Assembly: GCA_964632315.1 (NCBI GenBank)
Contig: CAZWEM010000020.1
Coordinates: forward strand, 1-64,000
Length of the DNA: 64,000 nt
DNA from: an uncultured archaeon
GTDB lineage: Archaea; Asgardarchaeota; Lokiarchaeia; Sigyniarchaeales; SOKP01
Reading direction: 5' to 3'
Shown: positions 1 to 64,000 of the stretch, one piece after another
How positions within the stretch are numbered: the stretch's first letter is position 1
Layout: the number at the start of each line of letters is the position of its first letter
Translations under genes and position numbers: made by a program
Notes under the pieces: generated by a model
The model's database searches: none
Seen by the model: the letters and a program-made list of their open reading frames with translations, nothing else
Told to the model about the DNA's origin: nothing

Positions 1-235
<235 letters not shown>

Positions 236-369
236 TAATTAAGAGGAGATTCATTTTAAATTTTTTCATTTTTCATAATTTTAAGGTTTATAGTCTAAAA
301 TTTTCGGAGTTTAAAAATCTCTTTTCAAAAATATTTTCAAAATTTAATTACCAATTTTAAAGATTTGAA

Positions 370-1371
370 ATGGATATCAGAGAAAAGATTGGAATTCATC
401 TAGATCAAATTAAACAGTTGAAAGGAGTTGAAAATGCAGTATTAACACAGAGAGATGGAAATCCGATTCAATCATCTGGAGTTTGGTTTTCTAAGGATGA
501 GATTTTTAATGTTAGCTCCGCTGCAAGCGCGATCTTTAACGTTGGAATCCATCTTCATCCTGATGATTTAAAGTATATTTTGATTGAAGGAAGAAAAGCA
601 AAAATCTTAATTGCTCCACTGAATAGCCCACTTCATCATTCATTGAATAAAATCTTGGAACAACAAGGAATATTTGACAACAAACATGAATTTTTTATCG
701 CAATTACGGCACAACCGAATACAAATTTAGGAGGAATTTTTCTACAAACCAGTGAATGTCTGAAAAAAATTAAAACCACTTTGATTACTTCTGGTGAAAC
801 TTTTAAACCACCACTTATTCAATTTGATGAGAAAAAGATCCAAGAGATCATTGGAGGTTTTAGAGTTAAAGAGACAGAAGGCCAAGAATTCAATTTATCA
901 TCATTTTCTTTAAGTTTATCAGAAAAAATATCAATAGAACTAAGAAAAGTCCTAAATAATTTTTCAGTTGCCGTACCAGATATGCTACATGCTTATGTTA
1001 CTATCGAGGGCGGTTTTATTGCATCAAAAATTCTAAAAAGCATCAATATGAAGTATGAAACTCTAGACAATATTTCTGCTATGACTTATTCTTTATTTCA
1101 AACCGCAAATAGATGTGCTTGGTTATTGAAGAAGATGAACGCTGAAAGTATTTTATTAGATTGTGAAAATCGATTTCAATTTATATATGGTTTAGGAAAA
1201 GCAATATTTAGTACAGAGATTAATAAAGCTAGACAAAAATTAGGATTAATTCGGTTAATTCTCCCTCAATTCTCTAAAAAAATTAGTTTACTTATAAAAG
1301 AAGCATCTGAAATACATGAGCAGTATAAATTTGATATGAAATCATTATTTGGAGAGTTAGTAATAAAATAA
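370..1371 (+). CDS. Tandem roadblock/LC7 (MglB-like) domain protein
   Basis: Two roadblock-like repeats: GVENAVLTQRDGNPI...VSSAASAIF and DMLHAYVTIEGGFIAS...ISAMTYSLF...LGLIRL. Confidence 0.75.
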   Translation: MDIREKIGIHLDQIKQLKGVENAVLTQRDGNPIQSSGVWFSKDEIFNVSSAASAIFNVGIHLHPDDLKYILIEGRKAKILIAPLNSPLHHSLNKILEQQGIFDNKHEFFIAITAQPNTNLGGIFLQTSECLKKIKTTLITSGETFKPPLIQFDEKKIQEIIGGFRVKETEGQEFNLSSFSLSLSEKISIELRKVLNNFSVAVPDMLHAYVTIEGGFIASKILKSINMKYETLDNISAMTYSLFQTANRCAWLLKKMNAESILLDCENRFQFIYGLGKAIFSTEINKARQKLGLIRLILPQFSKKISLLIKEASEIHEQYKFDMKSLFGELVIK

Positions 1372-1386
1372 CTTAATGGTGATGAT

Positions 1387-2283
1387 ATGGATTTTTTTAG
1401 GATAATCTCAGATTTAAAGAAATCTGATTCTTCAATGATATTATACTCTTTATTAAATAGGATTCCAATCGTAATTATTGGAGAAGACACTAATGAAATC
1501 GATGATTTTTTAATAGAGCTTTCTGAATTAATGCATTTCAGAAAAGATGTGGTTTTTTATACTGATTTTATATCAATTGAGGAATATCAACAATTACTTC
1601 AAAATGAAAGTATTGATTATAACTCTCAGAGAACTCAGGTTAGATGTCCCTGTGGAGTCTCTAATAAATGTATAAATTATTTCAACAACTTTGATTCTTG
1701 GATTATGGGTTTTGAGATGAAAAATGTAAAAAAGGAAGTTCATTCATTAAATATTTACATAAGAAGCAAAATTCCAATCTTTTTAGGCATACAAATCATT
1801 GCTAATTCCATTAAAATCGAATTAGAAGGAATTAATTCGAAAGAAGTTGATTTTACATTTGAACAAAATGTTTTACAAAAAATATCTCAAGATACTGAAA
1901 AAGCAGTAATAAAAATGAAAAGAGTACTTTCAGAAAGAATAAAGAGTGAAAAATTGGATATAGATCTCATCCACAATTTATTGGATTTTGAAGTAGAAAA
2001 ACAAGAGCTTAAAAAAAATATATTGAAGAGTGAAATTCAAAATTTCTTTTCAGCTTCAAAGAGAGCATTCTTTATATTATCAAGAATGAATTTATTGAAT
2101 GGTTTTGAAATGAATACTCGTATTGGAAGCAAGACTCTATTGGAAACTATAGATTATGATGATGCTTCAATTGAGAGAATAATTGCTTTTATTCGTAAAG
2201 AATGGGGAGAAGATTTTTCCGAGTTGTTTGAGAATGGTAAGAAAGCGAACGCATTAGATAGTATGCAATCATTGTGGGGTTAA
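1387..2283 (+). CDS. Hypothetical protein, core DENN (cDENN)-like N-terminal domain
   Basis: ILYSLLNRIPIVIIGED..IDDFLIELSELM and SWIMGF resemble the cDENN pattern (lLlErrIvfvS..L...ieaL..L / PfliG); helical C-terminus. Confidence 0.45.
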   Translation: MDFFRIISDLKKSDSSMILYSLLNRIPIVIIGEDTNEIDDFLIELSELMHFRKDVVFYTDFISIEEYQQLLQNESIDYNSQRTQVRCPCGVSNKCINYFNNFDSWIMGFEMKNVKKEVHSLNIYIRSKIPIFLGIQIIANSIKIELEGINSKEVDFTFEQNVLQKISQDTEKAVIKMKRVLSERIKSEKLDIDLIHNLLDFEVEKQELKKNILKSEIQNFFSASKRAFFILSRMNLLNGFEMNTRIGSKTLLETIDYDDASIERIIAFIRKEWGEDFSELFENGKKANALDSMQSLWG

Positions 2284-2286
2284 AAA

Positions 2287-2880
2287 ATGATTTATGATTA
2301 TGAGAATAAGACTTTACAAGTTAAAATTGTCTATTATGGACCAGCAATGTCAGGGAAAACAACTTCAATAAAATACTTATTTACTTATTTCAATAAGAAA
2401 AATAATCTTGAATCGATTGATAGCACTGTTGGGAGGACTTTATTCTTTGATTTTGGAATTTTACATTTTGGTAATGCTAACTGGGGATTAAAATTTCTAA
2501 TATATTCAGCTACCGGCCAAGACTTTTATGCGAGTACTCGTCCCGCGACGTTAAATGGAGTTGATGGAATTATTTTTGTTGTTGATTCAGAAATTGATTG
2601 TATGAATCATAATCTTCGGTCTTGGAATGAGTTAAAAGTTCTTTTTGGTTCGGAATTCTATAGAATTCCTGTAGTAATATCATTAAATAAGTATGACTTG
2701 TGCGATAAAGTGAAAATTCAAAGCAAGGATTTCATGGAAAAAATTAATTATTATGAATTTAAGCAAATATCTATTAAAAAGACAAAAGCTATTAATGGAG
2801 AAGGAATTTTAGATTCGTTTAATCGACTTGTTAATTTTATTTTTCCCCAAATTTCTCTTAGTAAAAGTATAGCAAATTAA
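2287..2880 (+). CDS. MglA-like small GTPase
   Basis: KIVYYGPAMSGKTT (G1), GRTLFFDF (G2), SATGQ (G3), GVDGIIFVVDS, NKYD (G4). Confidence 0.9.
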   Translation: MIYDYENKTLQVKIVYYGPAMSGKTTSIKYLFTYFNKKNNLESIDSTVGRTLFFDFGILHFGNANWGLKFLIYSATGQDFYASTRPATLNGVDGIIFVVDSEIDCMNHNLRSWNELKVLFGSEFYRIPVVISLNKYDLCDKVKIQSKDFMEKINYYEFKQISIKKTKAINGEGILDSFNRLVNFIFPQISLSKSIAN

Positions 2881-2881
2881 A

Positions 2882-3064
2882 TTATTTCTCTAATTTTTCA
2901 TACATATTTTTTGATATGCGTTTAACAAATCCTTTTTGTTTAAACTGTCTCAGCAAGTTTCTGACCTTCCTCACTTCTTGAGCATCCATTCTCAAGACAC
3001 TCATAAGTTGAAAAATAGAAAATTGATCTGGTAAATCATCTTTGATATTTCTATATGTACCCAT
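2882..3064 (-). CDS. Small winged-helix-like protein
   Basis: 60 aa, helix-turn-helix followed by KGFVKRISKNMYEK wing; fills the gap between convergent genes. Confidence 0.55.
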   Translation of the reverse strand: MGTYRNIKDDLPDQFSIFQLMSVLRMDAQEVRKVRNLLRQFKQKGFVKRISKNMYEKLEK

Positions 3065-3265
3065 TATCTTTCAATCAGTTTTTTATGATTCTAATAATGT
3101 AAAAAAACTTAAAAAAATTATTAAAATAAGAAATTATTATCAAAGGTTTATATAATCCTCAAAGTAACTATAAATTTTCATTCCTACAACTCTGGTCATA
3201 TAATTTTATTATTTTCATTGGATTTTTATAACCTTGGGAATTCCAAAACTTAATTTGATTTGAAT

Positions 3266-4018
3266 TCAAAATTCAGGAGATGCTCTTCTGAAACTTTCCC
3301 CAACGGGTGCTTGTCCATCACCATAAATTTGATATAGGCCTATTCTTCTAGCACATTCACTAAAACTACGGTATACATCTCTATTTTTTTCGAATAATGC
3401 GCATGTTTTATAAATTATTGGATTCCATGTATATAACTCATGATCTGGTTCATTCCATAATTTCTCTTCTTTTAATATTTGCTTAAAATCCTCTTCCCCT
3501 ATCACTTCATTTAAATCTTGTTTATTTAGCATAATAACTAAAGGTATTTCTTTGATCAACCTACATTCAGGTGTTTTTTTAACAGGGTAAAGATTTTCAG
3601 TAGAATTTTTCCCTTCTATTTCTGATTCATTTAAATATGTCGTCACCTTTTTTAATTCTTTAAGGGACTCAATATTATCTTCAAAAAAGTGAGTTTGAGA
3701 GTCTACAACGAAAATTACTCCATCGGTACCTTTAAATATTCGTTCTCTTAACGGAGAAAATCTACTTTGTCCAGCAACAGTATATACATGATAAAACACT
3801 TTATTTTGTTTAGTAGATTGAAAGTATCCTCTATCAAAATAGAGTGTGGATCCACTAGCCATGCATATTTTCTTCAAGTCCGCCACTGGCGTGATATCTT
3901 TTGTTTGCTCCTTTGTTAATCTGTACAGTGTATCAACGATCGTTGTTTTACCGGAACCACCCATTCCCCAGTACAATATTTTAATGTAAATTTTATGATC
4001 TGGTAAAAATCTAACCAT
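3266..4018 (-). CDS. MglA-like small GTPase with insertion
   Basis: KILYWGMGGSGKTT, STLYFDR, TVAGQ, GTDGVIFVVDS, NKQD; AGGAG SD-like motif upstream. Confidence 0.9.
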   Translation of the reverse strand: MVRFLPDHKIYIKILYWGMGGSGKTTIVDTLYRLTKEQTKDITPVADLKKICMASGSTLYFDRGYFQSTKQNKVFYHVYTVAGQSRFSPLRERIFKGTDGVIFVVDSQTHFFEDNIESLKELKKVTTYLNESEIEGKNSTENLYPVKKTPECRLIKEIPLVIMLNKQDLNEVIGEEDFKQILKEEKLWNEPDHELYTWNPIIYKTCALFEKNRDVYRSFSECARRIGLYQIYGDGQAPVGESFRRASPEF

Positions 4019-4295
4019 AGGCTTTTCTCCTTTAAATTTTTGCCTTAAAAGCGATTATTATTTTATTTATTTAAATTGAAAAGAAAATTCAAAAAAACCT
4101 TAACTATTAATTTTAAAGTCTGATAATACTAATTAATAATATAATTTTACATTTATAATTATTTTTGGTTAATATACTTTTTAATAATTAAATTAGTGTT
4201 ATTAATTCAAGTAATATGCATATTTAGTTATTTAATTGTCTCAAGAGAAGAAATGTGATGTAATGAAATACTATGATACTCAAATTTTAGTTAAG

Positions 4296-4550
4296 TTAAT
4301 CGATACAGACAATAAATTTACCTTTTTTAATATTATAATTGCACCATAAAATTAAATCAATATAATATTTTCCTTTCAATTTTTCTCTTATAATTATGTT
4401 GATAATATCAGTATACATAATTGGACGCTTATCAGAAATCATTTTAGAAGCTTTTTGGCAGATTTTTTCATATACAACTAAATTCTGACGTGGAATAGAT
4501 TCCAATTTTGAATCTTCCTTTAAAAATCTATTAGTACTATTTTTTACCAT
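4296..4550 (-). CDS. Hypothetical protein
   Basis: 84-aa ORF with no overlap to other genes. Confidence 0.5.
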   Translation of the reverse strand: MVKNSTNRFLKEDSKLESIPRQNLVVYEKICQKASKMISDKRPIMYTDIINIIIREKLKGKYYIDLILWCNYNIKKGKFIVCID

Positions 4551-4764
4551 TCTCTTTATTCAGGATTAATAATCTTTTTTATTAGCTTTATTTAAAAATT
4601 TGATGATATAAAGTCCGTCAATTTCACTTTCAATTATCTCCCCCAGAATCTCTATAGAATCTTCTTATCTTAAAATGAAATATGTCCCTACTCAATTGAA
4701 CACCTGTTTTTGATAATTCAAATAAGATATGACGAAAGATTAATCCTAATTCTTAAAAATTGAG

Positions 4765-5799
4765 GTGTTTATTATATTAGAAAGTGAAGATAAGCAAAAA
4801 AGCAAGAATTTGTGTCCAGAATGTGGAGGTTCTACAATAAATACTAGCTATGAAATGATATGTCAAGAATGTGGTCTCGTATTAGATAAAATATTCAAAG
4901 AATCAACTTACACTTTCAACAATAGAGATATTAAAGGTAATCTGAGTAAACAATTCGTCGCTATTGGAAATAGATCGGATTTTGTAGGTGGTTTAGGGAC
5001 CTTTATTGATTTTGAAAATTCAAAATATTTAAAGGATAAATTTGGTAAGCTTCTTCCACCACAAGAGCAAAAACTTTTTAGGCGATTGAAGAAAAATTAT
5101 TCACAATTCTTAAGAATCAAAAACCATGAAACTGAGTACAGGATCTTCAATATCTTAAGCAAGATTTCAATATATTTAAACTTAAATAAAAATATAAGGA
5201 ACAATGCTGCGTATTATTATAAAAAAATAATAAAGCACGAGCAAAAAATAATCAATAATATTTCACTAATAGCTTTTTGCATTTTTTATGCTGCTCGAAA
5301 AGAAAATCATAATGCACCGATCACGATTAATGAAATTTCCCAAGCATTTCAAAATTTTGGACATCGAGTAAATCCAAGGTTAATTTTAAGGGATGGAGTG
5401 AGATATAAAAAGTATTTGAGTAAAAAGTCAAAACCACATCAGAGTGAAGATTATCTTATTAGATTGATAAGTGATATTATCAATCAAGAGAATTTAAACC
5501 AACGATTAATTAAGAAGAATATATCATGGACAAAGGAAGAATTTCAAAATAGATTAACTCAAAAATGCAGCCAAATTTTAAGTGAGTTGACACCGTGGCA
5601 TAGGGGTGGTAGAAATCCGTTTATTTTGACTGGAGCAGTGATTTATTTAGCGGATAAGTTACTCGCCCAAGAAAATTATCAAAAGCCAATTCTTACGCAG
5701 AAACTTATTTCAGATGCAACTGATATTGCGGAATATTCGATTAGAGATCATTATGTAAATTTACTAAAACCATTATTTTTCAAAAAAGTGGCTAAATGA
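4765..5799 (+). CDS. Divergent transcription initiation factor IIB (TFB) family protein
   Basis: Zn ribbon CPECG...CQECG, two cyclin folds, GGRNP..LTGAVIYL, TQKLISDATDIAEYSIR. Confidence 0.85.
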   Translation: MFIILESEDKQKSKNLCPECGGSTINTSYEMICQECGLVLDKIFKESTYTFNNRDIKGNLSKQFVAIGNRSDFVGGLGTFIDFENSKYLKDKFGKLLPPQEQKLFRRLKKNYSQFLRIKNHETEYRIFNILSKISIYLNLNKNIRNNAAYYYKKIIKHEQKIINNISLIAFCIFYAARKENHNAPITINEISQAFQNFGHRVNPRLILRDGVRYKKYLSKKSKPHQSEDYLIRLISDIINQENLNQRLIKKNISWTKEEFQNRLTQKCSQILSELTPWHRGGRNPFILTGAVIYLADKLLAQENYQKPILTQKLISDATDIAEYSIRDHYVNLLKPLFFKKVAK

Positions 5800-5929
5800 A
5801 AGACAAAAATTTTACTGAAATCCTGCAAAAATTAAGCATAGTAAATATGATTTGTTTAATCAAATATTTTATTAAATTTGAAAAATTATAAGGATTACGA
5901 AAAATTTGTAATATTTTTGACTTGAGAAA

Positions 5930-6037
5930 GCTTCCGTAGTGTAGTCCGGCCAAACTTATTTTTTTAACTATATTATAAAGAGCTAAGCATACGAGGCTCT
6001 CACCCTCGCGACCCGGGTTCGAATCCCGGCGGAAGCA
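5930..6037 (+). tRNA. tRNA-Glu(CTC) with 33-nt non-canonical D-loop intron (5954-5986, position 21/22)
   Basis: Acceptor GCTTCCG/CGGAAGC, anticodon arm CGAGG-CTCTCAC-CCTCG, T arm CCGGG-TTCGAAT-CCCGG; removing the AT-rich insert restores AGTCCGGCCAA-GCAT. Confidence 0.93.
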
Positions 6038-6038
6038 C

Positions 6039-6434
6039 TTAAGATTTTTTAATTTTTTGAATCTGATTTAAAATTTTAAGAAATTTTAGTACAATTTTAA
6101 TGTAATTATTAAATTGACTAATTTCTGTCTCTTTGCGTAATTGGCTTGCGATTAAATTCAGCTTTTCTAAAGTAACATCATACAAGAAACTGAGATCGCC
6201 CAAATCATTTAACGAGTTATTATGTTCCTTAATTTTTTCAATCTCTGGTTTATCATTTTTTTTAGGTGGATTATTAATTTCCTCAGAGAAAATTACTGGT
6301 TTATTGCATTTTGGACAAAACATATCACCAGATTTGCTTCTAAATATTGGATTCTTACAATTTGGACATGCAAGATTTAGCATAGTATAACCTTTCCTTA
6401 AGAGATCTGCCATTCTTTTTATCTCATCTGAAAT
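6039..6434 (-). CDS. UPF0148 / autoantigen p27 family Zn-finger protein (ORF track starts at 6413; probable ATT start at 6434)
   Basis: (SDEIKR)MADLLRKGYTMLNLACPNC..PIF...G..FCPKC signature. Confidence 0.8.
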   Translation of the reverse strand: MSDEIKRMADLLRKGYTMLNLACPNCKNPIFRSKSGDMFCPKCNKPVIFSEEINNPPKKNDKPEIEKIKEHNNSLNDLGDLSFLYDVTLEKLNLIASQLRKETEISQFNNYIKIVLKFLKILNQIQKIKKS

Positions 6435-6468
6435 AATAAATATTCTCCTTGTAGTAATTTATAATATT

Positions 6469-6666
6469 TTACGGTTCTTTTTCTTTAATTTTTAAAAGAT
6501 TAACGATGTATCCTGAAATCCTGTTTCTTAAATGTTTAGAATCAATTTCTAAATATTTATCCAATAATCGCTTATTATTTTCAAAATCTGTTCCAAAAAC
6601 ATCTGGATATTTATTAATTAATTCTTTTGAAACATTTTTGATTAAAACCGTTCTTACTTTTCCCAT
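6469..6666 (-). CDS. rps17e: 30S ribosomal protein S17e
   Basis: MGKVRT..IK...DFENNK...SKHLRNRISGYI. Confidence 0.97.
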   Translation of the reverse strand: MGKVRTVLIKNVSKELINKYPDVFGTDFENNKRLLDKYLEIDSKHLRNRISGYIVNLLKIKEKEP

Positions 6667-6774
6667 ATTATCATCGCACTAATTCCTTTTATATCTTTTA
6701 TATATTAATTTTTGATAAAATAAATTTTTTATGGAATTATCTGACTTTTTATAATTTCATTATATAGGAATATT

Positions 6775-7971
6775 GTGTCCAAATCGAGATCATTAATCAC
6801 TATCTGTATCCTCCTAATTTTTTTATGCATTCCAAAATTTATTTTAGGATTCCATCCCGTATTGTGTTCTTTAACTACAAATAAAAATTTTTATTTCAAC
6901 TATGAATACATTGAAATTAATGCGGAATGGGAGTTATATTATAACGTAGAAACTGAAAGGTCTTTCATTCAGGTTCAAATTTATAATTCCTCCGAAAATT
7001 TGATTTGGAATTCTCTTGAGTACACCAAAATTGGTTCTTATAGTGAGAGTTGGAATATTTATATTCCCGATATGGATCTTAGTTTAAATAATGAATCAAC
7101 TCAATTATATGTGAAATTTTATCAATATTTTGATAATGGAGTCTCTATGAGTTCAACTTTTAGACAGACTATAAACATAACGATTTTGAATTCAGAACTA
7201 TCATGTAAATTAATGGGATTTAAAAATTCGATTACTTTTGGAGAATTTATTAATTTTTCTGTTTCATTTTTTGAGACGGGTAATAATTCCATTTTAATTA
7301 ATCAAACTATTTTCTTAAAAGTAAAATTTAATGAAACTTGGTTTTTTTCAAGAGAATTCATTACTGATGATAAGGGAGAAATAGATGTTAATTTATCGAG
7401 TATTTATGAATTAAAAATTGGTGAGAATGAACTTAATTTCATAATTAATGACAGTATAATTTATGAACCAATTCAATTCTCCTATAAAATTAAAGTAAAT
7501 AGAATCCCTATAGTGGTTAACATCATTCAATGTGAGAAAGATGAGTTAATAGGTGAAGTTACTGTAGAATTACATTATTATTATAATTTCAATGGAAATA
7601 AAATATTACTTTCAAATAGTTCTATTAATATTAGAATTTTTCAAAATAATTCAATAAAAAAAGAATTTTTTGATAAAACGAGTCTAAATGGCACTCTATT
7701 TACCAAGATAATATATAAATCATTAGATTTGGACAGAATGCTCTCTGAATTCAGTATTCAATTCATTTTTGATGGAACTAAGTACCTTGGAAATTCAACA
7801 ACAAATTTTTCAATAAAATTTGATGATTTGGATCAAACACAAAAATTAAATTCGATTCAATTAATTTCGTTCTCTGGTTTTATCATTTCGATAATGATAT
7901 TTAGTGTCATCATTATGAATAAAAAGCAAAATAAAGAAAAGACTTTAGCGGATTTATATATAAAGGCTTAA
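6775..7971 (+). CDS. Secreted, membrane-anchored beta-rich (Ig-like) surface protein
   Basis: N-terminal signal/TM segment, many N-x-S/T sequons, ITDDKGEI and FDGTKYL Ig-like motifs, C-terminal TM plus basic tail. Confidence 0.65.
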   Translation: MSKSRSLITICILLIFLCIPKFILGFHPVLCSLTTNKNFYFNYEYIEINAEWELYYNVETERSFIQVQIYNSSENLIWNSLEYTKIGSYSESWNIYIPDMDLSLNNESTQLYVKFYQYFDNGVSMSSTFRQTINITILNSELSCKLMGFKNSITFGEFINFSVSFFETGNNSILINQTIFLKVKFNETWFFSREFITDDKGEIDVNLSSIYELKIGENELNFIINDSIIYEPIQFSYKIKVNRIPIVVNIIQCEKDELIGEVTVELHYYYNFNGNKILLSNSSINIRIFQNNSIKKEFFDKTSLNGTLFTKIIYKSLDLDRMLSEFSIQFIFDGTKYLGNSTTNFSIKFDDLDQTQKLNSIQLISFSGFIISIMIFSVIIMNKKQNKEKTLADLYIKA

Positions 7972-8171
7972 AAATAAATTTTTTTATCGACATTAAACCA
8001 AAAACTTCCAAATAGATTATTAAAAGTAAATTGATTAGTACCTAATTCTATCTGAAATAATTATATAAAATTAATCAATACATTTAGCAAGAAAAAGAGA
8101 GATTATATATAAAAAATTATGACTCTGTTTTATATTATAAATAATAGTATTCTTACTACTAATATCAAATT

Positions 8172-9392
8172 TTGGGGTTAGGTGTTAAGTTGATTGATTA
8201 TTTTGATGAATTATTAAAAATGCCTTCTTTATTTAAAGATGAGAGCATGCTTGATATCAATTTTATTCCAGAAAAGTTACCTCATCGAGAAAAGGAATTA
8301 TATTTACTTTCTCGATTGTTTCTTACTTTAATCACTAATCCAAACTCAACTTCAAGGAAAATTTTAATAACTGGAAAAACAGGTGTAGGAAAGACAGTTA
8401 CTGTTAAATCTTTTGCAAAGATGTTAATAAATGCTTCAATTAAAAGGCATCTTTTTATGAAGTATGTTCATATTAATTGCAGGAAAGAACGAACTAGTTA
8501 TAAAGCACTTATTAAAATTGTCAGGACAATTAATGATAAATTCCCTAAACGAGGATATTCGCCTCAAGATCTACTAGATATCATAATTGATCACCTTAAT
8601 AAGAAAGATTATCATCTACTCATTGTTCTTGATGAATTGAGCTATTTAATTAATAACGGAGAGGATTTGATTTATTCTTTGACTAGATTAAATGATGATT
8701 CAATAAATATTCAACAGAGGATCTCAATTATAGGTATCGTTAGAGATATTTCGTGCCTAAGTAATCTTGACGCAAGTACCTTAAGTACACTTCAGAGAAA
8801 CATCATAGAATTCAAAGTGTATTCTCGAGAGGAAATATTTGATATTTTAAAGTATAGGGCAGGAATTTGCTTGAATGAAAAAGTAATTTCAGATGAAATC
8901 TTGGGTATGATCACCGATCTTGTTTATAATAAAGGGGATATTCGCTTTGGCCTGAATCTCATATGGAGATCAGTTAAAATAGCAGAGAATAAGGGATTAA
9001 AACATTTATCTGCAGAATGTGTGAGATTGGGAAACCAAGATTTAGTCCCATTTTCCACTCAAGATATTTTAAAATGCATTAGCATTCAAAAATTGGTTTT
9101 TCTCCTTTCAATAATTAGAACCTTAAAACTCTCAGAAGATAAAGCGATTTCAATGAAAGAAATATTGAATTTATATAAAATTATCTGTGAAAATTTAGAA
9201 GTCACTTCAAGATCTCAATCACAGCTATGGAATTATCTCCAAGAATTCAAAAGAGACAACTTAATTACTCTAAATGTTCAAAGTGAAGCAATCAAAGGTA
9301 GAAAGAGCCTTATACAAATTCCAGAAATTTCATTAATTAAATTTGAAAAAATCGTATTAGAATTACTTGAATCAAAAGGATTGAACATATGA
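8172..9392 (+). CDS. cdc6: Orc1/Cdc6 replication initiator
   Basis: FIPEKLPHREKE, Walker A GKTGVGKT, HINC, Walker B IVLDE, GDIRFGL, C-terminal winged helix; true start may be a few codons downstream. Confidence 0.95.
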   Translation: MGLGVKLIDYFDELLKMPSLFKDESMLDINFIPEKLPHREKELYLLSRLFLTLITNPNSTSRKILITGKTGVGKTVTVKSFAKMLINASIKRHLFMKYVHINCRKERTSYKALIKIVRTINDKFPKRGYSPQDLLDIIIDHLNKKDYHLLIVLDELSYLINNGEDLIYSLTRLNDDSINIQQRISIIGIVRDISCLSNLDASTLSTLQRNIIEFKVYSREEIFDILKYRAGICLNEKVISDEILGMITDLVYNKGDIRFGLNLIWRSVKIAENKGLKHLSAECVRLGNQDLVPFSTQDILKCISIQKLVFLLSIIRTLKLSEDKAISMKEILNLYKIICENLEVTSRSQSQLWNYLQEFKRDNLITLNVQSEAIKGRKSLIQIPEISLIKFEKIVLELLESKGLNI

Positions 9393-9682
9393 TTCGTGAA
9401 AGGAAGAGTAATAAATCAAATTTTGAAAATGTGTTTGGATCAAAAGCTAGAGTAAAAATACTAAAAACTTTAGCTAAGAATAGTGAACTTTCAATTTCTC
9501 AAGTTATTAGAAACACAAATTTAAATCATTCAAGTGTTATAAAACACTTAGAACTCCTAAAAGAAAGTAATTTAATCCAAGAAAAGAATTTTGGAAGGAT
9601 CAAAATTTTAAGATTTAAAATCGAAAATTTAAAAGCTAGTAGTTTCAAAAGATTTGTTGAAATTTGGGAAGGTGATTTTTAG
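9389..9682 (+). CDS. ArsR-like winged-helix transcriptional regulator
   Basis: VFGSKARVKILK...LSISQV...HLELLK..FGRIK; ATGA overlap with cdc6. Confidence 0.8.
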   Translation: MIRERKSNKSNFENVFGSKARVKILKTLAKNSELSISQVIRNTNLNHSSVIKHLELLKESNLIQEKNFGRIKILRFKIENLKASSFKRFVEIWEGDF

Positions 9683-9708
9683 ATATAAATCTCACCTTAA
9701 ATGGTTTC

Positions 9709-10350
9709 ATGACCTTCTTTCTTATTATTATCATGATATTGTATCTCTTTTATGATTTCAAATATAGGAGGGTTCCTAATTACTATTTCCTTCTATTCTT
9801 GTCAATAGGATTCTTATTTAGTTTATTTGAATTAAGTGTTTACACTGAACAATTTGGAGTTATTTTATTGAATAAGATAATATTTTTTATTGTCTCTCTC
9901 TATGTCATATTCTATTTGTTTCAAATTAAAATATTTGGAGGGGCAGATTGTAAATTCATTATTTTAATCTTTATATTCACTCCTTATTCTGGTTTATCTT
10001 ACAACTTTTACTTATTCTTTTATTTTTTCTTTTCGTTTTTTTATTTTGGATTAATTTCTATATCATATTTTATAAAAAGGGCTAAAAAGAAACATCCTTC
10101 ATTCGATATCTATTTTGAAACACATAATATTCATAAGGTTTTGAAGAAGCATTTTTTTCAAATATATTTCATTTTTATAGATTTTGTTGAGATAAGATCA
10201 ATTAATAAAGATAAATATCATATCGCTAGCTTTGATTTAGTATTTAATTACAGCTCATTTACTCTCCAAGTTTTATTTCAATATCGAGCTCCTTTAGTCC
10301 CATTAATTATATTAGCATATTTTTTATGTTCACTTATAATATTGAATTAA
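9709..10350 (+). CDS. A24 prepilin peptidase (PibD/TadV-like)
   Basis: Polytopic membrane protein with YDFKYRRVPN and FGGADCK (GxGD-type) aspartate motifs, C-terminal PLVPLI. Confidence 0.75.
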   Translation: MTFFLIIIMILYLFYDFKYRRVPNYYFLLFLSIGFLFSLFELSVYTEQFGVILLNKIIFFIVSLYVIFYLFQIKIFGGADCKFIILIFIFTPYSGLSYNFYLFFYFFFSFFYFGLISISYFIKRAKKKHPSFDIYFETHNIHKVLKKHFFQIYFIFIDFVEIRSINKDKYHIASFDLVFNYSSFTLQVLFQYRAPLVPLIILAYFLCSLIILN

Positions 10351-10481
10351 TTTGTATATCTCTTTTTGAAAACTATTATACTCATATAAATTAGCTAAAA
10401 TAAACTAAGCATAGATTTGAATAAAATTTTAAATGTGATGAGTTTTATTAATTTAACAAATAAGACTAGAGAGTAATAAAT

Positions 10482-10862
10482 ATGGAAATTGAAAAGACCA
10501 GAGAAACGACTTGGAAAATCCACTTGAAGGAAAAAAGTGATATTATTGAGATAACTTCTGTCGAAGTAAGTGGCTTAGTAAAGTCGATAAAATTAGCTTT
10601 GAAAACTAAAAACGACAATATTATGGTAGAAATGAATAAAAACGAGTTTTTCAATTTCCTTTCATTAATTCTGGCGTTTAAAGATGTTATCATTGGAGAT
10701 GAAGTAAATTTTATTCAAGATCAATCGCTAAAAAGCGAGGGCTATAATGAAAAATATGAAGATAAAAATCTTGAAACAGAAGACTTCAATGAAGCTTTCA
10801 ATAAGAGTATTGAGAATGAGGAATCAGATGAGTTAAATCCAGAAGAATGGGATCCTTGGTAG
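10482..10862 (+). CDS. Hypothetical protein with acidic tail
   Basis: 126-aa ORF ending in ELNPEEWDPW. Confidence 0.6.
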   Translation: MEIEKTRETTWKIHLKEKSDIIEITSVEVSGLVKSIKLALKTKNDNIMVEMNKNEFFNFLSLILAFKDVIIGDEVNFIQDQSLKSEGYNEKYEDKNLETEDFNEAFNKSIENEESDELNPEEWDPW

Positions 10863-10864
10863 AA

Positions 10865-11368
10865 TTAGGCTTTTTTCTCAATTATAAACTCACACGTTTT
10901 TTCATTCGGATTTTCAATACAACATTTTCTTTCAATAACATTTACGCGGTACAATGCATATTCACCGAATCCGGTTAAAATACCCGTAATATAATAACAG
11001 ATGTACTTCGATTTTGTTGATAATTCATTTGAAATATTAGGGGAAAGTTCAATTATAATTTTATCATCAGAAATTTGCTTTGGAATATAATTACCCCATC
11101 CTTGATTACTCAAAACATTACAAAAATTGTTCACTAAATCATTTAAAGTTTTAGATTTTAGATTTTCATCCCAGTCTTGTATTAAATCCCATCCTGCTTT
11201 TTTTCCAAGCCATACTAAAAGAGATTTCACACCCTCCCCATAAATGGAAGATAACACATCAATGATTTGAGGTGGAAAAAAAATGTATCTATCGTCATAT
11301 AACCGATAAGTGCCTTTCTCATATTTTAAGCCTTTTAATTTCAAATTCCTCATAATTAATAATAACAA
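10865..11368 (-). CDS. V4R-domain protein (TRAPPC3/Bet3-related fold)
   Basis: LGKKAG, QGWG, CYYITGILTG, ERKCC....CEF. Confidence 0.8.
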   Translation of the reverse strand: MLLLIMRNLKLKGLKYEKGTYRLYDDRYIFFPPQIIDVLSSIYGEGVKSLLVWLGKKAGWDLIQDWDENLKSKTLNDLVNNFCNVLSNQGWGNYIPKQISDDKIIIELSPNISNELSTKSKYICYYITGILTGFGEYALYRVNVIERKCCIENPNEKTCEFIIEKKA

Positions 11369-11447
11369 GCCTTTTCATTTATATAATTTTTACTAAGAGT
11401 AAATCAAAGTTGGGACTTTTTATAATTCTAGACGAAACAAATAATAA

Positions 11448-11747
11448 ATGTTTGATTTTAATTTTGTTCTAATTGGAATATTATTGATGATAACTATTTT
11501 TGTAACAATTTTTATTTTCGCAGTTATCTCTTCAGATATCACAAGCATACTCATTTGCATCACTTTTTTCTTGATCTTGTTGCTTCCTTTCACATTTTTG
11601 GTGAATGAATTTACTTTTTTAATAACTGAGCAAAAATATGGCGAGATTTTTTTTCTCAAGATGATCCCATTTTTCTCAACTCTACTAAATATATTCATTG
11701 GACTTTACTTGTTTATTGAAGCCGTCTATATTCAATTTTTTAGTTAA
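11448..11747 (+). CDS. Small membrane protein
   Basis: Three hydrophobic segments. Confidence 0.5.
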   Translation: MFDFNFVLIGILLMITIFVTIFIFAVISSDITSILICITFFLILLLPFTFLVNEFTFLITEQKYGEIFFLKMIPFFSTLLNIFIGLYLFIEAVYIQFFS

Positions 11748-11749
11748 AA

Positions 11750-13258
11750 TTATAAAAAGTAACTAACACTAAAAAAAGATATTATAAATAAAAGAGTATA
11801 TAAAATTACAGTTATTATTATTAAGAAGTTCTTTTGTTCCAAATTTATTATTTTCAAGAAATAGATTGATGAGATTATTAAACTAAATAATAAAATAAGA
11901 TAGATTAATATAACTTGACTTATAGAAACAGAAAGAATTATTTCATATCGGATTTCTATATTATTCAAAAGAATGAAAAATGAAGGAAATATACCTCCAA
12001 TAATTCCTAATATAAACGGTAGTATGAATAAAAATAATATGCCTTTAAATCTTTCGCCTTTAAATATCGTTTCAAGTTTCCTTTCAAGTTTTTGGTGTTG
12101 ATTAAGCAAGTCTAATATCGATAATATTTTGGAAGATGCCTTTAGTGAATTTTTTAGCACTAACTTTTTAATAACCTCTAATATAATAGAATATCTTGTA
12201 GAATCAAGTTCAGATTTCATAATTTCAATTATTCCACTAAAAGTTGTAACAAAATTAATCAAAAATTTTGATTGGTTTTCAATTATATCGTAGAGAAATT
12301 TTAAGTGATTTTTTAACTGTAGGAAAGCATCTATAAAAGCTTTTTCAGGAGATTTTCCATGTTTAAGATTCAGAGAAAAGCTTTTTAAAAAAGTTATTAA
12401 TTCATAGAATTTTACTTTTTCAGATTTCTTATAGTCTTTTATTAACCCTAGAAGGAAAATGTCTTTCTTAATAAAATTTTTATGAAGCATTTTTAAAATA
12501 AGAAAATATAAAGGTAAAATCAACAATAGAATTATCATATTTATTATTTGAAATAAAATTAGAAAACACATTCCAATAGGATAAAAAGTTCCAATAAAAA
12601 AAATAATAGCCAATCTTGATTCAATTTGCTTTATAAAAACTTTAAAATCACGTTCAATAGATCCTTCCATTTGATCCTCTTTGTCTTTAATTTCAAATTT
12701 ATTTAGGAGCATTTCTTTTAAGTATAAATCGAAATCCTCAGAAAAAGTTATTACTTGATCTAAATATTTCTCTGGAGTAAGGCCTTCTTGAATTAATCTA
12801 AGCACTTCTTTAAATGAACCGGTTATCAAACTATCAAATTCTCTGATTAGAGAGATAAATGCTAAAGTTTTATCTGAATTAAATTCTAATGAGTTTTGAA
12901 TTAGAGAATAATAGATCTTAATTAAATGTAAAATTGCGTTGATTTTCGAACCTTCCTTTTTTACAAATCTAAAAATTTTAGTATTGAACCAATATGAGAT
13001 TAATGTCGAAATGATGAAAGAAATGAAAAGAAAAATGAATTTTGCAAAATCAGGCACTAAGATTGAAATAGATAATAAGATGAGATTAATAGTGAGATAT
13101 AAGAATAAAGTGGCTTTATTCACATCTTCGCAATGAACATTGAAATACTTCTGATAAATTAATTTTGTCCTAACATCAAATTCTTTGAATTTAATACTTG
13201 GGAATTTTGATTTATGAAAAGCACGGCAGAATTTGAGGTAAGAGGTTGAGATCTTCAT
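11750..13258 (-). CDS. Type IV pilus/T2SS membrane platform protein (fused TadB/TadC or FlaJ-like)
   Basis: Two repeats of a cytoplasmic domain (GLTPEK / GKSPEKA) each followed by TM helices; downstream of a secretion ATPase. Confidence 0.7.
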   Translation of the reverse strand: MKISTSYLKFCRAFHKSKFPSIKFKEFDVRTKLIYQKYFNVHCEDVNKATLFLYLTINLILLSISILVPDFAKFIFLFISFIISTLISYWFNTKIFRFVKKEGSKINAILHLIKIYYSLIQNSLEFNSDKTLAFISLIREFDSLITGSFKEVLRLIQEGLTPEKYLDQVITFSEDFDLYLKEMLLNKFEIKDKEDQMEGSIERDFKVFIKQIESRLAIIFFIGTFYPIGMCFLILFQIINMIILLLILPLYFLILKMLHKNFIKKDIFLLGLIKDYKKSEKVKFYELITFLKSFSLNLKHGKSPEKAFIDAFLQLKNHLKFLYDIIENQSKFLINFVTTFSGIIEIMKSELDSTRYSIILEVIKKLVLKNSLKASSKILSILDLLNQHQKLERKLETIFKGERFKGILFLFILPFILGIIGGIFPSFFILLNNIEIRYEIILSVSISQVILIYLILLFSLIISSIYFLKIINLEQKNFLIIITVILYTLLFIISFFSVSYFL

Positions 13259-13268
13259 TAATTATCAA

Positions 13269-13688
13269 TTATTGTTTTATAAATAGTACTTTCAATAATT
13301 CTAATTCGAAATAGATCTTTAAACTATATTTCTGGGAGGGAAAGTCTTTATATTCAGTATTAAAGAAATTCTTTGAATATGAATTGTGTTTAGAGACTAT
13401 ATTGCTATCGACTTTAAAGTAAAAACTTATTTCATTTTTTGAGATTGAAATATTCATATATGAAGGAAAATCGATTAGCTCACTAAATTCATTCTTTGGA
13501 TTTGCTATTACATAATATACTCCTGCATCGACCTTGTCAATAAAATCATTATAACTTTCTAACGTTTTCTTATCATTTATATAATTTTTGAGAGATACAT
13601 TAAGAAAAGGTGCAATGACCGAGAGAAATATTATTAAAGAAAATACTCCGAATCCAATAATTAATGATTTTTCAACTAAATTTGACAT
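13269..13688 (-). CDS. Pilin-like protein lacking a leader peptide
   Basis: N-terminus SNLVEKSLIIGFGVFSLIIF matches the mature N-terminus of the Flp pilin at 25514; lies between ATPase and platform genes. Confidence 0.6.
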   Translation of the reverse strand: MSNLVEKSLIIGFGVFSLIIFLSVIAPFLNVSLKNYINDKKTLESYNDFIDKVDAGVYYVIANPKNEFSELIDFPSYMNISISKNEISFYFKVDSNIVSKHNSYSKNFFNTEYKDFPSQKYSLKIYFELELLKVLFIKQ

Positions 13689-13700
13689 ATATTAATTTTT

Positions 13701-15860
13701 TTAGTTTAAAGGATTTAAATTCCTCTGTTTCCAATTAAACCAAAATTTTTCAATCTTTTGACTAGATTTGAAGGATAGATATGAGATAATATCAAAAAGT
13801 TTAACCAATTCTTCATTATTGATTTTTTTAATTTTCTTTAGAGTGCTAAATATATCTTCATAAACATTTAAAATGGAAAAGAAAGATTCCTTACTAATAT
13901 CCTCATATCTACCGAGTTTACTAATAATTTTTGATTCAAAGAGGTCAGACTTCAATTTATGCTTTTTTAAGCGGGGTTTGTAGGAAAAAATCTCATTGAT
14001 ATGAATATTATCTTTATCTACTTCTGAGATTGAAACGATTTTTCTTTGACTATTAGAATTCTTCATTAAAATTAATAGATCTAAATCGCTTAAACAACTT
14101 CTATCTATTCTAAAATGGAATAAAAAGCGATTGATCAACGCCTCTAAATCATTGGCATGTATAGTTTGAAATCCTTTTAAACCAGCAGCTAAACAATGAA
14201 ACATCGCTTTAGCTTCATCTTTGGTCAGAATCTCTCCCAAATAGATGATATCTGGAGTACGATGTAACAATGTCTTTATTTGATTTTGTTTTGAAAACTT
14301 TTGGTTAGTATAAGCCCCAGAATCCACCCTAAATTTCAGTTGATGTCTTCCATATTTCAGTTGATTTAAAGACTCAGTGATATCCTCAATATATATTTTC
14401 CTGAATTCCCGTGGAGTTATTAAATCTAATGCATTGATTAATGTTGTTTTTCCTGTATTAGTTTCACCGGTAACCGTAAAATTAACTCGTCTCAACACGT
14501 TAAAATATATAAAAGCTGCCATTTCTGGATTTAGCGTATTATTTTTTAGTAAATCTTGAATTGTCATAATATTTTTATTTAACTTCCTAATATCGAGTGC
14601 AAATCCATTTGGAACAATTGGAGAGATATCAAGTGCAATTCTACAATAAAAAAGTTTATTTTTGATTACTAGTTTATTACTTGGACTTGAATAATCTAAT
14701 CTTTGATTACTATATATCCTTATAAAGGTTTTCATTCTTTCAACTTCAATATCATTAAATGAAATATTAGTCCTGCATTTCCCGTATTTTTGATGAATTA
14801 AATATAGTTTTTCATGGGGGGAATCCAAGAAAATTTCTTCAACAAAATCATCAATCAAAAAAGGAAAAATTTTGAAAAGGTTTAATCTTCTAAGGGAAGC
14901 ATATAATGCTAATCTAATTGCTTCATTGTCTGAAATTCTGTACTTATGTTTGATGTATTCAAGAGCTTTATTACAGTAAATTTCTAATAATTCTTCAAAT
15001 TGTATAATTTCATTAATATCTATTAGTTCGAAATTAAGATTAATATCATTAATTAGACTCTTTAAATATTTTCCGTTAAATTCTTGAGGGAGATTAAGAT
15101 TATATTCATAAAATTTCTCTGATTCATTATTAATTTCAAAAATGCATATTTTATATTCATTTCTATTACCTATATTATAACTGGCAATTTTTTTGTTCTT
15201 AAGGAAATTATACGTTTTTTGAATAGCCTTTTTCGATTTTATAAAATCTTTTTGAAAAAGTTGTTGATAAAACCTTGTTCTATTATTTAGGTTGGATTCA
15301 GATTTATACTCGATATAATGCTTAATTATGTGAAACTTATGAAGGATCTCTATTATTTTATTTAGATGAACTTCCAATTTAACAAGACAGCTTTCACAAA
15401 CTGAATCATATATCTTATCAGAGTTAATTAGATTTTTAATTTCATTTAATTTCTCATAAAAGTGAATTGGATCATCAATAAACTTTTTAAGATCAAAAAT
15501 GTCATATCTTAATGAATCTATAATTTTGCATTCAAATTCTTTATATTTACACTTATCAAAAGAGTTAATTTTAGTTAGTTCTTTTGTTAATTTTTCTTGA
15601 TTCAAAAAATATGATTTTAAATCTCCAATTTCACCTGATCCAAATAATTTCTCCTGATATTTTAACGAAATTTTAAAGAATTTGAGATTTTTATGTTGTT
15701 TTATTGCGCTTAATATGCACTTGACACAATTAATACTAAAATTAGCATTTCTGGAAAAATGAGCACAATCACGACATTCAAGGACCATTAATTTTGCTTG
15801 TGAATTATCAAAATCTGATTTTTCTGCAATAAATGAATTTCCCTTAAACTTAATTTCCAT
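13701..15860 (-). CDS. Type II/IV secretion (TadA/CpaF/VirB11-family) ATPase with Cys-rich N-terminal extension
   Basis: DIRK, Walker A GETNTGKTT, IED..E, LHRTPDIIYLGEI, TIHA. Confidence 0.9.
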   Translation of the reverse strand: MEIKFKGNSFIAEKSDFDNSQAKLMVLECRDCAHFSRNANFSINCVKCILSAIKQHKNLKFFKISLKYQEKLFGSGEIGDLKSYFLNQEKLTKELTKINSFDKCKYKEFECKIIDSLRYDIFDLKKFIDDPIHFYEKLNEIKNLINSDKIYDSVCESCLVKLEVHLNKIIEILHKFHIIKHYIEYKSESNLNNRTRFYQQLFQKDFIKSKKAIQKTYNFLKNKKIASYNIGNRNEYKICIFEINNESEKFYEYNLNLPQEFNGKYLKSLINDINLNFELIDINEIIQFEELLEIYCNKALEYIKHKYRISDNEAIRLALYASLRRLNLFKIFPFLIDDFVEEIFLDSPHEKLYLIHQKYGKCRTNISFNDIEVERMKTFIRIYSNQRLDYSSPSNKLVIKNKLFYCRIALDISPIVPNGFALDIRKLNKNIMTIQDLLKNNTLNPEMAAFIYFNVLRRVNFTVTGETNTGKTTLINALDLITPREFRKIYIEDITESLNQLKYGRHQLKFRVDSGAYTNQKFSKQNQIKTLLHRTPDIIYLGEILTKDEAKAMFHCLAAGLKGFQTIHANDLEALINRFLFHFRIDRSCLSDLDLLILMKNSNSQRKIVSISEVDKDNIHINEIFSYKPRLKKHKLKSDLFESKIISKLGRYEDISKESFFSILNVYEDIFSTLKKIKKINNEELVKLFDIISYLSFKSSQKIEKFWFNWKQRNLNPLN

Positions 15861-15975
15861 AAAATGAATTCAAATTTAATTTATAAAAACTACTTGTTTA
15901 TGATGTGTATACTCCTAATTTGATTAGAATAAAAAAGTTTTTTTATCTTGATTAATTTAAATTTTCAAAGTTCAC

Positions 15976-17004
15976 GTGATTAATATGGCTCATCGTAAAA
16001 AGCACGCTCCTAGACATGGATCATTAGCGTTTCTTCCAAGAAAAAGAGCTGCTGTAATTAAGGGTAGAATTAGACATTGGAATCAAATAGGGGAACAAAT
16101 TAATTTTCTTGGTTTTGCTGGATTCAAAGCAGGTATGACTCATATTACATATATTGAAGATCAGAAAAACAGTCCTTATTATGGAAAAGAAATAATGAAA
16201 TCAGTATCAGTTATTGAAGTCCCTCCTTTAATCTTAATAGGGATCAGAATTTACAATGAGGACCAATATGGAAAATATATCATTGGAGAGATTTTTACAC
16301 AAAACTCAAATAACTTTTTGAATCGTAAAATAAGCATCCCAAATCCTGAAAAATACGATTTTGATAAAGCTAAAGCAAATTTATTGAACAATATTAATAA
16401 TACAAGTGAAATAAGAGGGATTTTTCAATCTCAACCACATTTAACATCATTACCACGTAAAACCCCTGATATAATCGAAATAACATTAAATTCCTCTAGA
16501 GATCCTAATGAAGATTTTAATTACGTTCTTGAAAAATTAGGAGAAGAAATTCGCGCAAGAGATGTATTTCAAGAAGGAGAATTAGTGGATATCATCGCTG
16601 TTACTAAAGGAAAAGGTTTTCAAGGACCTGTAAAAAGATTTGGAGTTAAATTGTTACCTAGAAAAAATAGTAAAATTAAACGAGCGGTTGCTTGCATTGG
16701 TCCATGGCATCCTGCTCGAGTGCTATATACAGTTCCAAGAGCAGGTCAGCTTGGATTCCATCAACGAACAGAATATCATAAAAGGATTATGGTCATTGGT
16801 GAAAACGAGGAGGAAATTAATCCAAAAGGAGGATTTTTAAATTATGGACGAATTAAAGGAGATTATCTCGTTGTTTTAGGTTCTATTCCTGGTCCTAAAA
16901 AAAGATTAATAAGAATAAGAAAATCTATTCGTGAAGTTAAATCTTTTGAAGTTCAAATACCTGAAATTACATTCATTAATAGAGAAAGCCAACAAAGAAA
17001 ATAA
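15976..17004 (+). CDS. rpl3: 50S ribosomal protein L3 (likely start ATG 15985)
   Basis: APRHGSLAFLPRKRA, GFKAGMTH, TKGKGFQGPVKRFG. Confidence 0.98.
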   Translation: MINMAHRKKHAPRHGSLAFLPRKRAAVIKGRIRHWNQIGEQINFLGFAGFKAGMTHITYIEDQKNSPYYGKEIMKSVSVIEVPPLILIGIRIYNEDQYGKYIIGEIFTQNSNNFLNRKISIPNPEKYDFDKAKANLLNNINNTSEIRGIFQSQPHLTSLPRKTPDIIEITLNSSRDPNEDFNYVLEKLGEEIRARDVFQEGELVDIIAVTKGKGFQGPVKRFGVKLLPRKNSKIKRAVACIGPWHPARVLYTVPRAGQLGFHQRTEYHKRIMVIGENEEEINPKGGFLNYGRIKGDYLVVLGSIPGPKKRLIRIRKSIREVKSFEVQIPEITFINRESQQRK

Positions 17005-17017
17005 TTAGTGTGTATTT

Positions 17018-17797
17018 ATGGAAAAAGTAAATATTTATAATTTGGATGGTCAAAGTAAAGGTTCTATTGAGGTTCCCTCAATCTTTAAATTCAAACCCAG
17101 ACTAGATCTAGTTCAAATTGCATCAGAGGCATTTATAACTAAAAACAAACAGAAACAAGGACGAGATAAAAGAGCTGGTCTAAGAAATACTGCTGAAGGG
17201 TGGGGAACTGGGCATGCCATGTCTAGAGCACCTAGAATTAAAGGTTCTGGATTTCAAACCGCAAGAAATGTTGGAAGGGTTCCATTCGCAAAAGGAGGGA
17301 GAATAGCTCATCCTATTAAAAATGAAAGAAAGATTATTAAGAAACTGAATAGTAAAGTAAAAAAACTTTCAATTTATTCTGCTATTTCTGCTTCAGGGCA
17401 AACTAAATGGCTAGAAAATCGTGGTCATATTATTTCAGACGTCCCACAAATTCCTTTAGTCATTGACGATAAGGTTCAAACAATTAAAAAGACTAAGGAT
17501 ATCTTTTTAGTTTTATGTGAATTAGGTTTGAAAAAGGAACTCTTAAAAACAAAGAAGGCAAAAAAAGTACGAGCTGGTAAAGGAAAAAGACGAGGGCGAA
17601 AATATAAGTCTTCAAAAGGTCCTTTATTGGTGATAAAAGAGGATTATGGGATAATAAAGGCCATAAAGAACATTCCTGGACTTGATGCGGCAAAAATTGA
17701 AAATTTATCAATTGATTTACTTGCTCCAGGTGCAATGTTAGGAAGATTTGTTATATGGACTCAATCAGCATTTAATGAACTTAATAATTATTTTTAG
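17018..17797 (+). CDS. rpl4: 50S ribosomal protein L4
   Basis: AEGWGTG..MSRAPR, RAGKGKRRGRKY, LLAPGA..GR. Confidence 0.98.
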   Translation: MEKVNIYNLDGQSKGSIEVPSIFKFKPRLDLVQIASEAFITKNKQKQGRDKRAGLRNTAEGWGTGHAMSRAPRIKGSGFQTARNVGRVPFAKGGRIAHPIKNERKIIKKLNSKVKKLSIYSAISASGQTKWLENRGHIISDVPQIPLVIDDKVQTIKKTKDIFLVLCELGLKKELLKTKKAKKVRAGKGKRRGRKYKSSKGPLLVIKEDYGIIKAIKNIPGLDAAKIENLSIDLLAPGAMLGRFVIWTQSAFNELNNYF

Positions 17798-17808
17798 ATG
17801 TGTAAAAA

Positions 17809-18072
17809 ATGGAAAGATATTATAAAGTGGTAAAAAGACCATTAATTACCGAAAAAACATTTGATCTTATTGAAAGAGAAAATAAATTGGTTTTTTTAGT
17901 TGACAGAAAGGCAAATAAGAACCAAATTAAACGTGCCTTAGAAAAGATTCATAATGTTAAAATAATAAAAGTAAATACCCTTATCACACCTTTAGGGAAG
18001 AAGAAGGCATTTATTAAATTACACCCAGATTACTCCGCTCAAGATATTGCAATCGATCTCGGAATATTTTAA
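17809..18072 (+). CDS. rpl23: 50S ribosomal protein L23
   Basis: [29 protein letters not shown]. Confidence 0.98.
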
Positions 18073-19166
18073 TTTATTTTTAGAATACTATAATTAAATT
18101 CAACTAGGTCTTTCATTCTCAAAATCCGTAAATCCTCTAATTTTTTTATCTGATTAAAATTCATTATATAAGTATATTCCCCTTCATTCAGAAATAATAT
18201 CATTATTCTATATTTTGGATAATATTTTTTTATTAAGCTTGATAATAAGTCCAAATCTAATTTTTCCACTATAATAAATAGTGTATGATCTTCGATGAAA
18301 AAGAGCTGCTCATTTATTTGGTAATAACTAATCTCATTCTTATCAAATTTCCCGAGTAAGTCATTCACTATTAATTTATATTCAAAATCTTTATTATAAT
18401 CCAAAAAGAAGTGCGAAGTTTGGTGAAACATTTTAGATGATGGAAAAGTTCTTCTCCAAAGTAAATTCATTATATGCTTTAACTGAATCTTTAATTTGTT
18501 TACTAGAGATTGAGTAAAAAAGTTATTGATTTCTTCATCTAAATCAATCAATTCATTTTTTTGATTTAAGTATTCAATCAATATACCATAGTTAGAGATT
18601 AAATTGAAACGATCTATATGAAAATTAAAATAAATTACAAATTTTTTTCCTAAATCTCTAAGATATTTGATGAAATTCTCAAATAAATTTTTATACTCAA
18701 CAAAAAGAGATAGATTAAGCTCAAAAATCCTTAATACCTGAGCATTGATTTGATCATTAATAGTGATTGTATTCACCGATTTATTTCTGGATAATCTTGA
18801 ATTTAGCTCTTGGGAAAGGATTTCAAAAAAGGTTATTTTTAATATCTTTTTTTTTAAGAATAAATTTTTAAATTTCAGATTTTTTAGCTCCTGCTCGATT
18901 AAATTGTATGCTTTAATAATCCCCGCTTTAGTACCTTTAAAGTTAATAATAAAAGAATCTTGCCTTTCTTTATTTATCATAATCTGCCAAGAAAAATACT
19001 CAAAATACTGTTTTTCGAGCATTTTAGTCAAGATAGGGAGAATTTTATTGAAATTTGAAGTACATAGAACGGTAAAAGCTGTCATCATTTGTTTTGGACC
19101 CTTATAAAAGATTAGATGATCTTCAATTAAATATGAAGCGAATTTGAATTTCCCTTTTTTAGTCAT
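18069..19166 (-). CDS. Hypothetical protein
   Basis: 365-aa ORF convergent with rpl23; no motif recognised. Confidence 0.6.
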
Positions 19167-19343
19167 CTCATAGTAAGTTATACCAAAGATTATTTAAACC
19201 AATCCTTTTTCTCGTAAAAAGCGCGTTTTTATCAATGCGATTTCTCTTAATTTGGTTAATCCTTAGTAAATTTATCAGTAATTAGAGATAAAACCTTTTA
19301 AACATTATAGCTTTATTATTCTAATTAGAAGATCTCGAAAAAA

Positions 19344-20585
19344 ATGTTAAATATAGTCAGAAAATTCTTTTTAACTAAGAATCCTGATATAATGGTCAAA
19401 GCTCCTTCACGAATTAATTTAATTAATCCATTGGATGCCGTTGAAGGAGATTATTGGATGCCCGCTGTAGCTATTAATGGCTATAAAAATCCCCTCTCTA
19501 CTTTTGTCTATATAAAGAGAATTAATTTACCTAGTTGCTACAACATTTATGAGTTTAAAGATAATGCAATTGAATTGATCAGTAGTACCTTGATTGAAAC
19601 TGAGAAATTAAAATTAAGAGAGGCAATCGAAAAAAAGAGAGATTTAATAAAAGCAACTATCTTTAGATTTTCTCAAACCCATCCTGGTTTTTGGGAAAAT
19701 TTTTTCAAAGAAAATTTAGAAATAGGAATCTTAACAACAATACCACGCCAGAGTGGTTTAGGTGGAAGCGCTTCAATCATTATTGCAATAATATATGCCT
19801 TAGCTAAATTTCTCAATTTATACAATTTGATTGACAATAATTTGCCTATCAACAAAGATACTATCGCTGAAATGGCAACTAGAGTAGAAGATTTTGATTT
19901 AAAGATTTCTGCTGGATATTCAGATAGATATGCTATAAGTAGGGGTGGTTTATCATTCTGTTCATACGTAGGAAAATTATTACATAGTGAACTTGGTGAA
20001 GAACCTTTAGCAGTTTATGACAGGATTGATAAGACTTATAAAATAAAAAGCCTACCAATAATTGTATGCCATTCAGGGATAATTCATAATAGTGGTTCGA
20101 TTCATAGCCAATTAAGAAAAGCTTACCTTGAAAAAAACAGTGCAATAGAGAATCTTTATAGACAAATTGCTAATATTTCTTGGAAATCTCGATACGCAAT
20201 TATGAAGCGAGATTGGAAATTATTGGGATTATATTTTAAAGAAAATACTAATGTTATGAATCGTGTTATGAAAATTGCTGGTTTTCCTTATGGAATCGGA
20301 TCTGCGAACAATATATTGATAGAATTAATTCAAGACCATTCAGATGTATATGCTGCTAAATTAACCGGAGCTGGAGGAGGTGGTAGTGTATTTGCACTAA
20401 CGAAAAGTTCTAAAGTTAAGGATGTTTTATTATATTGGAAAAATAAATTAATTGAAGTTACTACTGAAAAGGAAATTTTTAGATCAAAATTTCCTAATTA
20501 CCCAGAAGAGATTCGAATAAAGTTATCAAGTGCTCAATTTTTTCAAATTAAAATTGATAAGGCAGGAGTGAAAGAATTTTTTTGA
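19344..20585 (+). CDS. GHMP-family kinase (HddA/sugar-kinase-like)
   Basis: KAPSRINL, PRQSGLGGSAS, GYSDRY, KLTGAGGGGS. Confidence 0.88.
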   Translation: MLNIVRKFFLTKNPDIMVKAPSRINLINPLDAVEGDYWMPAVAINGYKNPLSTFVYIKRINLPSCYNIYEFKDNAIELISSTLIETEKLKLREAIEKKRDLIKATIFRFSQTHPGFWENFFKENLEIGILTTIPRQSGLGGSASIIIAIIYALAKFLNLYNLIDNNLPINKDTIAEMATRVEDFDLKISAGYSDRYAISRGGLSFCSYVGKLLHSELGEEPLAVYDRIDKTYKIKSLPIIVCHSGIIHNSGSIHSQLRKAYLEKNSAIENLYRQIANISWKSRYAIMKRDWKLLGLYFKENTNVMNRVMKIAGFPYGIGSANNILIELIQDHSDVYAAKLTGAGGGGSVFALTKSSKVKDVLLYWKNKLIEVTTEKEIFRSKFPNYPEEIRIKLSSAQFFQIKIDKAGVKEFF

Positions 20586-20605
20586 TAGAAAAATAGGGAT
20601 CGAAA

Positions 20606-20791
20606 ATGAGTAAATTTGATAGATACAAAAAAAAAGAAGAAATTTACATTTATCCTCATACACATTGTGAAAAATGTGGGGCAATGATAGAGGGCTCGCA
20701 TAAATATTGTTCTGAATGTTATGAAAAAATGAATCAGAAAAAGAAAAGAAAGTGGTTTAGATTTAAAAGACAGAAAAAATCCCAAAATTAA
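20606..20791 (+). CDS. Small Zn-ribbon protein (DUF2116-like)
   Basis: PHTHCEKCG..I....YCSEC followed by basic tail. Confidence 0.65.
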   Translation: MSKFDRYKKKEEIYIYPHTHCEKCGAMIEGSHKYCSECYEKMNQKKKRKWFRFKRQKKSQN

Positions 20792-20809
20792 GCATAAAAT
20801 TACCTCTTT

Positions 20810-22519
20810 TTAATTGTCTAAAAATCGTAATCTATTAAGAACCCAATTTTTTCCTAACAACATAATAAATGGACCTAAACGTGGACCAGAGATTTTTCCT
20901 AGAATTATCAAATAGAATGCTTTAAATAAATCTTTAGGAGGGAGATCTTCTATTTGCTTAGAGATATTAAAAATTTCATTCTGTATTATTTCAGATTTCA
21001 AATTTTTTTGAGTTATAAGAAATCTTCTAAATTTCTTAAGTGCAGAAATTTGAGTTTGAGTTAATTGATCGATAATTTTTTGATTAACTTCTTTTGGGAT
21101 AGAAAAGATCCCTAGTTTATCTAATACAAAGTTTTGTTTTTTCTGTTCATATTTTTGTTTTATAATCTTCTTTACTTCCTCCACCCAATTGGCTGTTCTT
21201 TGTAATAATGATTCGAACATCTCAAGGGACGGTAAAGAAATTTCATCATCAGCCCAACTAAGAGCTTTTTCATATAATCTTTCAAGAGGAAGAAGATTTT
21301 GTATCTGAGTTAGAAATAAAAGTAAATCGAAAGAAATTTTGGGCTGCCTTTCTGCTGGTATAGTTTTGATTTTTGTTAATTCATACAAATATTTCATAAA
21401 TTCTTCTTCCTCTTTAGACCCTAATTTTTCAGTATCATAGTATACATTTTCAACTTTTTCAAAATAATCATAATATTGGGGTAACTCTTCTATACGAAGG
21501 GATATGTGTTTCATTGGATTAGTTCGATATATTAACATCCTATAAATCTCTGGATCAGCAATCTCCAAGTATTTTTTTGGAGTAAATACTATTCCTTTAG
21601 AAGTTTTCATATCTTGATCCCCTAATCTTAACCATTCATAAGGTACTTTTACAGGCCCCTCATAGTTATAAATCTTTTGACAAATTTCCAATCCTGTGTC
21701 ATAAGCTCCTCCTTTAACACTGTGATCTTTTCCTGCAGGCTCGCAAGTTGTGTTAAATAATGCCCATTTTGCAGGCCAATCTACACGCCAATTTAGTTTT
21801 ATCTTTCCACTTGAAATAGGAACTACATTACTATAACCACATACGGGACAAGTATAACTTACGCTTTCTTCTTCTTTTAAATAAGAAAGGACCCTATTTG
21901 GGATAATTTCCCCATTAGAAGTTCTTTTTTGGATACGATTGCAATTTTCACATAAAACCATAGCAGGCATCCAAGTCTCTTGCATTTTCAAAAAAGATTT
22001 TTGTTTTTCTTCGTCTAAAGTTGGTAAGATATATTTTTTTAGTATCATTTTAATCAAATCGTTGTTCTCGAGAGCGATTTTGATCTTTGCTTGCATTTCT
22101 TTAGTTTGATATAAGTTAAATGACCAAATTATTTTATTTTCAATACCAAAATCTCTAAACGTTGAAGCTAATTCATCCCCAAAATGATGACCATAACTTT
22201 CACAACCACAATTATTTTCTGGGCAAGGTATCAAAGCAAATGGTTTGCCTAAGTGTTCTTTTTGAAATTGTTTATCAATATAATCTGGAAATCTTTTAGC
22301 AGCATCAAAATCATCGAGGAATAAGAAAAAATCTACTTTTTCTCCTTTATCGGTAAACTTCTTACGTAAAGCTTCACATATTAGGATTTCTCTTAAGATT
22401 CCTAGATGTACATGCCCTGAAGGGGTTTTTCCAGTAGCTAATGTGATTTGCTCTGGTTTTCTATTTGAAATTTCCTTTATAATATCCTCAAGCCAATGTA
22501 CTGAAAATTCTTTATTCAA
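20810..22519 (-). CDS. lysS: Lysine--tRNA ligase, class I
   Basis: TPSGHVHLG, KLNWRVDWP, EPAGKDH, MKTSKG, GPRLG. Confidence 0.97.
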   Translation of the reverse strand: MNKEFSVHWLEDIIKEISNRKPEQITLATGKTPSGHVHLGILREILICEALRKKFTDKGEKVDFFLFLDDFDAAKRFPDYIDKQFQKEHLGKPFALIPCPENNCGCESYGHHFGDELASTFRDFGIENKIIWSFNLYQTKEMQAKIKIALENNDLIKMILKKYILPTLDEEKQKSFLKMQETWMPAMVLCENCNRIQKRTSNGEIIPNRVLSYLKEEESVSYTCPVCGYSNVVPISSGKIKLNWRVDWPAKWALFNTTCEPAGKDHSVKGGAYDTGLEICQKIYNYEGPVKVPYEWLRLGDQDMKTSKGIVFTPKKYLEIADPEIYRMLIYRTNPMKHISLRIEELPQYYDYFEKVENVYYDTEKLGSKEEEEFMKYLYELTKIKTIPAERQPKISFDLLLFLTQIQNLLPLERLYEKALSWADDEISLPSLEMFESLLQRTANWVEEVKKIIKQKYEQKKQNFVLDKLGIFSIPKEVNQKIIDQLTQTQISALKKFRRFLITQKNLKSEIIQNEIFNISKQIEDLPPKDLFKAFYLIILGKISGPRLGPFIMLLGKNWVLNRLRFLDN

Positions 22520-22608
22520 ATTTCTTCATTAAATTTAGCTATTTTATTATCTGATTAAATGAAAAAGATTATTTATCATTTTTCATTTTAGAATATGGTT
22601 AAACAATC

Positions 22609-24402
22609 ATGAGGATTGCTGTACTCAATAAAGATCGTTGTAAACCAGAAAAATGTAGTCCATTTGGAGAAAAACCTTGCATAAAATATTGCCCTAGAGT
22701 ACGAACGGGAGATGATACGATTATCTTAAATCCAGATGGTAAAAATGTAATTATTTCCGAAAATCTATGTACTGGTTGTGGAATTTGCATTAAGAAATGT
22801 CCTTTTAATGCAATAAGCATAGTTAATTTACCTGATCCATTAAAAAGTGAAATTACATATCGGTATGGTCCTGATCAATTTTCTCTTTTCAGAATGGCTA
22901 TTCCAAAAAAAGGAAAAATCTTAGGATTAATTGGTCAAAATGGTATAGGTAAAAGTACTATGTTGAAGATTCTTTCTGGCGATCTAAAAATGAATTTAGG
23001 TCGTTTTGGGCAAGAAACCCCAGACATTGATGAAATAATCGATCATTTTAAAGGATCAGAATTACAACAATACTTTATCAATATGAAATCGAATAAACTA
23101 AATATGGTCCTAAAACCACAAAATATTACAACGATCCCAAAATTTATACAAGGAAAAGTTTATTCGCTTTTAAAGAAAAATGATAGTGAAGATAAATTGG
23201 ATTCTTTAGTCGATTCATTAAATTTAAGAGAAATAATTGATCGCGATATTTCTGTATTATCAGGAGGCGAATTGCAACGAGTTGCCATAGCTGCAGCTTA
23301 TATTAAAAATGGAGATGTCTATCTAATTGATGAACCTAGTTCTTATTTGGATGTGAGTGAAAGAATAAACATGGCTAAATTAATTCGTGAATTAGCAACT
23401 CAAGGGAAAACTGTAGTTTTGGTTGAGCATGATCTGGCCATTTTAGATTATATGAGTGATTATATTTCACTTTTTTATGGTTCACCTGGAGTTTATGGGA
23501 TTATCTCTCATCCACAGAGTGTAAGAGTGGGCATCAACATTTATCTAAATGGATATATAAAGGATGAAAATGTAAGAATTAGGGATGAACCTATAGTTTT
23601 TCATGAACGACCTCCATTGGATTCTGGGTTTAACATTGGAGATGTAATTTTATCTTATCCTGATTTAAAATCAAATTTAGGTAATTTTTCTTTGGAAGTA
23701 AAAGGTAGTGAAATTCATGCGGGAGAAATTATTGGAATTTTAGGACCCAATGGTATAGGAAAATCTACTTTTATCAATTTGCTGGCTAATAATAATATTA
23801 ATAATGAAGAATTAAAAGTTTCAATAAAGCCTCAATATATCAAACTAAACGAATTTGAACTGGTATCAAATTTAATTACAAATATTAAATTAGCTCCTCA
23901 TCTGAGCCAAGCCTATAAAAAGAGAATTATAAATAGTCTAGATCTTGAAAACATAAAGGAAAGGCTATTTGGTGAATTAAGCGGAGGAGAACTTCAAAGA
24001 GTCGCCATAGCCGAATGTTTAACAACCAAAGCAGACATATATCTATTAGATGAGCCTTCTGCTTTTTTGGATGTTGAAATGAGATTGCAAGTTGCTCAGC
24101 TGCTAAGAAAATCAATTGAAGAAATTAAAAAGTCAGCTTTTGTTGTGGAACATGATATAATAACTCAAGATTTTATTGCTGATTCAATTTTAGTTTTTGA
24201 AGGTATTCCTGGAATAAGAGGACTCGCATTGGCACCATTAGATTTAAGAGATGGGTTTAATAAATTCCTAAAAATGATGAATATAACATTTAGAAGAGAT
24301 AATCTAACAAAACGTCCACGAGTAAATAAATCAGGAAGTAACAAAGATTCTTACCAAAAAAGTATTAATGAGTATTATTATATTCCTAAACACACAGGAT
24401 AA
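22609..24402 (+). CDS. abce1: Ribosome recycling ATPase ABCE1/Rli1
   Basis: MRIAV + two FeS Cys clusters, two ABC domains with LSGGELQR, ITFRRD. Confidence 0.97.
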   Translation: MRIAVLNKDRCKPEKCSPFGEKPCIKYCPRVRTGDDTIILNPDGKNVIISENLCTGCGICIKKCPFNAISIVNLPDPLKSEITYRYGPDQFSLFRMAIPKKGKILGLIGQNGIGKSTMLKILSGDLKMNLGRFGQETPDIDEIIDHFKGSELQQYFINMKSNKLNMVLKPQNITTIPKFIQGKVYSLLKKNDSEDKLDSLVDSLNLREIIDRDISVLSGGELQRVAIAAAYIKNGDVYLIDEPSSYLDVSERINMAKLIRELATQGKTVVLVEHDLAILDYMSDYISLFYGSPGVYGIISHPQSVRVGINIYLNGYIKDENVRIRDEPIVFHERPPLDSGFNIGDVILSYPDLKSNLGNFSLEVKGSEIHAGEIIGILGPNGIGKSTFINLLANNNINNEELKVSIKPQYIKLNEFELVSNLITNIKLAPHLSQAYKKRIINSLDLENIKERLFGELSGGELQRVAIAECLTTKADIYLLDEPSAFLDVEMRLQVAQLLRKSIEEIKKSAFVVEHDIITQDFIADSILVFEGIPGIRGLALAPLDLRDGFNKFLKMMNITFRRDNLTKRPRVNKSGSNKDSYQKSINEYYYIPKHTG

Positions 24403-24666
24403 AGAATATTTTAGCATTATATTATTATTTCTCTATTTCTTACACCTTAATTTCGAGTGGAAAATTTCAATGTTCTTTTTTGAATTAAGCTTGTTTAATT
24501 AATGATTAATAAAATTTTTTATATAAGATTAAACAATTTTTTATTGGGGGCCATTTAATATATATATTTATAATTTTTGTTTATGACATTTAACTAAATA
24601 TTCCAATGGAAATGATGCAGTATCTAGGGGATATTTAATCAGAATATAAAGTAAAAAAAAATTATA

Positions 24667-24927
24667 TTATTTTAATTTCCAAAACACTAAAGGTCTTCCT
24701 CTCTTGCCATTACTTCTGGTATATTTCTCTAAGACTTTTCTTTTCTGCAATTTCAATAAATTATCATATATTGTAGTCCTGGGGGTATTAAGTTGTTTCA
24801 CTAATTGATTCCTAGTAAGTGGCCCATTTTCTTCAAGAGTTTTTAATAATATATTTTGCAGCGGGGTATTGAGATCACTAGATTCAAATTCTTTTTCTAA
24901 TGAAATATTATTTGCCATTTTAATCAC
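24667..24927 (-). CDS. Winged-helix transcriptional regulator
   Basis: GPLTRNQL...TPRTTIYDNL..L...GKRGRP..FW. Confidence 0.8.
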   Translation of the reverse strand: MIKMANNISLEKEFESSDLNTPLQNILLKTLEENGPLTRNQLVKQLNTPRTTIYDNLLKLQKRKVLEKYTRSNGKRGRPLVFWKLK

Positions 24928-25124
24928 TCCACAAATTCTTTATTCAAAATCGACAATTTTTCGACATTTTTAATGTAATTTCATTAAAGAGTATTACATA
25001 ATAATATAAACTCAAAATATATTTAAAGATGCTTATTTATGCAATATTATCATCATTTGGCATAGATTTAAATACAACAAAATTTTTGTTAATATTGAAT
25101 ATTCTTAAAAATTGAAATAAACCT

Positions 25125-25493
25125 ATGACTGAAACTGCCAGAACAACTGTTACATTAAGCTTGGTGAGTATGAAACAAGTTGAGGAACTAGTAGGAGTCT
25201 TTGGTAATTCACCAGCTTCGGTAATAAGCAGAATTGTTGAGCATTTCTTTGATTATGGAAGATTTGATGATGTTTTATCAAGCTTAAGGGCAAAAAAAAG
25301 AGCGATGTATCCTCCTGAAGAATCAATTCTAAAAGAGAAAATTATGAACTTATTTAAGGGAGCAGATAAAATACCCCTAAAAGACTTTATAGAATACTTA
25401 GAAGTAGATAAGAATTATGTTCTAGATAACATTTTTGAATGGTCAAAAAAATATGAGATTAAAATGATAGAAAATCTAATAGTTAAACAATAA
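25125..25493 (+). CDS. Ribbon-helix-helix protein with C-terminal winged-helix/PCI-like module
   Basis: RTTVTLS...ASVISRIV (RHH pattern); KIPLKDFIEYLEVD..VLD.IFEW. Confidence 0.55.
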   Translation: MTETARTTVTLSLVSMKQVEELVGVFGNSPASVISRIVEHFFDYGRFDDVLSSLRAKKRAMYPPEESILKEKIMNLFKGADKIPLKDFIEYLEVDKNYVLDNIFEWSKKYEIKMIENLIVKQ

Positions 25494-25513
25494 AAATAAT
25501 GATTTATTCTTAC

Positions 25514-25729
25514 CTATCCTCCAATTCCTCCAATTATATCAAAAAAGTCGTTAGACAAACCTAGTGTCCAATTAAGAATTGATGTAATAACACCTACGAG
25601 AATAAAAAAAACAAATAGTGCAAATCCAATTAGTAAAGCATACTCCACCAAGTTTCCACCAAAATCATCTCTAATAAAATTTCGAACTTTCTTATAAAAA
25701 ATTTTTATTAGCTTTCTTATTTTTATCAT
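25514..25729 (-). CDS. Flp/Fap-type (type IVc) prepilin
   Basis: Basic leader ending FIRDDFG, then GNLVEYALLIGF (E+5, Y+6 Flp motif), one hydrophobic helix, 71 aa total. Confidence 0.8.
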   Translation of the reverse strand: MIKIRKLIKIFYKKVRNFIRDDFGGNLVEYALLIGFALFVFFILVGVITSILNWTLGLSNDFFDIIGGIGG

Positions 25730-25785
25730 TCTATTACTTATTTATTCTCTTTTCAAAAAATAAGTATAAAAAGTAAACTATTAAC

Positions 25786-26199
25786 TCAATCTAGAATTTT
25801 TAATTTAATATTTTCAAGTTGACTATCATCAACTTGGATTTTAGGGATCTTTAATCTGAATTTAGAATCATTTTTTGACCTAGGAATAATGTGGATGTGA
25901 AAATGGTTAATAACTTGCCCAGCTGCGACAAAATTATTTTGTAATATATTATATCCATCTATTTCCAACTTATTATGAATTATTTTTCCCAATTGCTTCA
26001 CAACAAGAATTAAATGTTTTAAAATATTATCTGGAATATCTTCAATAGTGTTAAAATGAATTCTAGGAATTATTAGAGAATGACCTTTAGAAACAGGGAA
26101 TATATCAAGGATACCAATACATATATCATCCTCATAAATGCGTTTAGAAGGAATCTTCTCAGAAATTATTTCACAAAACAAGCAATTAGTTTCATTCAT
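25786..26199 (-). CDS. HIT family hydrolase
   Basis: CLFCEI, GHSLIIP, AGQVINHFHIHIIPR. Confidence 0.95.
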   Translation of the reverse strand: MNETNCLFCEIISEKIPSKRIYEDDICIGILDIFPVSKGHSLIIPRIHFNTIEDIPDNILKHLILVVKQLGKIIHNKLEIDGYNILQNNFVAAGQVINHFHIHIIPRSKNDSKFRLKIPKIQVDDSQLENIKLKILD

Positions 26200-26340
26200 T
26201 TGATAATCAGTCTAAATTTAATGTTTTTGTAAGATATTAAAGAATGAATAAAATATATATATTTTAATAAATCTGTACTCAGACTTGTTTTTTTTTACTT
26301 TGACTAATTTATTAATCTTAAGTAAAAGGTAATTTTTATT

Positions 26341-27156
26341 ATGAATTTAGCAGAAATAAATCAACTTCTTAATGAGAAAATCTCTCCAAAAGAATATAAA
26401 ATAAAATCGGAAGTATATGGACTTCATTATAGTGAAGGAAATGGTCAAAAAATAATCAAGAAAGTTATATTAACGGTTGATTTGAATCTGGAAGTCATTC
26501 ATTATGCAATTCTTAATAAAATTAATCTTATAATATCTCATCATGGCTTGTTTAGAAGTTCCTTTAAAAATTTTAATCCCAGTTTAATCAAAAAATTGAA
26601 ATTACTTTCAAATTATCCCATTTCAATCTATGTTTTGAATACTCCATTTGTTTGTGCTGAAGGAGGGATTTCAGAAACTTTAATGAATATTCTCTACTTA
26701 GAGTTAGATGACATATTCAAGATTCAAATTAAATCTTATCAAAAAATACCAATTGGAAGAATTTGTCATCCTGAAACATTTGATCTGAAAAAAAGCTTAC
26801 TAACCCTAGAAAATATTCTGGAGAGAATTAAGATCAATCTAAAAATGAGTCAAATTCACTATGTAGGGACCTTAAAGAGAATAATAAAGAAAATCTGTCT
26901 TATTGGTGGAGAATTTATTAATGAAAGCGTATTAACAAAAGCTAAAAGTATAGGTTGCGACTGTGTTATATCATTTAAAATTGACCATCATCTTGCAGGA
27001 TTTGCTCGTGATATAGATTTAGTCCTTATCGCAGTCTCCCATTATCAAACAGAAAATATATCCTTAAGGAAATTATGTAATATTTTAAGTCTAGAATATC
27101 CAAAGTGTGAGTTTTCATTATATGATTCGAATGATCCACAACAAATCTATACTTAG
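26341..27156 (+). CDS. Nif3/YbgI-like dinuclear metal-centre protein (partly degenerate)
   Basis: TVD, IISHHG, IGRI, SHYQTE; the usual HTNLD motif reads NTPFV. Confidence 0.85.
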   Translation: MNLAEINQLLNEKISPKEYKIKSEVYGLHYSEGNGQKIIKKVILTVDLNLEVIHYAILNKINLIISHHGLFRSSFKNFNPSLIKKLKLLSNYPISIYVLNTPFVCAEGGISETLMNILYLELDDIFKIQIKSYQKIPIGRICHPETFDLKKSLLTLENILERIKINLKMSQIHYVGTLKRIIKKICLIGGEFINESVLTKAKSIGCDCVISFKIDHHLAGFARDIDLVLIAVSHYQTENISLRKLCNILSLEYPKCEFSLYDSNDPQQIYT

Positions 27157-27266
27157 TTTGAAATTATGACTTTACAATTTACTTTTCAAGTTTATACTTT
27201 GCTTAAATTAAAAAATGTGTAATCGATCATTAATTTAATTAAACAGTAATATTCAAACGTGTTTTT

Positions 27267-27848
27267 ATGCCATTAATCGAATATAATGGAAAAAGTCCCA
27301 TAATTAGTGAGAATAGTTATGTATCACCTATGGCAACACTCATTGGTGATGTTAAAGTAAATGAGAATGCAGTTATATGGCCTGGTGCAATTATTAGAGC
27401 TGAAAATTCTAAAATAAATATTGGGGAATTTTCGAGCATTTTTGATGGGGTAATTTTATTTACCAGATCTTCTAAAAGTTCTATTAATGTAGGGCGATAT
27501 TGTATTATTGAAACTGGTGTTACAATTTTAGGAACATTTATGGAGGATTACGTACAAATAATGGAAGGCTCTTTGATCTACGAAGAATCGTCCATAGGTG
27601 AAGGATGTATAATAACTCCAAAAAGCCAAGTACCTCCAGGATTAACAATACCAGCAAGATCAGTTTTGAAAGGTATACCAGTACAACCTATTAAAGAACA
27701 ATCTAGAAATGAGGTTTTAAAACAAAAAGAAAGAGCAGAACATTACTCTCAATTATTTATCAAAATAATGAATCAATTACCAAATGCTCAAGGTTATCTT
27801 CTCACATTACCTGATTTCGTAAAAAATTATTTAAAAAAAGAAGATTAA
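27267..27848 (+). CDS. Gamma-carbonic-anhydrase-like hexapeptide (left-handed beta-helix) protein
   Basis: SP.I...YV.P.ATLIGDV, IWPGAIIRA, IP.RS..KG.P; Zn-binding His residues absent. Confidence 0.85.
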   Translation: MPLIEYNGKSPIISENSYVSPMATLIGDVKVNENAVIWPGAIIRAENSKINIGEFSSIFDGVILFTRSSKSSINVGRYCIIETGVTILGTFMEDYVQIMEGSLIYEESSIGEGCIITPKSQVPPGLTIPARSVLKGIPVQPIKEQSRNEVLKQKERAEHYSQLFIKIMNQLPNAQGYLLTLPDFVKNYLKKED

Positions 27849-27869
27849 AGTAAATGAAAAAATAAATAT

Positions 27870-28757
27870 TTAATATTTTATATTTAATTTTGAAACAAGC
27901 TCTTTATACCTGGAACGTAATGTCACTTCAGTAACCCCAACAATATTAGCAATTTCTTTCTGTGAAATTCTTTTGTCTTTCTTCTTACTTACTAAATATA
28001 ATGCTCCAGCACACAATCCTTTTGGATCCTTGCCGCTTGTTGAATATTGGGAAATAAAGGTTCTTAAAACATTAATGGTAGATTTCTCAACATCAGCATC
28101 TAGTCCCAATTCAGCAATATATCGAGGAATCAGAGAGATAGGATCGGTTGATGGTACTTTTAAATTTAATTCTCTTATCAACGTCCTGTAGCATCTCCGA
28201 ACATTTTTCGCTGAAACTGAAGTCTCATCCAAAATTTCTTGGAGAGTTCTGGGGATTTTTCTTTCTCTACAAGCAAAGTATAAACAAGCAGCAACCATTC
28301 CATTAATGGATCTCCCTCTTAATAGTTTTTTCTTAAAAGCATTTATATAAAGGCGTATTGCTGTTTTTTTAATGTGGTTAGGTAAATTTAAATTACTTCC
28401 TATTCTCTTTAATTCTGTTGTTGCTATGAGCATATTTCGCTTGTCCCATGTCATCCTCGAATTCCATTTGGCTGCTCTTTTAAGATCAGGGCTCTTAATG
28501 CTTGACTTATCAATGATAGTGCTTAAGCCCATATCTGGTAATAAAATAGAAATGGGAGATCCAGTGCTTTCTCTTTTCTCTTTTTCCTGTTTAGTAAAAG
28601 CCCTCTTTCCACTATGCGAAATATCTAATATTCTCTCGTTTATAACTAGGCCACATTGACTACAAACAATCTCACCCTTTTCTTGAATGGAAATGGTGCT
28701 ACCTTTACATTCTGGGCATAAATTTGAAAAATTGGTTGTCTCTAATTTAATTTCCAT
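27870..28757 (-). CDS. tfb: Transcription initiation factor IIB
   Basis: CPEC..GEIVCSQCG, LLRGRS, PRTLQEI, SGKDPKG, QKEIA...VTEVTLR. Confidence 0.95.
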   Translation of the reverse strand: MEIKLETTNFSNLCPECKGSTISIQEKGEIVCSQCGLVINERILDISHSGKRAFTKQEKEKRESTGSPISILLPDMGLSTIIDKSSIKSPDLKRAAKWNSRMTWDKRNMLIATTELKRIGSNLNLPNHIKKTAIRLYINAFKKKLLRGRSINGMVAACLYFACRERKIPRTLQEILDETSVSAKNVRRCYRTLIRELNLKVPSTDPISLIPRYIAELGLDADVEKSTINVLRTFISQYSTSGKDPKGLCAGALYLVSKKKDKRISQKEIANIVGVTEVTLRSRYKELVSKLNIKY

Positions 28758-28976
28758 AAAATTATCCTCTTAATAAAAATTATTAATATATCTATAGCCA
28801 ATTATGTATGACTATTTTTGACCCCGCAATTATTAAGTAAACGAAAAAATTGATTTGTGACTGAAATCAAGTTTACTTCTTCAATGCAAAATATTTATAT
28901 GAAACTTAATTATATAAATCTTTCGATAGCTCATTGGATTTGTTATATCTTGCTGATTTTTTCTAAAAAAAATCTT

Positions 28977-29507
28977 TTATAGAAGATATGGAAGGCATTC
29001 CATTCCAAAAAATAAAATTTCTATATTTGAAATTACTAATAATGTGATTACTTTTTTAGGGTTACTAATTACTCTATTATTATTGATTAAATAAAATAAA
29101 GCCATAAAGTATTGTAAAATAGCAGAAAAAGATAATATAGCGATAATAGGATGAAAAAGTTCAATAAAAAGTGAAAGATTAGTACAATATTCCTCTGGTA
29201 TAACATTAGTTAATGAATTTAGTGATAATAATAAAATCCCATTAAAATTACGGAATGACCAAATTAGCATATATGTGAGATAATTAAATAATATCCCAAA
29301 CCCAATTATAATATAAGTAAAACCTAAAATTAATCTTACCTTACGCATCGCCCTATTATTACTTGATGGATCCCCTTTTATTCTTTGTTGTAAATAGACT
29401 CCCCTTAGTCTAAATAAAATAAGAATTCCAATACTGAATAAAACACTAACCAAAGTAAATTTTAAGAAAGCAAATATCACTTCAAAAAAAGTTAAATTGT
29501 TTAGCAT
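28977..29507 (-). CDS. Membrane protein
   Basis: About four TM segments. Confidence 0.6.
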   Translation of the reverse strand: MLNNLTFFEVIFAFLKFTLVSVLFSIGILILFRLRGVYLQQRIKGDPSSNNRAMRKVRLILGFTYIIIGFGILFNYLTYMLIWSFRNFNGILLLSLNSLTNVIPEEYCTNLSLFIELFHPIIAILSFSAILQYFMALFYLINNNRVISNPKKVITLLVISNIEILFFGMECLPYLL

Positions 29508-29557
29508 AATATAAGTTAATTTTGAGAAAAACTATAAAAATCTCTTTGAAAAAGATT

Positions 29558-29998
29558 TCAAATTATTTTTTCGCATTCATTATTTATTTCTTTCATTGTT
29601 AGATTAAAATCCTGCCACCAATCTTGACCTTGTTGGGCAACTATCATAGGGTCTACTTTCCTTGAATCTAGGCATCTAATTTCCTCTTTTTGAGCCTTAA
29701 CTTTATCCCTCCAAATCTGACTGATTATATTTTGGATATTTATCTTGACTTGCTTTATCAATTCCTCATATGTAACAGAAACATCTACAGTTTTTTGTAA
29801 TTTTTGGAGTTGTTCAAACTTTATCTTTTCTTTGGTTCTATTTAGATCACTACATTTTATAGATAACGTGAATGGAGTTTCTTTTCCATATTTGCAATAT
29901 TTTTGGATCTCACAGGGAGAACAATAACTCTCAAAACTAATTATATATTCTTCTAACCCTACTATTGAAAAATTTAGGATATTTGGCAAATAAATCAA
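29558..29998 (-). CDS. Hypothetical Cys-rich protein
   Basis: CxxC-x4-C-x13-C putative metal site. Confidence 0.6.
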   Translation of the reverse strand: MIYLPNILNFSIVGLEEYIISFESYCSPCEIQKYCKYGKETPFTLSIKCSDLNRTKEKIKFEQLQKLQKTVDVSVTYEELIKQVKINIQNIISQIWRDKVKAQKEEIRCLDSRKVDPMIVAQQGQDWWQDFNLTMKEINNECEKII

Positions 29999-30127
29999 CT
30001 TTTATGTTTATATATATAACATACCAAAATGACTATTAAAAAAATTTTTTAACTATATATTATTTAAATTATTCAATTTAGTGCAAAACATATTCATAAA
30101 AATAAATTAGCTTCGGGGAAGAAACCC

Positions 30128-30265
30128 GGGAGAGTAGACTCGTAGAGTTTATGAGTCTCTCTATTGGCTTAGCCTGGTATAGCGCACGGCTGATAACCGT
30201 GGATCCTTCTTCTCGATCCACGGGTTGTGACCGTGAGGTCGGGGGTTCGAAGCCCCCCTTTCCCA
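30128..30265 (+). tRNA. tRNA-Ile(GAT) with two introns (30135-30164 at 7/8; 30196-30229 at 37/38)
   Basis: Spliced product GGGAGAG TG GCTTAGCCTGGTATAGC G CACGG CTGATAA CCGTG AGGTC GGGGG TTCGAAG CCCCC CTTTCCC A folds as a typical archaeal tRNA-Ile; both inserts form hairpins. Confidence 0.88.
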
Positions 30266-30329
30266 TTTATTATTCATGAAAAATCCTCTTTAAAAAATTT
30301 CTTATTTAATATTTTGATAAAATAAATCA

Positions 30330-30923
30330 ATGATTATATTATTAATCTCGGGCACTCCTGGAACCGGTAAAACAACAGTTTCAAAAGCAATTGCTAAAAA
30401 ATTAAATGCAAGAGTTATCAGTCTTAATCAATTAGCTTGCTCAGAGGATCTGGTATCAGGATATGACGAAAAAAGAGATACTTTGATTATTGATGAGGAA
30501 AAATTAAGAAGTAAAGCTCTAAGTATGATCAAAGAAGCCAAGGTTGAAAATCTTGGGCTACTAATAATTGAAAGCCATTTTGTCGAGATTATTCCTGAAA
30601 AAGAAGCAGATTTGATCATAATTTTGAGGTGTGAACCAGTCATTTTAAGTCAAAGATTGACAAAAAGGGGATATCGGGAAGAAAAAGTAAGAGAAAATAT
30701 ACAATCAGAAATACTAGGAAGTTGTGTGAATTTTTTTATTGAAAGTAGAGTGACAAAGCCAATATATGAGATAAATACTTCGGAAGTTTCTATTAATAAA
30801 TTGAGAGATGAGATTATTAAGATTATTTATGACAAGGAATATGGTGAAATCTATAAATTAGGAAAAATTGATTGGTTAGAAGAACTCTTTAATTCGGATC
30901 AACTTATGAAATATTTTGATTAA
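30330..30923 (+). CDS. Adenylate kinase 6 / Fap7-like nucleotide kinase
   Basis: ISGTPGTGKTT, IIESH, LRCEP..L..RL..RGY..KV.EN..SEI. Confidence 0.9.
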   Translation: MIILLISGTPGTGKTTVSKAIAKKLNARVISLNQLACSEDLVSGYDEKRDTLIIDEEKLRSKALSMIKEAKVENLGLLIIESHFVEIIPEKEADLIIILRCEPVILSQRLTKRGYREEKVRENIQSEILGSCVNFFIESRVTKPIYEINTSEVSINKLRDEIIKIIYDKEYGEIYKLGKIDWLEELFNSDQLMKYFD

Positions 30924-30936
30924 CTTGGTGATTTAA

Positions 30937-32577
30937 ATTAGATTTGAACTTAGTGATGTTGATGTTTTAGGACGCGTCGGTAAGATTGAAATAGACAGTA
31001 AAAAGATGATTACACCAAATATTTTCCCAGTAATTCATCCATTCGAAAATCTTATAACTCCTGACCAGTTAAAGAAAATAGGAGCAGAGTGTGTATTCAC
31101 GAATGCCTTTATTTTGTACCAGAATAAAGAAATAAGAGAAGAGATTATAAATAAGGGCATACATCAATTTCTTAATTATGATGGGATAATCGCAACAGAT
31201 AGTGGGGCTTTTCAACAGTATATATATAATAAAGAAATTGAAATTAAAGCAGAGGAAATAGAGAATTTTCAGGAGAAAATAAGATCCGATTTCCCGGTAA
31301 TATTGGACATTCCTGTTCAAATGAGTGATTCATACCTTATAGCAAAATCAAAAGTTATCGAAAACATCAAGAGAGCAAAAGAAAATATTACAAGAAGGCG
31401 TGACAATAGTAGAAATTGGATTGGACCAATCCATGGAGGGATCTATCGTGATTTACTGGAAACCAGTACAATTGAAATGAATAAATTAGATTTCGCATTA
31501 CATGCGATTGGTGGTTTAGTTAAACCTTTTTTAGATTACCGATTTAAAATTACTCTCAATATGTTATTAACTGTTAAAAAAAAAATAATGAGCAATAGGC
31601 CCTTACATATGTTTGGATTAGGTTTACCTCAATTCTTCTCTTTAGCAGTAGCTTGTGGTTGTGACTTGATGGATTCAGCTGCCTACATATTGTATGCAAA
31701 AGAAAATCGATATTTCACATTATCATCAGGTACAAAAAGACTTGATGAAATTTATGAATTTCCTTGTAATTGCCCAATCTGTACTAAATATACTCCAAAG
31801 GAGATAAAAAAATTCGAGGATGATTTTAGAATTGAATTAATTGCACGACATAACCTATATATATCTTTTTCTGAATTAAGAACAATCAGACAGGCAATTA
31901 TGGAAGGAAATCTTTTAGAATTAGTCGAAACGAGAATTAGGAATCATCCAAATTTGGTAAATGCATATAGTTTAATTAAGGATAACTCTAAATTTTTTGA
32001 AAGATACGATCACTCACATAAAATTCACGGTAGGCTTTTTTCTTCCATAGAAAGTTCATTTAGACCTATCTTTTATCGATATAAAAAAGTGCTTGAAGAG
32101 TATTATAAGAAATCTTCAAACTCTCGCTTTTTAATTTTACTACCTGAGCTTGATGCTCGTGGAGAAAATTCTCCAACTATAAAACAATGGGTTAAAGTAA
32201 TAAAATCTTCTTCATATTTTGAAAAAGATTTCATTGAGATATGTTTCATATCACCTTTCTTTGGCATAATTCCTTCTGAATTTTCTGAGATATATCCTCT
32301 CGGTCAACATGAACATTTAGATCTAAATCATTTTACTGATATTGCTTTTGAAATTATTGAAATGTTTTTTAAAATGAACTTTAAACAATATGAATTAATT
32401 GGAATTTTGCTTCCAAAAAAAGTATTAAATCAATTTAATGAAGAAATTGATTTTCCAAATAACTCTCCAATTTTGCAGATTAAACAATACCTTGTTAAAA
32501 AAGACAGAAAAAAAATCATCTCTAACTCTGATCTTGATTCAATATTAGAACGCTTCAAAAATTGGATGAAAATATGA
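30937..32577 (+). CDS. tgtA: Archaeosine tRNA-guanine(15) transglycosylase (ORF track starts at 31006; probable ATT start at 30937)
   Basis: TPNIFPVIHP, ATDSGAFQ, HMFGLG.P, DSAAY, CNCPIC, HNL; upstream in-frame RFELSDVDVLGRVGKIE matches the TGT N-terminus. Confidence 0.93.
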   Translation: MRFELSDVDVLGRVGKIEIDSKKMITPNIFPVIHPFENLITPDQLKKIGAECVFTNAFILYQNKEIREEIINKGIHQFLNYDGIIATDSGAFQQYIYNKEIEIKAEEIENFQEKIRSDFPVILDIPVQMSDSYLIAKSKVIENIKRAKENITRRRDNSRNWIGPIHGGIYRDLLETSTIEMNKLDFALHAIGGLVKPFLDYRFKITLNMLLTVKKKIMSNRPLHMFGLGLPQFFSLAVACGCDLMDSAAYILYAKENRYFTLSSGTKRLDEIYEFPCNCPICTKYTPKEIKKFEDDFRIELIARHNLYISFSELRTIRQAIMEGNLLELVETRIRNHPNLVNAYSLIKDNSKFFERYDHSHKIHGRLFSSIESSFRPIFYRYKKVLEEYYKKSSNSRFLILLPELDARGENSPTIKQWVKVIKSSSYFEKDFIEICFISPFFGIIPSEFSEIYPLGQHEHLDLNHFTDIAFEIIEMFFKMNFKQYELIGILLPKKVLNQFNEEIDFPNNSPILQIKQYLVKKDRKKIISNSDLDSILERFKNWMKI

Positions 32578-32996
32578 CTGTACTAGATATAATTTATGCA
32601 CGTGGTCATGAGAATATATTATGCGATCATAAAACAACACTCGAAATAACAAAAGATAATCATCTTTCTAAAAAAGGAAATTGTATTTTAGCAATAATGG
32701 CATCAAAAGCATGTTATGATTTAAACGATAAATTAAAGAGTCAGATCTGGAGTGGAAAAATAATTAACGTTATACTTGAGACTGGGTCATTTAAAGACTC
32801 ATTTTATGGATATGGAAGTGAAGAACTCCCACTTTTAAACCATTCTGATATGGTTTTTAGAAAAAGTGATTTCATTTGTGAAAGAACGGTATTAATTAAT
32901 TGTAATAAGGCATCTAATCAAATTAATAAAAATATTATCAATTCTCTTACCAATCCACAAACTAAGCTAAAGATAACTTTTAAATCTACAAAATAA
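32562..32996 (+). CDS. DUF371 family protein
   Basis: ARGHENI...HKTTLEITKD.HLS..GNCI, DMVFRKSDF. Confidence 0.88.
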   Translation: MDENMTVLDIIYARGHENILCDHKTTLEITKDNHLSKKGNCILAIMASKACYDLNDKLKSQIWSGKIINVILETGSFKDSFYGYGSEELPLLNHSDMVFRKSDFICERTVLINCNKASNQINKNIINSLTNPQTKLKITFKSTK

Positions 32997-33012
32997 TAGA
33001 TTATGATTAAAT

Positions 33013-34119
33013 TTGAAATATATTAGAATAAAAAAACAAAATGGTCAAAAATTACTGGATCTGATTAAAAACTCTAATAGGAGAATTATCAATCCTAATT
33101 ATAGAATTGAGTATGAGGAAGACTATATTTTCTTTCCTCTAATTTCTGAAAATTTAATCGATGTAAATTCTGATTTTTCAGAACTCAGATATAAAATAAT
33201 AGAACGAAACGGAAAATCTAAAATTTTAAAGAGAAAAAGGAACCTTGTAGATTATTTAAGTAATACATTACCTGAGCAAATTTTATATTTAATGCCAAAA
33301 TCGTATGATATAATCGGGGAAATCGCAATAGTTGAATTTGACCGATTTGATAAAATAGAAGCTAAGGATTTAACATTATATAAGAAGAAAATTGCTGAAG
33401 CTTTGATTAAAATCAATTCTCAGGTTAAAAGCGTCTACGAAAAAAAAAGTGAAATCTCGGGAAAGTTTCGTTTAAGAGACCTTGGATTAATTTTAGGCAT
33501 TGAAAATTCTGAGACCCTTTATAGAGAAAATAAGACAGGTTATAGACTCGATGTCAAAAAAGTCTTCTTTTCTCCAAGATTAAATTTTGAAAGAAAGAGA
33601 ATTTCTCACTCAGATTTTTTTCAAGATGAAAAGATTGTTGATATGTTCGCCGGAGTTGGTCCTTTTTCAATCCAAATCGCAAAAATTAATCCTGTTAAGA
33701 TTTTTGCTTTTGACATAAATCCAATAGCATTTAGATATATGAAAGAAAATGTTGAGATTAACAAGGTCAATGATAAGGTTAATTGTTTTAATCTTGATGT
33801 AAAAGATCTAATTAAACCTGGAAATGAAATTGGAAATATGATTCATAACAAAATAGATCGCATAATTATGAATTTACCTGAAATGAGTTTTAATTTTTTA
33901 GACATTACATGTTACTTAATGAAGCAATCAGGTGGAATCCTCCATTTCTATTCATTTGCAGATAAAGAGAATTCCTTTGATATTGTATGTAAGAGATTAA
34001 ATCATCATTTAGGTGAGAATCACTCTAAAATTGATTTATTAATTAATCAAAGAGTCGTAAAAGCATATTCCCCAAAAATGGATCTAATCGTGATAGATTG
34101 CGTGATTAAATCTAAATAA
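33013..34119 (+). CDS. trm5: tRNA (guanine-37-N1) methyltransferase Trm5 family
   Basis: SYDIIGEIAI, FFSPRL, DMFAGVGPF, DINP.A, RIIMNLP. Confidence 0.88.
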   Translation: MKYIRIKKQNGQKLLDLIKNSNRRIINPNYRIEYEEDYIFFPLISENLIDVNSDFSELRYKIIERNGKSKILKRKRNLVDYLSNTLPEQILYLMPKSYDIIGEIAIVEFDRFDKIEAKDLTLYKKKIAEALIKINSQVKSVYEKKSEISGKFRLRDLGLILGIENSETLYRENKTGYRLDVKKVFFSPRLNFERKRISHSDFFQDEKIVDMFAGVGPFSIQIAKINPVKIFAFDINPIAFRYMKENVEINKVNDKVNCFNLDVKDLIKPGNEIGNMIHNKIDRIIMNLPEMSFNFLDITCYLMKQSGGILHFYSFADKENSFDIVCKRLNHHLGENHSKIDLLINQRVVKAYSPKMDLIVIDCVIKSK

Positions 34120-34147
34120 ATAAAATATTAAACATAAGATAAGAAAA

Positions 34148-34247
34148 CGGACCTGGCAGGATTCGAACCTGCGATCTTCGGATTTCAGCTGCATATAATT
34201 TAATACATTAGAAGTCCGACGCCATATCCAGGCTTGGCTACAAGTCC
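34148..34247 (-). tRNA. tRNA-Arg(TCT) with 25-nt canonical intron (34184-34208)
   Basis: Reverse complement GGACTTG TA GCCAAGCCTGGATATGGC G TCGGA CTTCTA[intron]A TCCGA AGATC GCAGG TTCGAAT CCTGC CAGGTCC G. Confidence 0.95.
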
Positions 34248-34395
34248 TCTGCAGCATAAAGAAAGAATTTATTATAATCTAAAAACTTTATTAAATCATT
34301 ATCTGCTGATTTTTAAAGAAGCATAACTTTGACATACTAAATCATTAATAGCTTTTTTTTTAAATTTCTATTCATTATTTATAAACGACAATCAG

Positions 34396-35148
34396 ATGAA
34401 TACACTAAAGCAAAGGAAATTTATACATCAGAGTATTCCTTATTCATACAATTTAAATAAAGATCATCCGTTTTTTAAATTAAAAAACCAACCGCAAATT
34501 CTTCAGATTGTTTCTAAAAATGATGGTTTTAAAAAATTACGGACTCATTTTGAAGCGGTTTTAAACGGTAAAGTACCAAACGATTACTTTAATTCAAAAG
34601 ATCTTCCAAGAATTTCTCAATTCAAAATTAAGGGAGTGAAAAGATCATATCTAAAAATTTTCAGTAAAAAACTTATCAGAAGAGGGATAATTGAAACCTA
34701 CGACAATAATTCAAAATTACTTACTTTTACAAAAAATGTCTTTGATAATTTTGAAGAAAATCGCGACACTAAGCCTAAGAAACCGGGGCATAACCCCATT
34801 TTAAAAAACATATTAATTAAAGATGAGGATTCATTGGCAATTGAAATACCTATCTGGAAAAAATTTAAAGACACCTGCCTTACTGGGCACATTGACCTAA
34901 TCCAACTAAAGAATAACACTTTAAAAGTAATTGATTATAAACCTGAAGGTAATTTTATAATCTCTTTACCGCAAGTAGCGATGTATGGACTCCTTATTAA
35001 GAAAATTTTCGAAATTGATGACTTAAAATGTGTATCCTTTAATAAAGACGAAGCCTGGGAATATGACCCAATGATTTTAGTGGAAGACATTATGTCTTTT
35101 TTAGATTCAATTAATGTCAAAGAAAGAGAATGGGAAAAATTTATTTAA
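34396..35148 (+). CDS. PD-(D/E)XK nuclease family protein
   Basis: EIPIW, TGHIDLI, VIDYKP, QVAMYG. Confidence 0.8.
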   Translation: MNTLKQRKFIHQSIPYSYNLNKDHPFFKLKNQPQILQIVSKNDGFKKLRTHFEAVLNGKVPNDYFNSKDLPRISQFKIKGVKRSYLKIFSKKLIRRGIIETYDNNSKLLTFTKNVFDNFEENRDTKPKKPGHNPILKNILIKDEDSLAIEIPIWKKFKDTCLTGHIDLIQLKNNTLKVIDYKPEGNFIISLPQVAMYGLLIKKIFEIDDLKCVSFNKDEAWEYDPMILVEDIMSFLDSINVKEREWEKFI

Positions 35149-35398
35149 TTTTCCCTTTAATCTTTTCTTTTTCTTCAGGGATAACTATGTACTTTTTGAG
35201 TAGAAAATAGCATAAAATAAGGGTAATAATTTCGCTGATAATACTAGCAAATGAAATAATAGTTCCATTTGTTCCTATCGATCTTAACAATAACGCAACA
35301 AATAGACCCGAACTGAACAAAATAAAAATGATAAAAGCTTTTAATATCTGAGAAAAGGAATCCCTAATATATCGAATCTCTTTTTTTACGTAAGACAT
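35141..35398 (-). CDS. Small membrane protein
   Basis: Two TM helices, basic tail. Confidence 0.6.
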   Translation of the reverse strand: MSYVKKEIRYIRDSFSQILKAFIIFILFSSGLFVALLLRSIGTNGTIISFASIISEIITLILCYFLLKKYIVIPEEKEKIKGKIK

Positions 35399-35461
35399 AT
35401 GTTAATCCACTTTTATGATTATTTTTATAAATTAAAGCATTGTTTTATATTTTTTTAAATT

Positions 35462-37864
35462 TTAATTTGCTTTTCTCTTACTTTTAAATTTATAATATAA
35501 TGCCTTATCTAAAATTTGTCCGATTTTTTCCGCAATTTTTTGAGAAATTTCGACTCGTTCTCCATCTAATATTTCCTTATTCTCTATTTTAGAAGAGTGA
35601 TTTTGTATTCTATGTGATAAAGTATGATTAATCATTTTATCAATCTCAGAAATTAATTCATCATTATCTGCTAGTTTGAAATTCGGCTCCAATTTTCTTA
35701 TCAATTTTACTGTATCTTTATAGAATTCAAAAAATCTTTGCTTAGTTCCTTCTCCAGTTTCGGAGAAAACCTTGATAAATTCAGCTAAGATTCGAGTATC
35801 TTTTTTCTTATCCCAGTAAAAAAGATTTGGATTGATTCCAGGTCTACTTATTCCCATCATTGAGGATGTTATTTTTCTTTCAATCCAGTTAAAGGAATTT
35901 TCTTCTTGTTTTTCTCTTATTTCCCTAAGCTTATCTTTTTCTTCCTGCTTTTCTGCTTCAATCGTTTCTATTACCTTAATCTTATTAATAGAATTAAATT
36001 CCTCGAATCTTTTTAAAAGATCATATGCAATACAATATGATATTGGCGAGATCATATCCGCTTTCAGGACAACAGGTTTTAAATTGCTATAAATTTTACT
36101 TGGTTCATTTTTCAAAGTTAATATACTGCTTTTTAATGACCTATTCAACAATAAGGCTAAAATGAAACCATTTACGAGAAAAACTTGGTTATGAGCATTT
36201 AGAACAATACTTAACTCCTCTTGTCTACTCATTATACGTTTGATGATTAATTCCTCAAACTTTACTTTAATCCATTCCTCAGATTCTAAGGGTGCATCCA
36301 TATTCCTCAAAGCTAATAAGAATAAACCCTTGTCATTAGTGATTTTATCATAAATTTCTATTATTCTAGAATATTGTCTTAAAATTTTTGTTAAAATGAA
36401 TAAAAAAATCTCTTTTACAAGTCTATTCAATATTTCTTCAAATTCAACTAAAATTATAATTTGATCGTAATTATTGAGATTAAGCTCATGTAAAAAAATC
36501 TTGTCTATAATCTGTTTTTTCCTAACGAACTCTCTTAGGTCATTAATATTAACTCCTACACGTTCCTCTATCAAACTCCAAAGTTTCTTAAATTGAACGT
36601 CGTCTTTATAGAGAAATTTTTCTAAATCAAAATCTTGAGAGTTCAGAATTTTTTGTAAAAAAGGAGCTTTTAAATCACATAATAATTTGATTGTTTTTTG
36701 CAAAACATTTCCTTCCTTTTGTAAAGCTAAAACATCTTGCTTCTGAATATGATATCGAATTAAATAACTCTTTGCTTTTTCATAAATTTCTGAGTTGAGA
36801 TGCATCATATTCAAAATATCTTGGATACCAATTTGATTAATTAAATAAACGATATTTTCAAATCCATTTTCATTTAAACTTTGAAGAAAATATATCAAAT
36901 CATTTGGATCTCTCATTAATTGCTCCAGAATTTTTTCTTTAGTATAATTAAGGATTTTAGTTTCGAACTGATCATAGTCGTGTTCTTGTTTAAATGATTG
37001 GTAAATAAGCTCTATCATTCCTTTTTTAGTCTTATTTCCCTCTATAAATGACTTTAATGCCCTAAGAGATATTGGGAGTCTTTCAGTTTCGTGGATGATT
37101 ATTTTTTTCTTAATCATCCTTATTGGCATAGTCTGAACTTTGAGCTCTTTATATGATTTAAACTCAAATTCGCTTTTTACTAATTTAATAATTCTGTTCA
37201 ATGTTGATAATTCGATGAGGTTATCTTCCTTCTCTTCACGCACTAATTTTTTCTCTAAATCAATTGATAAATCTTTAAACGAAGAGCTCTCATCTAAAAT
37301 CTCTTGTTTTATTATGTCTGTAAGACCAATTAAATCACCAATAAAATCGTAGAAGTAAAATGAAGGATAATGATTAATTATGTCTAATAACTTTATCTCA
37401 ATTTCAGCATCCAACTTTTTTTGAAGCTTTTCCTTTTCATTCTCGGTGATTTCAACTGATTCTTGTTCAATAAGACTTGAAATAAATAAATTTTCTAATT
37501 CAATAATTTTATATAAAACATCAACTTCCAGATTAAGTGAATCCTTTAGAACCATTTCAAATTCAGTCATGAGAATTTTTTTTTGTTGGTCTTCTGAGAT
37601 TGAAGTCGCTTCATATGTTAATTGATTCATATTTTGTTTTGTTTCAATAACGCGCATACCCATATTATGATAGAGGTGAATTGCAGCAGTAGCAAGTAAT
37701 AAATTCTTTAAATCTATTTTTTTTTCGATCAAATTCTTAATTATTATCTTATCATTCTCCCTTTTAAAATGAGAAATAATTCGATTGGTTGTTAAAAAAT
37801 ACCTTTTCGTGCCCTCAATCGCTGTAGCTTTCCTTTTTATTCCACTTATTTTTCTCTTAACCAT
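35462..37864 (-). CDS. Large alpha-helical hypothetical protein
   Basis: 800-aa ORF overlapping the end of the upstream gene; no motif recognised. Confidence 0.75.
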   Translation of the reverse strand: MVKRKISGIKRKATAIEGTKRYFLTTNRIISHFKRENDKIIIKNLIEKKIDLKNLLLATAAIHLYHNMGMRVIETKQNMNQLTYEATSISEDQQKKILMTEFEMVLKDSLNLEVDVLYKIIELENLFISSLIEQESVEITENEKEKLQKKLDAEIEIKLLDIINHYPSFYFYDFIGDLIGLTDIIKQEILDESSSFKDLSIDLEKKLVREEKEDNLIELSTLNRIIKLVKSEFEFKSYKELKVQTMPIRMIKKKIIIHETERLPISLRALKSFIEGNKTKKGMIELIYQSFKQEHDYDQFETKILNYTKEKILEQLMRDPNDLIYFLQSLNENGFENIVYLINQIGIQDILNMMHLNSEIYEKAKSYLIRYHIQKQDVLALQKEGNVLQKTIKLLCDLKAPFLQKILNSQDFDLEKFLYKDDVQFKKLWSLIEERVGVNINDLREFVRKKQIIDKIFLHELNLNNYDQIIILVEFEEILNRLVKEIFLFILTKILRQYSRIIEIYDKITNDKGLFLLALRNMDAPLESEEWIKVKFEELIIKRIMSRQEELSIVLNAHNQVFLVNGFILALLLNRSLKSSILTLKNEPSKIYSNLKPVVLKADMISPISYCIAYDLLKRFEEFNSINKIKVIETIEAEKQEEKDKLREIREKQEENSFNWIERKITSSMMGISRPGINPNLFYWDKKKDTRILAEFIKVFSETGEGTKQRFFEFYKDTVKLIRKLEPNFKLADNDELISEIDKMINHTLSHRIQNHSSKIENKEILDGERVEISQKIAEKIGQILDKALYYKFKSKRKAN

Positions 37865-40152
37865 TTCCTATATACCTCTTTGAAATTATCCATTATTTCA
37901 AAATTACATTTTCTCCCCCAATATTTAAAATTAAAAACGTGGTATAAATCTCCTTTAAATGATTCCCGCTCTTTTTCTGTAAGTTGATGAATCAATGTTA
38001 ATGAAACTGGTCTCGGTATTAGGGGTGAATAATATTTTAACTTTTTATTCCTGAGATATTCTAAATAACTCTCACCAATTTTAGGTTTGAAAATCTCTAA
38101 CGGTTCAAATTTATCATTTGTTGGCGTTAATAAATTTAGTTCATTTTCAATTTTATCAAAGATATATCTAGGGAATTCCTTCGAAATTCCTTGACAAAAA
38201 TCATACTTTTGATAGAATTCTAAAAAGGCAACTTTAGAAGATTCTTCAGAATTTTTCGCAATATATAAATCTAAAAACTTCAAAAATGACTCAATTTCTT
38301 GTTCTTTACTCTCTCTAGTTTCTAAATAATTCAAAAAATCATAAAAGATCTCGTTTAATTTCCAAGATTTATGTTCCTCCATATTAAAGAATTTTTTAGC
38401 ATAATCCTTAATCCAGTCTAGGATATACTCTTTCCAATCTAGTTTAATTCCGCCAACTCGTTTTTCTAAAAAGCGATAAAATTTATTGGAGAATGTCACA
38501 GGGTCACTAATCTCATTTTCGGGATTTTCTTTTAGAAATCTATTAATTGTGCTATATCGTAGGATATAACTAAGTAGAAAGTGTAATTCAGCTGAGAAAT
38601 TTTTAAACTTCTCGATATGCTCTTTAATTAAGGTAGAATCGGATTCCATCTGAATTTCTGCAAATGAAACTAAATCGCTTATAGTCAGATTGACACTTTT
38701 AAAATAGTCAGAAACATTATTTCTTATAATTTGTTTAAATTCGTTAATTATAACTGAATCATTATATTCGCTATATTTTTCAGATAAAAGCGGGCTTTTT
38801 TCAATTTCACTGCTAATGAATGATTCAAAACCTTCTATAATTTTTTTACCCAAAATCATTGCTGGTTTTTGTTCTTGATTTATTTTTCCTTCTAAATTTA
38901 AAATAAGTCGATTAAATAATCTTTTCAGTCTTAATCTTGAAAGATAAATTGGAAGAAACTTTTGTATTAATTTAAACGTACTACTAATTAATTCAGAAAA
39001 ATATTGAAATGGTGAATTTAGATCACTACTTCTCAAAGGGTCAGAATCCTTATGGACAAAATCTTTAATCAATTCAACGGCTATATCACAAAAATCATAA
39101 TAGAAATCATCTCCTTCAAACGTATCTAGAATGTTCTTCCTGTAATCAATTAAAAGTTCATTTAAAGGCTCTAATAGACCTGAATAGGTGAATTCTTGCG
39201 ATACTTTCAAAAAAAGTGAAAATTTTTTTTCAAATTCAGTTAAAAGCTTCGAGTATTCAGATATAATCCATTCTGTATCCTTACTTTCATTGATTAAATT
39301 GAACCTATTCTCAACGCGATTGAAAATAAAAAGCACTATTTTTTCTTGAGATTCCTCAGTAGTTCCTATATTTGCTAATTCCATTAAATTAGTTCCAAGT
39401 TCTAAGGTTTTAGTAGCAACATAGTTTGCAGATGGAGGGGAAATTGAATAACTTAGATGATCTATCGATGCTTGTTCTTCGAGAGGATTCGGTAACTTTT
39501 TATATTTAGAATTCCGGAAGGAAATCTGAACTGGTTTTTTATCCCAAGCGTATCCTACATCCGAACTCACTGAACTAAAGCTATCTAACATCTTCTTTTC
39601 TGTTGGTATAGAGGCACTTACACCTATTAATTTTTTATTCCACTTATCTTCAAGCATTTCACCAAATAATTTCAAACTAAACCTAGATGCAAACCGCTGA
39701 AGAATAGCCTTGCTATCATCCTTAGATAGTTCTGGATGGTTCGAAAATTCTTCAACGTCAAAAAATAACTTGCTGATCTCATCAATTGATTCTTTCGATT
39801 TATGAATATTTAAAATTCCAGTTTCAGGTTTCAATGCAAGGAATAAACTCTCACAATCCTTAAAAGAACCCGGAGTTAGTATCATTGATTTTGGATAAAT
39901 CTTAAGAGAGGAATCTTTTGGATCAAAATTAAATAATTCAAATTCAATGCTATATAACTCTGACCCAGTATAATCTCTTAAAATAGCATTAAACATTCTA
40001 AGATATAAAATAACCTCCTTCGAAAGATTATTCACTTTTTCTTTTGTTAATTTTCCTGGACCGATTACATCACCTACGACAATATTATTTGGAGATGAAT
40101 ATCCAAAAATTAACGAAAATTGATAGTTAATAGATTCTCTAGTTGTTATCAT
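37846..40152 (-). CDS. Large hypothetical protein (alpha/beta N-terminus, helical body)
   Basis: 768-aa ORF; no motif recognised. Confidence 0.75.
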   Translation of the reverse strand: MITTRESINYQFSLIFGYSSPNNIVVGDVIGPGKLTKEKVNNLSKEVILYLRMFNAILRDYTGSELYSIEFELFNFDPKDSSLKIYPKSMILTPGSFKDCESLFLALKPETGILNIHKSKESIDEISKLFFDVEEFSNHPELSKDDSKAILQRFASRFSLKLFGEMLEDKWNKKLIGVSASIPTEKKMLDSFSSVSSDVGYAWDKKPVQISFRNSKYKKLPNPLEEQASIDHLSYSISPPSANYVATKTLELGTNLMELANIGTTEESQEKIVLFIFNRVENRFNLINESKDTEWIISEYSKLLTEFEKKFSLFLKVSQEFTYSGLLEPLNELLIDYRKNILDTFEGDDFYYDFCDIAVELIKDFVHKDSDPLRSSDLNSPFQYFSELISSTFKLIQKFLPIYLSRLRLKRLFNRLILNLEGKINQEQKPAMILGKKIIEGFESFISSEIEKSPLLSEKYSEYNDSVIINEFKQIIRNNVSDYFKSVNLTISDLVSFAEIQMESDSTLIKEHIEKFKNFSAELHFLLSYILRYSTINRFLKENPENEISDPVTFSNKFYRFLEKRVGGIKLDWKEYILDWIKDYAKKFFNMEEHKSWKLNEIFYDFLNYLETRESKEQEIESFLKFLDLYIAKNSEESSKVAFLEFYQKYDFCQGISKEFPRYIFDKIENELNLLTPTNDKFEPLEIFKPKIGESYLEYLRNKKLKYYSPLIPRPVSLTLIHQLTEKERESFKGDLYHVFNFKYWGRKCNFEIMDNFKEVYRKWLREK

Positions 40153-40363
40153 GATGTATCATTTTATTATTGAATTCTATAATGAAGAATAGCGAAAAAC
40201 GGTTAGAAAATTTAAATAATTTATAGAAGATAATATATTAAAATTTAAGCTGATCATAAGCGCTTTGTTAATATAAAAAAATAAAAACATAAAAGAGAAT
40301 ATTTTTATATTAAATTATAAAGCAATCTTCTTATAAAATAAAAATAGAAAATGGTGAAATAGT

Positions 40364-40768
40364 TTGGAATTCGGCTCAGATCTGGGAATTACTAGTGCTG
40401 ATATAGAAAAGATTAGTCCTCAAATTACATTCATAACTTCAAATGCTGATATCGAAGCTATTGCATTGGTCTCTCAGGAGGGATATCAGATCGCCTTTTC
40501 CGCCCTTCCACAGTACAAAGTAGATGGTGATCAATTCTGTGGTTTAGCTAGCGCCTTATTGATGACAGGAAGCTCCACGATACAAACATTATTTCAAGAA
40601 GATTTGAGTGAAATCATTGTTAGGGCAGAAAATGGATACATAATTGTAAGTAATGCTGGTAGATTGGTAATCGTCTGCGCTGGGACCGTAATAGATACTT
40701 TAATGAAGACTGTGAAGGTTATGAGGATTGCTGCAAAAAATTTAGGCAAGATTTTCCAAGGGAGATAA
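40364..40768 (+). CDS. Roadblock/LC7 domain protein
   Basis: IEAIALVSQEGYQIA, CGLASALL..G, LSEIIVRAENGYIIV; GGTGA SD before TTG. Confidence 0.88.
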   Translation: MEFGSDLGITSADIEKISPQITFITSNADIEAIALVSQEGYQIAFSALPQYKVDGDQFCGLASALLMTGSSTIQTLFQEDLSEIIVRAENGYIIVSNAGRLVIVCAGTVIDTLMKTVKVMRIAAKNLGKIFQGR

Positions 40769-40870
40769 ATCTATTCTCTTTCTCATTGATAATTAGACAA
40801 ATGATCATTATCCATAAATTTATAAATTAACTTATTTTCTCCTTCTTTAACTTTTAGATGGTTTTTAAAT

Positions 40871-40924
40871 ATGACTGCCCAAAAAGAAGCTTTTTTAGGT
40901 TGGCAGTGGCAATGGTGCCTTTAG
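40871..40924 (+). CDS. Putative Trp-rich leader peptide MTAQKEAFLGWQWQWCL (trpL-like)
   Basis: ATG...TAG ORF of 17 codons with TGG at 40901, 40907 and 40913, 143 nt upstream of trpB2. Confidence 0.7.
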   Translation: MTAQKEAFLGWQWQWCL

Positions 40925-40951
40925 AGCACTTTTGCATCAGTATAAACCATT

Positions 40952-40971
40952 AGAGATTTGAATCTTTTTTT
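40952..40971 (+). terminator. Hairpin plus T7 tract in the trpB2 leader (candidate attenuator terminator)
   Basis: AGAGAT-TTGA-ATCTTT followed by T run 40965-40971. Confidence 0.5.
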
Positions 40972-41067
40972 CTAAATTTGTTGTTTTAAGCCTAATGCTT
41001 TTTATCTTTGATCTCCAAAAATGAAAAGAGACATAATTAAAAATTAAAAAAATAAAGTGAAAAAATT

Positions 41068-42471
41068 ATGCAGAATGAATTAGATGCTAGAATCCTTTTA
41101 GCACCAAATGAAGTTCCAAAAAATTGGATAAATATCTTACCTGATCTACCAAAGCCTATGACACCAATGATAAATCCAATGGATGGTCTACCAGCTCCTC
41201 CTGAACTTGCGTTTATGATCTTTCCAAGGGAATGCGTTATGCAAGAAGTATCGCAGGAACATTATATTGAAATACCTAAAGATCTAAGAGAAATATATGC
41301 AAGAACATACCGTCCCACACCTTTACATCGTGCTTATGCTTTAGAAAAGGAACTAGGATTATTAGATGGAAACATAAAAATTTTTTTTAAAAATGAATCT
41401 GTTTCTCCTACCGGTTCTCACAAACCAAATACGGCTTTAGCTCAGGCTTATTATGCCAAAAAAGATGGAATAAAAGAACTAGTAACTGAGACTGGGGCGG
41501 GGCAATGGGGTTCTGCCTTATCTTATGGCTGCAATTTATTTGATATTAATTGTATTGTATATATGGTAAGAGCAAGTTATTATCAAAAACCAGGAAGAAA
41601 AATTTTAATGAAAGCGTATAATGCCGAAGTTTTTCCGAGTCCATCTCAGAATACTAGTGCTGGAAGGCAATATTTTGAATCTAATCCAGATCATCCTGGA
41701 AGTTTAGGTATCGCTATTTCAGAAGCAGTAGAACATAGTTTAACTAATGATAATGCAAGATATTCATTAGGTAGTGTGGTAAATTTTGTCTGCTTGCATC
41801 AAACTGTGATTGGTCAAGAGTGCAAGATTCAGCTAAGTAAAGTGGGAATAGAAGAGCCAGATATAATAATTGGTTGTATGGGAGGGGGCTCAAACTTTAT
41901 GGGATTAGCTCTTCCATTTATTAAGGATAAACTAGATGGAAAGCTCCCTAATACCGAGTTTATTGGTGTAGAGCCTAGGGCGTGCCCGAGTGTTTGTAAA
42001 GGGCAATATCGATGGGATTATGGGGATTCTGCTAAAAAAGCTCCAATATTAAAAATGTTCACACTGGGTCATAATTTCGTCCCAAATCCAATACATGCCG
42101 GAGGATTAAGATATCACGGAATAGCTCCTATTGTCTCGAATTTAGTAAGCAACAAGCTAATGAAATCATCGATGCATTATCAAACTGAGGTCATCGAATC
42201 AGGACTCCAGTTTGCTAGAACAGAGGGCATTTTACCTGCTCCAGAGACATGTCATGCTATTAAAGAAGCTATAGATCAAGCACTTTTAGCAAAAGAAAAC
42301 AATGAAAAAAAGGTTATTGTTTTCAATTTTAGTGGTCATGGATTTTTCGATATCTCGGCATACGAAGAATATATGGAAGGAAATTTAACCGATTTTGAAT
42401 TACCTACCGAAGAAATAGAAAAAGCTTTAAATTCGAACGATATGCCGTTGATAGATGAATCAAAATTTTAA
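41068..42471 (+). CDS. trpB2: Tryptophan synthase beta chain-like protein TrpB2
   Basis: RPTPL.RA..LE, GSHKPNTA, TETGAGQWG, GGGSNF, HAGGLRYHG, FNFSGHG. Confidence 0.95.
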   Translation: MQNELDARILLAPNEVPKNWINILPDLPKPMTPMINPMDGLPAPPELAFMIFPRECVMQEVSQEHYIEIPKDLREIYARTYRPTPLHRAYALEKELGLLDGNIKIFFKNESVSPTGSHKPNTALAQAYYAKKDGIKELVTETGAGQWGSALSYGCNLFDINCIVYMVRASYYQKPGRKILMKAYNAEVFPSPSQNTSAGRQYFESNPDHPGSLGIAISEAVEHSLTNDNARYSLGSVVNFVCLHQTVIGQECKIQLSKVGIEEPDIIIGCMGGGSNFMGLALPFIKDKLDGKLPNTEFIGVEPRACPSVCKGQYRWDYGDSAKKAPILKMFTLGHNFVPNPIHAGGLRYHGIAPIVSNLVSNKLMKSSMHYQTEVIESGLQFARTEGILPAPETCHAIKEAIDQALLAKENNEKKVIVFNFSGHGFFDISAYEEYMEGNLTDFELPTEEIEKALNSNDMPLIDESKF

Positions 42472-42529
42472 TTATCTTATTTTTCTTATTTTAATTCAAG
42501 AGTTTTTTTTGGAAAAGGCTTAATTATTT

Positions 42530-43615
42530 ATGGATTACTTTTCGATCATCTTCATTATTATTCTATATATTTATGGAATCCTTTTAATGTACATTACTTT
42601 AATTTCAAAAAAAAAGGGGGAAATTCAAGCATTCTATAACAATTTATTCATTTCTTTAGTTTTCATCGGAAGTTTAACACTAAATTTAATAAACATATAT
42701 ATCATAAGAGATACAAATATAGATCTTATCATTTTCCCTTTCAATTTAGCGGTAATCATATTTCTTATCATTTATTTACCGATACTTTATCTCTCAGTAA
42801 ATCGTGAGAAAAGTAAGCAGATGTATAAAAACGGTTCATGGAAGAAATATTATCTTACAACTTTAAGACAACTTCCCTTAAAGTATGAACTATATAGGAA
42901 ATCGACTCATTTAGTTGTTTTAGCGATTGTATTTTTTTATTTTACTCTTGGTTTCTGGGTAGAAAATGTTTTTGTCTACTTATTTAGATTGTCCCCACCA
43001 TTTATCTCTGATATATTTTTTTCGTTATATAATTCTGAAGGGAATAAAATGGTTTTTACCCAATATTTAGTTGTTTTTCTTGTCAGTCTTTCATTAATAG
43101 GATTGATCTCCGTTGATGCCTTAAGAATCTTAAGACCTGACTGGTATCCTCTTAAACCTGTGAATTTAATATTGAGAGAAAAGGAGATAAGTACTCGCTT
43201 AGGCCCTCACATTTCAATGGGGGTTGGTTGTTTTTCAATCATTATTACTTTTGGAATATTTCAACCAATAGGGCCGCTATTAATATGTGTCTCTATGACA
43301 ATGGCAATATTTGGAGATATGGTAGCCAACTTATTAGGTAGGACTGTAGGAAAGCGAAAAATCAGAGATACATCAAAAACCTACGAGGGATTAATCTGGG
43401 GAATGATAAGTGCTTATCTTTCGGGTGTTTTATGTCTTCTTTTACTTAATACGTTTTACCATATCTCAATAATAGGATTAATTTTTATCCCTTTAATCGG
43501 TTCAATTATTATTGGATTCCTCGACTATGCTGATTTAGAAATAGATGATAATTTAACATATAATGTTTTTGTATCCCTGATTCTCTTTCTCGTTTCTAAT
43601 ATTCTTATTTATTAA
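42530..43615 (+). CDS. Polyprenol/diacylglycerol kinase-like membrane protein (CTP_transf_1-type)
   Basis: RKSTH, LREKE, GDMVANLLG...KTYEG, DDNL. Confidence 0.8.
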   Translation: MDYFSIIFIIILYIYGILLMYITLISKKKGEIQAFYNNLFISLVFIGSLTLNLINIYIIRDTNIDLIIFPFNLAVIIFLIIYLPILYLSVNREKSKQMYKNGSWKKYYLTTLRQLPLKYELYRKSTHLVVLAIVFFYFTLGFWVENVFVYLFRLSPPFISDIFFSLYNSEGNKMVFTQYLVVFLVSLSLIGLISVDALRILRPDWYPLKPVNLILREKEISTRLGPHISMGVGCFSIIITFGIFQPIGPLLICVSMTMAIFGDMVANLLGRTVGKRKIRDTSKTYEGLIWGMISAYLSGVLCLLLLNTFYHISIIGLIFIPLIGSIIIGFLDYADLEIDDNLTYNVFVSLILFLVSNILIY

Positions 43616-43669
43616 TGACTTAGCATTAATTTTATCAATCAATAAAATTTTATTAATTCGATTAAAATA

Positions 43670-44173
43670 ATGTTAGAAGAAAAATTAAAAATAGAGAAAA
43701 TTAAACGAGGGACTGTTATTGACCATATTGATGCAGGATATGCGTTAACAATTTTAAATCTTACTGGTCTTGATGAATCACCAAATCTTATGACTATTGG
43801 TGTTAATGTTTCATCGAAAAAATTTAATAAGAAAGATATTATTAAAATTGAGGGAGAATTTCTCAATGAAATCCAAATGCAACAAATTTCAATACTATCA
43901 CCAAATAATACAATCGCATTAATCGATAATTATCGAGTAATCGAAAAGAAAAAAGTAAAAATACCGAAAATTATTAAAGAATTGATTTTATGTGAGAATA
44001 TTACTTGCATTTCAAATTCTGATGAACCTATCGAATCAGAATTTATAGTATTAGAAGAAAAACCACTTAAAATTCAATGTGTTTATTGTAATCGTATATA
44101 CAAACTGGATGAAATTGTATTTTCATCAAAAGTAAAAAAAGAAAAAAAATTAAGACAGAGAATCAAAATCTGA
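43670..44173 (+). CDS. pyrI: Aspartate carbamoyltransferase regulatory chain
   Basis: GTVIDHI, KKDIIKIE, CENITCIS, CVYC. Confidence 0.95.
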   Translation: MLEEKLKIEKIKRGTVIDHIDAGYALTILNLTGLDESPNLMTIGVNVSSKKFNKKDIIKIEGEFLNEIQMQQISILSPNNTIALIDNYRVIEKKKVKIPKIIKELILCENITCISNSDEPIESEFIVLEEKPLKIQCVYCNRIYKLDEIVFSSKVKKEKKLRQRIKI

Positions 44174-44426
44174 TTTTACAATTTATAAATCTCCCTAATG
44201 ATTAACAAAAGATACAACCTCTTTTCTTCTCTCATTTAGATTAACATTCTAATAATTTTTTCACTTAACTTTAATGAATAACTTGATATACTTATTTAAA
44301 CTAAAAAATTTAAATAGGTGTCGGATTTAATTCAAATTATTCAATTAAAGTTTCTGATGGAGCGGATTTAAATCTAAAAACCTTTTTTAGCAAAATTGAT
44401 AAATGTATCTTTGAATTAATGATACA

Positions 44427-44549
44427 GAATATATAGTTTTGGAAGAAGAACCTTTAAAAATTCAATATATGTATTGTAATCGAATCTATAAACGTGATGA
44501 AATAACGGTTATGTCTCAGAGGGAGGAATTGAAGAAAATAAAACAGTAA
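44427..44549 (+). pseudogene. Degenerate partial duplicate of the pyrI 3' end
   Basis: Translates EYIVLEEEPLKIQYMYCNRIYKRDEI versus PyrI EFIVLEEKPLKIQCVYCNRIYKLDEI; in-frame TGA at 44412 upstream; one Cys lost. Confidence 0.75.
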
Positions 44550-44563
44550 ATCGTAATTTAGGT

Positions 44564-44980
44564 CTATAAGAAAGCCATTAACGTATGAATTATCACTGCT
44601 GCGATCATAAACAATAAGAAGAAAATCCCTACACCCGGTTTAATTATATTTTTCCAATTCCATTCTTCTTTATCATATTCGTACTTTAAAATAATAAAAT
44701 TAGCGAAAAAGGGGAATAATAACCAGAAACAAACCATCCATATTAATAACCACCAGCCAATTAATCCAATTAGAGGACCGATGAGCCCCGTAATAACTCC
44801 AGAAAGAGCCCGAATCCAATATAAGTTGGTTTCTTTTTCCAAACGGATATCGATTTTTTTTAAATTTCTCTTTTCATGATATAAATCTTGCTTTTCGAGT
44901 TCTTTTCTTTTTTCTTTGATTAACCTCTGTCTTTCTTTCTTTATATTGATTTTCTTTCGGCGCTTATCTTTTTTTGGCAT
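44564..44980 (-). CDS. EMC6/Rab5ip-like three-TM membrane protein
   Basis: LYWIRALSGVITGLIGPLIGLIGW and ..GVGIFFLLF..HTL resemble the EMC6 pattern; long basic N-terminal helix. Confidence 0.55.
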   Translation of the reverse strand: MPKKDKRRKKINIKKERQRLIKEKRKELEKQDLYHEKRNLKKIDIRLEKETNLYWIRALSGVITGLIGPLIGLIGWWLLIWMVCFWLLFPFFANFIILKYEYDKEEWNWKNIIKPGVGIFFLLFMIAAVIIHTLMAFL

Positions 44981-45072
44981 AATTATTAGTATTAATATTA
45001 ATTATTATAAAAATCATTTTATAATATAGATTTTAAGCGACTAATATCTCTTTTAATTAGAGAGTAGTTATA

Positions 45073-47118
45073 ATGAATCAACAAATTAAATTTTCAAATT
45101 TTGATGTTTGCATCATAAGTAAAGAATTAAATGCATCTCTTTCAGATGGTACTATTGCAAATGTATATGAGATTGAGGATTTATTAATTTTAAAAATATC
45201 AACAAAGTCAAACGAAAAAGTTAATTTAATAATAAAAAATGATTCTAGAGTTAATCTGACCAATTATAAATATCCAATTCCAAAATTTCCCCCTCAATTT
45301 ATTATGTCCCTTCGAAAATTGTTAAAGAATCGTAGAATTAAGTCAGTCTCTCAATATGATTTTGATAGAATAATAATAATTGAACTAGAATCTTATGAGG
45401 ATGAGGCTCAAGAATTTATTATTGAGTTGTTTAATAAAGGAAATTTTGTGTTTTTAGATGGGACTAAAACAGTAAAAATTGCAAAATCATATCGAAAATT
45501 TAAAGATAGAGAGATTTTACCAAACAAATTCTATGAATTTCCAAAAAGTAGTAGTGTTGGGTTTTTAAATATTAAGAAATCAGAATTTTTAGATATAATT
45601 TCTAATACAAAAGATCAGATTGTAAGATTTTTAGCGAAAAATATTGGAATTTCAGGGCTTTATAGTGAAGAAATTTGTATTAGATCGGGATTGGAGATAT
45701 CAACAGAAACAAATTCACTTACTCAAGAACAAAAGGATTCCCTGTTTTTATCAATAAAAGCACTTAGAAATCAACTACTTTTTGGAGAAATAAACGCTAA
45801 CATCGTATACGATGATAAAGGACAACAACTTTCGGTTTTCCCACTAGATCTACAACTTTTTGAAAATTATGAAAAAAAATATTTTAAAACTTTTAATCAG
45901 GCAGTAGATGAATATTACTCTAAACTAGATGCTGAAATCCTAAAAAAACCGGAAGATCAAGACTTAAAAAATAAATTAGAAGCCCAAAAAAGAATTCTTA
46001 AAAGTCAAGAACATTATATTGAAGAATTAAAGAATAAAAAAGCAAGATATTATAAATATGGAGATTTCATATACTCTCATTTCGGTTTATTAGAAAAATT
46101 ATTTAATGTAATCTCGAACGCAAAAAAAAAGGGATATAATATATATGAAATTAATGAGACATTATTAGGAGCAAAGAAAAATAATTTAAACGGAAGTGAG
46201 TTGTTTGAAAAAATCATTCCACAGAAGGGAGAAATCGTAATAAAAATTAACTCTAATACTGTCCATCTAAAACTTAATAAAAGTGTTGGGGAGAATGCAA
46301 ATAGAATTTATTCCAAAGGAAAGAAAGCGGAACAAAAAATTATCGGAACGCTTGAAGCAATAGAAAATACTAAAGATAAAATAAAGAAATTAGAAAAATC
46401 AAAAAATAATATTGAAGAAAGCGTACATACCTTAGTAAAAAAAAGGAAACGTACTTGGTATGAAAAATTTCGATGGTTTATATCATCAGATGATTATTTG
46501 GTAATTGGTGGACGAGACGCATCATCAAATGAATCTATATTCAAAAGATATATAGATCCAGATGATATAGTGTTTCACACTAATTATCCTGGTTCTCCCT
46601 TGGCAGTAGTTAAAAATTCAGACTCCGAAAAAGTCCCAGAGTCAACTTTAAAGGAAGCAGCTAATTTTGTGGCTAGTTATTCAAATGCTTGGAAAGAAGA
46701 TTGGGGCGTCATAGATGTGTTTTATGTCTTTCCAAATCAGGTATCAAAAACCCCTCCAACAGGGGAATATCTCCCAAAGGGATCTTTTATGATTAGTGGA
46801 AAAAAAAATATCATAAAAGATGCTAAAACAGAATTAACAATTGGTTTGGAGTTAATTCAATCGAAAAATAGCTCTGGAAACGTAGTTTATAACCTAAAGA
46901 TACTTTGTGGTCCATTAGATGCTATCACGCCTAAATTAGAATATTTCTTGACCATTAGACCCTCAAGGTCAGGATATTCAAAAGGCAAACTCGCTAAGAA
47001 AATTAAGGAAAAATTTGTTAACCACTTTGAAGAACCAATTAAAAAATGGATAAAATTACTTAATGAGGATGAGCTTATCCTCCTCCTTCCATCAGGAAAA
47101 TCGAAGATCGTTAATTAA
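45073..47118 (+). CDS. rqcH: Ribosome quality control protein RqcH/NEMF
   Basis: F.MSLRK.L, QYDFDRII, WYEKFRWF.SSD..LVIGGRDA..NE, KTPPTGEYL.KGSFMI.GKKN. Confidence 0.95.
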   Translation: MNQQIKFSNFDVCIISKELNASLSDGTIANVYEIEDLLILKISTKSNEKVNLIIKNDSRVNLTNYKYPIPKFPPQFIMSLRKLLKNRRIKSVSQYDFDRIIIIELESYEDEAQEFIIELFNKGNFVFLDGTKTVKIAKSYRKFKDREILPNKFYEFPKSSSVGFLNIKKSEFLDIISNTKDQIVRFLAKNIGISGLYSEEICIRSGLEISTETNSLTQEQKDSLFLSIKALRNQLLFGEINANIVYDDKGQQLSVFPLDLQLFENYEKKYFKTFNQAVDEYYSKLDAEILKKPEDQDLKNKLEAQKRILKSQEHYIEELKNKKARYYKYGDFIYSHFGLLEKLFNVISNAKKKGYNIYEINETLLGAKKNNLNGSELFEKIIPQKGEIVIKINSNTVHLKLNKSVGENANRIYSKGKKAEQKIIGTLEAIENTKDKIKKLEKSKNNIEESVHTLVKKRKRTWYEKFRWFISSDDYLVIGGRDASSNESIFKRYIDPDDIVFHTNYPGSPLAVVKNSDSEKVPESTLKEAANFVASYSNAWKEDWGVIDVFYVFPNQVSKTPPTGEYLPKGSFMISGKKNIIKDAKTELTIGLELIQSKNSSGNVVYNLKILCGPLDAITPKLEYFLTIRPSRSGYSKGKLAKKIKEKFVNHFEEPIKKWIKLLNEDELILLLPSGKSKIVN

Positions 47119-47228
47119 ATAAAACATATCACCCTATACATAAAGAGGTTTACAAAATAATTTTTCCTTCAAAGATTTATTTAAAAAATTTCACTAATTG
47201 TTTTTGAATAAGTAATCTGAGTAAACTT

Positions 47229-47621
47229 TTAGCCTTCTTGTGAAATATAAAAATATACTAATAGGATCGCAAGGCCAAATAAAGTAAATACAAGGACTAT
47301 TGGATTCCTAAATGCTTGTAATAATGAAATAATACATAATAGGATAAGATCTCTTATATTGAGCGGTTTTCCAGATAGTTCTTTATAATTTCCAATACTG
47401 ATTATGCTAAAGATGAAGAACAATAAAATTAGAACTACTTTAAACAAAGCAACAAGGATGATTAAAAAATCATTTGTTCCGTCATAGATCTTGATTATTT
47501 CTCCATTAAATATGAATGATAGAGCTAAAAATAAGCCTGCTAATATAACTGATCGTATTACTGTCTTATATGCGAAATCAGTACTATCAGACTTATTTTC
47601 AAACCTACTAATTTTTGACAT
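47229..47621 (-). CDS. Membrane protein
   Basis: Four hydrophobic segments; coupled to the upstream gene. Confidence 0.6.
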   Translation of the reverse strand: MSKISRFENKSDSTDFAYKTVIRSVILAGLFLALSFIFNGEIIKIYDGTNDFLIILVALFKVVLILLFFIFSIISIGNYKELSGKPLNIRDLILLCIISLLQAFRNPIVLVFTLFGLAILLVYFYISQEG

Positions 47622-47622
47622 T

Positions 47623-48450
47623 TTAGCCCCTCAATCTCCTGATTTTGTCCTTTAATTTGAAAATTCGATATATATAAAAACCAAACAAGATCCCAATTGC
47701 TCCAAATATAACGATAGTAAGCACGAATAAGATCAAATTCCAATCGATTGATGGGTTTCCAAGTGGAGGGATTTGGATTTCAACCAATTCATAATTAGAA
47801 AGAATAATACCTCCCGGATAAGAAGGAGAATCTCCATACACAACCCCAAAGGCACAAGTATATAAATGTCCCAAATATACATCTTGATGACTGGAGTCGA
47901 AAACATCTACTGGAAGAGAAAATTCATACACACTTGTATCTCCGCTTAAACCTGCTGCACCAGTACCATTAGCTTTATTATCAATATAATACGCTGAACC
48001 GTTTATATAATAATCTTCATAACTGAATTCCCCAGCGCTGATATTAGAGAATTGCAAAATCCTAGCATCCTTGAATTCAGGAGGATCTTCTGGGTCATTA
48101 TTGGATATTAAAATTCCAACAAACTCATTGTTAAATTCACTTGAGGAATGATCTTCAAATTTAACCTGAACCGCAATATACAAATTATTATCATCTTGCA
48201 TCAACCAAAAGTCTATTTTTAAACCATTAATTGGATCTGAAAGATTTTGATATAAAGTCATACTTGTCTTTAAAGCATCATCCCATTCATTAGTGTTAGT
48301 ATCGATCTTCCCATCTATCGTAGGACTTTGACCAAATTTAGGTATTAACGCTACTTTTTCGCCCTTGATTGTAAGAAAGGAATTTAATGAAGCTAAAGAG
48401 ACTATCAAGATCGAAAGGAATAATATTGTTTTATATGCTGTTCTTTTCAC
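47623..48450 (-). CDS. Membrane-anchored extracellular CBM9/DOMON-like protein
   Basis: Signal peptide, PTIDGKID...EW, DDNNLYIAV, YEFSLP, C-terminal TM. Confidence 0.7.
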   Translation of the reverse strand: MKRTAYKTILFLSILIVSLASLNSFLTIKGEKVALIPKFGQSPTIDGKIDTNTNEWDDALKTSMTLYQNLSDPINGLKIDFWLMQDDNNLYIAVQVKFEDHSSSEFNNEFVGILISNNDPEDPPEFKDARILQFSNISAGEFSYEDYYINGSAYYIDNKANGTGAAGLSGDTSVYEFSLPVDVFDSSHQDVYLGHLYTCAFGVVYGDSPSYPGGIILSNYELVEIQIPPLGNPSIDWNLILFVLTIVIFGAIGILFGFYIYRIFKLKDKIRRLRG

Positions 48451-48572
48451 GTCTTTAAAGCAACTTTTCGTTTGTGTGTTGGAATAGAAAATTTAAAAAT
48501 GATAGATAAAATAAAAAAGAGTCCAATTTTAAATTTTTGAATCCTTCCCAATTCATTCATGATATTATAAAT

Positions 48573-49025
48573 TTAGGATAGAAAATTTGGGAGTATAATT
48601 AAGCAATCGAATTTATTGATATAAGAAACTATAAAATTAATTAATCGTTTTAAATCGCGTTTTGAATCGGGTAAATTTTGATTATTAAAATCAGCATATA
48701 ATTTTGGACCGATAGCGATAAGAGTTCCAGATAAATCTTTTTCTCGTCTTACTAACAACCAAAAAGACATTTTTTTTTCATTTTCTTTAAGTAATAATAA
48801 TAACCAAGGATTTAAAGTCCAATCTTCATTGTTTGGGCTTGTTACTCTTTCAATACCTCTTTTAGTTATGTATTTTTTTGAAATTTTTATCGCTTTGACT
48901 AAGCGATCAAAGTAATTTCTCTTAATTTTTAAGTACCCCTCAAAATATGATTTTACATCCTCTAATTCAAGTTCATCTTGGGGCGATCCCTCAAATTTAA
49001 GGAGTACTTTCCACATGGGTATCAT
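48573..49025 (-). CDS. Hypothetical protein
   Basis: 150-aa ORF coupled to the rnp2 operon. Confidence 0.6.
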   Translation of the reverse strand: MIPMWKVLLKFEGSPQDELELEDVKSYFEGYLKIKRNYFDRLVKAIKISKKYITKRGIERVTSPNNEDWTLNPWLLLLLKENEKKMSFWLLVRREKDLSGTLIAIGPKLYADFNNQNLPDSKRDLKRLINFIVSYINKFDCLIILPNFLS

Positions 49026-49453
49026 CGTTCAAAAAGAGTAGTTATTTCATATAGATTTATCTTATCAAATATACTTTTATTTCTATTTAAATATGTTTTT
49101 AAATCTTTATATTTTGAATCTGAGTAACTTAAATTGAAATAGATCTCTCCAACATATTTATCTTCTCTCAGAATCAAACCTGAATTATGAATTATTTGGA
49201 AGGTCTCAAATTCAGAAGGCAATTCTCTTACTTTTCTCACCTTATCTTTCTTTATGACAAAAAACACCTTTAAGATTTTCTTTGCGTCAATTGGATATAT
49301 CATCAATCTGGTAAAATTCGTAGTATCTACCTTAATAACTAAGACATACTTAGATTGTATAAATTTATCGGTATGTGGCAAATCAAAATTCATTATACGT
49401 TTATTTTCAAGAATTGATGCATTCGTCAAATTATCTTCATTCATATTTACCAA
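49022..49453 (-). CDS. Hypothetical protein (possible ACT-like C-terminus)
   Basis: 143-aa ORF overlapping the rnp2 stop. Confidence 0.55.
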   Translation of the reverse strand: MVNMNEDNLTNASILENKRIMNFDLPHTDKFIQSKYVLVIKVDTTNFTRLMIYPIDAKKILKVFFVIKKDKVRKVRELPSEFETFQIIHNSGLILREDKYVGEIYFNLSYSDSKYKDLKTYLNRNKSIFDKINLYEITTLFER

Positions 49454-49784
49454 TTTTAAAAGAAGTTTGAAATTTTTTCATACTTTTTATTGTGCCTGAT
49501 GTTTTTATTGGAGATATTATAGCTTTTCTCCCTGATATTTTTTTAATTAAGGCTAAAGCGGAGATAATCAATTCTTTTGTATAGTGAGAGCATCTAATTA
49601 GACCTAAATCATTTTCAGTATCATATTCAATTAGCCAGAGTCCTACTTTATTCGCTTCTTTCATCCCAAAAAATTTCCAAATCGATTTCCACATAGAATT
49701 TAGAATGTCTTTAGGGTCAATCCTTAAATCATTTTCTTTAATGATTTGAAATAGAATATAACGATTTCGCTCAGTTTTCACCAT
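49437..49784 (-). CDS. rnp2: RNase P protein Pop5/Rpp14
   Basis: RNRYILF, GLIRCSH, TSGTIK. Confidence 0.92.
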   Translation of the reverse strand: MVKTERNRYILFQIIKENDLRIDPKDILNSMWKSIWKFFGMKEANKVGLWLIEYDTENDLGLIRCSHYTKELIISALALIKKISGRKAIISPIKTSGTIKSMKKFQTSFKIGKYE

Positions 49785-50504
49785 TTATTCATCACTTTTC
49801 AAGATTTTTATTCCCTCTTCAATATAACTATAATCTCTCCTATTTTTTACTCTCTCAAGAAGTAATTTTACATTATCTTTGAAAGCCTTTTTAGCTTCAG
49901 CCAAAGGCATTTCAAATAAGGTGTGACAAATACTCACTAATGATCTAGGATGACGAAATTCAAAAGGATTAGCAAAATTCCCACTGATTATTAGATTGCC
50001 TTTTAATGAACGTACCAAATTAATCGTTCTGTATATTTCTCTAAAGTTTTTAGATTGGGAAGGTTTATTTTCTTCCATAATATTAACAAGTGAAAGCTCA
50101 ATGAATGACCTATTTTGTTTTATTAATGAAATGACGCCGCTTGATAAAGACTTCATCGCTTCAATCCTAGAAAAAGAGAGAACATCTACTCTAGGGTCTT
50201 TGGCCGCTTTTATTTGAATCTCCTTTTTATCAGATTCTATAGATACAATATCGAGACTGCTTCCTACTGAATTTAGAGAAATTTGATAATTTCTAAGATT
50301 CTTTGGGTTTATATTTATTCGATAATTGAGATTAATCGATGTTATTTCTTTTATCTTGCTTTTCAATCCATCATTTAACTTTAGCACGTTAGCTGGTTCT
50401 ATAATTAGATTCTTAATGCCCAACCTTTCACATATTCGGAATTTATTTCTGATCTCATTGAAATCCTCGCAATTTAATCTAAGTCTCGATTCATAGTACG
50501 CTAT
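49785..50504 (-). CDS. rnp3: RNase P protein Rpp30 (ORF track starts at 50423; probable ATA start at 50504)
   Basis: AAKDPRVDVL, IISGN..NPFEFRHPR, EEGIKI; next to rnp2. Confidence 0.88.
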   Translation of the reverse strand: MAYYESRLRLNCEDFNEIRNKFRICERLGIKNLIIEPANVLKLNDGLKSKIKEITSINLNYRININPKNLRNYQISLNSVGSSLDIVSIESDKKEIQIKAAKDPRVDVLSFSRIEAMKSLSSGVISLIKQNRSFIELSLVNIMEENKPSQSKNFREIYRTINLVRSLKGNLIISGNFANPFEFRHPRSLVSICHTLFEMPLAEAKKAFKDNVKLLLERVKNRRDYSYIEEGIKILKSDE

Positions 50505-50638
50505 GAGCTTTACACCTCTAAATCGACATTAGCCTCTTCAAAATTTTCTATAAGAACTTAAGTATTAATTCAATAAAAAGATTTTATTATATGAAAGTAT
50601 TTTAGAAGTTATACTTTTACATTCTATAAGTGATTTGA

Positions 50639-51928
50639 GTGGATAAAAAGAGAGGATTATCAGAGATATATGAGAAAATAGAACAAGGAACAGTTAATAT
50701 TCTGACAATGCAGGAGTTTATTGATAAGATTGAAGATGGTGAAAAAGTGAGGTTTGAGGATGTAGATGTTGTCACTACTGCAACTAAAGGTCTAATGAGC
50801 GGAATAATGGGCATTTTTTCATTCAGATTATCACCCCCAAAAACTTTAAGAAAATTTACTGAAATTACTATTAATGGTATTCACGCTTTTCCGGGGCCAT
50901 GTCCTAATGAATATCTTGGTATTGCAGATTTAATTATTTATGGGACTGCTCAGAGTAGTACTAAAACAAATTACGGTGGAGGTTCCCTATTTAGAGATTT
51001 GGTAGAGGGTAAAACTGTTGAAGTTATAGCAAAAAGTAGTGAAGGAGAAATCGTTGAAAGAAAATTACCTCTTGATGAGATGCAATTTGCTAAATTAATG
51101 GGAACAAGACAAGCAATAAAAAATTATAATGCGATGGTAAATTGTGAAAATTATCCAGTTGATACTATCTTTTCTAGCATTCCATTTGAGCCCAATAAGA
51201 CACAACTTACTTTTTCGGGATGTGGCGCTTTAAATCCCTTTCAAAATGACCCTGAATTCAACGTGTTTGGTGTTGGACTACCATTATTAGTGAATGGAAG
51301 TAAAGGATATATGATTGGACCTGGTACTCGAAATTATATCGAAAAACCGAATATGATGACTATTGCCCCGTTTATAGATATGCAACCAGAGTATATGGGC
51401 GCATTTAAAACGTCATATGGTTTAGAACCAATAAATTCTATTGCTGTACCTATTCCAGTTTTGAATGAGCGAATTTTCAATAATCTTGTTCGAAGCGATA
51501 AAGACGTAAATTTACAAATTTTAAGCTTAGTTGGTCGGGAAAAAATAGGAGAGATTACTTATGGCGATGTTTGGGATAAAAATTTCACAATGAAATTTAA
51601 TTCTGAAGCGTGTAAAAAATGCGATGAATGTGATGTTATCGATAAATGTCCAACTGATGCTTTCATAATTAAAGGAGATAAAATTTCTGCCATTGATCGA
51701 TCTCGATGCTTTAACTGTGGTACTTGTGCATGGTTATGTCAAGATGCTTTTGATTTAGCCCTGAAAAAAATTGAAATGGGTGGTAAAACTATTCCTGTGG
51801 TTTTAAGACAGTCTGACAGGAATGGTGCTATTAAGTTAGCAAACGAGTTGAAAAGATTAATACTGAAAGGTGAGTTTACCTTGAAAGAACCTACGGGAAC
51901 CCTTGATTTCGCAGAATATATAAAATAA
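50639..51928 (+). CDS. DUF39 (homocysteine biosynthesis-type / methanogenesis marker 16) protein with 4Fe-4S ferredoxin domain
   Basis: VDVVTTAT.GLMSG, GPCPNE.LG, SGCG.LNP.QNDP, CxxCxxC..CP, CFNCGTC, RQSDR. Confidence 0.85.
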   Translation: MDKKRGLSEIYEKIEQGTVNILTMQEFIDKIEDGEKVRFEDVDVVTTATKGLMSGIMGIFSFRLSPPKTLRKFTEITINGIHAFPGPCPNEYLGIADLIIYGTAQSSTKTNYGGGSLFRDLVEGKTVEVIAKSSEGEIVERKLPLDEMQFAKLMGTRQAIKNYNAMVNCENYPVDTIFSSIPFEPNKTQLTFSGCGALNPFQNDPEFNVFGVGLPLLVNGSKGYMIGPGTRNYIEKPNMMTIAPFIDMQPEYMGAFKTSYGLEPINSIAVPIPVLNERIFNNLVRSDKDVNLQILSLVGREKIGEITYGDVWDKNFTMKFNSEACKKCDECDVIDKCPTDAFIIKGDKISAIDRSRCFNCGTCAWLCQDAFDLALKKIEMGGKTIPVVLRQSDRNGAIKLANELKRLILKGEFTLKEPTGTLDFAEYIK

Positions 51929-51939
51929 GTTGATAAATT

Positions 51940-52389
51940 ATGGAAGAGACTCACTCAAAATTACAAAAATTTGATCAAATAGGGATACTAGTAAGAGATA
52001 TCGAAAAAACTGCAAAATATTTCAAAATTTTCTTACAATTTCAATCAAATATAAATATCATCGAGCAAATGTCAACAGTTTTCTATAAGGGAAAAGAAGT
52101 AACATTTAAAATGAAGAAAATAATGCAAAATTTTGGTGGAAAACAGTTTGAAGTAATAGAGGTAGTAGAATCATCCGGAGATCATCTCTATTTAGATTTC
52201 ATCAAAAACCAAAATGAGGGATTGCATCATTTAGGAATATATACTAAAACTGCTGAAGAACTTATTGATAATTTCAAAAAGAATTATGAACTTGAAGTAA
52301 TTCAAAGTGGTAAGGCTGGAAAAGTAAAATTTTATTTTTTAGATACAAGGAAATTAATCGGCTTTCACCTCGAACTCATTTCATTCTAA
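51940..52389 (+). CDS. VOC/glyoxalase family (methylmalonyl-CoA epimerase-like)
   Basis: QIGILVRDIE, FEVIE, GLHHLG, LELI. Confidence 0.85.
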   Translation: MEETHSKLQKFDQIGILVRDIEKTAKYFKIFLQFQSNINIIEQMSTVFYKGKEVTFKMKKIMQNFGGKQFEVIEVVESSGDHLYLDFIKNQNEGLHHLGIYTKTAEELIDNFKKNYELEVIQSGKAGKVKFYFLDTRKLIGFHLELISF

Positions 52390-52467
52390 ACTTTAATCTT
52401 TTCAAGATCCACGCCACTACTTTTTATTTTAAAAAACTTTAATTTCTAATTTTAATAACTTGCACTT

Positions 52468-54210
52468 ATGTCTAAACAAGTATCAAATGGTGGAGATTTA
52501 CTCGTTAAATGCCTTCTTAATGAAGGAATTACCAAGATGTTTGGAATAATTGGGGGAGAATTAACCCGAATATACGATGCGGTGGAAAGATTTGGACGCG
52601 AAGAAGGAATCGATACTGTAATGGTTCGTCATGAACAAGCTGGAGGTCATATGGCAGATGCGTGGGCACGTGCTACTGGGGGGATAGGTGTGTGTTTAGG
52701 TACGGCAGGACCAGGGGTGACCCATCTTGTACCTGCTGTAGCGGCAGCAAAAGCAGATTCCATTCCATTACTAGTAATTGGCGCACAGATTGCAAGAATG
52801 TTCGATGATACTGGCATTCTACAAGGAGGATTAAATCAAATGGATTTAATGAAACCAATCACGAAATTGGCTATTTCTGTTGAGGAGCCTTATGAAATTC
52901 CATTTGCAGTACAGAGAGCAGTTAAAGCGGCTTTATCGGGTAGGAGAGGCCCCGTTTTCCTAGAATTAAGAGAAACTGCCTTAGTTCGAGAGGTAAGTGA
53001 AAAAGATTTGAAGAAAATTATCCCTCCTGAAAGATATCGACCTTTATATAGACCAAGTGGAAATCCTGAAGTAATAAAACAAGCCATTAATTTATTAAAA
53101 ACTGCTGAAAAACCAATTATAATCTCGGGTGGGGGAACAATTGCTTCTGAGGCTTCAGAAGAATTAAAAAAGATATCTAGAACTTATAAAATTCCCGCAT
53201 TAACTACAATAAATGGACTTGGAGCAATCTCAATTGATGAAGAAACCTATGCTGGTTCTTATCCTTTGTCAAGTACGTTTCGAAGGGCAGCCTCAGAAGC
53301 TGACATCGTAATTTCCCTTGGTTGTAAATGGGATTATACTACATTGTATGGGACTGGACCATTGTGGAATCAAGACCAGAAGATAATTCAAGTTGAAATA
53401 GACCCCCAAGAAATCGGAAAAAATAGAGAGGCGCAAGTGGCCATAATAGGAGATGTGAAGGCAATAATAGTTCAATTTTTAGAAGAAATGGAAAAAAATT
53501 TACCAAAAGAAAAAATTGCAATATGGGCCAGTTGGAATGACTATTTACAAGAAGCTCGTGAAATTGATAAAAATATCATTGATAAAATAAAAATCTCTGA
53601 TAAATCTCCAATGAAACCTGAGCGTATGGTAATAGAAATAATGGAATTTATGAAAAAAGATACACTATTAGCGGTTGATGGAGGAGATATAGCTATCTTC
53701 ACATTTGGATTAATTTCAAATTATCATAGAAATCCACGTAGTACGTATTGTTCCATAGGAATGGGTCACCTTGGCGTTGGAACTAGTTTTGCTATTGGTT
53801 CAAAATTAGCCAAGAAAGATAAACCCGTAATATGCATTAATGGTGATGGTTCATTTATGTTCAATGTTCAAGAACTTGAAACTGCTGTAAGGTTAAATAT
53901 ACCAATAATTGTGTGCGTTGCGAATAATTGTGCGTGGGGAATGCTTAAGACTTATCAGAAAAATAGCCTGAAACGACGATATTGTGATGTTGATCTACCA
54001 GCTATTGATTATTCAAAAATCGCTAAAGGATTTGGATGTTATGGTGAAAAAATAGAGAATCCTGAAGATATTAAGCCAGCTCTTCAACGTGCCATTGATT
54101 CTGGAAAACCTAGCGTTCTTGACATTTCAATTAGTTTTGAATCTCCGCCTGCGGGAAAATTTCTTGGAACGTATAAAGCAAGTAAAGGATTATTTGGAGC
54201 GGGATATTAA
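52468..54210 (+). CDS. Thiamine-diphosphate-dependent enzyme (acetolactate synthase / 2-hydroxyacyl-CoA lyase family)
   Basis: RHEQAGGHMADA, TAGPG, GDGSF...NN. Confidence 0.92.
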   Translation: MSKQVSNGGDLLVKCLLNEGITKMFGIIGGELTRIYDAVERFGREEGIDTVMVRHEQAGGHMADAWARATGGIGVCLGTAGPGVTHLVPAVAAAKADSIPLLVIGAQIARMFDDTGILQGGLNQMDLMKPITKLAISVEEPYEIPFAVQRAVKAALSGRRGPVFLELRETALVREVSEKDLKKIIPPERYRPLYRPSGNPEVIKQAINLLKTAEKPIIISGGGTIASEASEELKKISRTYKIPALTTINGLGAISIDEETYAGSYPLSSTFRRAASEADIVISLGCKWDYTTLYGTGPLWNQDQKIIQVEIDPQEIGKNREAQVAIIGDVKAIIVQFLEEMEKNLPKEKIAIWASWNDYLQEAREIDKNIIDKIKISDKSPMKPERMVIEIMEFMKKDTLLAVDGGDIAIFTFGLISNYHRNPRSTYCSIGMGHLGVGTSFAIGSKLAKKDKPVICINGDGSFMFNVQELETAVRLNIPIIVCVANNCAWGMLKTYQKNSLKRRYCDVDLPAIDYSKIAKGFGCYGEKIENPEDIKPALQRAIDSGKPSVLDISISFESPPAGKFLGTYKASKGLFGAGY

Positions 54211-54225
54211 TTTGCTTTTTATTAA

Positions 54226-55047
54226 TTGGAAGTGAATGAAAAATTGGCAGACGAAATGTTTTTAAAAGGAAAAGTGGCCCTTATAACGGGAGCTGGAAGC
54301 GGTTTTGGTCAGAAAATGGCCATAACTTTTGCTTCTAAAGGAGCTGATTTGGTTTTAAATGATATCAATATGAAAGGTCTTGAAGAAACAAAGAATTTAG
54401 TCTCTAAATCTTACAATGTTAAAATGCTGTTAATTAAAGCAGATGTTTCAAATTCGAGTCAAGTCGAAGATATGGCTAAACAAGCTTTTGAAACATTTGA
54501 TAACGTCTTTTTATTAGTTAATAATGCAGGAATCGATGGAGGATTATATTCTTCATTAAAAGCTAAGGAGGAAGTATACGATCAAGTCTTTGGAGTTAAT
54601 GTTAAAGGCCCTCTTAATGTCACTCGGGCGTTCTTTAGGCGAATGAAACGACAAAAACAATTTAAGCCGGTTCGTGGAAAAATTATCAACATTGCATCTA
54701 CTGCTGGTACGTCATCAGGACACAACCCAATGATTGGGATTTATAGTGCTAGCAAAGCTGCACTAATTGCCTTTACACGACTATGGGCTCTGGAGCTTGG
54801 TTCAAGTGATATTACAGTAAATTCGATTTCCCCCGGAGTTTTTCTAACACCAATTTATAACAATGATCCGAAATTAATTCGACAATTTCTTGAATCAAGA
54901 AGCGTAAAACTACCAATTGATAAAATTGGTAAGGCTCAATGGATTGCTGATCTAGCTTTATTCTTAGCTTCTTCAACAGCAGATTATATTACTGGGCAGA
55001 ATTTAATCATCGATGGTGGTCTTACACTAAGCGTAAACAAACTTTAA
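54226..55047 (+). CDS. Short-chain dehydrogenase/reductase
   Basis: TGAGSGFG, NNAG, YSASK, ITGQ.L.IDGG. Confidence 0.95.
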   Translation: MEVNEKLADEMFLKGKVALITGAGSGFGQKMAITFASKGADLVLNDINMKGLEETKNLVSKSYNVKMLLIKADVSNSSQVEDMAKQAFETFDNVFLLVNNAGIDGGLYSSLKAKEEVYDQVFGVNVKGPLNVTRAFFRRMKRQKQFKPVRGKIINIASTAGTSSGHNPMIGIYSASKAALIAFTRLWALELGSSDITVNSISPGVFLTPIYNNDPKLIRQFLESRSVKLPIDKIGKAQWIADLALFLASSTADYITGQNLIIDGGLTLSVNKL

Positions 55048-55114
55048 TTTTTTATTTTGAAAACAGAAATTATAAAGTATTAAAATATAAGTTAAGAAAA
55101 AGCATTAACGCTTA

Positions 55115-55699
55115 TTATTTTCCACGGCCTAGATTGGCACCAATACTGGGACGTGTTTTTTCTGAACCCCATCCTTTTTTTCTAAGTCCACGAGCTCGTT
55201 TACCTGCAGATGTTAACCCTCGAGTTACTCTATTATGATGTTGAGGTTCACATATCCAATTTATCTTTGAGTCAGATTTAATAACAGGATGATTAGGATC
55301 AACTAAAATTACTTCATAATACCAGCTTCGACCGTCAGAATGGACTTTATAGCTATTTAAAACTTCCATGTTTGGATATTTTCTCTGGACTCGTTCCTCC
55401 GCAACCCATTGTAAGTTCTTCCCAGGTGTATAACGAGTAACACCTAAAGCTCTTGGTTTTCTACCCCTTTTTGGACGTAATTTATGCATTCCTCCTTTCC
55501 TAATCCTTGCACGTACCACTACATATCCTTGCTTTGCTTGATACCCCAATGAACGTGCACGATGAATTTTCGTAGGTTTTTCAATTCTTTGTATTGATTT
55601 TCCTCTCCTATATTCGATTCCTCTTTTCCAATGAATTGTATCATATCCCCTTTCATGCTTTTCAAAAGTATCTTTGACGTAGGCATATCCGCTCTTCAT
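55115..55699 (-). CDS. rpl15e: 50S ribosomal protein L15e
   Basis: ARSLGYQAKQG, AEERV, EVLNSY, RGLTSAGK. Confidence 0.98.
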   Translation of the reverse strand: MKSGYAYVKDTFEKHERGYDTIHWKRGIEYRRGKSIQRIEKPTKIHRARSLGYQAKQGYVVVRARIRKGGMHKLRPKRGRKPRALGVTRYTPGKNLQWVAEERVQRKYPNMEVLNSYKVHSDGRSWYYEVILVDPNHPVIKSDSKINWICEPQHHNRVTRGLTSAGKRARGLRKKGWGSEKTRPSIGANLGRGK

Positions 55700-55880
55700 T
55701 TGACAATAACATCCTTTTATTAATACAGTAAAAAATTAAATAAAATTAATTAATTTTTTCATTTTGAAACCAAATTACATCTGCTAATCTTATAATTCTC
55801 TGAGATTTTATTTATAAATTAATTTAAATTACTATTCGTAAAGATTCTAGCAAGAAATAATATTATTCGGTTTAGCTTGA

Positions 55881-56339
55881 ATGATGAAAAACAACGATTA
55901 TAAGAAGAAAAAGCATTCTCTCAAACCAGAAATAAAAAGCGATCAAGGTTTAAATCTTTCTTATGATAAAACAGAATTAGAAGAAGCTTTTCCAAATCTA
56001 GTTTCAGAAATGGGTCTCAACGAAAATAAAAGAGGAAATGAAGCCCTAAATATGAAAAAGAGAAAGATAAAGTTAACACAAAATGATACCGAAGAATTTT
56101 CTTATGAAGAAAGTTTGTCTAATCCAGGAGTCATTGATTTTTTAAGGAGATGTGTGAGCTCAGAAGATGCAATTTCAATTATAGATTACTTGAAGTCCAG
56201 AAATGAGCTTTCAAGCAATTTATATGAGAAACTAATGAAGATAGTAAGTCAAGAAGGAGGATTACAAAAACTTATCCAAGATTGTGGTGGAATAAAGAAA
56301 CCAGGTTATTATGTAGATAATTATTATTACCAAGATTAA
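55881..56339 (+). CDS. DUF2095 family protein
   Basis: FPNL..E, PGVIDFLRRC...DA..IIDYL, KKPGYY. Confidence 0.8.
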   Translation: MMKNNDYKKKKHSLKPEIKSDQGLNLSYDKTELEEAFPNLVSEMGLNENKRGNEALNMKKRKIKLTQNDTEEFSYEESLSNPGVIDFLRRCVSSEDAISIIDYLKSRNELSSNLYEKLMKIVSQEGGLQKLIQDCGGIKKPGYYVDNYYYQD

Positions 56340-56375
56340 TTAATGTTAAACCAGTAATATAAACAACTGTTTAGA

Positions 56376-56442
56376 TTGATGATGATCTTATGACAAATAG
56401 AGCTATTGCTCGTAGCAGTGATTATGTCGCCCCAATCTGAAA
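56376..56442 (+). ncRNA. Candidate box C/D sRNA
   Basis: Box C ATGATGA 56379-85, C'-like GTGATTA 56418-24, 11-nt guide TGTCGCCCAAT, box D CTGA 56436-39; intergenic between convergent genes. Confidence 0.45.
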
Positions 56443-56454
56443 TTTAAATATTGT

Positions 56455-56718
56455 TTACCCTTTTTTTTCTATTTTCTGTTTGAACAATATTCCTTCTTCT
56501 GTTAAATCATATCCCTTTGAGGAATTTACGACAAGCTGTAAATCGATCAGTACTGGGATCCTTCCTCTAATGCATTCGATCGGCACTCCAGAGATGATTT
56601 CTATGGTCTGAAAGTCGTACGCTCCTTTCCCAATTGCGATTAAAATGTCTATTCCAAGATTACCTAAGAGATATCTTAAATTTTCAAATTTATTATCTGA
56701 ATTATTCATTTTTCTCAA
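56455..56718 (-). CDS. Small winged-helix protein
   Basis: ILIAI...SGVP..CI.GRI.VL....GYDLTEEG. Confidence 0.65.
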   Translation of the reverse strand: MRKMNNSDNKFENLRYLLGNLGIDILIAIGKGAYDFQTIEIISGVPIECIRGRIPVLIDLQLVVNSSKGYDLTEEGILFKQKIEKKG

Positions 56719-56727
56719 GTGTTTACT

Positions 56728-57888
56728 TTATTTATGCTTGGGTTCGTATTTTTTCGCAACGACTGGTTTGCTTTCTTTAGGTAGCAATTTTCGAAGATAT
56801 TCTGGAAAAGCTGTAGTTATCTGAATATTAGTTTTTAACACGATGTATCTTTCACTATTATATTTTATCTCCTCAATAATATTGTGCTCTTTTAGAAAAT
56901 CTAAGGATTCATTCAAATGTTTGAGAGTTCTTTTAGAAATCAAATTGGGTAATTTGTCCTTTGGAATTAATCCATTCCTCAATTCGGAAAATACATTATA
57001 CTTTTTTGAATCAGATACTATTTGAAATAACACATATGAATCTTCTTCTAACTCTTTTTCACTTTTATTTTCATATTCACTAAAATATTCCTGCACTCTT
57101 GGTAATAATATATCAATAATGTCACTCTCAACCTCCTCGGGGGCTTCTTCTAAAAATTCAATGACACTATCGGGAGGTATTCTTTCAGCATTGACTTCTT
57201 TTAATAAAAGCACGTACTTTTCTACGATTCCGATTTGATTAATAAAGATTAATTGTCTTTCTGCTAAATTATCCAATAATTCTTTGAAACTGAGTTGGGG
57301 AAAAAATTCATTAAACCATTCATTCAACTCTTCTAATGATATTGGACCTTTTGACAACTTCCTTAGGGTAAGAAAAACATGACGTTTATTTAATAACGTG
57401 GCAATTTTTTCCTCCTCACTTTTTTCTCGAGTTTCTTCAATGGTGGCCCAGTAGAGCTCTTTAACCAATCCTTTTACAACTTCATTATTTTTTATTATAA
57501 GACTTTTATCGTCTTCGTCCATGTTGTTTATATCGCTAATATAAAAAGCCGTGTAGATTTCTTCATTTGACTGAAGCTTAGAACAAAATTCTGCACATAA
57601 ATTCATTAAATTTTGCTCCATCTCTGCGGAGATTTGATGATCAAATATTAATGAGACCATTACCATTTCATTGTTCCCTCTTGCCCAATCAGAATGAATC
57701 TCGAAATAAAAATTCATGGATAGCTTGTCCTCAAAAGAAAGAGTGAAAAAACCTTCACTTACGGTCTGATCCATGATGTTAGCAATTCGCGCTGACAATT
57801 GGTCATCCAATTCTTGTTTTGGGAAGGCATAGAATACTATCGGTCCAATTTTTCTATGAAAATATGATAATGCCACGATAGTCTTCAA
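56728..57888 (-). CDS. Longin/uDENN-domain protein with tandem winged-helix-like C-terminus
   Basis: SYFHRKIGP.VFY..P, FF, FEIHSDWARG (FLCN/SMCR8/NPRL2-like longin pattern); two wH-like repeats. Confidence 0.65.
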   Translation of the reverse strand: MKTIVALSYFHRKIGPIVFYAFPKQELDDQLSARIANIMDQTVSEGFFTLSFEDKLSMNFYFEIHSDWARGNNEMVMVSLIFDHQISAEMEQNLMNLCAEFCSKLQSNEEIYTAFYISDINNMDEDDKSLIIKNNEVVKGLVKELYWATIEETREKSEEEKIATLLNKRHVFLTLRKLSKGPISLEELNEWFNEFFPQLSFKELLDNLAERQLIFINQIGIVEKYVLLLKEVNAERIPPDSVIEFLEEAPEEVESDIIDILLPRVQEYFSEYENKSEKELEEDSYVLFQIVSDSKKYNVFSELRNGLIPKDKLPNLISKRTLKHLNESLDFLKEHNIIEEIKYNSERYIVLKTNIQITTAFPEYLRKLLPKESKPVVAKKYEPKHK

Positions 57889-58046
57889 TGATCATATCTC
57901 CGCTAATTTTTTAAAATTAAGAGTTAGGGTTAAAAATTATATATTGGTAAAGATAAATAAATTTAACTTTAGAAAACTTCTATTTTAACTAAAGGCTTCC
58001 GTGATTTATTAGATAATTTTTTGATTCTCTAAGAAAGTTTACAATT

Positions 58047-58784
58047 ATGCCTCCTATAAAATTAGTTGGGTTTGATCTCGACGATTGTTTATTTGATTCG
58101 ACCGGGTTATCTGAACGTGCGCGAATAAAGGGGATAGAAGCAATGATCGATCTTGGACTCAATATTGAGAGGGAAAAAGCAATCTCGTTGATTCATGAGA
58201 TAGTTTATGAATATGGCTCTAATTCATCCCAACATTATGACTATTTCATGAGGAGGTTGAATGAATTAAAGATTCTAGAAACTTATAAAAACTTCAATCA
58301 GTATAAATATATCGCCGCAGCAGTAATGGCTTATCACAAGGAAAAAATAGAATCAATATCTCTTTATGATGATGTGGAGCCTTGCTTAAATAAATTAAAG
58401 AAATATAACATTAAATCTGCTATAATAAGCGATGGGATTCCCATCAAGCAGTATGAAAAAATACTGCGATTAAATATTCATAATTTAATTGATCTGGTTG
58501 TAATTTCAGATGAGATTGGAATAAGAAAACCCAATCCTAAATTATTTACCTATTGCTTGGAAAAATTTAAGGTAACCGGACCTGAGACTATTTATGTAGG
58601 AGATAATCTTGATAAAGATGTGGTTCCCTCGAACCAAAATGATATTTTTAGTGCTTTAATTCATCGTGGTGGTAAATATGATACATACAAAGCAGGCAAT
58701 AGCATCCCGGAAAATAAACAACCAGATTTTGAAATATCCAATCTTCTGGAAATTTTTCCAATCATTGATCAGCTAAATAAATAG
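58047..58784 (+). CDS. HAD-superfamily hydrolase
   Basis: FDLDDCL, ISDG, KPNP, YVGD..DKD. Confidence 0.92.
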   Translation: MPPIKLVGFDLDDCLFDSTGLSERARIKGIEAMIDLGLNIEREKAISLIHEIVYEYGSNSSQHYDYFMRRLNELKILETYKNFNQYKYIAAAVMAYHKEKIESISLYDDVEPCLNKLKKYNIKSAIISDGIPIKQYEKILRLNIHNLIDLVVISDEIGIRKPNPKLFTYCLEKFKVTGPETIYVGDNLDKDVVPSNQNDIFSALIHRGGKYDTYKAGNSIPENKQPDFEISNLLEIFPIIDQLNK

Positions 58785-58797
58785 AGAAGTTATAAGT

Positions 58798-59616
58798 ATG
58801 ATAAAAGTTGGATGCGTACAACCTGAAATTCATGATACTAAAAGTGAATGTTACGAAGAAATTGAAGTTTTATTTGAATCTTTTATGAGTGAACACGAAA
58901 GTTGTGATATTATTTGTTTACCAGAAAGATGGGTTCCTCTGACTGCAGATATAAAAACCGTTATTCAACAAGAACGTGGAGAAGATTATCGATTTATATG
59001 CAATTTAGCTAAAAAGCATAATACAAGCATAATTTCAGGGGCAATCTGGGAAAGAAGATCTGATCAAGTGAACCCAAAAATTACTAGTTATTTTATTGGT
59101 CATGATGGAAAGGAAATTGGACGACAAGATAAGATACACCTTTATGCTTATGAAAGAGAATACTTCGAACCAGGAAATGAAGTTAAAATCTTTTCACGTG
59201 AAACGGTCTCTTTTGCAATTTTAATTTGTTTTGATATGGCATTCTTTGAGACACCTAGAATCGCTGTCGAAAATGGAGCTCAAATTTTATTCTCACCCAC
59301 TCAAATTCGAGAAGAAGGGATGACTAATTGGGAAATCTATTTAAAGGCTCGTGCTCTTGAAAATCGCGTACCAGTTGTTGGATGTAATACTCTAGGTCAC
59401 TTTTTTAAAAGAAAGTTCACCGGTAAAAGTAAAATCATCAGCTTTGAAGAAAAACACATTAGTCCATCCAAATTGCATATTATCGAAGCACCTGAAAATT
59501 CTAATGGGGGTATCTGCGCTCAAATTGATTTAAATATCTCGGATAAAATCAGAAAACTTCGATTTAATGAGATTATTGAAAAACAGAAGATAACGGTTAG
59601 TACTATACCTTTTTAA
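58798..59616 (+). CDS. Carbon-nitrogen hydrolase (nitrilase family)
   Basis: Catalytic triad LPE, DKIHL, ICFD; ARALEN. Confidence 0.92.
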   Translation: MIKVGCVQPEIHDTKSECYEEIEVLFESFMSEHESCDIICLPERWVPLTADIKTVIQQERGEDYRFICNLAKKHNTSIISGAIWERRSDQVNPKITSYFIGHDGKEIGRQDKIHLYAYEREYFEPGNEVKIFSRETVSFAILICFDMAFFETPRIAVENGAQILFSPTQIREEGMTNWEIYLKARALENRVPVVGCNTLGHFFKRKFTGKSKIISFEEKHISPSKLHIIEAPENSNGGICAQIDLNISDKIRKLRFNEIIEKQKITVSTIPF

Positions 59617-59730
59617 TAAGATTCCTCCGGAAGATTTATCTTGTTATTTTTACTTTTAGTGACCCCTCTCCCCATGGGGGTTTAAATATACAGATCTAAA
59701 TTTAATATTAAAAAAATAAAATAATATAAA

Positions 59731-60885
59731 ATGATGATACCAAAGGCAAAATATCATGAGCATTATGTAGGACCAAGGGCTATATTTGACCAAGACTTCA
59801 TACCACCAAGTATTTTACACCGACAAAAAGAAGAAAATGCCTTATTTTCAATGATAAAAGATTCCTTGACGGATAACTTTAGCATTAACATACTTTATCA
59901 AGGAATTGAAGGAATCGGGAAAAAAGTAATTATCAATAAAGTAATAAGAGATCTTAACAATTTTCACGATAATGAAGTGAATACGTGGAAGATTAAGGTC
60001 AACTGTCAAGAAAAAAATCTTGAAGAGCTCATAATTTCAATTTTAAGCGAAATAGATAAAATTCATGATTTTAAAATTGATTTTCATCAAATATTAAATT
60101 GTAATCTTTCAGATTTATGGAAACTTTTTAAACTCGCTTGCCAAAAGATTGAATTTAAACCTATTTTCGTGTTCAATAACGTAGAAAATTTAGATCCCAG
60201 AATTTTTAGGAAATTTATTCAATATGGAAAGGAGGCTAAGATAAGCTTAATATCAACCATCAATAAAATTTTAAGGCCTTCTTCCTATGAGTTATACAGT
60301 CAATTTGATTTTAAGGTGAATTTAAACTACTTTTCTTATAATCAATTATATGATATCCTCCAGCAACGGTTTTCCTTATCTTTCTTACAAGATATCGATA
60401 AAGAATTAATTGAATACATTACGGATTTGATTTTCGAGCATTATGTGCCCGTGCCTGGAAAAGGAGTCGAGATTTTAAAAGAATTATATCCTTTTTTGAA
60501 AGAATGCACATCCCAAAATTTTGGACTTTTTGAAATTATTCAGAATCAATTTGACCCCCTTCAGATGTCTGATGAATTTAGCATGCTCTCCTATATATCT
60601 GAAGAAGAATTACTAACTCTCATATTTTTAGATAATCTTTCTAACTTTTTTCTAAAAAAGAGAAACTATTATATCAATATGAGTGAGTTGAAAGAATTGT
60701 ATTTTGTTGCTTGTGAAAACCTTGACTATAAAAAGTCCAACAATGAATTTAATAGTTTAATAAAAACCTATCAAAATATTGGAATCATTAGTAATTCCAG
60801 AAATACAATCGAGCGACGATTCTTTATGACAATCGCTCCAAAACAGTTAAAAACAATAATAGATACAGTTTTTACTAAATTCTGA
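59731..60885 (+). CDS. Divergent Orc1/Cdc6 paralogue with degenerate ATPase motifs
   Basis: FDQDFIPPSILHR, GIEGIGKK, VNC, FVFNNVE, YSYNQL-like, C-terminal winged helix. Confidence 0.8.
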   Translation: MMIPKAKYHEHYVGPRAIFDQDFIPPSILHRQKEENALFSMIKDSLTDNFSINILYQGIEGIGKKVIINKVIRDLNNFHDNEVNTWKIKVNCQEKNLEELIISILSEIDKIHDFKIDFHQILNCNLSDLWKLFKLACQKIEFKPIFVFNNVENLDPRIFRKFIQYGKEAKISLISTINKILRPSSYELYSQFDFKVNLNYFSYNQLYDILQQRFSLSFLQDIDKELIEYITDLIFEHYVPVPGKGVEILKELYPFLKECTSQNFGLFEIIQNQFDPLQMSDEFSMLSYISEEELLTLIFLDNLSNFFLKKRNYYINMSELKELYFVACENLDYKKSNNEFNSLIKTYQNIGIISNSRNTIERRFFMTIAPKQLKTIIDTVFTKF

Positions 60886-60998
60886 TTTTTTTCCATTTTT
60901 AATTTTTGAATAAAACTTAATTTATTGGATGCCGTGAATTTATATAGGTAAGAATCACTCATTATTTTTATAATAAACAACAATCAAGGGATAGTTCT

Positions 60999-63900
60999 TT
61001 GACTTATATCAAAAAGGTAAGCATGACGGGCTTTAAGTCGTTTGGGGATAGGACAGTCACCATACGCTTATCATCTGGGTTCACTTGTATAGTAGGGCCT
61101 AACGGGGCGGGTAAATCTAATATAATTGATGCATTATGCTTTGCTCTAGGTCGTTTAAGTAAAAAGACAATGAGAGCAAAAAGTTTGGAGGATTTAATTT
61201 TTGCTGGTTCAAGAGGTAAGAATCCTTCACAGAGAGCTTCAGTTACTTTATTTTTTGATAATAGCGATAAAGAGTTCCCAGGTGAAGGAGAGGATTTTCA
61301 AATAACCCGGGTAGTTAAACGGGGTGGTGGTGGGGGTTACAAGATGAATGGCAAAAAGGTCACCCGTCAGCAGATCCTTAATGCTTTAGCAGCAGCAAAT
61401 ATCGATCCTGATGGAAGCAATCAATTTGTTTTACAGGGAAAAATAGTTGAATTGACACATATGAATCCCGAAGATCGTCGTGTTTTTATTGAGGAACTTA
61501 TTGGGCTCCAGAAATACGATGAAATGAAAGACGTCACAATGAAAGAATTGGAAAAAGCAGAAAGAGATTTGGGTCAGTTTGAAGCCATTTTTAAAGAAGT
61601 GTCTTCTCAACTTAAAAAGGTAGAAAAAGAAAAGAATGATGCCCTTGCTTGGAAAGAATTAGATGAAAAAATCAATTTTTATAATTCACAATTAATTGCA
61701 CTTAAAATTTCCCTATTACGCAAGGAAGAAGCCGATTTAGAAGTTAAGATCGAAAATTCTAATAAAATCATAGAAGAACTCAATGAAAAAGTAACTCGGC
61801 AAGAAGAACTTCTGAAACAAGAATCGCTAGTCATGGATAACATTCAAAAAACAATAACAGAAAAAGAAAAAGAACGAGAAACTATAAATGAGAATATAAC
61901 CCAGTTAAAAACTCAATTATCGTCAAATCAAACCACTCTTAATTTAGCTCAGAAATCCATTGAGAAGTTGCAAAATGAAATAATGGAGTTAGAAAAATTA
62001 CAAATGGAGTTGGAAGAAGGGCAAACCTATGATTCCTTGATTGAAAATGTCTCAACTGAAATAACTGGAATAGAATACAATATTGAAGAAGCTAAGAAAG
62101 AAATTGAATCAAAGCAACAAGTCCAATCAGAATTAGATGCCAAAATCAAGGATAGTGAAGATGAAAAATCATCCTTTAAAGCTGAAATTTCAGGCATAAA
62201 ACAGACTATTTCCTCGAAAAATGCTCAAATCTCCCTTTTAAAGGAAAACATGAAAAAAAATGAAGAGAAAAAGCAAAAATTAGAAGCAGATCTTCAAAAG
62301 CTTAAAGGAGAAGCAGAAAGCATTGATGAGGCGATCAAAGCAACCAAAGAAGAGGAAACAAGTATTAGAACCACCATCGCCGAGCTAAATGCTAACATCT
62401 CCGATGAGAACAAAAAACAGCAAGACTTAGAAAATAAAATCGCAGAAACTCGTGGTGAAAAAGCGCAATTGAATGAAAAAATTGGAAATTTCCAATCATC
62501 ATTATCATCGTTAAATACTGAAATTAAATTAAGCAATGACAGGATTCAAAGTTTAACAGCTCGTAAAACTTCTATCGAAAAGAAGATACAAGATTTGAGT
62601 AAGGGAAAAGATTCAGAAGAAGCATTAAAGGAATTATTAAAGGAAAAAGATCAAATTCTCAAGGAGTTGAATGAGTTAAAGGCGAAAGCTAAGCAAGAAG
62701 ATTCTGCTTTCCGTAAGAACGAGCAAGATCTAGAATTATTATTGATGAAACAAGATTCCATTGAAGCTGAAATTGTTGATAATAAAGCAAAAATCGAAAA
62801 TTTGAATACTCGCTTAAAATTGAATGAAAAAGAACTTAAGTCACTAGATCGGGATAAAAGAGACCTAGAACTTACGGTTTCTTCCGCATCAAGTAACCTT
62901 TCGAAAACTGAAAAGGAACTCGATACATTAAACGCCAAAAAAGAAAACATTACCCGTAGAATTGAAGAACTCAATAAAGAAAAAGATAATCTCCTACAAA
63001 AAATCGAAGCTACTGAACAAGAATATGAACGAAATACCGAGGATGTCACGGGAATCCTTCAAATCCTAAACATGCTCACCCAGAATATCAATATATCCGT
63101 TGAATCAATCAAGAGTAATATTCAACAATCGAATGCAGAAGCAATCGAAACTTCCGCTGATGATTTTAGGAAGTTCGTGTTGGACATAATCGATATCATG
63201 AAAACTGTTGAAGATGTAGAAAAAGAACATGAAGTACAAACAGAACACGAAGAGCAACCAGAACACGGTACTTCATTAAAATCAATCTTACAAACTCTTG
63301 CCTTGTTTACAGAAAACGTCGACTCGACGATTGATCAGTTAATTAGTAAGGTAAAAGAATCTGCCGATGTGGAGATCCAAGAATCAACTTCCACTTTTGA
63401 TACCTTTGTTCAAGATCTCATGGAAATCCTCGAAAACGTGTACCTATCTCTAAGAAAATTGACGATGTCTAAAAGTCAAGAGCTGTATAAACAATTGGAG
63501 GAAATTTCAACAACCATTAATTCTCAAGCGGATGATTTAAATGGAGTTGGGATGCACATCAAGGAAATCAACATTCAAAATTCCCACGATTCAGAAACAC
63601 TCAAGGTTTCGTCTAAAAAATTGGAAGAAATAAAAGGTAGGATTCAAGAATTAGAGACTAATTCTGATGAATACGAGAAAGAAGTCACTACACGGACCGA
63701 ATCAATAAATCAGAAACAAGCAGAAGACTTAACTGAGGAAATAAAGAAATTAAAGGACCTAAAAGAAACTTATTGGGAGAATAATTCGGAGCTGGAAGCA
63801 AAAATTGATGCGAAACAAAAAGAATTCGATGTCATCCAAACCAAGCTTCAAGAATTAAGAGGGATAGAGAATCTGGTCGAGAACATGATGGAAATCGACA

Positions 63901-64000
63901 ATAACGTTCAACAACTAAACAAAACAATCGCTGAAAAGAAAGCAGTCATTGTTGATACTGAAGGACAAATCGCGAAGATTAAAGAAGATCAAGACGCATT
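60999..64000 (+). CDS. smc: Chromosome segregation protein Smc, 3'-truncated by window edge (absent from ORF track)
   Basis: TTG start; TYIKKVSMTGFKSF, IVGPNGAGKSNIIDAL, MRAKSLEDLIFAG, Q-loop VLQGKI, PEDRR..IEE..G, then coiled coil; open for 1000 codons. Confidence 0.93.
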   Translation, partial: MTYIKKVSMTGFKSFGDRTVTIRLSSGFTCIVGPNGAGKSNIIDALCFALGRLSKKTMRAKSLEDLIFAGSRGKNPSQRASVTLFFDNSDKEFPGEGEDFQITRVVKRGGGGGYKMNGKKVTRQQILNALAAANIDPDGSNQFVLQGKIVELTHMNPEDRRVFIEELIGLQKYDEMKDVTMKELEKAERDLGQFEAIFKEVSSQLKKVEKEKNDALAWKELDEKINFYNSQLIALKISLLRKEEADLEVKIENSNKIIEELNEKVTRQEELLKQESLVMDNIQKTITEKEKERETINENITQLKTQLSSNQTTLNLAQKSIEKLQNEIMELEKLQMELEEGQTYDSLIENVSTEITGIEYNIEEAKKEIESKQQVQSELDAKIKDSEDEKSSFKAEISGIKQTISSKNAQISLLKENMKKNEEKKQKLEADLQKLKGEAESIDEAIKATKEEETSIRTTIAELNANISDENKKQQDLENKIAETRGEKAQLNEKIGNFQSSLSSLNTEIKLSNDRIQSLTARKTSIEKKIQDLSKGKDSEEALKELLKEKDQILKELNELKAKAKQEDSAFRKNEQDLELLLMKQDSIEAEIVDNKAKIENLNTRLKLNEKELKSLDRDKRDLELTVSSASSNLSKTEKELDTLNAKKENITRRIEELNKEKDNLLQKIEATEQEYERNTEDVTGILQILNMLTQNINISVESIKSNIQQSNAEAIETSADDFRKFVLDIIDIMKTVEDVEKEHEVQTEHEEQPEHGTSLKSILQTLALFTENVDSTIDQLISKVKESADVEIQESTSTFDTFVQDLMEILENVYLSLRKLTMSKSQELYKQLEEISTTINSQADDLNGVGMHIKEINIQNSHDSETLKVSSKKLEEIKGRIQELETNSDEYEKEVTTRTESINQKQAEDLTEEIKKLKDLKETYWENNSELEAKIDAKQKEFDVIQTKLQELRGIENLVENMMEIDNNVQQLNKTIAEKKAVIVDTEGQIAKIKEDQDA

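What the first reader, a model, noticed from the sequence alone, without database searches (positions are those of the whole stretch)
30110..30170. tRNA-Ile intron at the acceptor-stem/U8 junction (7/8) with an upstream decoy acceptor strand
Seen: 30 nt (30135-30164) interrupt the tRNA right after G7. They form a bulge-helix motif: central helix GGAG 30129-32 / CTCT 30159-62, bulges AG^T and AT^T, and intron stem AGACTCGTA/TATGAGTCT. Cleavage after the second nt of each bulge regenerates GGGAGAG-TGGCTT. I do not recall 7/8 among commonly reported archaeal intron positions. The central helix uses tRNA nt 2-5, so it excludes the acceptor stem. A second 7-mer just upstream, GGGGAAG (30115-21), can also pair with the 3' acceptor strand CTTTCCC. 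Inference: the leader occupies the 3' strand until splicing, ordering splicing before RNase P cleavage. Alternatively GGGGAAG is the true 5' exon and the intron is 43 nt.
Basis: partly seen in the sequence, partly recalled or inferred. Interest (0 to 1): 0.8.

Follow-up and report, generated by a model that had tools for sequence, protein, structure and literature searches.

The report
tRNA intron with spare acceptor strand
The only isoleucine (GAU) tRNA gene found in this Loki-type Asgard archaeon has an intron right after its first seven bases, and a conserved spare copy of those bases just upstream most likely holds the tRNA's far end while the real first strand helps build the splice signal, a helper I found in no paper.

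Summary
Observation confirmed. Window 30128-30265 (+) is a tRNA-Ile(GAU) gene with a 30-nt insert exactly between G7 and U8. A second, genome-specific 34-nt insert lies in the anticodon arm. About 20 syntenic intronless orthologues carry the predicted spliced sequence, which scores 64.3 bits as tRNA.

The 7/8 insert occurs in 26 Promethearchaeota species. It always has the same build:
- a 4-bp helix between exon bases 2-5 and intron bases 25-28;
- two 3-nt bulges;
- a covarying 9-bp hairpin.

All 26 also carry an upstream 7-mer complementary to the 3' acceptor strand, 6-7 nt before G1. None of 20 intronless loci has one. Its mean pairwise identity is 0.89, against 0.39-0.48 for the flanks. On a flank-gene tree, intron and 7-mer change state together at least 6 times.

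[quoted passage not shown] In energy models the decoy removes an ~11 kcal/mol penalty for the splice-competent fold. The genome encodes two EndA paralogues, RtcB and RNase P RNA.

The rival 43-nt-intron reading is disfavoured. No splicing data exist, and decoy release after splicing is unexplained.

I found no published description of the decoy. This scan has noted the same arrangement on other DNA, including the orthologous tRNA-Ile locus.

The parts
30115..30121 (+). Leader 'decoy' (surrogate 5' acceptor strand). It pairs over 7 bp, one of them a G-U pair, with the 3' acceptor strand at 30258-30264.
   Evidence: Present 6-7 nt upstream of G1 in 26 of 26 intron-bearing species and in 0 of 20 intronless loci. 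Mean pairwise identity is 0.89, against 0.48 and 0.39 for the flanks. Positions 4-6 vary mostly among purines, which keeps the pairing. RNAalifold pairs it with the 3' strand.
30122..30127 (+). Spacer. In most relatives it is a near copy of tRNA bases 8-13, and it can pair with G9-U12 as an offset outer helix. In this window only two C residues pair with G30166-67.
   Evidence: Spacer with bases 9-12 pairs in 91% of cells, with changes on one side only. The constrained fold of the window sequence pairs 30125-26 with 30166-67. A strict contiguous outer helix has 0 bp in all 11 genus loci scored. Tentative.
30128..30134 (+). Exon 1: tRNA bases 1-7, the true 5' acceptor strand. Bases 2-5 (30129-32) also form the 5' strand of the BHB central helix.
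   Evidence: Invariant in 26 intron-bearing species and identical in the intronless orthologues.
30135..30164 (+). Intron 1, 30 nt, at position 7/8. It consists of base i1 in the 5' bulge, a stem at 30136-44 with 30150-58, a loop at 30145-49, the central-helix strand at 30159-62, and 30163-64 in the 3' bulge.
   Evidence: The length is 30 nt in all 26 species. The 9-bp stem has 7 pairs with changes on both sides. The central helix is paired in 98% of cells.
30165..30195 (+). Exon 2: tRNA bases 8-37, that is the D arm, the 5' anticodon stem and the anticodon GAT at 30192-94.
   Evidence: 100% identical to the intronless orthologues. Rfam alignment.
30196..30229 (+). Intron 2, 34 nt. I read it as position 37/38, but the boundary is ambiguous within a 6-nt direct repeat at 30196-201 and 30230-35. 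It contains a diverged copy of the anticodon arm.
   Evidence: Absent from all other orthologous loci examined. By my reading, only 2 of the 4 central-helix pairs form, while the 9-bp inner helix and the 5-bp outer helix are intact.
30230..30265 (+). Exon 3: tRNA bases 38-73. It includes the T arm (30241-57), the 3' acceptor strand (30258-64) and the discriminator A (30265). CCA is not encoded.
   Evidence: BLAST of the mature orthologue matches 30230-30265 at 100% identity. Sequence.

Best explanation
This is a working tRNA-Ile(GAU) gene whose precursor carries two introns. The first intron sits between bases 7 and 8.

[quoted passage not shown] Its 4-bp central helix is made from tRNA bases 2-5 and intron bases 25-28, so the signal cannot coexist with the normal acceptor stem.

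A 7-base 'spare' acceptor strand lies at, or very near, the start of the transcript. It pairs with the tRNA's 3' acceptor strand. This pays for melting the real stem and keeps the 3' strand from competing, so bases 2-5 are free to build the motif. The spacer may add a short outer helix with bases 9-12.

The two-subunit EndA would then cut after the second base of each bulge, and RtcB would join the exons. The real 5' strand would take back the 3' strand, and RNase P would remove the 13-nt leader that holds the decoy.

Shown here:
- the anatomy;
- its conservation and covariation;
- strict co-occurrence of intron and decoy, which also change state together on the tree;
- the energy balance in models;
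- presence of the enzymes.

Inferred: actual cleavage, the transcription start, the order of events, and how the decoy is displaced.
For: - Orthologues. Intronless orthologues equal the predicted spliced product, which scores 64.3 bits as tRNA. Only one locus in the 99.5%-complete genome matches this tRNA.
- Anatomy in 26 species. All share a 30-nt insert, a decoy, a spacer and an invariant exon 1.
- Structure. 91.5% of cells are paired against 37-65% when partners are slid, and 7 pairs show changes on both sides. RNAalifold, given no hint, predicts decoy:3'-strand pairing, the central helix, a 3-nt bulge and the hairpin.
- Energy. The BHB fold is 11.4 kcal/mol worse than the native-acceptor fold without the decoy, and 0.7 kcal/mol better with it (mean over 27 scored rows, one a mis-registered duplicate).
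- Conservation. Decoy identity is 0.89, against 0.39-0.48 for the flanks.
- Specificity. 0 of 20 intronless loci have a decoy within 60 nt. Among the roughly 25 tRNA genes of this genome with an intact T arm, only this one has two full candidate 5' strands. Two genes with D-arm introns showed no upstream copy when I read their sequences.
- Evolution. The locus is syntenic in all species. The trait changes at least 6 times on the flank-gene tree, always intron and decoy together. Monophyly of the intronless alleles is rejected (p-AU 6.5e-7).
- Enzymes. There are two EndA paralogues, one closest to crenarchaeal catalytic subunits, an RNase P RNA and RtcB.
Against: - There are no RNA data, so neither splicing nor the 5' end has been observed.
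- The strict outer helix of a full BHB is missing (0 contiguous bp). The proposed spacer helix is offset by two unpaired bases and varies on one side only.
- Three lineages have a U-U mismatch in the decoy helix. One lineage has its hairpin shifted by one base, which gives a 2-nt 5' bulge.
- Nearest-neighbour models still favour decoy pairing after splicing in three of the four leader variants modelled, though not in this window. Decoy release is therefore unexplained.
- The decoy and intron lie 13 nt apart, so allele replacement by recombination would move them together without any functional link.
- In this genome the second intron has a weak central helix.
Confidence: 0.7

Rival explanations
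1. The upstream 7-mer is the true first exon, and the intron is 43 nt (30122-30164). The proximal 7-mer would then be intronic.
For: The upstream 7-mer can form a full acceptor stem. In most species it is the perfect Watson-Crick complement of the 3' strand. A TATA-like block lies at the right distance for transcription to start at it. In two species the two 7-mers are identical, so the product would be the same.
Against: The proximal 7-mer is invariant in 26 species and equals the 5' strand of all the intronless orthologues. The upstream one has five variants, including three lineages with a U-U mismatch. BHB geometry puts the 5' cut directly after the bulge that follows bases 2-5 of the proximal strand. 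The invariant C at intron base 25 pairs with the proximal G5 but not with the A at that place in most upstream copies. No inner helix follows the upstream 7-mer.
Confidence: 0.05
2. The upstream 7-mer and spacer are a functionless relic of a local duplication of tRNA bases 1-13 that arose together with the intron.
For: The commonest spacers are near copies of bases 8-13. The second intron of this same gene also looks like a local duplication. The decoy shows mismatches in 3 lineages.
Against: The decoy is far better conserved (0.89) than the spacer (0.61), the flanks (0.39-0.48) or the intron stems. It keeps its four G residues, and its variation is almost entirely among purines. It persists in lineages whose spacer has lost all likeness to bases 8-13, this window included. 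It is absent from every intronless allele across at least 6 state changes.
Confidence: 0.1
3. The decoy does pair with the 3' strand, but its role is something other than enabling the BHB. It might block RNase P, CCA addition or aminoacylation of the unspliced precursor (quality control or ordering). It might instead keep a tRNA-like shape for recognition of the mature domain.
For: It rests on the same pairing evidence. With the spacer as a copy of bases 8-13, the leader could mimic the whole 5' part of the tRNA.
Against: This reading does not explain why decoys accompany this intron specifically, whose motif consumes bases 2-5. The energy balance gives a direct reason. The spacers of this window and of one other divergent lineage are not copies of bases 8-13 but do keep C residues that pair with G9 and G10.
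Confidence: 0.1
4. The gene is a decaying pseudogene in this genome, because of the extra 34-nt insert with its weak splice motif.
For: Intron 2 is unique to this genome, and its central helix has only 2 of 4 pairs. The genome bin has 8.6% contamination and is in 119 contigs, so a second copy could be unassembled.
Against: All exon bases are identical to those of the orthologues. No other locus matches tRNA-Ile(GAU) in a 99.5%-complete genome. Intron 2 keeps a 9-bp inner helix, a 5-bp outer helix and correctly placed 3-nt bulges.
Confidence: 0.03

Closest known systems
Non-canonical BHB / HBh' introns of archaeal tRNA genes (Thermoproteales, including the extreme 3/4 acceptor-stem position; Asgard D-arm and other introns). 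Sources: Marck and Grosjean 2003 as cited in PMC4090602; bioRxiv 10.64898/2026.10.13.758758.
   Same: A short intron with a 4-bp central helix, two 3-nt bulges and an intron hairpin. The exon supplies half of the motif. The host has a two-paralogue EndA of the kind that cuts relaxed motifs (PMC5829648 abstract), plus RtcB.
   Different: The position is 7/8. The exon half of the motif is the acceptor strand itself, so the motif and the acceptor stem exclude each other. A conserved leader strand that can replace the acceptor strand accompanies the intron. I found no mention of such a leader element in the papers read.
Trans-spliced split tRNAs and permuted tRNAs (Nanoarchaeum equitans, Caldivirga, Cyanidioschyzon). 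Sources: PMC4090602, PMC4033280, PMC3978253.
   Same: Sequences outside the mature tRNA (leaders and trailers) pair in order to set up a splice-competent structure.
   Different: In those systems the leader and trailer pair with each other to form the BHB itself and are removed by EndA. Here the leader pairs with a mature part of the same transcript (the 3' acceptor strand), is not part of the motif, and would be removed by RNase P.
Anticodon-intron pairing and alternative precursor folds of canonical 37/38 introns.
   Same: The precursor adopts a fold that differs from the mature tRNA, so that the exon bases next to the splice sites pair with the intron.
   Different: With canonical introns only the anticodon loop is remodelled and the acceptor stem stays intact (PMC4090602). 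Here the acceptor stem must open, and a stand-in strand is supplied.

Membership tests
tRNA (Rfam RF00005), isoleucine GAU | After removal of the inserts, the sequence folds as a cloverleaf and scores above the family cut-off. | tested here: met
   The intronless orthologue is identical to the predicted spliced product and scores 64.3 bits against a 29-bit cut-off, with anticodon GAU. The unspliced window sequence reaches only 27.9 bits for model positions 8-63.
Archaeal BHB-type tRNA intron | [quoted passage not shown] | tested here: met
   30129-32 pairs with 30159-62 at 4 of 4 positions. Across 25 aligned species this helix is paired in 98% of cells.
Archaeal BHB-type tRNA intron | Two 3-nt bulges on opposite strands, with cuts after the second base of each that restore the mature sequence. 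| tested here: met
   The bulges are 30133-35 and 30163-65, and removing 30135-64 gives the orthologue sequence. RNAalifold leaves the three bases of the 5' bulge unpaired. One relative has a hairpin shifted by one base.
Archaeal BHB-type tRNA intron | At least one flanking helix of 2 bp or more (inner h' or outer h). | tested here: met
   The inner helix is 9-10 bp in the window and shows changes on both sides at 7 pairs across species.
Archaeal BHB-type tRNA intron | An outer helix h directly adjoining the central helix (the full hBHBh' form). | tested here: not met
   0 contiguous bp in all 11 loci scored. Only an offset helix between the spacer and bases 9-12 is possible, with two unpaired bases between. 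The motif is therefore of the HBh' class.
Archaeal BHB-type tRNA intron | Cleavage by EndA and ligation by RtcB in the cell. | not testable with these tools
   The genes are present: two EndA paralogues and RtcB. No RNA data are available.
Split / permuted tRNA leader-trailer systems | The tRNA parts are transcribed separately or in permuted order and joined through leader-trailer pairing that forms the BHB. | tested here: not met
   All parts are colinear in one 151-nt stretch, 30115-30265. The leader pairs with the mature 3' strand, not with a trailer.

The most novel reading that the evidence does not exclude
Leader-encoded surrogate acceptor strands may be a general, undescribed class of cis-acting helper for archaeal tRNA splicing. 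Whenever an intron lies so near the 5' end that its BHB must borrow the acceptor strand, a spare strand at the transcript start would hold the 3' strand. That strand would be gained and lost with the intron, and it would impose the order transcription start, then splicing, then RNase P. If so, intron positions thought to be forbidden by tRNA structure become accessible, and gene finders could use the decoy to locate hidden 5'-proximal introns.
Probability: 0.55. Interest if true: 0.75.

Novelty: new variant of a known kind. Interest (0 to 1): 0.66.

Why it matters
Asgard archaea have the most interrupted tRNA genes known, and standard tools miss many of their introns (bioRxiv 10.64898/2026.10.13.758758). 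Both ARAGORN and Rfam miss this gene.

The locus shows how an intron can persist at a place where its splice signal and the tRNA's own acceptor stem exclude each other: the gene carries a second copy of the strand in its leader.

This gives three things:
- a concrete, testable rule for precursor folding and for the order of processing steps;
- a new sequence signature for finding hidden introns near the 5' end;
- a natural experiment, with at least six joint changes of intron and decoy within one group of species, on how tRNA introns are kept and lost.

Tried and rejected
- **Intron at 13/14.** I considered an intron at 13/14 with the leader copy of bases 1-13 as the exon. I rejected it because no BHB can form there (hand check of the sequences) and because the spacer is not conserved as bases 8-13 in divergent lineages.
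- **Alternative central-helix register.** Bases 4-7 could pair with 30159-62, as in the single-sequence MFE. This fits only the 2 lineages whose intron strand allows it. The other 22 fit the register with bases 2-5.
- **Reconstructing the loss event.** I aligned the upstream regions of the closest intron-bearing and intronless pairs. The intergenic DNA is too different to align, so deletion, cDNA-mediated loss and allele replacement cannot be told apart.
- **More decoy-type genes in this genome.** A T-arm-anchored scan found only this one, but it covers only about 25 genes with uninterrupted T arms.
- **A second tRNA-Ile gene.** A loose anticodon-arm scan was too unspecific to be useful (first part). 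The BLAST part of that call found only this locus.
- **Other families of the order.** Loci from those families gave no readable tRNA-Ile context.
- **Sugahara et al. 2008.** The source for the 3/4 intron is not held in the library.

Full report
**What is in the sequence.**

Reading window 29950-30400 confirms every coordinate of the finding. A tRNA-Ile(GAU) gene runs from 30128 to 30265 on the + strand.
- Its first seven bases are 30128-34. A 30-nt insert (30135-64) follows, and then U8 at 30165.
- The D arm, the anticodon arm (GAT at 30192-94), the T arm (30241-57) and the 3' acceptor strand (30258-64) are all recognisable.
- A second, 34-nt insert (30196-229) interrupts the anticodon arm.
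- The upstream 7-mer at 30115-21 can pair over 7 bp with 30258-64.

Standard finders fail here. ARAGORN reports nothing in the window. Rfam's tRNA model matches only 30165-30257, at 27.9 bits, below its cut-off. The single-sequence fold is well below shuffled controls (z = -4.5) and pairs the upstream 7-mer with the 3' strand.

**The host.**

The window is contig 20 of a 4.45-Mb, 33% G+C genome that is 99.5% complete with 8.6% contamination. Records holding the same locus are titled Promethearchaeota archaeon, that is Loki-type Asgard MAGs.

Only 20 tRNAs reach the Rfam cut-off and about 30 are seen by ARAGORN. This fits the heavily interrupted tRNA genes reported for Asgard archaea (PMC11291895; bioRxiv 10.64898/2026.10.13.758758).

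**It is a real intron at 7/8.**

Genus-wide searches gave about 20 distinct intronless loci. Their gene is exactly the window's sequence with both inserts removed, and it scores 64.3 bits as tRNA.

The locus is syntenic everywhere: the same 146-aa gene lies upstream, and the same 197-aa and 523-aa genes lie downstream. Only this locus in the genome matches the mature tRNA.

A pattern scan of species-representative genomes, together with the genus loci, gave 26 distinct species with an insert at the same place. The insert is always 30 nt and always has the same plan:
- one base;
- a 9-bp stem with a 5-nt loop;
- four bases that pair with tRNA bases 2-5;
- two final bases.

On a 25-sequence alignment my proposed structure is paired in 91.5% of cells, against 37-65% when partners are slid. 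Seven hairpin pairs changed on both sides. The central helix is paired in 98% of cells.

The alternative register seen in the window's own MFE (bases 4-7) fits only two lineages. A contiguous outer helix is absent, so the motif is of the HBh' class. The 2026 preprint counts that class as canonical, and reports that canonical motifs arise at 1-3% of arbitrary exact boundaries.

**The decoy.**

All 26 intron-bearing species carry a 7-mer that can pair with the 3' acceptor strand, 6 nt (once 7 nt) upstream of G1. There are five variants, and the commonest is the perfect Watson-Crick complement. In three lineages one U-U mismatch occurs.

None of 20 intronless loci has such a 7-mer within 60 nt. 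The genome-wide frequency is 2.3e-4 per base.

Mean pairwise identity by segment:

| Segment | Identity |
|---|---|
| Exon 1 | 1.00 |
| Decoy | 0.89 |
| Central strand | 0.81 |
| Intron stems | 0.63-0.68 |
| Spacer | 0.61 |
| Upstream flank | 0.48 |
| 3' trailer | 0.39 |

RNAalifold, given only the alignment, predicts the decoy paired with the 3' strand, the helix with bases 2-5, a 3-nt 5' bulge and the hairpin.

In nearest-neighbour models the BHB fold is on average 11.4 kcal/mol less stable than the native-acceptor fold when the leader is removed. It is 0.7 kcal/mol more stable when the leader is present.

In this genome, among the roughly 25 tRNA genes with an uninterrupted T arm, only this one has two full candidate 5' strands. 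Two genes with D-arm introns, on contigs 21 and 15, showed no upstream copy when I read their sequences.

**The spacer.**

In most species the spacer is a near copy of tRNA bases 8-13, which points to an origin by local duplication. Because bases 9-12 are nearly self-complementary, the copy can also pair with them as an outer helix offset by two bases. That helix is paired in 91% of cells, with changes on one side only.

In this window and one other divergent lineage the spacer is no longer a copy, but it keeps C residues opposite G9 and G10. I regard this helix as tentative.

**Evolution.**

I built trees from the three flanking proteins. Both the FastTree tree and the IQ-TREE tree need at least six changes of the intron state.
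- Well-supported sister pairs differ in state. Support is 0.997 and 0.991 in FastTree, and 99 and 98 in IQ-TREE.
- Holding the intronless alleles together is rejected (p-AU 6.5e-7).
- In every change the decoy goes with the intron.
- The introns resemble each other across deep branches, which suggests one origin followed by repeated loss or allele replacement. The root is not inferred.
- Upstream regions of the closest pairs do not align, so the mechanism of loss is open.
- The decoy and intron are only 13 nt apart, so linkage is a caveat.

**Machinery.**

The genome has two EndA paralogues of 207 and 205 aa, each with both EndA domains.
- One is closest to chains of solved EndA structures that I recall, without checking here, as catalytic subunits of crenarchaeal heterotetramers.
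- The other is closest to entry 1a79, which I recall as the Methanocaldococcus enzyme.
- The abstract of PMC5829648 states that only the two-subunit and epsilon types cut non-canonical introns.

RNase P RNA (139.7 bits) and RtcB are also present.

**Transcription start.**

In most relatives a conserved purine-rich block followed by a TATA-like block lies 33 to 21 nt before the decoy's first G. That G usually follows a T. This suggests that the transcript starts at or next to the decoy. It is an inference, and the window's own upstream region is less clear.

**Mechanism and open points.**

The most likely reading has four steps:
1. The decoy holds the 3' strand, so that bases 2-5 can build the BHB.
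2. EndA and RtcB remove the intron.
3. The real 5' strand takes back the 3' strand.
4. RNase P removes the 13-nt leader.

Against this, there are no RNA data. In addition, after splicing the simple energy model still prefers decoy pairing for three of the four leader variants modelled. The window's own variant is the exception. Release must therefore rely on tertiary folding or on irreversible RNase P cleavage.

The 43-nt-intron alternative conflicts with three observations:
- the invariance of the proximal strand;
- the variability of the upstream one;
- the pairing of the invariant intron C with G5.

**Literature and earlier notes.**

Reviews list many non-canonical positions, and name 3/4 as an extreme case in Thermoproteales (PMC4090602). 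tRNAscan-SE 2.0 extends candidates by 60 nt to catch introns near the ends (PMC8450103). The 2026 Asgard census mentions a few acceptor-stem and junction insertions without detail.

None of the papers I searched or read describes a leader strand that stands in for the acceptor strand. The library is incomplete, and Sugahara et al. 2008 is not held.

This scan has noted the same arrangement before on other DNA. One search returned 39 notes in at least 32 genomes, including the orthologous tRNA-Ile 7/8 locus of another Loki-type genome. Those are unchecked AI notes. My conclusions rest on the tests made here.

Noticed in passing
window 30196-30229: The second intron of the same gene (34 nt) is absent from all other orthologous loci examined, so it is probably a recent gain. 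It is flanked by a 6-nt direct repeat and holds a diverged copy of the anticodon arm around a short palindromic hairpin. Its central helix has only 2 of 4 pairs.
   Followed up: partly
G000 whole genome: Only 20 tRNA genes pass the Rfam cut-off and about 30 are called by ARAGORN, some of them dubiously. Isoacceptors for His, Phe, Asp, Glu, Tyr, Thr, Met and others were not detected. They are probably hidden by non-canonical introns.
   Followed up: no
G000 contig 21 about 26476-26578 (-) and contig 15 about 52219-52323 (-): I read these as tRNA-Gly(GCC) and tRNA-Arg(GCG) genes with D-arm introns. Neither has an upstream copy of its acceptor strand, so they serve as in-genome contrasts to the Ile gene.
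   Followed up: partly
relatives' loci, 33 to 21 nt upstream of the decoy (e.g. L060, L066, L070): A conserved purine-rich block plus a TATA-like block sits at promoter distance from the decoy's first G. This suggests that transcription starts at the decoy.
   Followed up: partly
L006 versus L008; L054 versus L038: Very close relatives differ in intron and decoy state, and their intergenic DNA upstream of the tRNA does not align at all. This hints at allele replacement rather than simple deletion.
   Followed up: partly
G000 contigs 90 and 112: The stretches printed from these contigs are conspicuously G+C-rich in a 33% G+C genome. This is probably part of the 8.6% contamination of the bin.
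   Followed up: no
window 30078-30266 (-): A 62-aa ORF lies antisense over the tRNA gene. It is almost certainly spurious.
   Followed up: no

Follow-up and report, generated by a model that had tools for sequence, protein, structure and literature searches.

A candidate tryptophan-sensing leader with a conserved Trp-codon ORF upstream of trpB2 in an Asgard archaeon

In bacteria, leader-peptide attenuation is a textbook form of gene control, and it requires transcription and translation to be coupled. The bacterial pyrBI leader senses UTP-dependent pausing of RNA polymerase, the erm and cat leaders sense antibiotics and act on translation initiation rather than on termination, and TnaC, in which W12, D16 and P24 are conserved, senses free tryptophan and induces the catabolic tna operon through Rho. 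The known tryptophan control of archaeal trp genes is exerted by TrpY of Methanothermobacter, a DNA-binding repressor, and a literature search found no report of leader-peptide attenuation in archaea. Here, a Trp-codon leader was analysed in a 64,000-nucleotide stretch of DNA from an Asgard archaeon (hereafter, the window). The leader precedes trpB2, the only tryptophan-making gene found in this archaeon, as well as tryptophan genes in many relatives, and in its arrangement it looks like a bacterial ribosome-based attenuator. The region from 40819 to 40971 is proposed as a candidate cis-acting, tryptophan-sensing leader of trpB2, an assignment that we regard as reasonably probable. Asgard archaea are the closest prokaryotic relatives of eukaryotes, and a conserved, pathway-linked Trp leader in this group would be a concrete case of gene control based on coupling. 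Such a leader would also be a natural probe of the effects of RNA structure and ribosomes on archaeal termination, and it would mark trpB2 as a tryptophan-supply gene in organisms where searches did not recover the remainder of the pathway.

The features of the locus are listed in Table 1. The leader ORF is located between a Roadblock/LC7 gene (40364-40768) and trpB2, and TGG accounts for three of its last seven codons. Re-reading of the window recovered every sequence feature named in the original prediction: a short ORF with clustered TGG codons, ending 143 nt before trpB2; a GC-enriched patch around it (G+C of 0.40-0.42 at 40860-40959 versus about 0.18-0.25 in the flanking DNA); and two hairpins, A and B, followed by a small terminal hairpin with a T7 run, all of which can be drawn in the RNA. 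The product of the downstream gene matched NF009057 (650 bits, cut-off 366), TIGR01415 (606 bits, cut-off 519) and the Pfam PALP family, and ARAGORN found no tRNA gene in the window (1-64000). Small ORFs with a clustered triple Trp are rare in this genome but not unique to the locus (30 cases among 101,303 small ORFs, all frames counted), and the fold of the leader region of the window alone showed no extra stability relative to shuffles (z = -1.16). As the fold is unremarkable and the triple-Trp ORF is not unique, the case rests on conservation of the leader, which is strong as judged from the sequences compared.

Table 1 Positions of the leader and associated features in the window (all on the forward strand)
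Feature	Position	Strand	Details
Predicted archaeal TATA box	40819-40826	+	TTTATAAA; upstream of leader
Structured leader, whole (match to covariance model R1)	40856-40959	+	E = 1.1e-10
P1, 5′ strand	40858-40864	+	ATGGTTT; 6 nt before start codon; pairs with 40944-40950
Leader ORF	40871-40924	+	ATG 40871, TAG 40922-40924; 17 codons plus stop; encodes MTAQKEAFLGWQWQWCL
Candidate helix P2 (hairpin A)	40874-40907	+	ACTGCC 40874-40879 / GGCAGT 40902-40907
Trp codons (TGG) of leader ORF	40901-40903, 40907-40909, 40913-40915	+	
P3 hairpin (hairpin B)	40910-40934	+	Core GGTGC 40914-40918 / GCACT 40926-40930; outer pairs 40910-40912 / 40932-40934
P1, 3′ strand	40944-40950	+	AAACCAT; pairs with 40858-40864
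Small 4-bp hairpin (AGAT/ATCT) and T7 tract (40965-40971)	40954-40971	+	Candidate termination site
Candidate proximal trpB2 promoter	40998-41036	+	TATA-like TTTTTATC at 40999-41006 and block AAGAGACATAA
trpB2, stand-alone TrpB-like PLP enzyme	41068-42471	+	467 aa; SD-like AAGTGA at 41055-41060

The trpB2 loci of relatives were collected, and a single rule was applied to 109 upstream regions from the phylum (Asgardarchaeota), in which an ORF of 10-50 codons was sought within 450 nt upstream and the Trp codons in its last 12 codons were counted. At least two tail Trp codons were found in 67 of the 109 regions and at least three in 48, compared with 4.3% and 0.33%, respectively, in the background set, which comprised the regions preceding 2,719 long ORFs of this genome. 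The conserved short ORF with clustered TGG codons that the original prediction proposed to look for upstream of Asgard trpB2 genes is present in many of them. The window's genus has the ORF in 27 of 31 regions under the 12-codon-tail rule, and the remaining four regions represent one subclade with two Trp codons farther from the stop, beyond the 12-codon tail. Most other genera of the family also have a Trp ORF, and tails such as TWPWH, FWPWQ, FPWAWRP and NWAWPRRE are seen in other families of the order. Convincing Trp leaders come from 17 genera, some of which belong to four families outside the order; the outside-order examples include small 1.4-Mb genomes in which a 46-codon ORF with a C-terminal WAWRWLLWP is separated from trpB2 by only about 70 nt. 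The ORF starts 190-250 nt 5′ of trpB2 across the family, and the number of Trp codons in the leaders of relatives ranges from 2 to 6. The Roadblock gene is kept as the upstream neighbour only within the family, whereas the association of the leader with trpB2 extends to other families. In one genome of the genus (G153), contig C50 carries a pair of trpB2 genes separated by 15 kb, both of them preceded by a leader (L097 and L098); the second leader is of the type found in a sister genus, which suggests that gene and leader were transferred or duplicated as a unit.

Several signs suggest that the ORF is coding. In the genus alignment, 18 rows start with ATG, three with GTG and one with TTG a codon further upstream. 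The spacing between the start and the first Trp codon in the genus is 24, 27, 30 or 45 nt; the ATG start and the frame are kept, and indels 5′ of the first Trp codon come in multiples of three. In 53 leaders of the family, the Trp frame opens with ATG in 43-46 cases, 8-10 codons 5′ of the first Trp codon, and ORF lengths cluster at 16-17 codons despite variable N-terminal sequence. As a control, an apparent ORF in frame +2 was obtained in 48 of the 53 leaders when TTG and GTG starts were allowed; because these ORFs start at TTG codons made by the UGG repeat and their ends are scattered, they were rejected as artefacts of permissive start codons. The elements UGGCCUUGG and UGGCAGUGG are conserved across families at the nucleotide level, and for UGGCCUUGG this could reflect a constraint on the RNA rather than on the codons. 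Leader peptides of the family (e.g. L036, L106 and L109) have tails such as WRWQWPWRWR, which we take to resemble Trp/Arg-rich antimicrobial peptides like indolicidin. These tails are probably a by-product of UGG and CGU codons in a GC-rich stem, and a secreted Trp/Arg-rich peptide was considered and set aside.

A covariance model (R1) was built from two helices of the leader, P1 and P3, and was used to align 64 leaders. The strands of P1 lie before the start codon and after the stop codon, so that P1 encloses the whole ORF, and the GGT in its 5′ strand may also serve as a weak Shine-Dalgarno-like element. P3 starts within the last Trp codon, with the stop codon in its loop and UUUU following at 40930-40933. 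P1 and P3 were 88% and 94% paired across the 64 leaders, versus 31-52% for slid controls, and 63 double-change cells were counted versus 17±5 in shuffles, with compensatory changes in P1 (GC/AU/GU) and several stem versions in P3; these values lean towards the structure, as the alignment was fitted to the structure of the model, and many of the genomes are closely related. Within the genus alignment, 83% pairing was obtained for this structure, versus 34-50% for slid controls. RNAalifold applied to the first genus alignment predicted only P3, and that weakly, and P1 appeared only once four divergent genus rows were removed. Of 66 leaders (17 genera) folded singly, nearly all showed a hairpin starting in the last Trp codon or no more than about 12 nt from it (mean z = -2.0), and in most of these leaders the stop codon falls 6-9 nt after the last UGG. 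The stems at the P3 position differ in sequence (GGCGUU/AACGCC, GGCAU/AUGCC, GUUGGC/GCCAAC and GGGUCC/GGACCC), and a second family has long stems of 12-14 bp there.

The original prediction looked to relatives for covarying stems around the Trp ORF, and these are provided by P1 and P3. Its hairpin B corresponds to the conserved P3, whereas its hairpin A (P2) stands on less firm ground, being 74-75% paired across leaders with one slid control as high as 62%. The competing pairing that it proposed as a switch (AATGGT 40911-40916 / ACCATT 40946-40951) is possible in the window but was found in no relative, and RNAalifold with the Trp region masked gave no conserved alternative helix or antiterminator, leaving that pairing unsupported. 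The strand at 40944-40950 pairs instead with 40858-40864 to form the covarying P1, a helix absent from the original prediction. An Rfam scan of 39500-42500 with E values up to 10 returned chance-level matches only and no relevant family (RF00513, T-box or other cis-regulators).

A TATA-like octamer is present 28-36 nt 5′ of P1 in 58 of the 64 leaders (mostly TTTATAAG, and TATAAATA in trpD leaders), and no other upstream block is as well conserved in the genus alignment. The position of this box predicts a transcription start at about 40848-40856, before the ORF begins. P1 is followed by at least five consecutive T residues in 49 of the 64 leaders versus 41% of AT-rich background windows, a modest enrichment in AT-rich DNA. 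A bacterial sigma-70/terminator scan of the region found no terminator, a result that is uninformative for an archaeon, whose termination signals differ. Between the U-tract and the gene, the block AAGAGACATAA is kept in the genus and also in members of the family whose trpB2 has lost the leader. As this block, with its TATA-like sequence, survives leader loss, trpB2 may have a second, proximal promoter, and its placement suggests that transcripts from it would bypass the leader. In L010, L013, L015 and most other loci of the genus, the stretch that separates the U-tract from trpB2 contains a TATA-like ATTATTATAA with a palindrome on either side, CAATTGCA-n2-TGCAATTG (which is perfect) and ATTGG-n3-CCAAT. 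The palindromes are degenerate in the window at 40980-41020; they look like an operator around a proximal trpB2 promoter. In a distant family, three TGTACA repeats (L081, at ~370-410) and GTACA-type repeats (L082, at ~370-400) lie just 5′ of the leader TATA box. We take these to be similar to the TRP box, the operator bound by the archaeal TrpY repressor, and by analogy they hint at dual control by a repressor and a leader, as with TrpR and trpL in E. coli.

Model R1 gave a single match in this 4.45-Mb genome, and among 141 genomes of the order it matched in 71, all within the window's family. Matches away from trpB2 precede trpD-trpC-trpF, which encode anthranilate phosphoribosyltransferase, indole-3-glycerol-phosphate synthase (IGPS) and phosphoribosylanthranilate isomerase. 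Two genera of the family have lost the leader 5′ of trpB2 with the Roadblock-trpB2 synteny intact (L034, L049, L104, L108, L046 and L105), and in the same genomes it is present 5′ of trpD-trpC-trpF (L144-L147 and L137). At L038, remnants of P3 and of the block that follows it are still visible. The ORF, its Trp codons, P1, P3 and the U-tract are thus conserved, and the element is linked to trp genes. TrpA, IGPS and TrpE were searched for in this genome (99.5% complete) and none was found, TrpB2 being the only trp enzyme found among those searched; TrpB2 is therefore probably an indole-salvage enzyme that makes tryptophan from scavenged indole, and this search result fits an induction of TrpB2 in starvation. 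A gene for a 361-aa multi-pass membrane protein (42530-43615, forward strand) begins 58 nt after trpB2 and is found downstream of trpB2 genus-wide. This protein had no Pfam or NCBIfam match, and its GD..A..LGR..GK motif presumably recalls CDP-alcohol/dolichol kinase-type cytidylyltransferases.

On this comparative evidence, the element is probably a cis-acting Trp leader that is read by the ribosome. We infer that transcription from the predicted promoter about 45 nt 5′ of the ORF would produce a short structured RNA, the 17-codon ORF of which would be translated during RNA synthesis. When charged tRNA-Trp is scarce, the ribosome would wait at one of the three UGG codons and, as P3 starts inside the last UGG, would hold the 5′ strand of P3; P3, and hence the compact P1/P3 fold, would be blocked, and polymerase would pass the U-tracts (UUUU and the T7 tract) into trpB2. 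When tryptophan is plentiful, the ribosome would reach the stop codon in the P3 loop and depart, allowing P3 and P1 to fold and transcription to terminate at the U-tract. TrpB2 would be wanted in tryptophan shortage, and read-through on shortage is the direction that would fit biosynthetic genes. As no conserved antiterminator was found, the switch would need direct occlusion, which requires the terminating ribosome to be gone before polymerase passes the U-tract; we consider this particular form of the switch to be close to an even call, leaning slightly against. Archaeal termination relies mainly on oligo-T rather than on hairpins, which makes the role of P3 and P1 uncertain, and termination may also involve a factor, for example FttA/aCPSF1. 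More tentatively, the locus may represent ribosome-mediated amino-acid attenuation in Archaea that is old in the Asgard group, in which a ribosome waiting at UGG masks the stop-codon hairpin and no antiterminator takes part; in that joint reading, the masked hairpin would be needed for oligo-U or factor-assisted (FttA/aCPSF1) termination, an arrangement simpler than the bacterial switch.

Other explanations of the locus were weighed against the same evidence. That the ORF arose by chance in a GC-richer intergenic patch is in keeping with the unremarkable fold of the window (z = -1.16) and with the ~3 in 10,000 small ORFs of this genome that show a triple-Trp cluster; its conservation in dozens of genomes and at two trp loci effectively refutes this explanation, and its likelihood is negligible. 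The RNA alone could be the functional unit, with the UGG repeats and helices binding a protein or tRNA-Trp directly, in a TRAP- or T-box-like manner, and the ORF incidental. The covariation of P1 and P3 and the cross-family conservation of UGGCCUUGG and UGGCAGUGG as nucleotides would be expected of such an element, but an incidental ORF would not explain why it keeps its ATG start and frame, changes length by multiples of three and retains a nearby stop codon, and no T-box or other Rfam family was matched in the scan of 39500-42500; the T-box-like and TRAP-like readings were set aside, and an RNA-only element is considered very improbable.

Two further explanations accept a translated leader or a leader transcript but assign it another role. 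In a TnaC-like arrangement, the nascent peptide together with free tryptophan would stall the ribosome at or near the stop codon and block termination, so that tryptophan would induce the genes. The Trp residues are indeed 1-5 residues from the stop codon, and Pro, which slows termination when near a stop codon, recurs with Arg beside Trp in distant lineages (WPW, WRx-stop, WP-stop and RP-stop). Against this, the regulated genes (trpB2 and trpD-trpC-trpF) are biosynthetic, the W-x3-D-x7-P spacing and the Asp are absent from the leader peptides, and the varying Trp count, with other residues variable, suits the counting of codons better than a fixed arrest peptide; control of this kind is decidedly unlikely. 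The leader could also be an independent small transcript that is always terminated and acts in trans as an sRNA and/or a Trp/Arg-rich peptide, with trpB2 expressed from its proximal promoter. Bacterial attenuator products, rnTrpL and peTrpL, are known to act in trans (PMC7298713, PMC7968998) and offer a precedent, and both the TATA-like block at 40998-41036, which persists where the leader is lost, and the operator-typical palindromes that flank it in most members of the genus are in line with separate transcription of trpB2. A trans-acting transcript would not, however, account for the position of the element, which is always on the same strand and immediately 5′ of trp genes, in varied contexts and at two trp loci, with only about 70 nt between the ORF and trpB2 in the 1.4-Mb genomes, and the peptide is poorly conserved outside the Trp codons; an independent transcript is thus considered unlikely.

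Compared with known systems, the ribosome-read leader proposed here differs from TrpY control in being a candidate translated RNA leader, although two distant Asgard genomes have TGTACA operator-like repeats 5′ of the promoter that precedes the leader. It shares with TnaC a short Trp-containing leader peptide, candidate control of downstream termination by the ribosome, and Pro near the stop codon, and differs from it in lacking the W12/D16/P24 spacing and in preceding biosynthetic genes. It resembles trpL of E. coli and Salmonella (RF00513) in several ways: a short 5′-leader ORF is found before tryptophan genes, its cognate Trp codons are clustered late with a stop codon nearby, the regulatory codons are overlapped by hairpins, the first structural gene is preceded by a U-tract, and the element occurs at more than one trp locus, in association with the pathway across genomes. 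In contrast to trpL, the host is an archaeon, no match to RF00513 was obtained, and RNAalifold with the Trp region masked revealed no conserved, mutually exclusive antiterminator and terminator pairings. The Trp codons alternate (W-x-W-x-W) rather than stand in tandem as in trpL, a hairpin begins in the last Trp codon with the stop codon in its loop, a long-range helix surrounds the whole ORF, and termination would use the archaeal oligo-U signal, possibly with a factor. Of the trpL-type Trp attenuator originally predicted, the Trp-codon leader linked in cis to trpB2 is upheld by the comparative evidence and the proposed switch pairing is not. As in the E. coli pyrBI leader and in ermC/cat, a ribosome in the leader ORF would physically prevent a nearby hairpin from forming, with the difference that the candidate signal is an amino acid, and by this analogy ribosome occlusion without an antiterminator, of the pyrBI and ermC/cat type, best fits the layout of the leader.

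Follow-up and report, generated by a model that had tools for sequence, protein, structure and literature searches.

An Asgard archaeal Smc with a duplicated helical module at the place of the hinge

The hinge is a textbook defining feature of SMC proteins, from bacterial and archaeal Smc to eukaryotic SMC1-6, and it is debated whether it binds DNA, lets DNA enter or serves as a gate for bypassing obstacles. A reading frame at the end of the stretch of DNA analysed here (64,000 nucleotides from an uncultured Asgard archaeon; hereafter the window) raises the question of what an Smc protein can be without one. The initial annotation had read from this frame a condensin-type head, no hinge and no zinc hook, and had proposed a duplicated, all-helical apex in their place.

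The smcL gene, its ATPase head and its clade

The gene, smcL, starts with a TTG codon at position 60999 of the plus strand, to which all coordinates below refer, and passes the end of the window, so that its first 1000 codons (60999-64000) are contained; the N-terminus, MTYIKK..., is as in homologues. On the full contig the frame stops at position 65462, giving a protein (SmcL) of 1487 aa, and the size of ~1500 aa estimated from the window was therefore right. The first half of the split ATPase head (aa 1-175; 60999-61523) carries the Walker A motif GPNGAGKS and the Q-loop, with a column identity of ~0.95, and SmcL matched the Pfam family SMC_N at 129.8 bits. Beyond the window, a canonical-type arm is followed by the C-terminal head with the LSGGEK signature, Walker B, D-loop and H-loop at aa 1379-1440; every motif of the condensin-type head that had been claimed is thus readable in the translation.

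The closest known system is canonical prokaryotic Smc-ScpAB, as represented by Pyrococcus or B. subtilis Smc, the models TIGR02168 and TIGR02169, PF02463 together with PF06470, and the PDB entries 5xei, 4i99 and 3zgx. SmcL exceeded the cut-off of TIGR02168 (607.6 bits; cut-off 567.35) and stayed under that of the archaeal-type TIGR02169 (633.6 bits; cut-off 729.4). Its head matched the Pyrococcus Smc head 5xei with E = 2.5e-119, as against E = 3.5e-12 for SMC5 and 2e-7 or worse for the Rad50 heads in the PDB, and the NCBIfam model of Rad50 scored 125.8 bits for a cut-off of 1087. In a head tree of 32 Asgard sequences, SmcL formed a single clade (100/100) nested within the canonical Smc clade, which as a whole was split from the SMC5/6-like SMCs, again at 100/100, and the SmcL head branches were shorter than those of the canonical Smc that coexists with it in some genera. 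At the sequence level, we show that SmcL arose as a paralogue of canonical archaeal Smc.

These data rule out three other identities. Rad50/SbcC shares with SmcL the SMC-superfamily ATPase and a coiled coil capped by a small non-hinge apex, but is set apart by the CxxC hook and hook-family match that SmcL lacks, by weak head similarity, and by Mre11 rather than ScpAB as partner. An SMC5/6-like identity is ruled out by the separate head clades, and a pseudogene by the intact frame and motifs in more than 100 homologues. Two reports describe an SMC5/6-related SMC as a second paralogue in Asgard and TACK archaea with small partner genes of its own (PMC8665677; bioRxiv 10.1101/2024.01.07.573240). 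The one in the source genome (contig C44, 1136 aa), which belongs to the separate clade, still has a hinge, if a weak one, and is of normal length, whereas SmcL is a further, canonical-type duplicate. The bioRxiv report, in its consulted part, also presents an extra whole-complex duplication in Asgard archaea and does not describe hinge loss.

The place of the hinge and the architecture of the tip

A Pfam search of SmcL, even at E <= 1, returned only SMC_N and AAA-type head families, without the hinge family PF06470. The Rad50 zinc hook family gave no Pfam match either, and no CxxC occurs anywhere in the 1487 aa, whose only three cysteines are at positions 30, 47 and 1230. The absence of hinge and hook noted within the window thus held for the full-length protein: from position 64000 onward the gene encodes coiled coil and the C-terminal half of the head, and no canonical hinge. 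Where the hinge went missing is defined by collinearity with canonical Asgard Smc, which extends across aa 1-539 and aa 1015-1473 of SmcL. By BLASTP, aa 1-539 aligned to aa 5-518 of a canonical Asgard Smc, and in the genome G147 residues 2-522 and 676-1193 of the canonical Smc matched the smcL gene, while its hinge residues 523-675 had no counterpart there. Among the hinge matches in 61 genomes of the SmcL-bearing family, none lay within a frame of ~1480 aa. From these alignments it is shown that SmcL retained both its heads and, at full length, the canonical arm, the N-terminal strand of which (aa 176-539; 61524-62615) is collinear with the whole canonical one.

The place of the hinge is taken by ~475 residues, namely ~140-170 extra coiled-coil residues per strand and a module of 165 aa. 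The ascending arm extension (aa 540-680; 62616-63038) is without a canonical counterpart and consists of 45% charged residues with no glycine and no proline, and the descending extension occupies aa 846-1000 in the window (63534-63998) and continues to ~aa 1014. The arm strand leading up to the module thereby measures ~505 aa and the one leading away from it 435-460 aa, compared with ~340 aa per strand in canonical Smc, and the arms are ~1.5 times the usual length.

Between the extensions lie the two repeat copies that had been noticed 77 aa apart; we found them at aa 685 and 762, within 63039-63449. The apex halves aligned by BLASTP with 29% identity over 65 aa (E = 2e-8). When family-alignment profiles of unit 1 (aa 681-738; 63039-63212) and unit 2 (aa 760-817; 63276-63449) were compared by hhalign, they matched with 97.8% probability and E = 1.3e-12 over 58 columns in register, the best E among the controls, in which each unit profile was compared with 25 arm windows (50 in total), being 0.006. 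On this comparison the two units are a true duplication. The linker (aa 739-759; 63213-63275) is indeed an EHE-rich acidic loop, with a net charge of -7; it is the least conserved stretch of SmcL (column identity 0.36), bears indels and varies in length. Unit 2 is followed by a highly conserved helix (aa 818-845; 63450-63533; column identity 0.93) with the motif SLRKLTMSKSQELYKQLEEIS. This helix carries invariant residues and was included in every match of the apex profile, and from the alignments it belongs to the module as found in all relatives.

Across 103 full-length homologues, the column identity was 0.8-0.96 in the apex, ~0.95 in the heads and 0.55-0.8 in the arms, and the units were near-invariant across 49 homologues. 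Since the apex is as conserved as the heads and more so than the arms, it appears to be under selection. The units also resemble the heads in composition (43% hydrophobic and 24% charged residues), as against 31% and 38-45% in the arms. In parts of each unit, the conserved hydrophobic positions follow a 3-1-3-3-1-3 spacing, that is, three per heptad; this alignment-based pattern is more informative than a count of heptad occupancy on the window's own single sequence, which was not clear-cut. Conserved polar stretches (SNAEAIE.SA and ESADV..Q.ST) lie in the middle of the units. Canonical Asgard hinges are basic and rich in glycine and proline (net charge +2 to +10; 15-19 Gly+Pro), whereas the SmcL tip is strongly acidic (net charge -21; 3 Gly+Pro).

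The AlphaFold2 (AF2) model of aa 560-940 (pLDDT 84) is an all-helical hairpin with a non-helical turn at aa 745-754, within a stretch of pLDDT below 50 (aa 741-756), and a second model from a more diverse alignment turns at aa 748-754. In the first model the ascending strand is a continuous helix through aa 560-680 (pLDDT 89-95). In both models helix is predicted past the acidic loop, in agreement with the coiled coil that had been read there; in the first, the descending strand is helical to aa 908 and, after a short break, to aa 939. Both models turn inside the module and nowhere else in the arm, as the initial annotation had supposed. The predicted fold-back of the chain thus falls within the acidic loop, which would cap an arm of ~75 nm, with units 1 and 2 antiparallel at its tip. 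The proposed all-helical replacement of the hinge accordingly finds support in the Pfam searches, the collinearity with canonical Smc, the two models and the conservation in the family. The monomer models are plain two-helix hairpins and not bundles. In the model of aa 560-940 the pLDDT falls to 60-80 precisely in the most conserved apex stretch, which, like the composition and hydrophobic spacing of the units, hints at an interface. A Foldseek search of the PDB with the apex model found generic coiled-coil hairpins alone, none at E <= 0.001, and an ESM Atlas feature search with aa 672-850 gave best scores of 0.88 and pointed to no family. A complex prediction with two copies of aa 640-860, run without controls, scored 0.00 and speaks neither for nor against binding.

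Partner genes, distribution and relatives of the module

A downstream kleisin, for which the initial annotation had suggested looking, was present in relatives: smcL is followed directly by ScpA-like and ScpB genes in four genomes (G147, G165, G089 and G193) and has them nearby in a fifth (G030). In the source assembly the pair is not adjacent, as the smcL contig (C20) ends 650 bp past the gene and scpA and scpB lie on another contig (C47:4624-6524); they are orthologues of the relatives' pair (52-57% identity). We found no overlap between the end of C20 and the start of C47 that would join the two into one locus. The gene neighbourhoods and orthology show that SmcL has its own kleisin and kite genes. 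The kleisin bears DNA-binding-like N-terminal appendages that vary between lineages (SAP/HeH-like, zinc-finger-like or H1-like tails).

In the genomes compared, the SmcL proteins are restricted to a single Asgard order, with smcL present in 38 of 40 genomes of the SmcL-bearing family. The source genome, when searched for SMCs, yielded SmcL and the SMC5/6-like SMC with its weak hinge and nothing else, and a canonical Smc above the cut-off was absent from all 13 genomes of the source genus with at least 90% completeness. Because canonical, hinge-bearing Smc-ScpB coexists with SmcL in some genera and was not found in the source genus, SmcL reads as a paralogue that is now the sole condensin-type SMC seen there. 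A search of sequencing runs for the DNA listed salt-marsh and marsh metagenomes and no RNA run.

A search with the apex profile matched 37 cluster representatives among 1.84 billion. Four are full-length SmcL-type proteins of 1464-1487 aa that match SmcL end to end; a variant of 1296 aa matches both strands and is ~95 aa shorter on each, symmetrically around the module. Non-SMC proteins of ~950-1180 aa also have the two-unit module at their N-terminus, and carry a second, weaker unit pair and a Lys-rich, histone-H1-like tail; since it is present there too, the module appears to be an autonomous, transferable interaction domain. This non-SMC family was found in 1 of the 201 genomes searched and not in the source genome. 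A frame of 1176 aa upstream of scpA, tested as a relative of this family, proved unrelated.

A proposed tip-to-tip dimer and its significance

We consider it fairly probable that SmcL serves as SMC subunit in a working, condensin-like complex of the Smc-ScpAB type that dimerises through its tips in one Lokiarchaeia-type order. The likeness to Smc-ScpAB lies in the split ABC ATPase head, the collinear full-length arm, the ScpA kleisin and ScpB kite genes, and the head phylogeny. Dimerisation via the tip is inferred from conservation, composition and analogy. Each unit would offer a wide, conserved hydrophobic face of the a/d/e type, by which two tips would pair and form a constitutive interface resembling a four-helix bundle. 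This interface would do the one job of the hinge, dimerisation, that engineering work has shown to be indispensable. As in Smc-ScpAB, ATP might then drive the heads to engage, along with bridging by the kleisin and DNA loop extrusion or entrapment. Because the tip is strongly acidic, the DNA contacts of a normal hinge have probably been lost or moved, perhaps to the N-terminal appendages of the kleisin.

The precedent for such a design is B. subtilis Smc(Zh), an engineered protein whose hinge was exchanged for the zinc hook of P. furiosus Rad50 (PMC5344682), which shows that a structurally unrelated apex on the coiled coil can work. Smc(Zh) is artificial and bridged by a metal in its CxxC hook, whereas SmcL is natural, with a Cys-free tip, a duplicated helical module and longer arms. 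Natural SMC-clade homologues have been reported as 'hinge-less' in marine Actinobacteria (PMC12153180); as far as the consulted part of that report describes them, these are bacterial proteins for which neither a duplicated apex nor longer arms are mentioned, and the comparison is by description. Our search of the literature on hinge-less archaeal Smc returned this case and general phylogenies of Asgard SMCs, and no paper describing SmcL.

The module might instead be a docking site for some other factor, for example a protein particular to the lineage or an anchor to cytoskeleton or membrane, with SmcLs joined only by ATP-engaged heads and the kleisin or acting as single hairpins. The occurrence of the module on non-SMC proteins, the polar stretches in mid-unit, which resemble a binding surface more than a buried core, and the plain hairpins of the monomer models all fit such a role. 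We nevertheless regard it as unlikely, though worth keeping in mind, since the SMCs that have been tested stop functioning when their hinges no longer dimerise (reviewed in PMC5344682) and a helical pair that is duplicated and pseudo-symmetric and has wide hydrophobic faces looks like a bundle-forming dimer interface; moreover, the rarity of the non-SMC family and its absence from the source genome mean that it is not an obligate partner. That the module is instead an insertion in one arm, with the true fold-back and a cryptic dimerisation element elsewhere, could be argued from the unequal strands and from the restriction of the AF2 model to aa 560-940. This is highly improbable, as both models turn between the units, the module sits halfway between the blocks collinear with canonical Smc, P754 within the acidic loop is the sole proline of the arms, no other non-head stretch is equally conserved, and the 1296-aa member is shortened symmetrically about the module.

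SmcL could also be a decaying or neofunctionalised paralogue, for example in defence or repair, that leaves the chromosome to the SMC5/6-like complex or other proteins. Its coexistence with canonical Smc-ScpB in some genera would suit such a history, as would some other Asgard families in which TIGR02169 gave very weak matches only and which may for that reason live without canonical Smc. The intact homologues, the short head branches, the dedicated ScpA-ScpB operon and the near-universal presence in the family, with no defence-island context seen around smcL, make this quite unlikely as a whole; decay is excluded, and an altered cellular role would still be compatible with the sequences.

Returning to the proposed tip-dimerising complex, SmcL is a true member of the Smc clade that has a kleisin and a kite of its own and has shed the hinge. 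It is under strong purifying selection, and in many genomes of the prokaryotes most closely related to eukaryotes no other condensin-type SMC was found. As the hinge is replaced while the heads and the ScpA and ScpB partners are kept, SmcL offers a natural test of hinge function and parallels, in nature, the engineered zinc-hook Smc. Its lengthened arms and the shorter variant form a natural experiment on arm length, in which the difference of ~95 aa per strand fits the published arm period of 91-99 aa. SmcL further refines the picture of SMC-complex duplication in Asgard archaea from which the origin of cohesin and condensin is reconstructed. More tentatively, and with some doubt, the module may be read as a new, autonomous SMC dimerisation domain that took over completely from the hinge in what became the sole condensin of most Loki-type archaea, with the DNA contacts passed to the kleisin appendages; the H1-tailed non-SMC proteins that carry the module might bind to the SMC tip or imitate it. 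If so, loop-extruding SMC motors would need neither the hinge fold nor a DNA gate at the hinge.

The smcL gene and the replacement of the hinge

The smcL ORF begins with a TTG start at position 60999 on the plus strand and runs past the window edge (C20:1-64000; genome G000, 4.45 Mb in 119 contigs); on the contig the ORF ends at 65462, and the complete protein has 1487 aa, close to the ~1500 aa that the initial annotation had predicted. In Pfam, SMC_N spans aa 3-1461 (129.8 bits) and the remaining matches are AAA-type head families, while neither SMC_hinge nor the Rad50 hook appears even at E ≤ 1. SmcL contains three Cys residues (30, 47, 1230), no CxxC motif and one Pro in its arms (P754), and thus the absence of hinge, zinc hook and CxxC claimed earlier extends to the full 1487 aa. 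The heads are complete, having Walker A GPNGAGKS, a Q-loop, the signature LSGGEK, Walker B and D-loop FFVLDEIDAALD, and an H-loop. Upstream of smcL lies a 384-aa gene (59731-60885, plus strand) with no significant Pfam match, which is probably just a neighbour because it adjoins smcL in G030 only and not in G147, G165 or G089.

By BLASTP, SmcL aa 1-539 and 1015-1473 correspond to aa 5-518 and 755-1186 of canonical Asgard Smc, which is about 1190 aa long. A canonical Smc from a related genome, searched against G000, matched smcL with its own residues 2-522 and 676-1193, and its hinge had no match. By these collinear blocks and the unmatched hinge, the canonical head and the entire canonical arm are kept, with about 475 residues standing where the hinge was, in agreement with the proposed hinge replacement. 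These residues comprise the first strand of an arm extension (aa 540-680, no canonical counterpart), unit 1 (aa 681-738), a loop (aa 739-759), unit 2 (aa 760-817), a conserved helix (aa 818-845) and the second strand of the extension (aa 846-1014). The SmcL arms are about 1.5 times the canonical length. The 165-aa apex has a net charge of -21 and 3 Gly+Pro, whereas four canonical Asgard hinges have net charges of +2 to +10 and 15-19 Gly+Pro.

A duplicated helical module at the apex

The two copies of an amphipathic unit noticed initially, which start at aa 685 and aa 762, align by BLASTP with 29% identity across 65 aa (E = 2e-8). With family alignments, hhalign matched aa 680-745 to aa 757-822 at 97.8% probability (E = 1.3e-12, 58 columns in register), while both unit profiles, each run against 25 arm windows as a control, reached E = 0.006 at best; therefore the duplication is genuine and not coiled-coil background. 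The units (24% charged, 43% hydrophobic residues) resemble the globular heads in composition rather than the arms (38-45% charged, about 31% hydrophobic). Among divergent relatives, conserved hydrophobic positions in parts of each unit are spaced 3-1-3-3-1-3 and therefore number three per heptad, not two, which suggests that the unit helices may keep a hydrophobic face spare after two-helix pairing.

AlphaFold2 predicted a single long helical hairpin for aa 560-940 (49 homologues, pLDDT 84), helical to aa 744, with a non-helical turn at 745-754 and helix again from 755. In this model pLDDT is below 50 over aa 741-756, around the predicted turn, and a drop to 60-80 coincides exactly with the most conserved stretch. 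An apex-only model (aa 672-850) from a more diverse 36-row alignment again gave a hairpin, turning at 748-754. The chain is thus predicted to fold back within the duplicated module, in the loop between the units, as the all-helical apex of the initial annotation implied, and by hairpin topology unit 1 would lie antiparallel to unit 2. Across 103 full-length homologues, column identity is 0.8-0.96 for the units and the helix after them, compared with ~0.95 for the heads, 0.55-0.8 for the arms and 0.36 for the loop.

Distribution, paralogy and partners

A query of aa 640-900 retrieved 169 proteins, nearly all of 1470-1490 aa, with 60-93% apex identity (where labelled, from Lokiarchaeota, Promethearchaeota and other Asgard MAGs), and the module occurs in only 37 of 1.84 billion cluster representatives. 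The apex profile matched 38/40 genomes of the window's family, 3/3 in a sister family that shares its order and 1/10 in one other family outside that order, with no match in 24 further Asgard families. Outside the order SmcL was seen once, on an 8.6-kb contig (G193:C70:1-8628), and this copy is 82% identical to a sister-family SmcL; G193 SmcL, ScpA and ScpB share 67-84% identity with their counterparts in G165, a member of the sister family. The contig is probably mis-binned or a recent transfer.

In a maximum-likelihood tree of concatenated head halves from 32 Asgard SMCs, SmcL is monophyletic (100/100) within the canonical Smc clade, its branch point among canonical Smc proteins not being resolved, and that clade is separated from SMC5/6-like SMCs at 100/100. 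Searches with TIGR02169 and PF06470 found canonical Smc of about 1200 aa in most Asgard families. In the window's family, every genome has an SMC5/6-like SMC (about 1150 aa, weak hinge), a canonical Smc whose hinge scores strongly (90-122 bits) was found in some genera only, and no PF06470 match falls within an ORF of about 1480 aa. No canonical Smc over cut-off was found in G000 or in any of the 13 genomes of its genus that are at least 90% complete. Since canonical Smc-ScpB coexists with SmcL in some genera, SmcL is a paralogue that took the place of the original Smc, not an Smc remodelled in place. Genomes of the Asgard families f5 and f14 (e.g. G003, G026, G054, G074; some closed) match TIGR02169 only at E ~1e-9 to 1e-13 and may have no canonical Smc. 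The second SMC of G000 (C44:23322-26732, minus strand; 1136 aa, weak hinge at aa 502-615) belongs to the SMC5/6-like clade, and two small ORFs after it (215 and 174 aa, no Pfam family) are probably its kleisin and kite.

ScpA-like and ScpB genes directly follow smcL in G147, G165, G089 and G193 and lie nearby in G030. Where a genome encodes both SMCs, it also encodes a long ScpB, next to smcL, and a second, short ScpB, next to canonical smc. The kleisin sought downstream of smcL was not on C20, which ends 650 bp after the gene; the one ScpA-ScpB pair of G000, on C47 (4624-6524), is orthologous to the smcL-linked pair (52-57% identity), and a flanking 865-aa gene is syntenic as well. The ends of C20 and C47 do not overlap. 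Directly upstream of scpA is a 1176-aa ORF (C47:324-3854, no Pfam match), and C47 begins 324 bp before it; given these short distances to the contig ends and the plus strand of both genes, this ORF may lie between smcL and scpAB in a locus split over both contigs. The smcL-linked kleisin bears an N-terminal appendage that differs by lineage (loci L016, L017, L018, L019, L020 and L022): SAP/HeH/Rho_N-like in G000 and G030, a C2H2-like CPYC...HKC motif in G147, and a long Lys/Ser/Thr-rich tail in G165, G089 and G193. The smcL-linked ScpB has an acidic N-terminal extension (in G000, Asp and Glu make up 56% of the first 120 aa) that is missing from the short ScpB.

Proposed action and placement of SmcL

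We infer that two SmcL tips would self-associate via the wide hydrophobic faces of the units, forming a bundle-like, constitutive dimer; ATPase-driven action would thereafter proceed as in Smc-ScpAB, and the acidic tip would not bind DNA. A precedent is an engineered B. subtilis Smc with the Rad50 zinc hook in place of its hinge, which supports normal growth on rich medium and from which the authors concluded that it does not matter which fold the dimerisation domain has (PMC5344682). In the same study, Smc arm lengths that are functional repeat every 91-99 aa. P0143, a full-length family member of 1296 aa, lacks ~95 aa of the N-terminal strand and ~99 of the C-terminal strand, symmetrically about the module, which fits this period and supports the module as the apex; the shortening equals one published coiled-coil superhelical period.

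In the main rival reading, the module would serve as a docking surface and not as a self-association domain, as it is also found N-terminally in non-SMC proteins about 950-1180 aa long (P0142, P0144, P0146, P0148, P0153, P0154, P0157, P0158; SmcL, P0002, shares 25% identity with P0144 over 162 aa, E = 9e-13). These carriers are rare, however, being found in 1/201 genomes (G089:C26; L021:4178-7255, minus strand) and absent from G000. They hold the two-unit module at aa ~70-205 and a weaker second pair at ~330-450, some have a Lys-rich histone-H1-like tail, and the one gene context seen, beside genes for lysine and leucine biosynthesis, is uninformative. The observation behind the initial annotation is confirmed by Pfam, Cys count, BLASTP and hhalign with controls, and the evidence backs its hinge replacement, helical fold-back apex and size; its dimerisation claim lies outside that support.

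Canonical and SMC5/6-related SMCs of archaea have been described (PMC8665677); a preprint reports an additional whole-complex SMC duplication in some Asgard archaea (10.1101/2024.01.07.573240), and hinge-less SMC homologues are reported in marine Actinobacteria (PMC12153180). Our literature search found no description of a hinge-less, long-armed Asgard Smc. Added here are the coexistence of SmcL with canonical Smc-ScpB in some genera, the split locus in the G000 assembly, the occurrence of the module outside SMC proteins, the variant with shorter arms and the controls for duplication. As a hinge-less paralogue of Smc, SmcL is intact and conserved and has a kleisin and a kite of its own; because the hinge that it lacks is a defining feature of Smc, SmcL is best placed as a variant of the Smc-ScpAB kind rather than an ordinary member.
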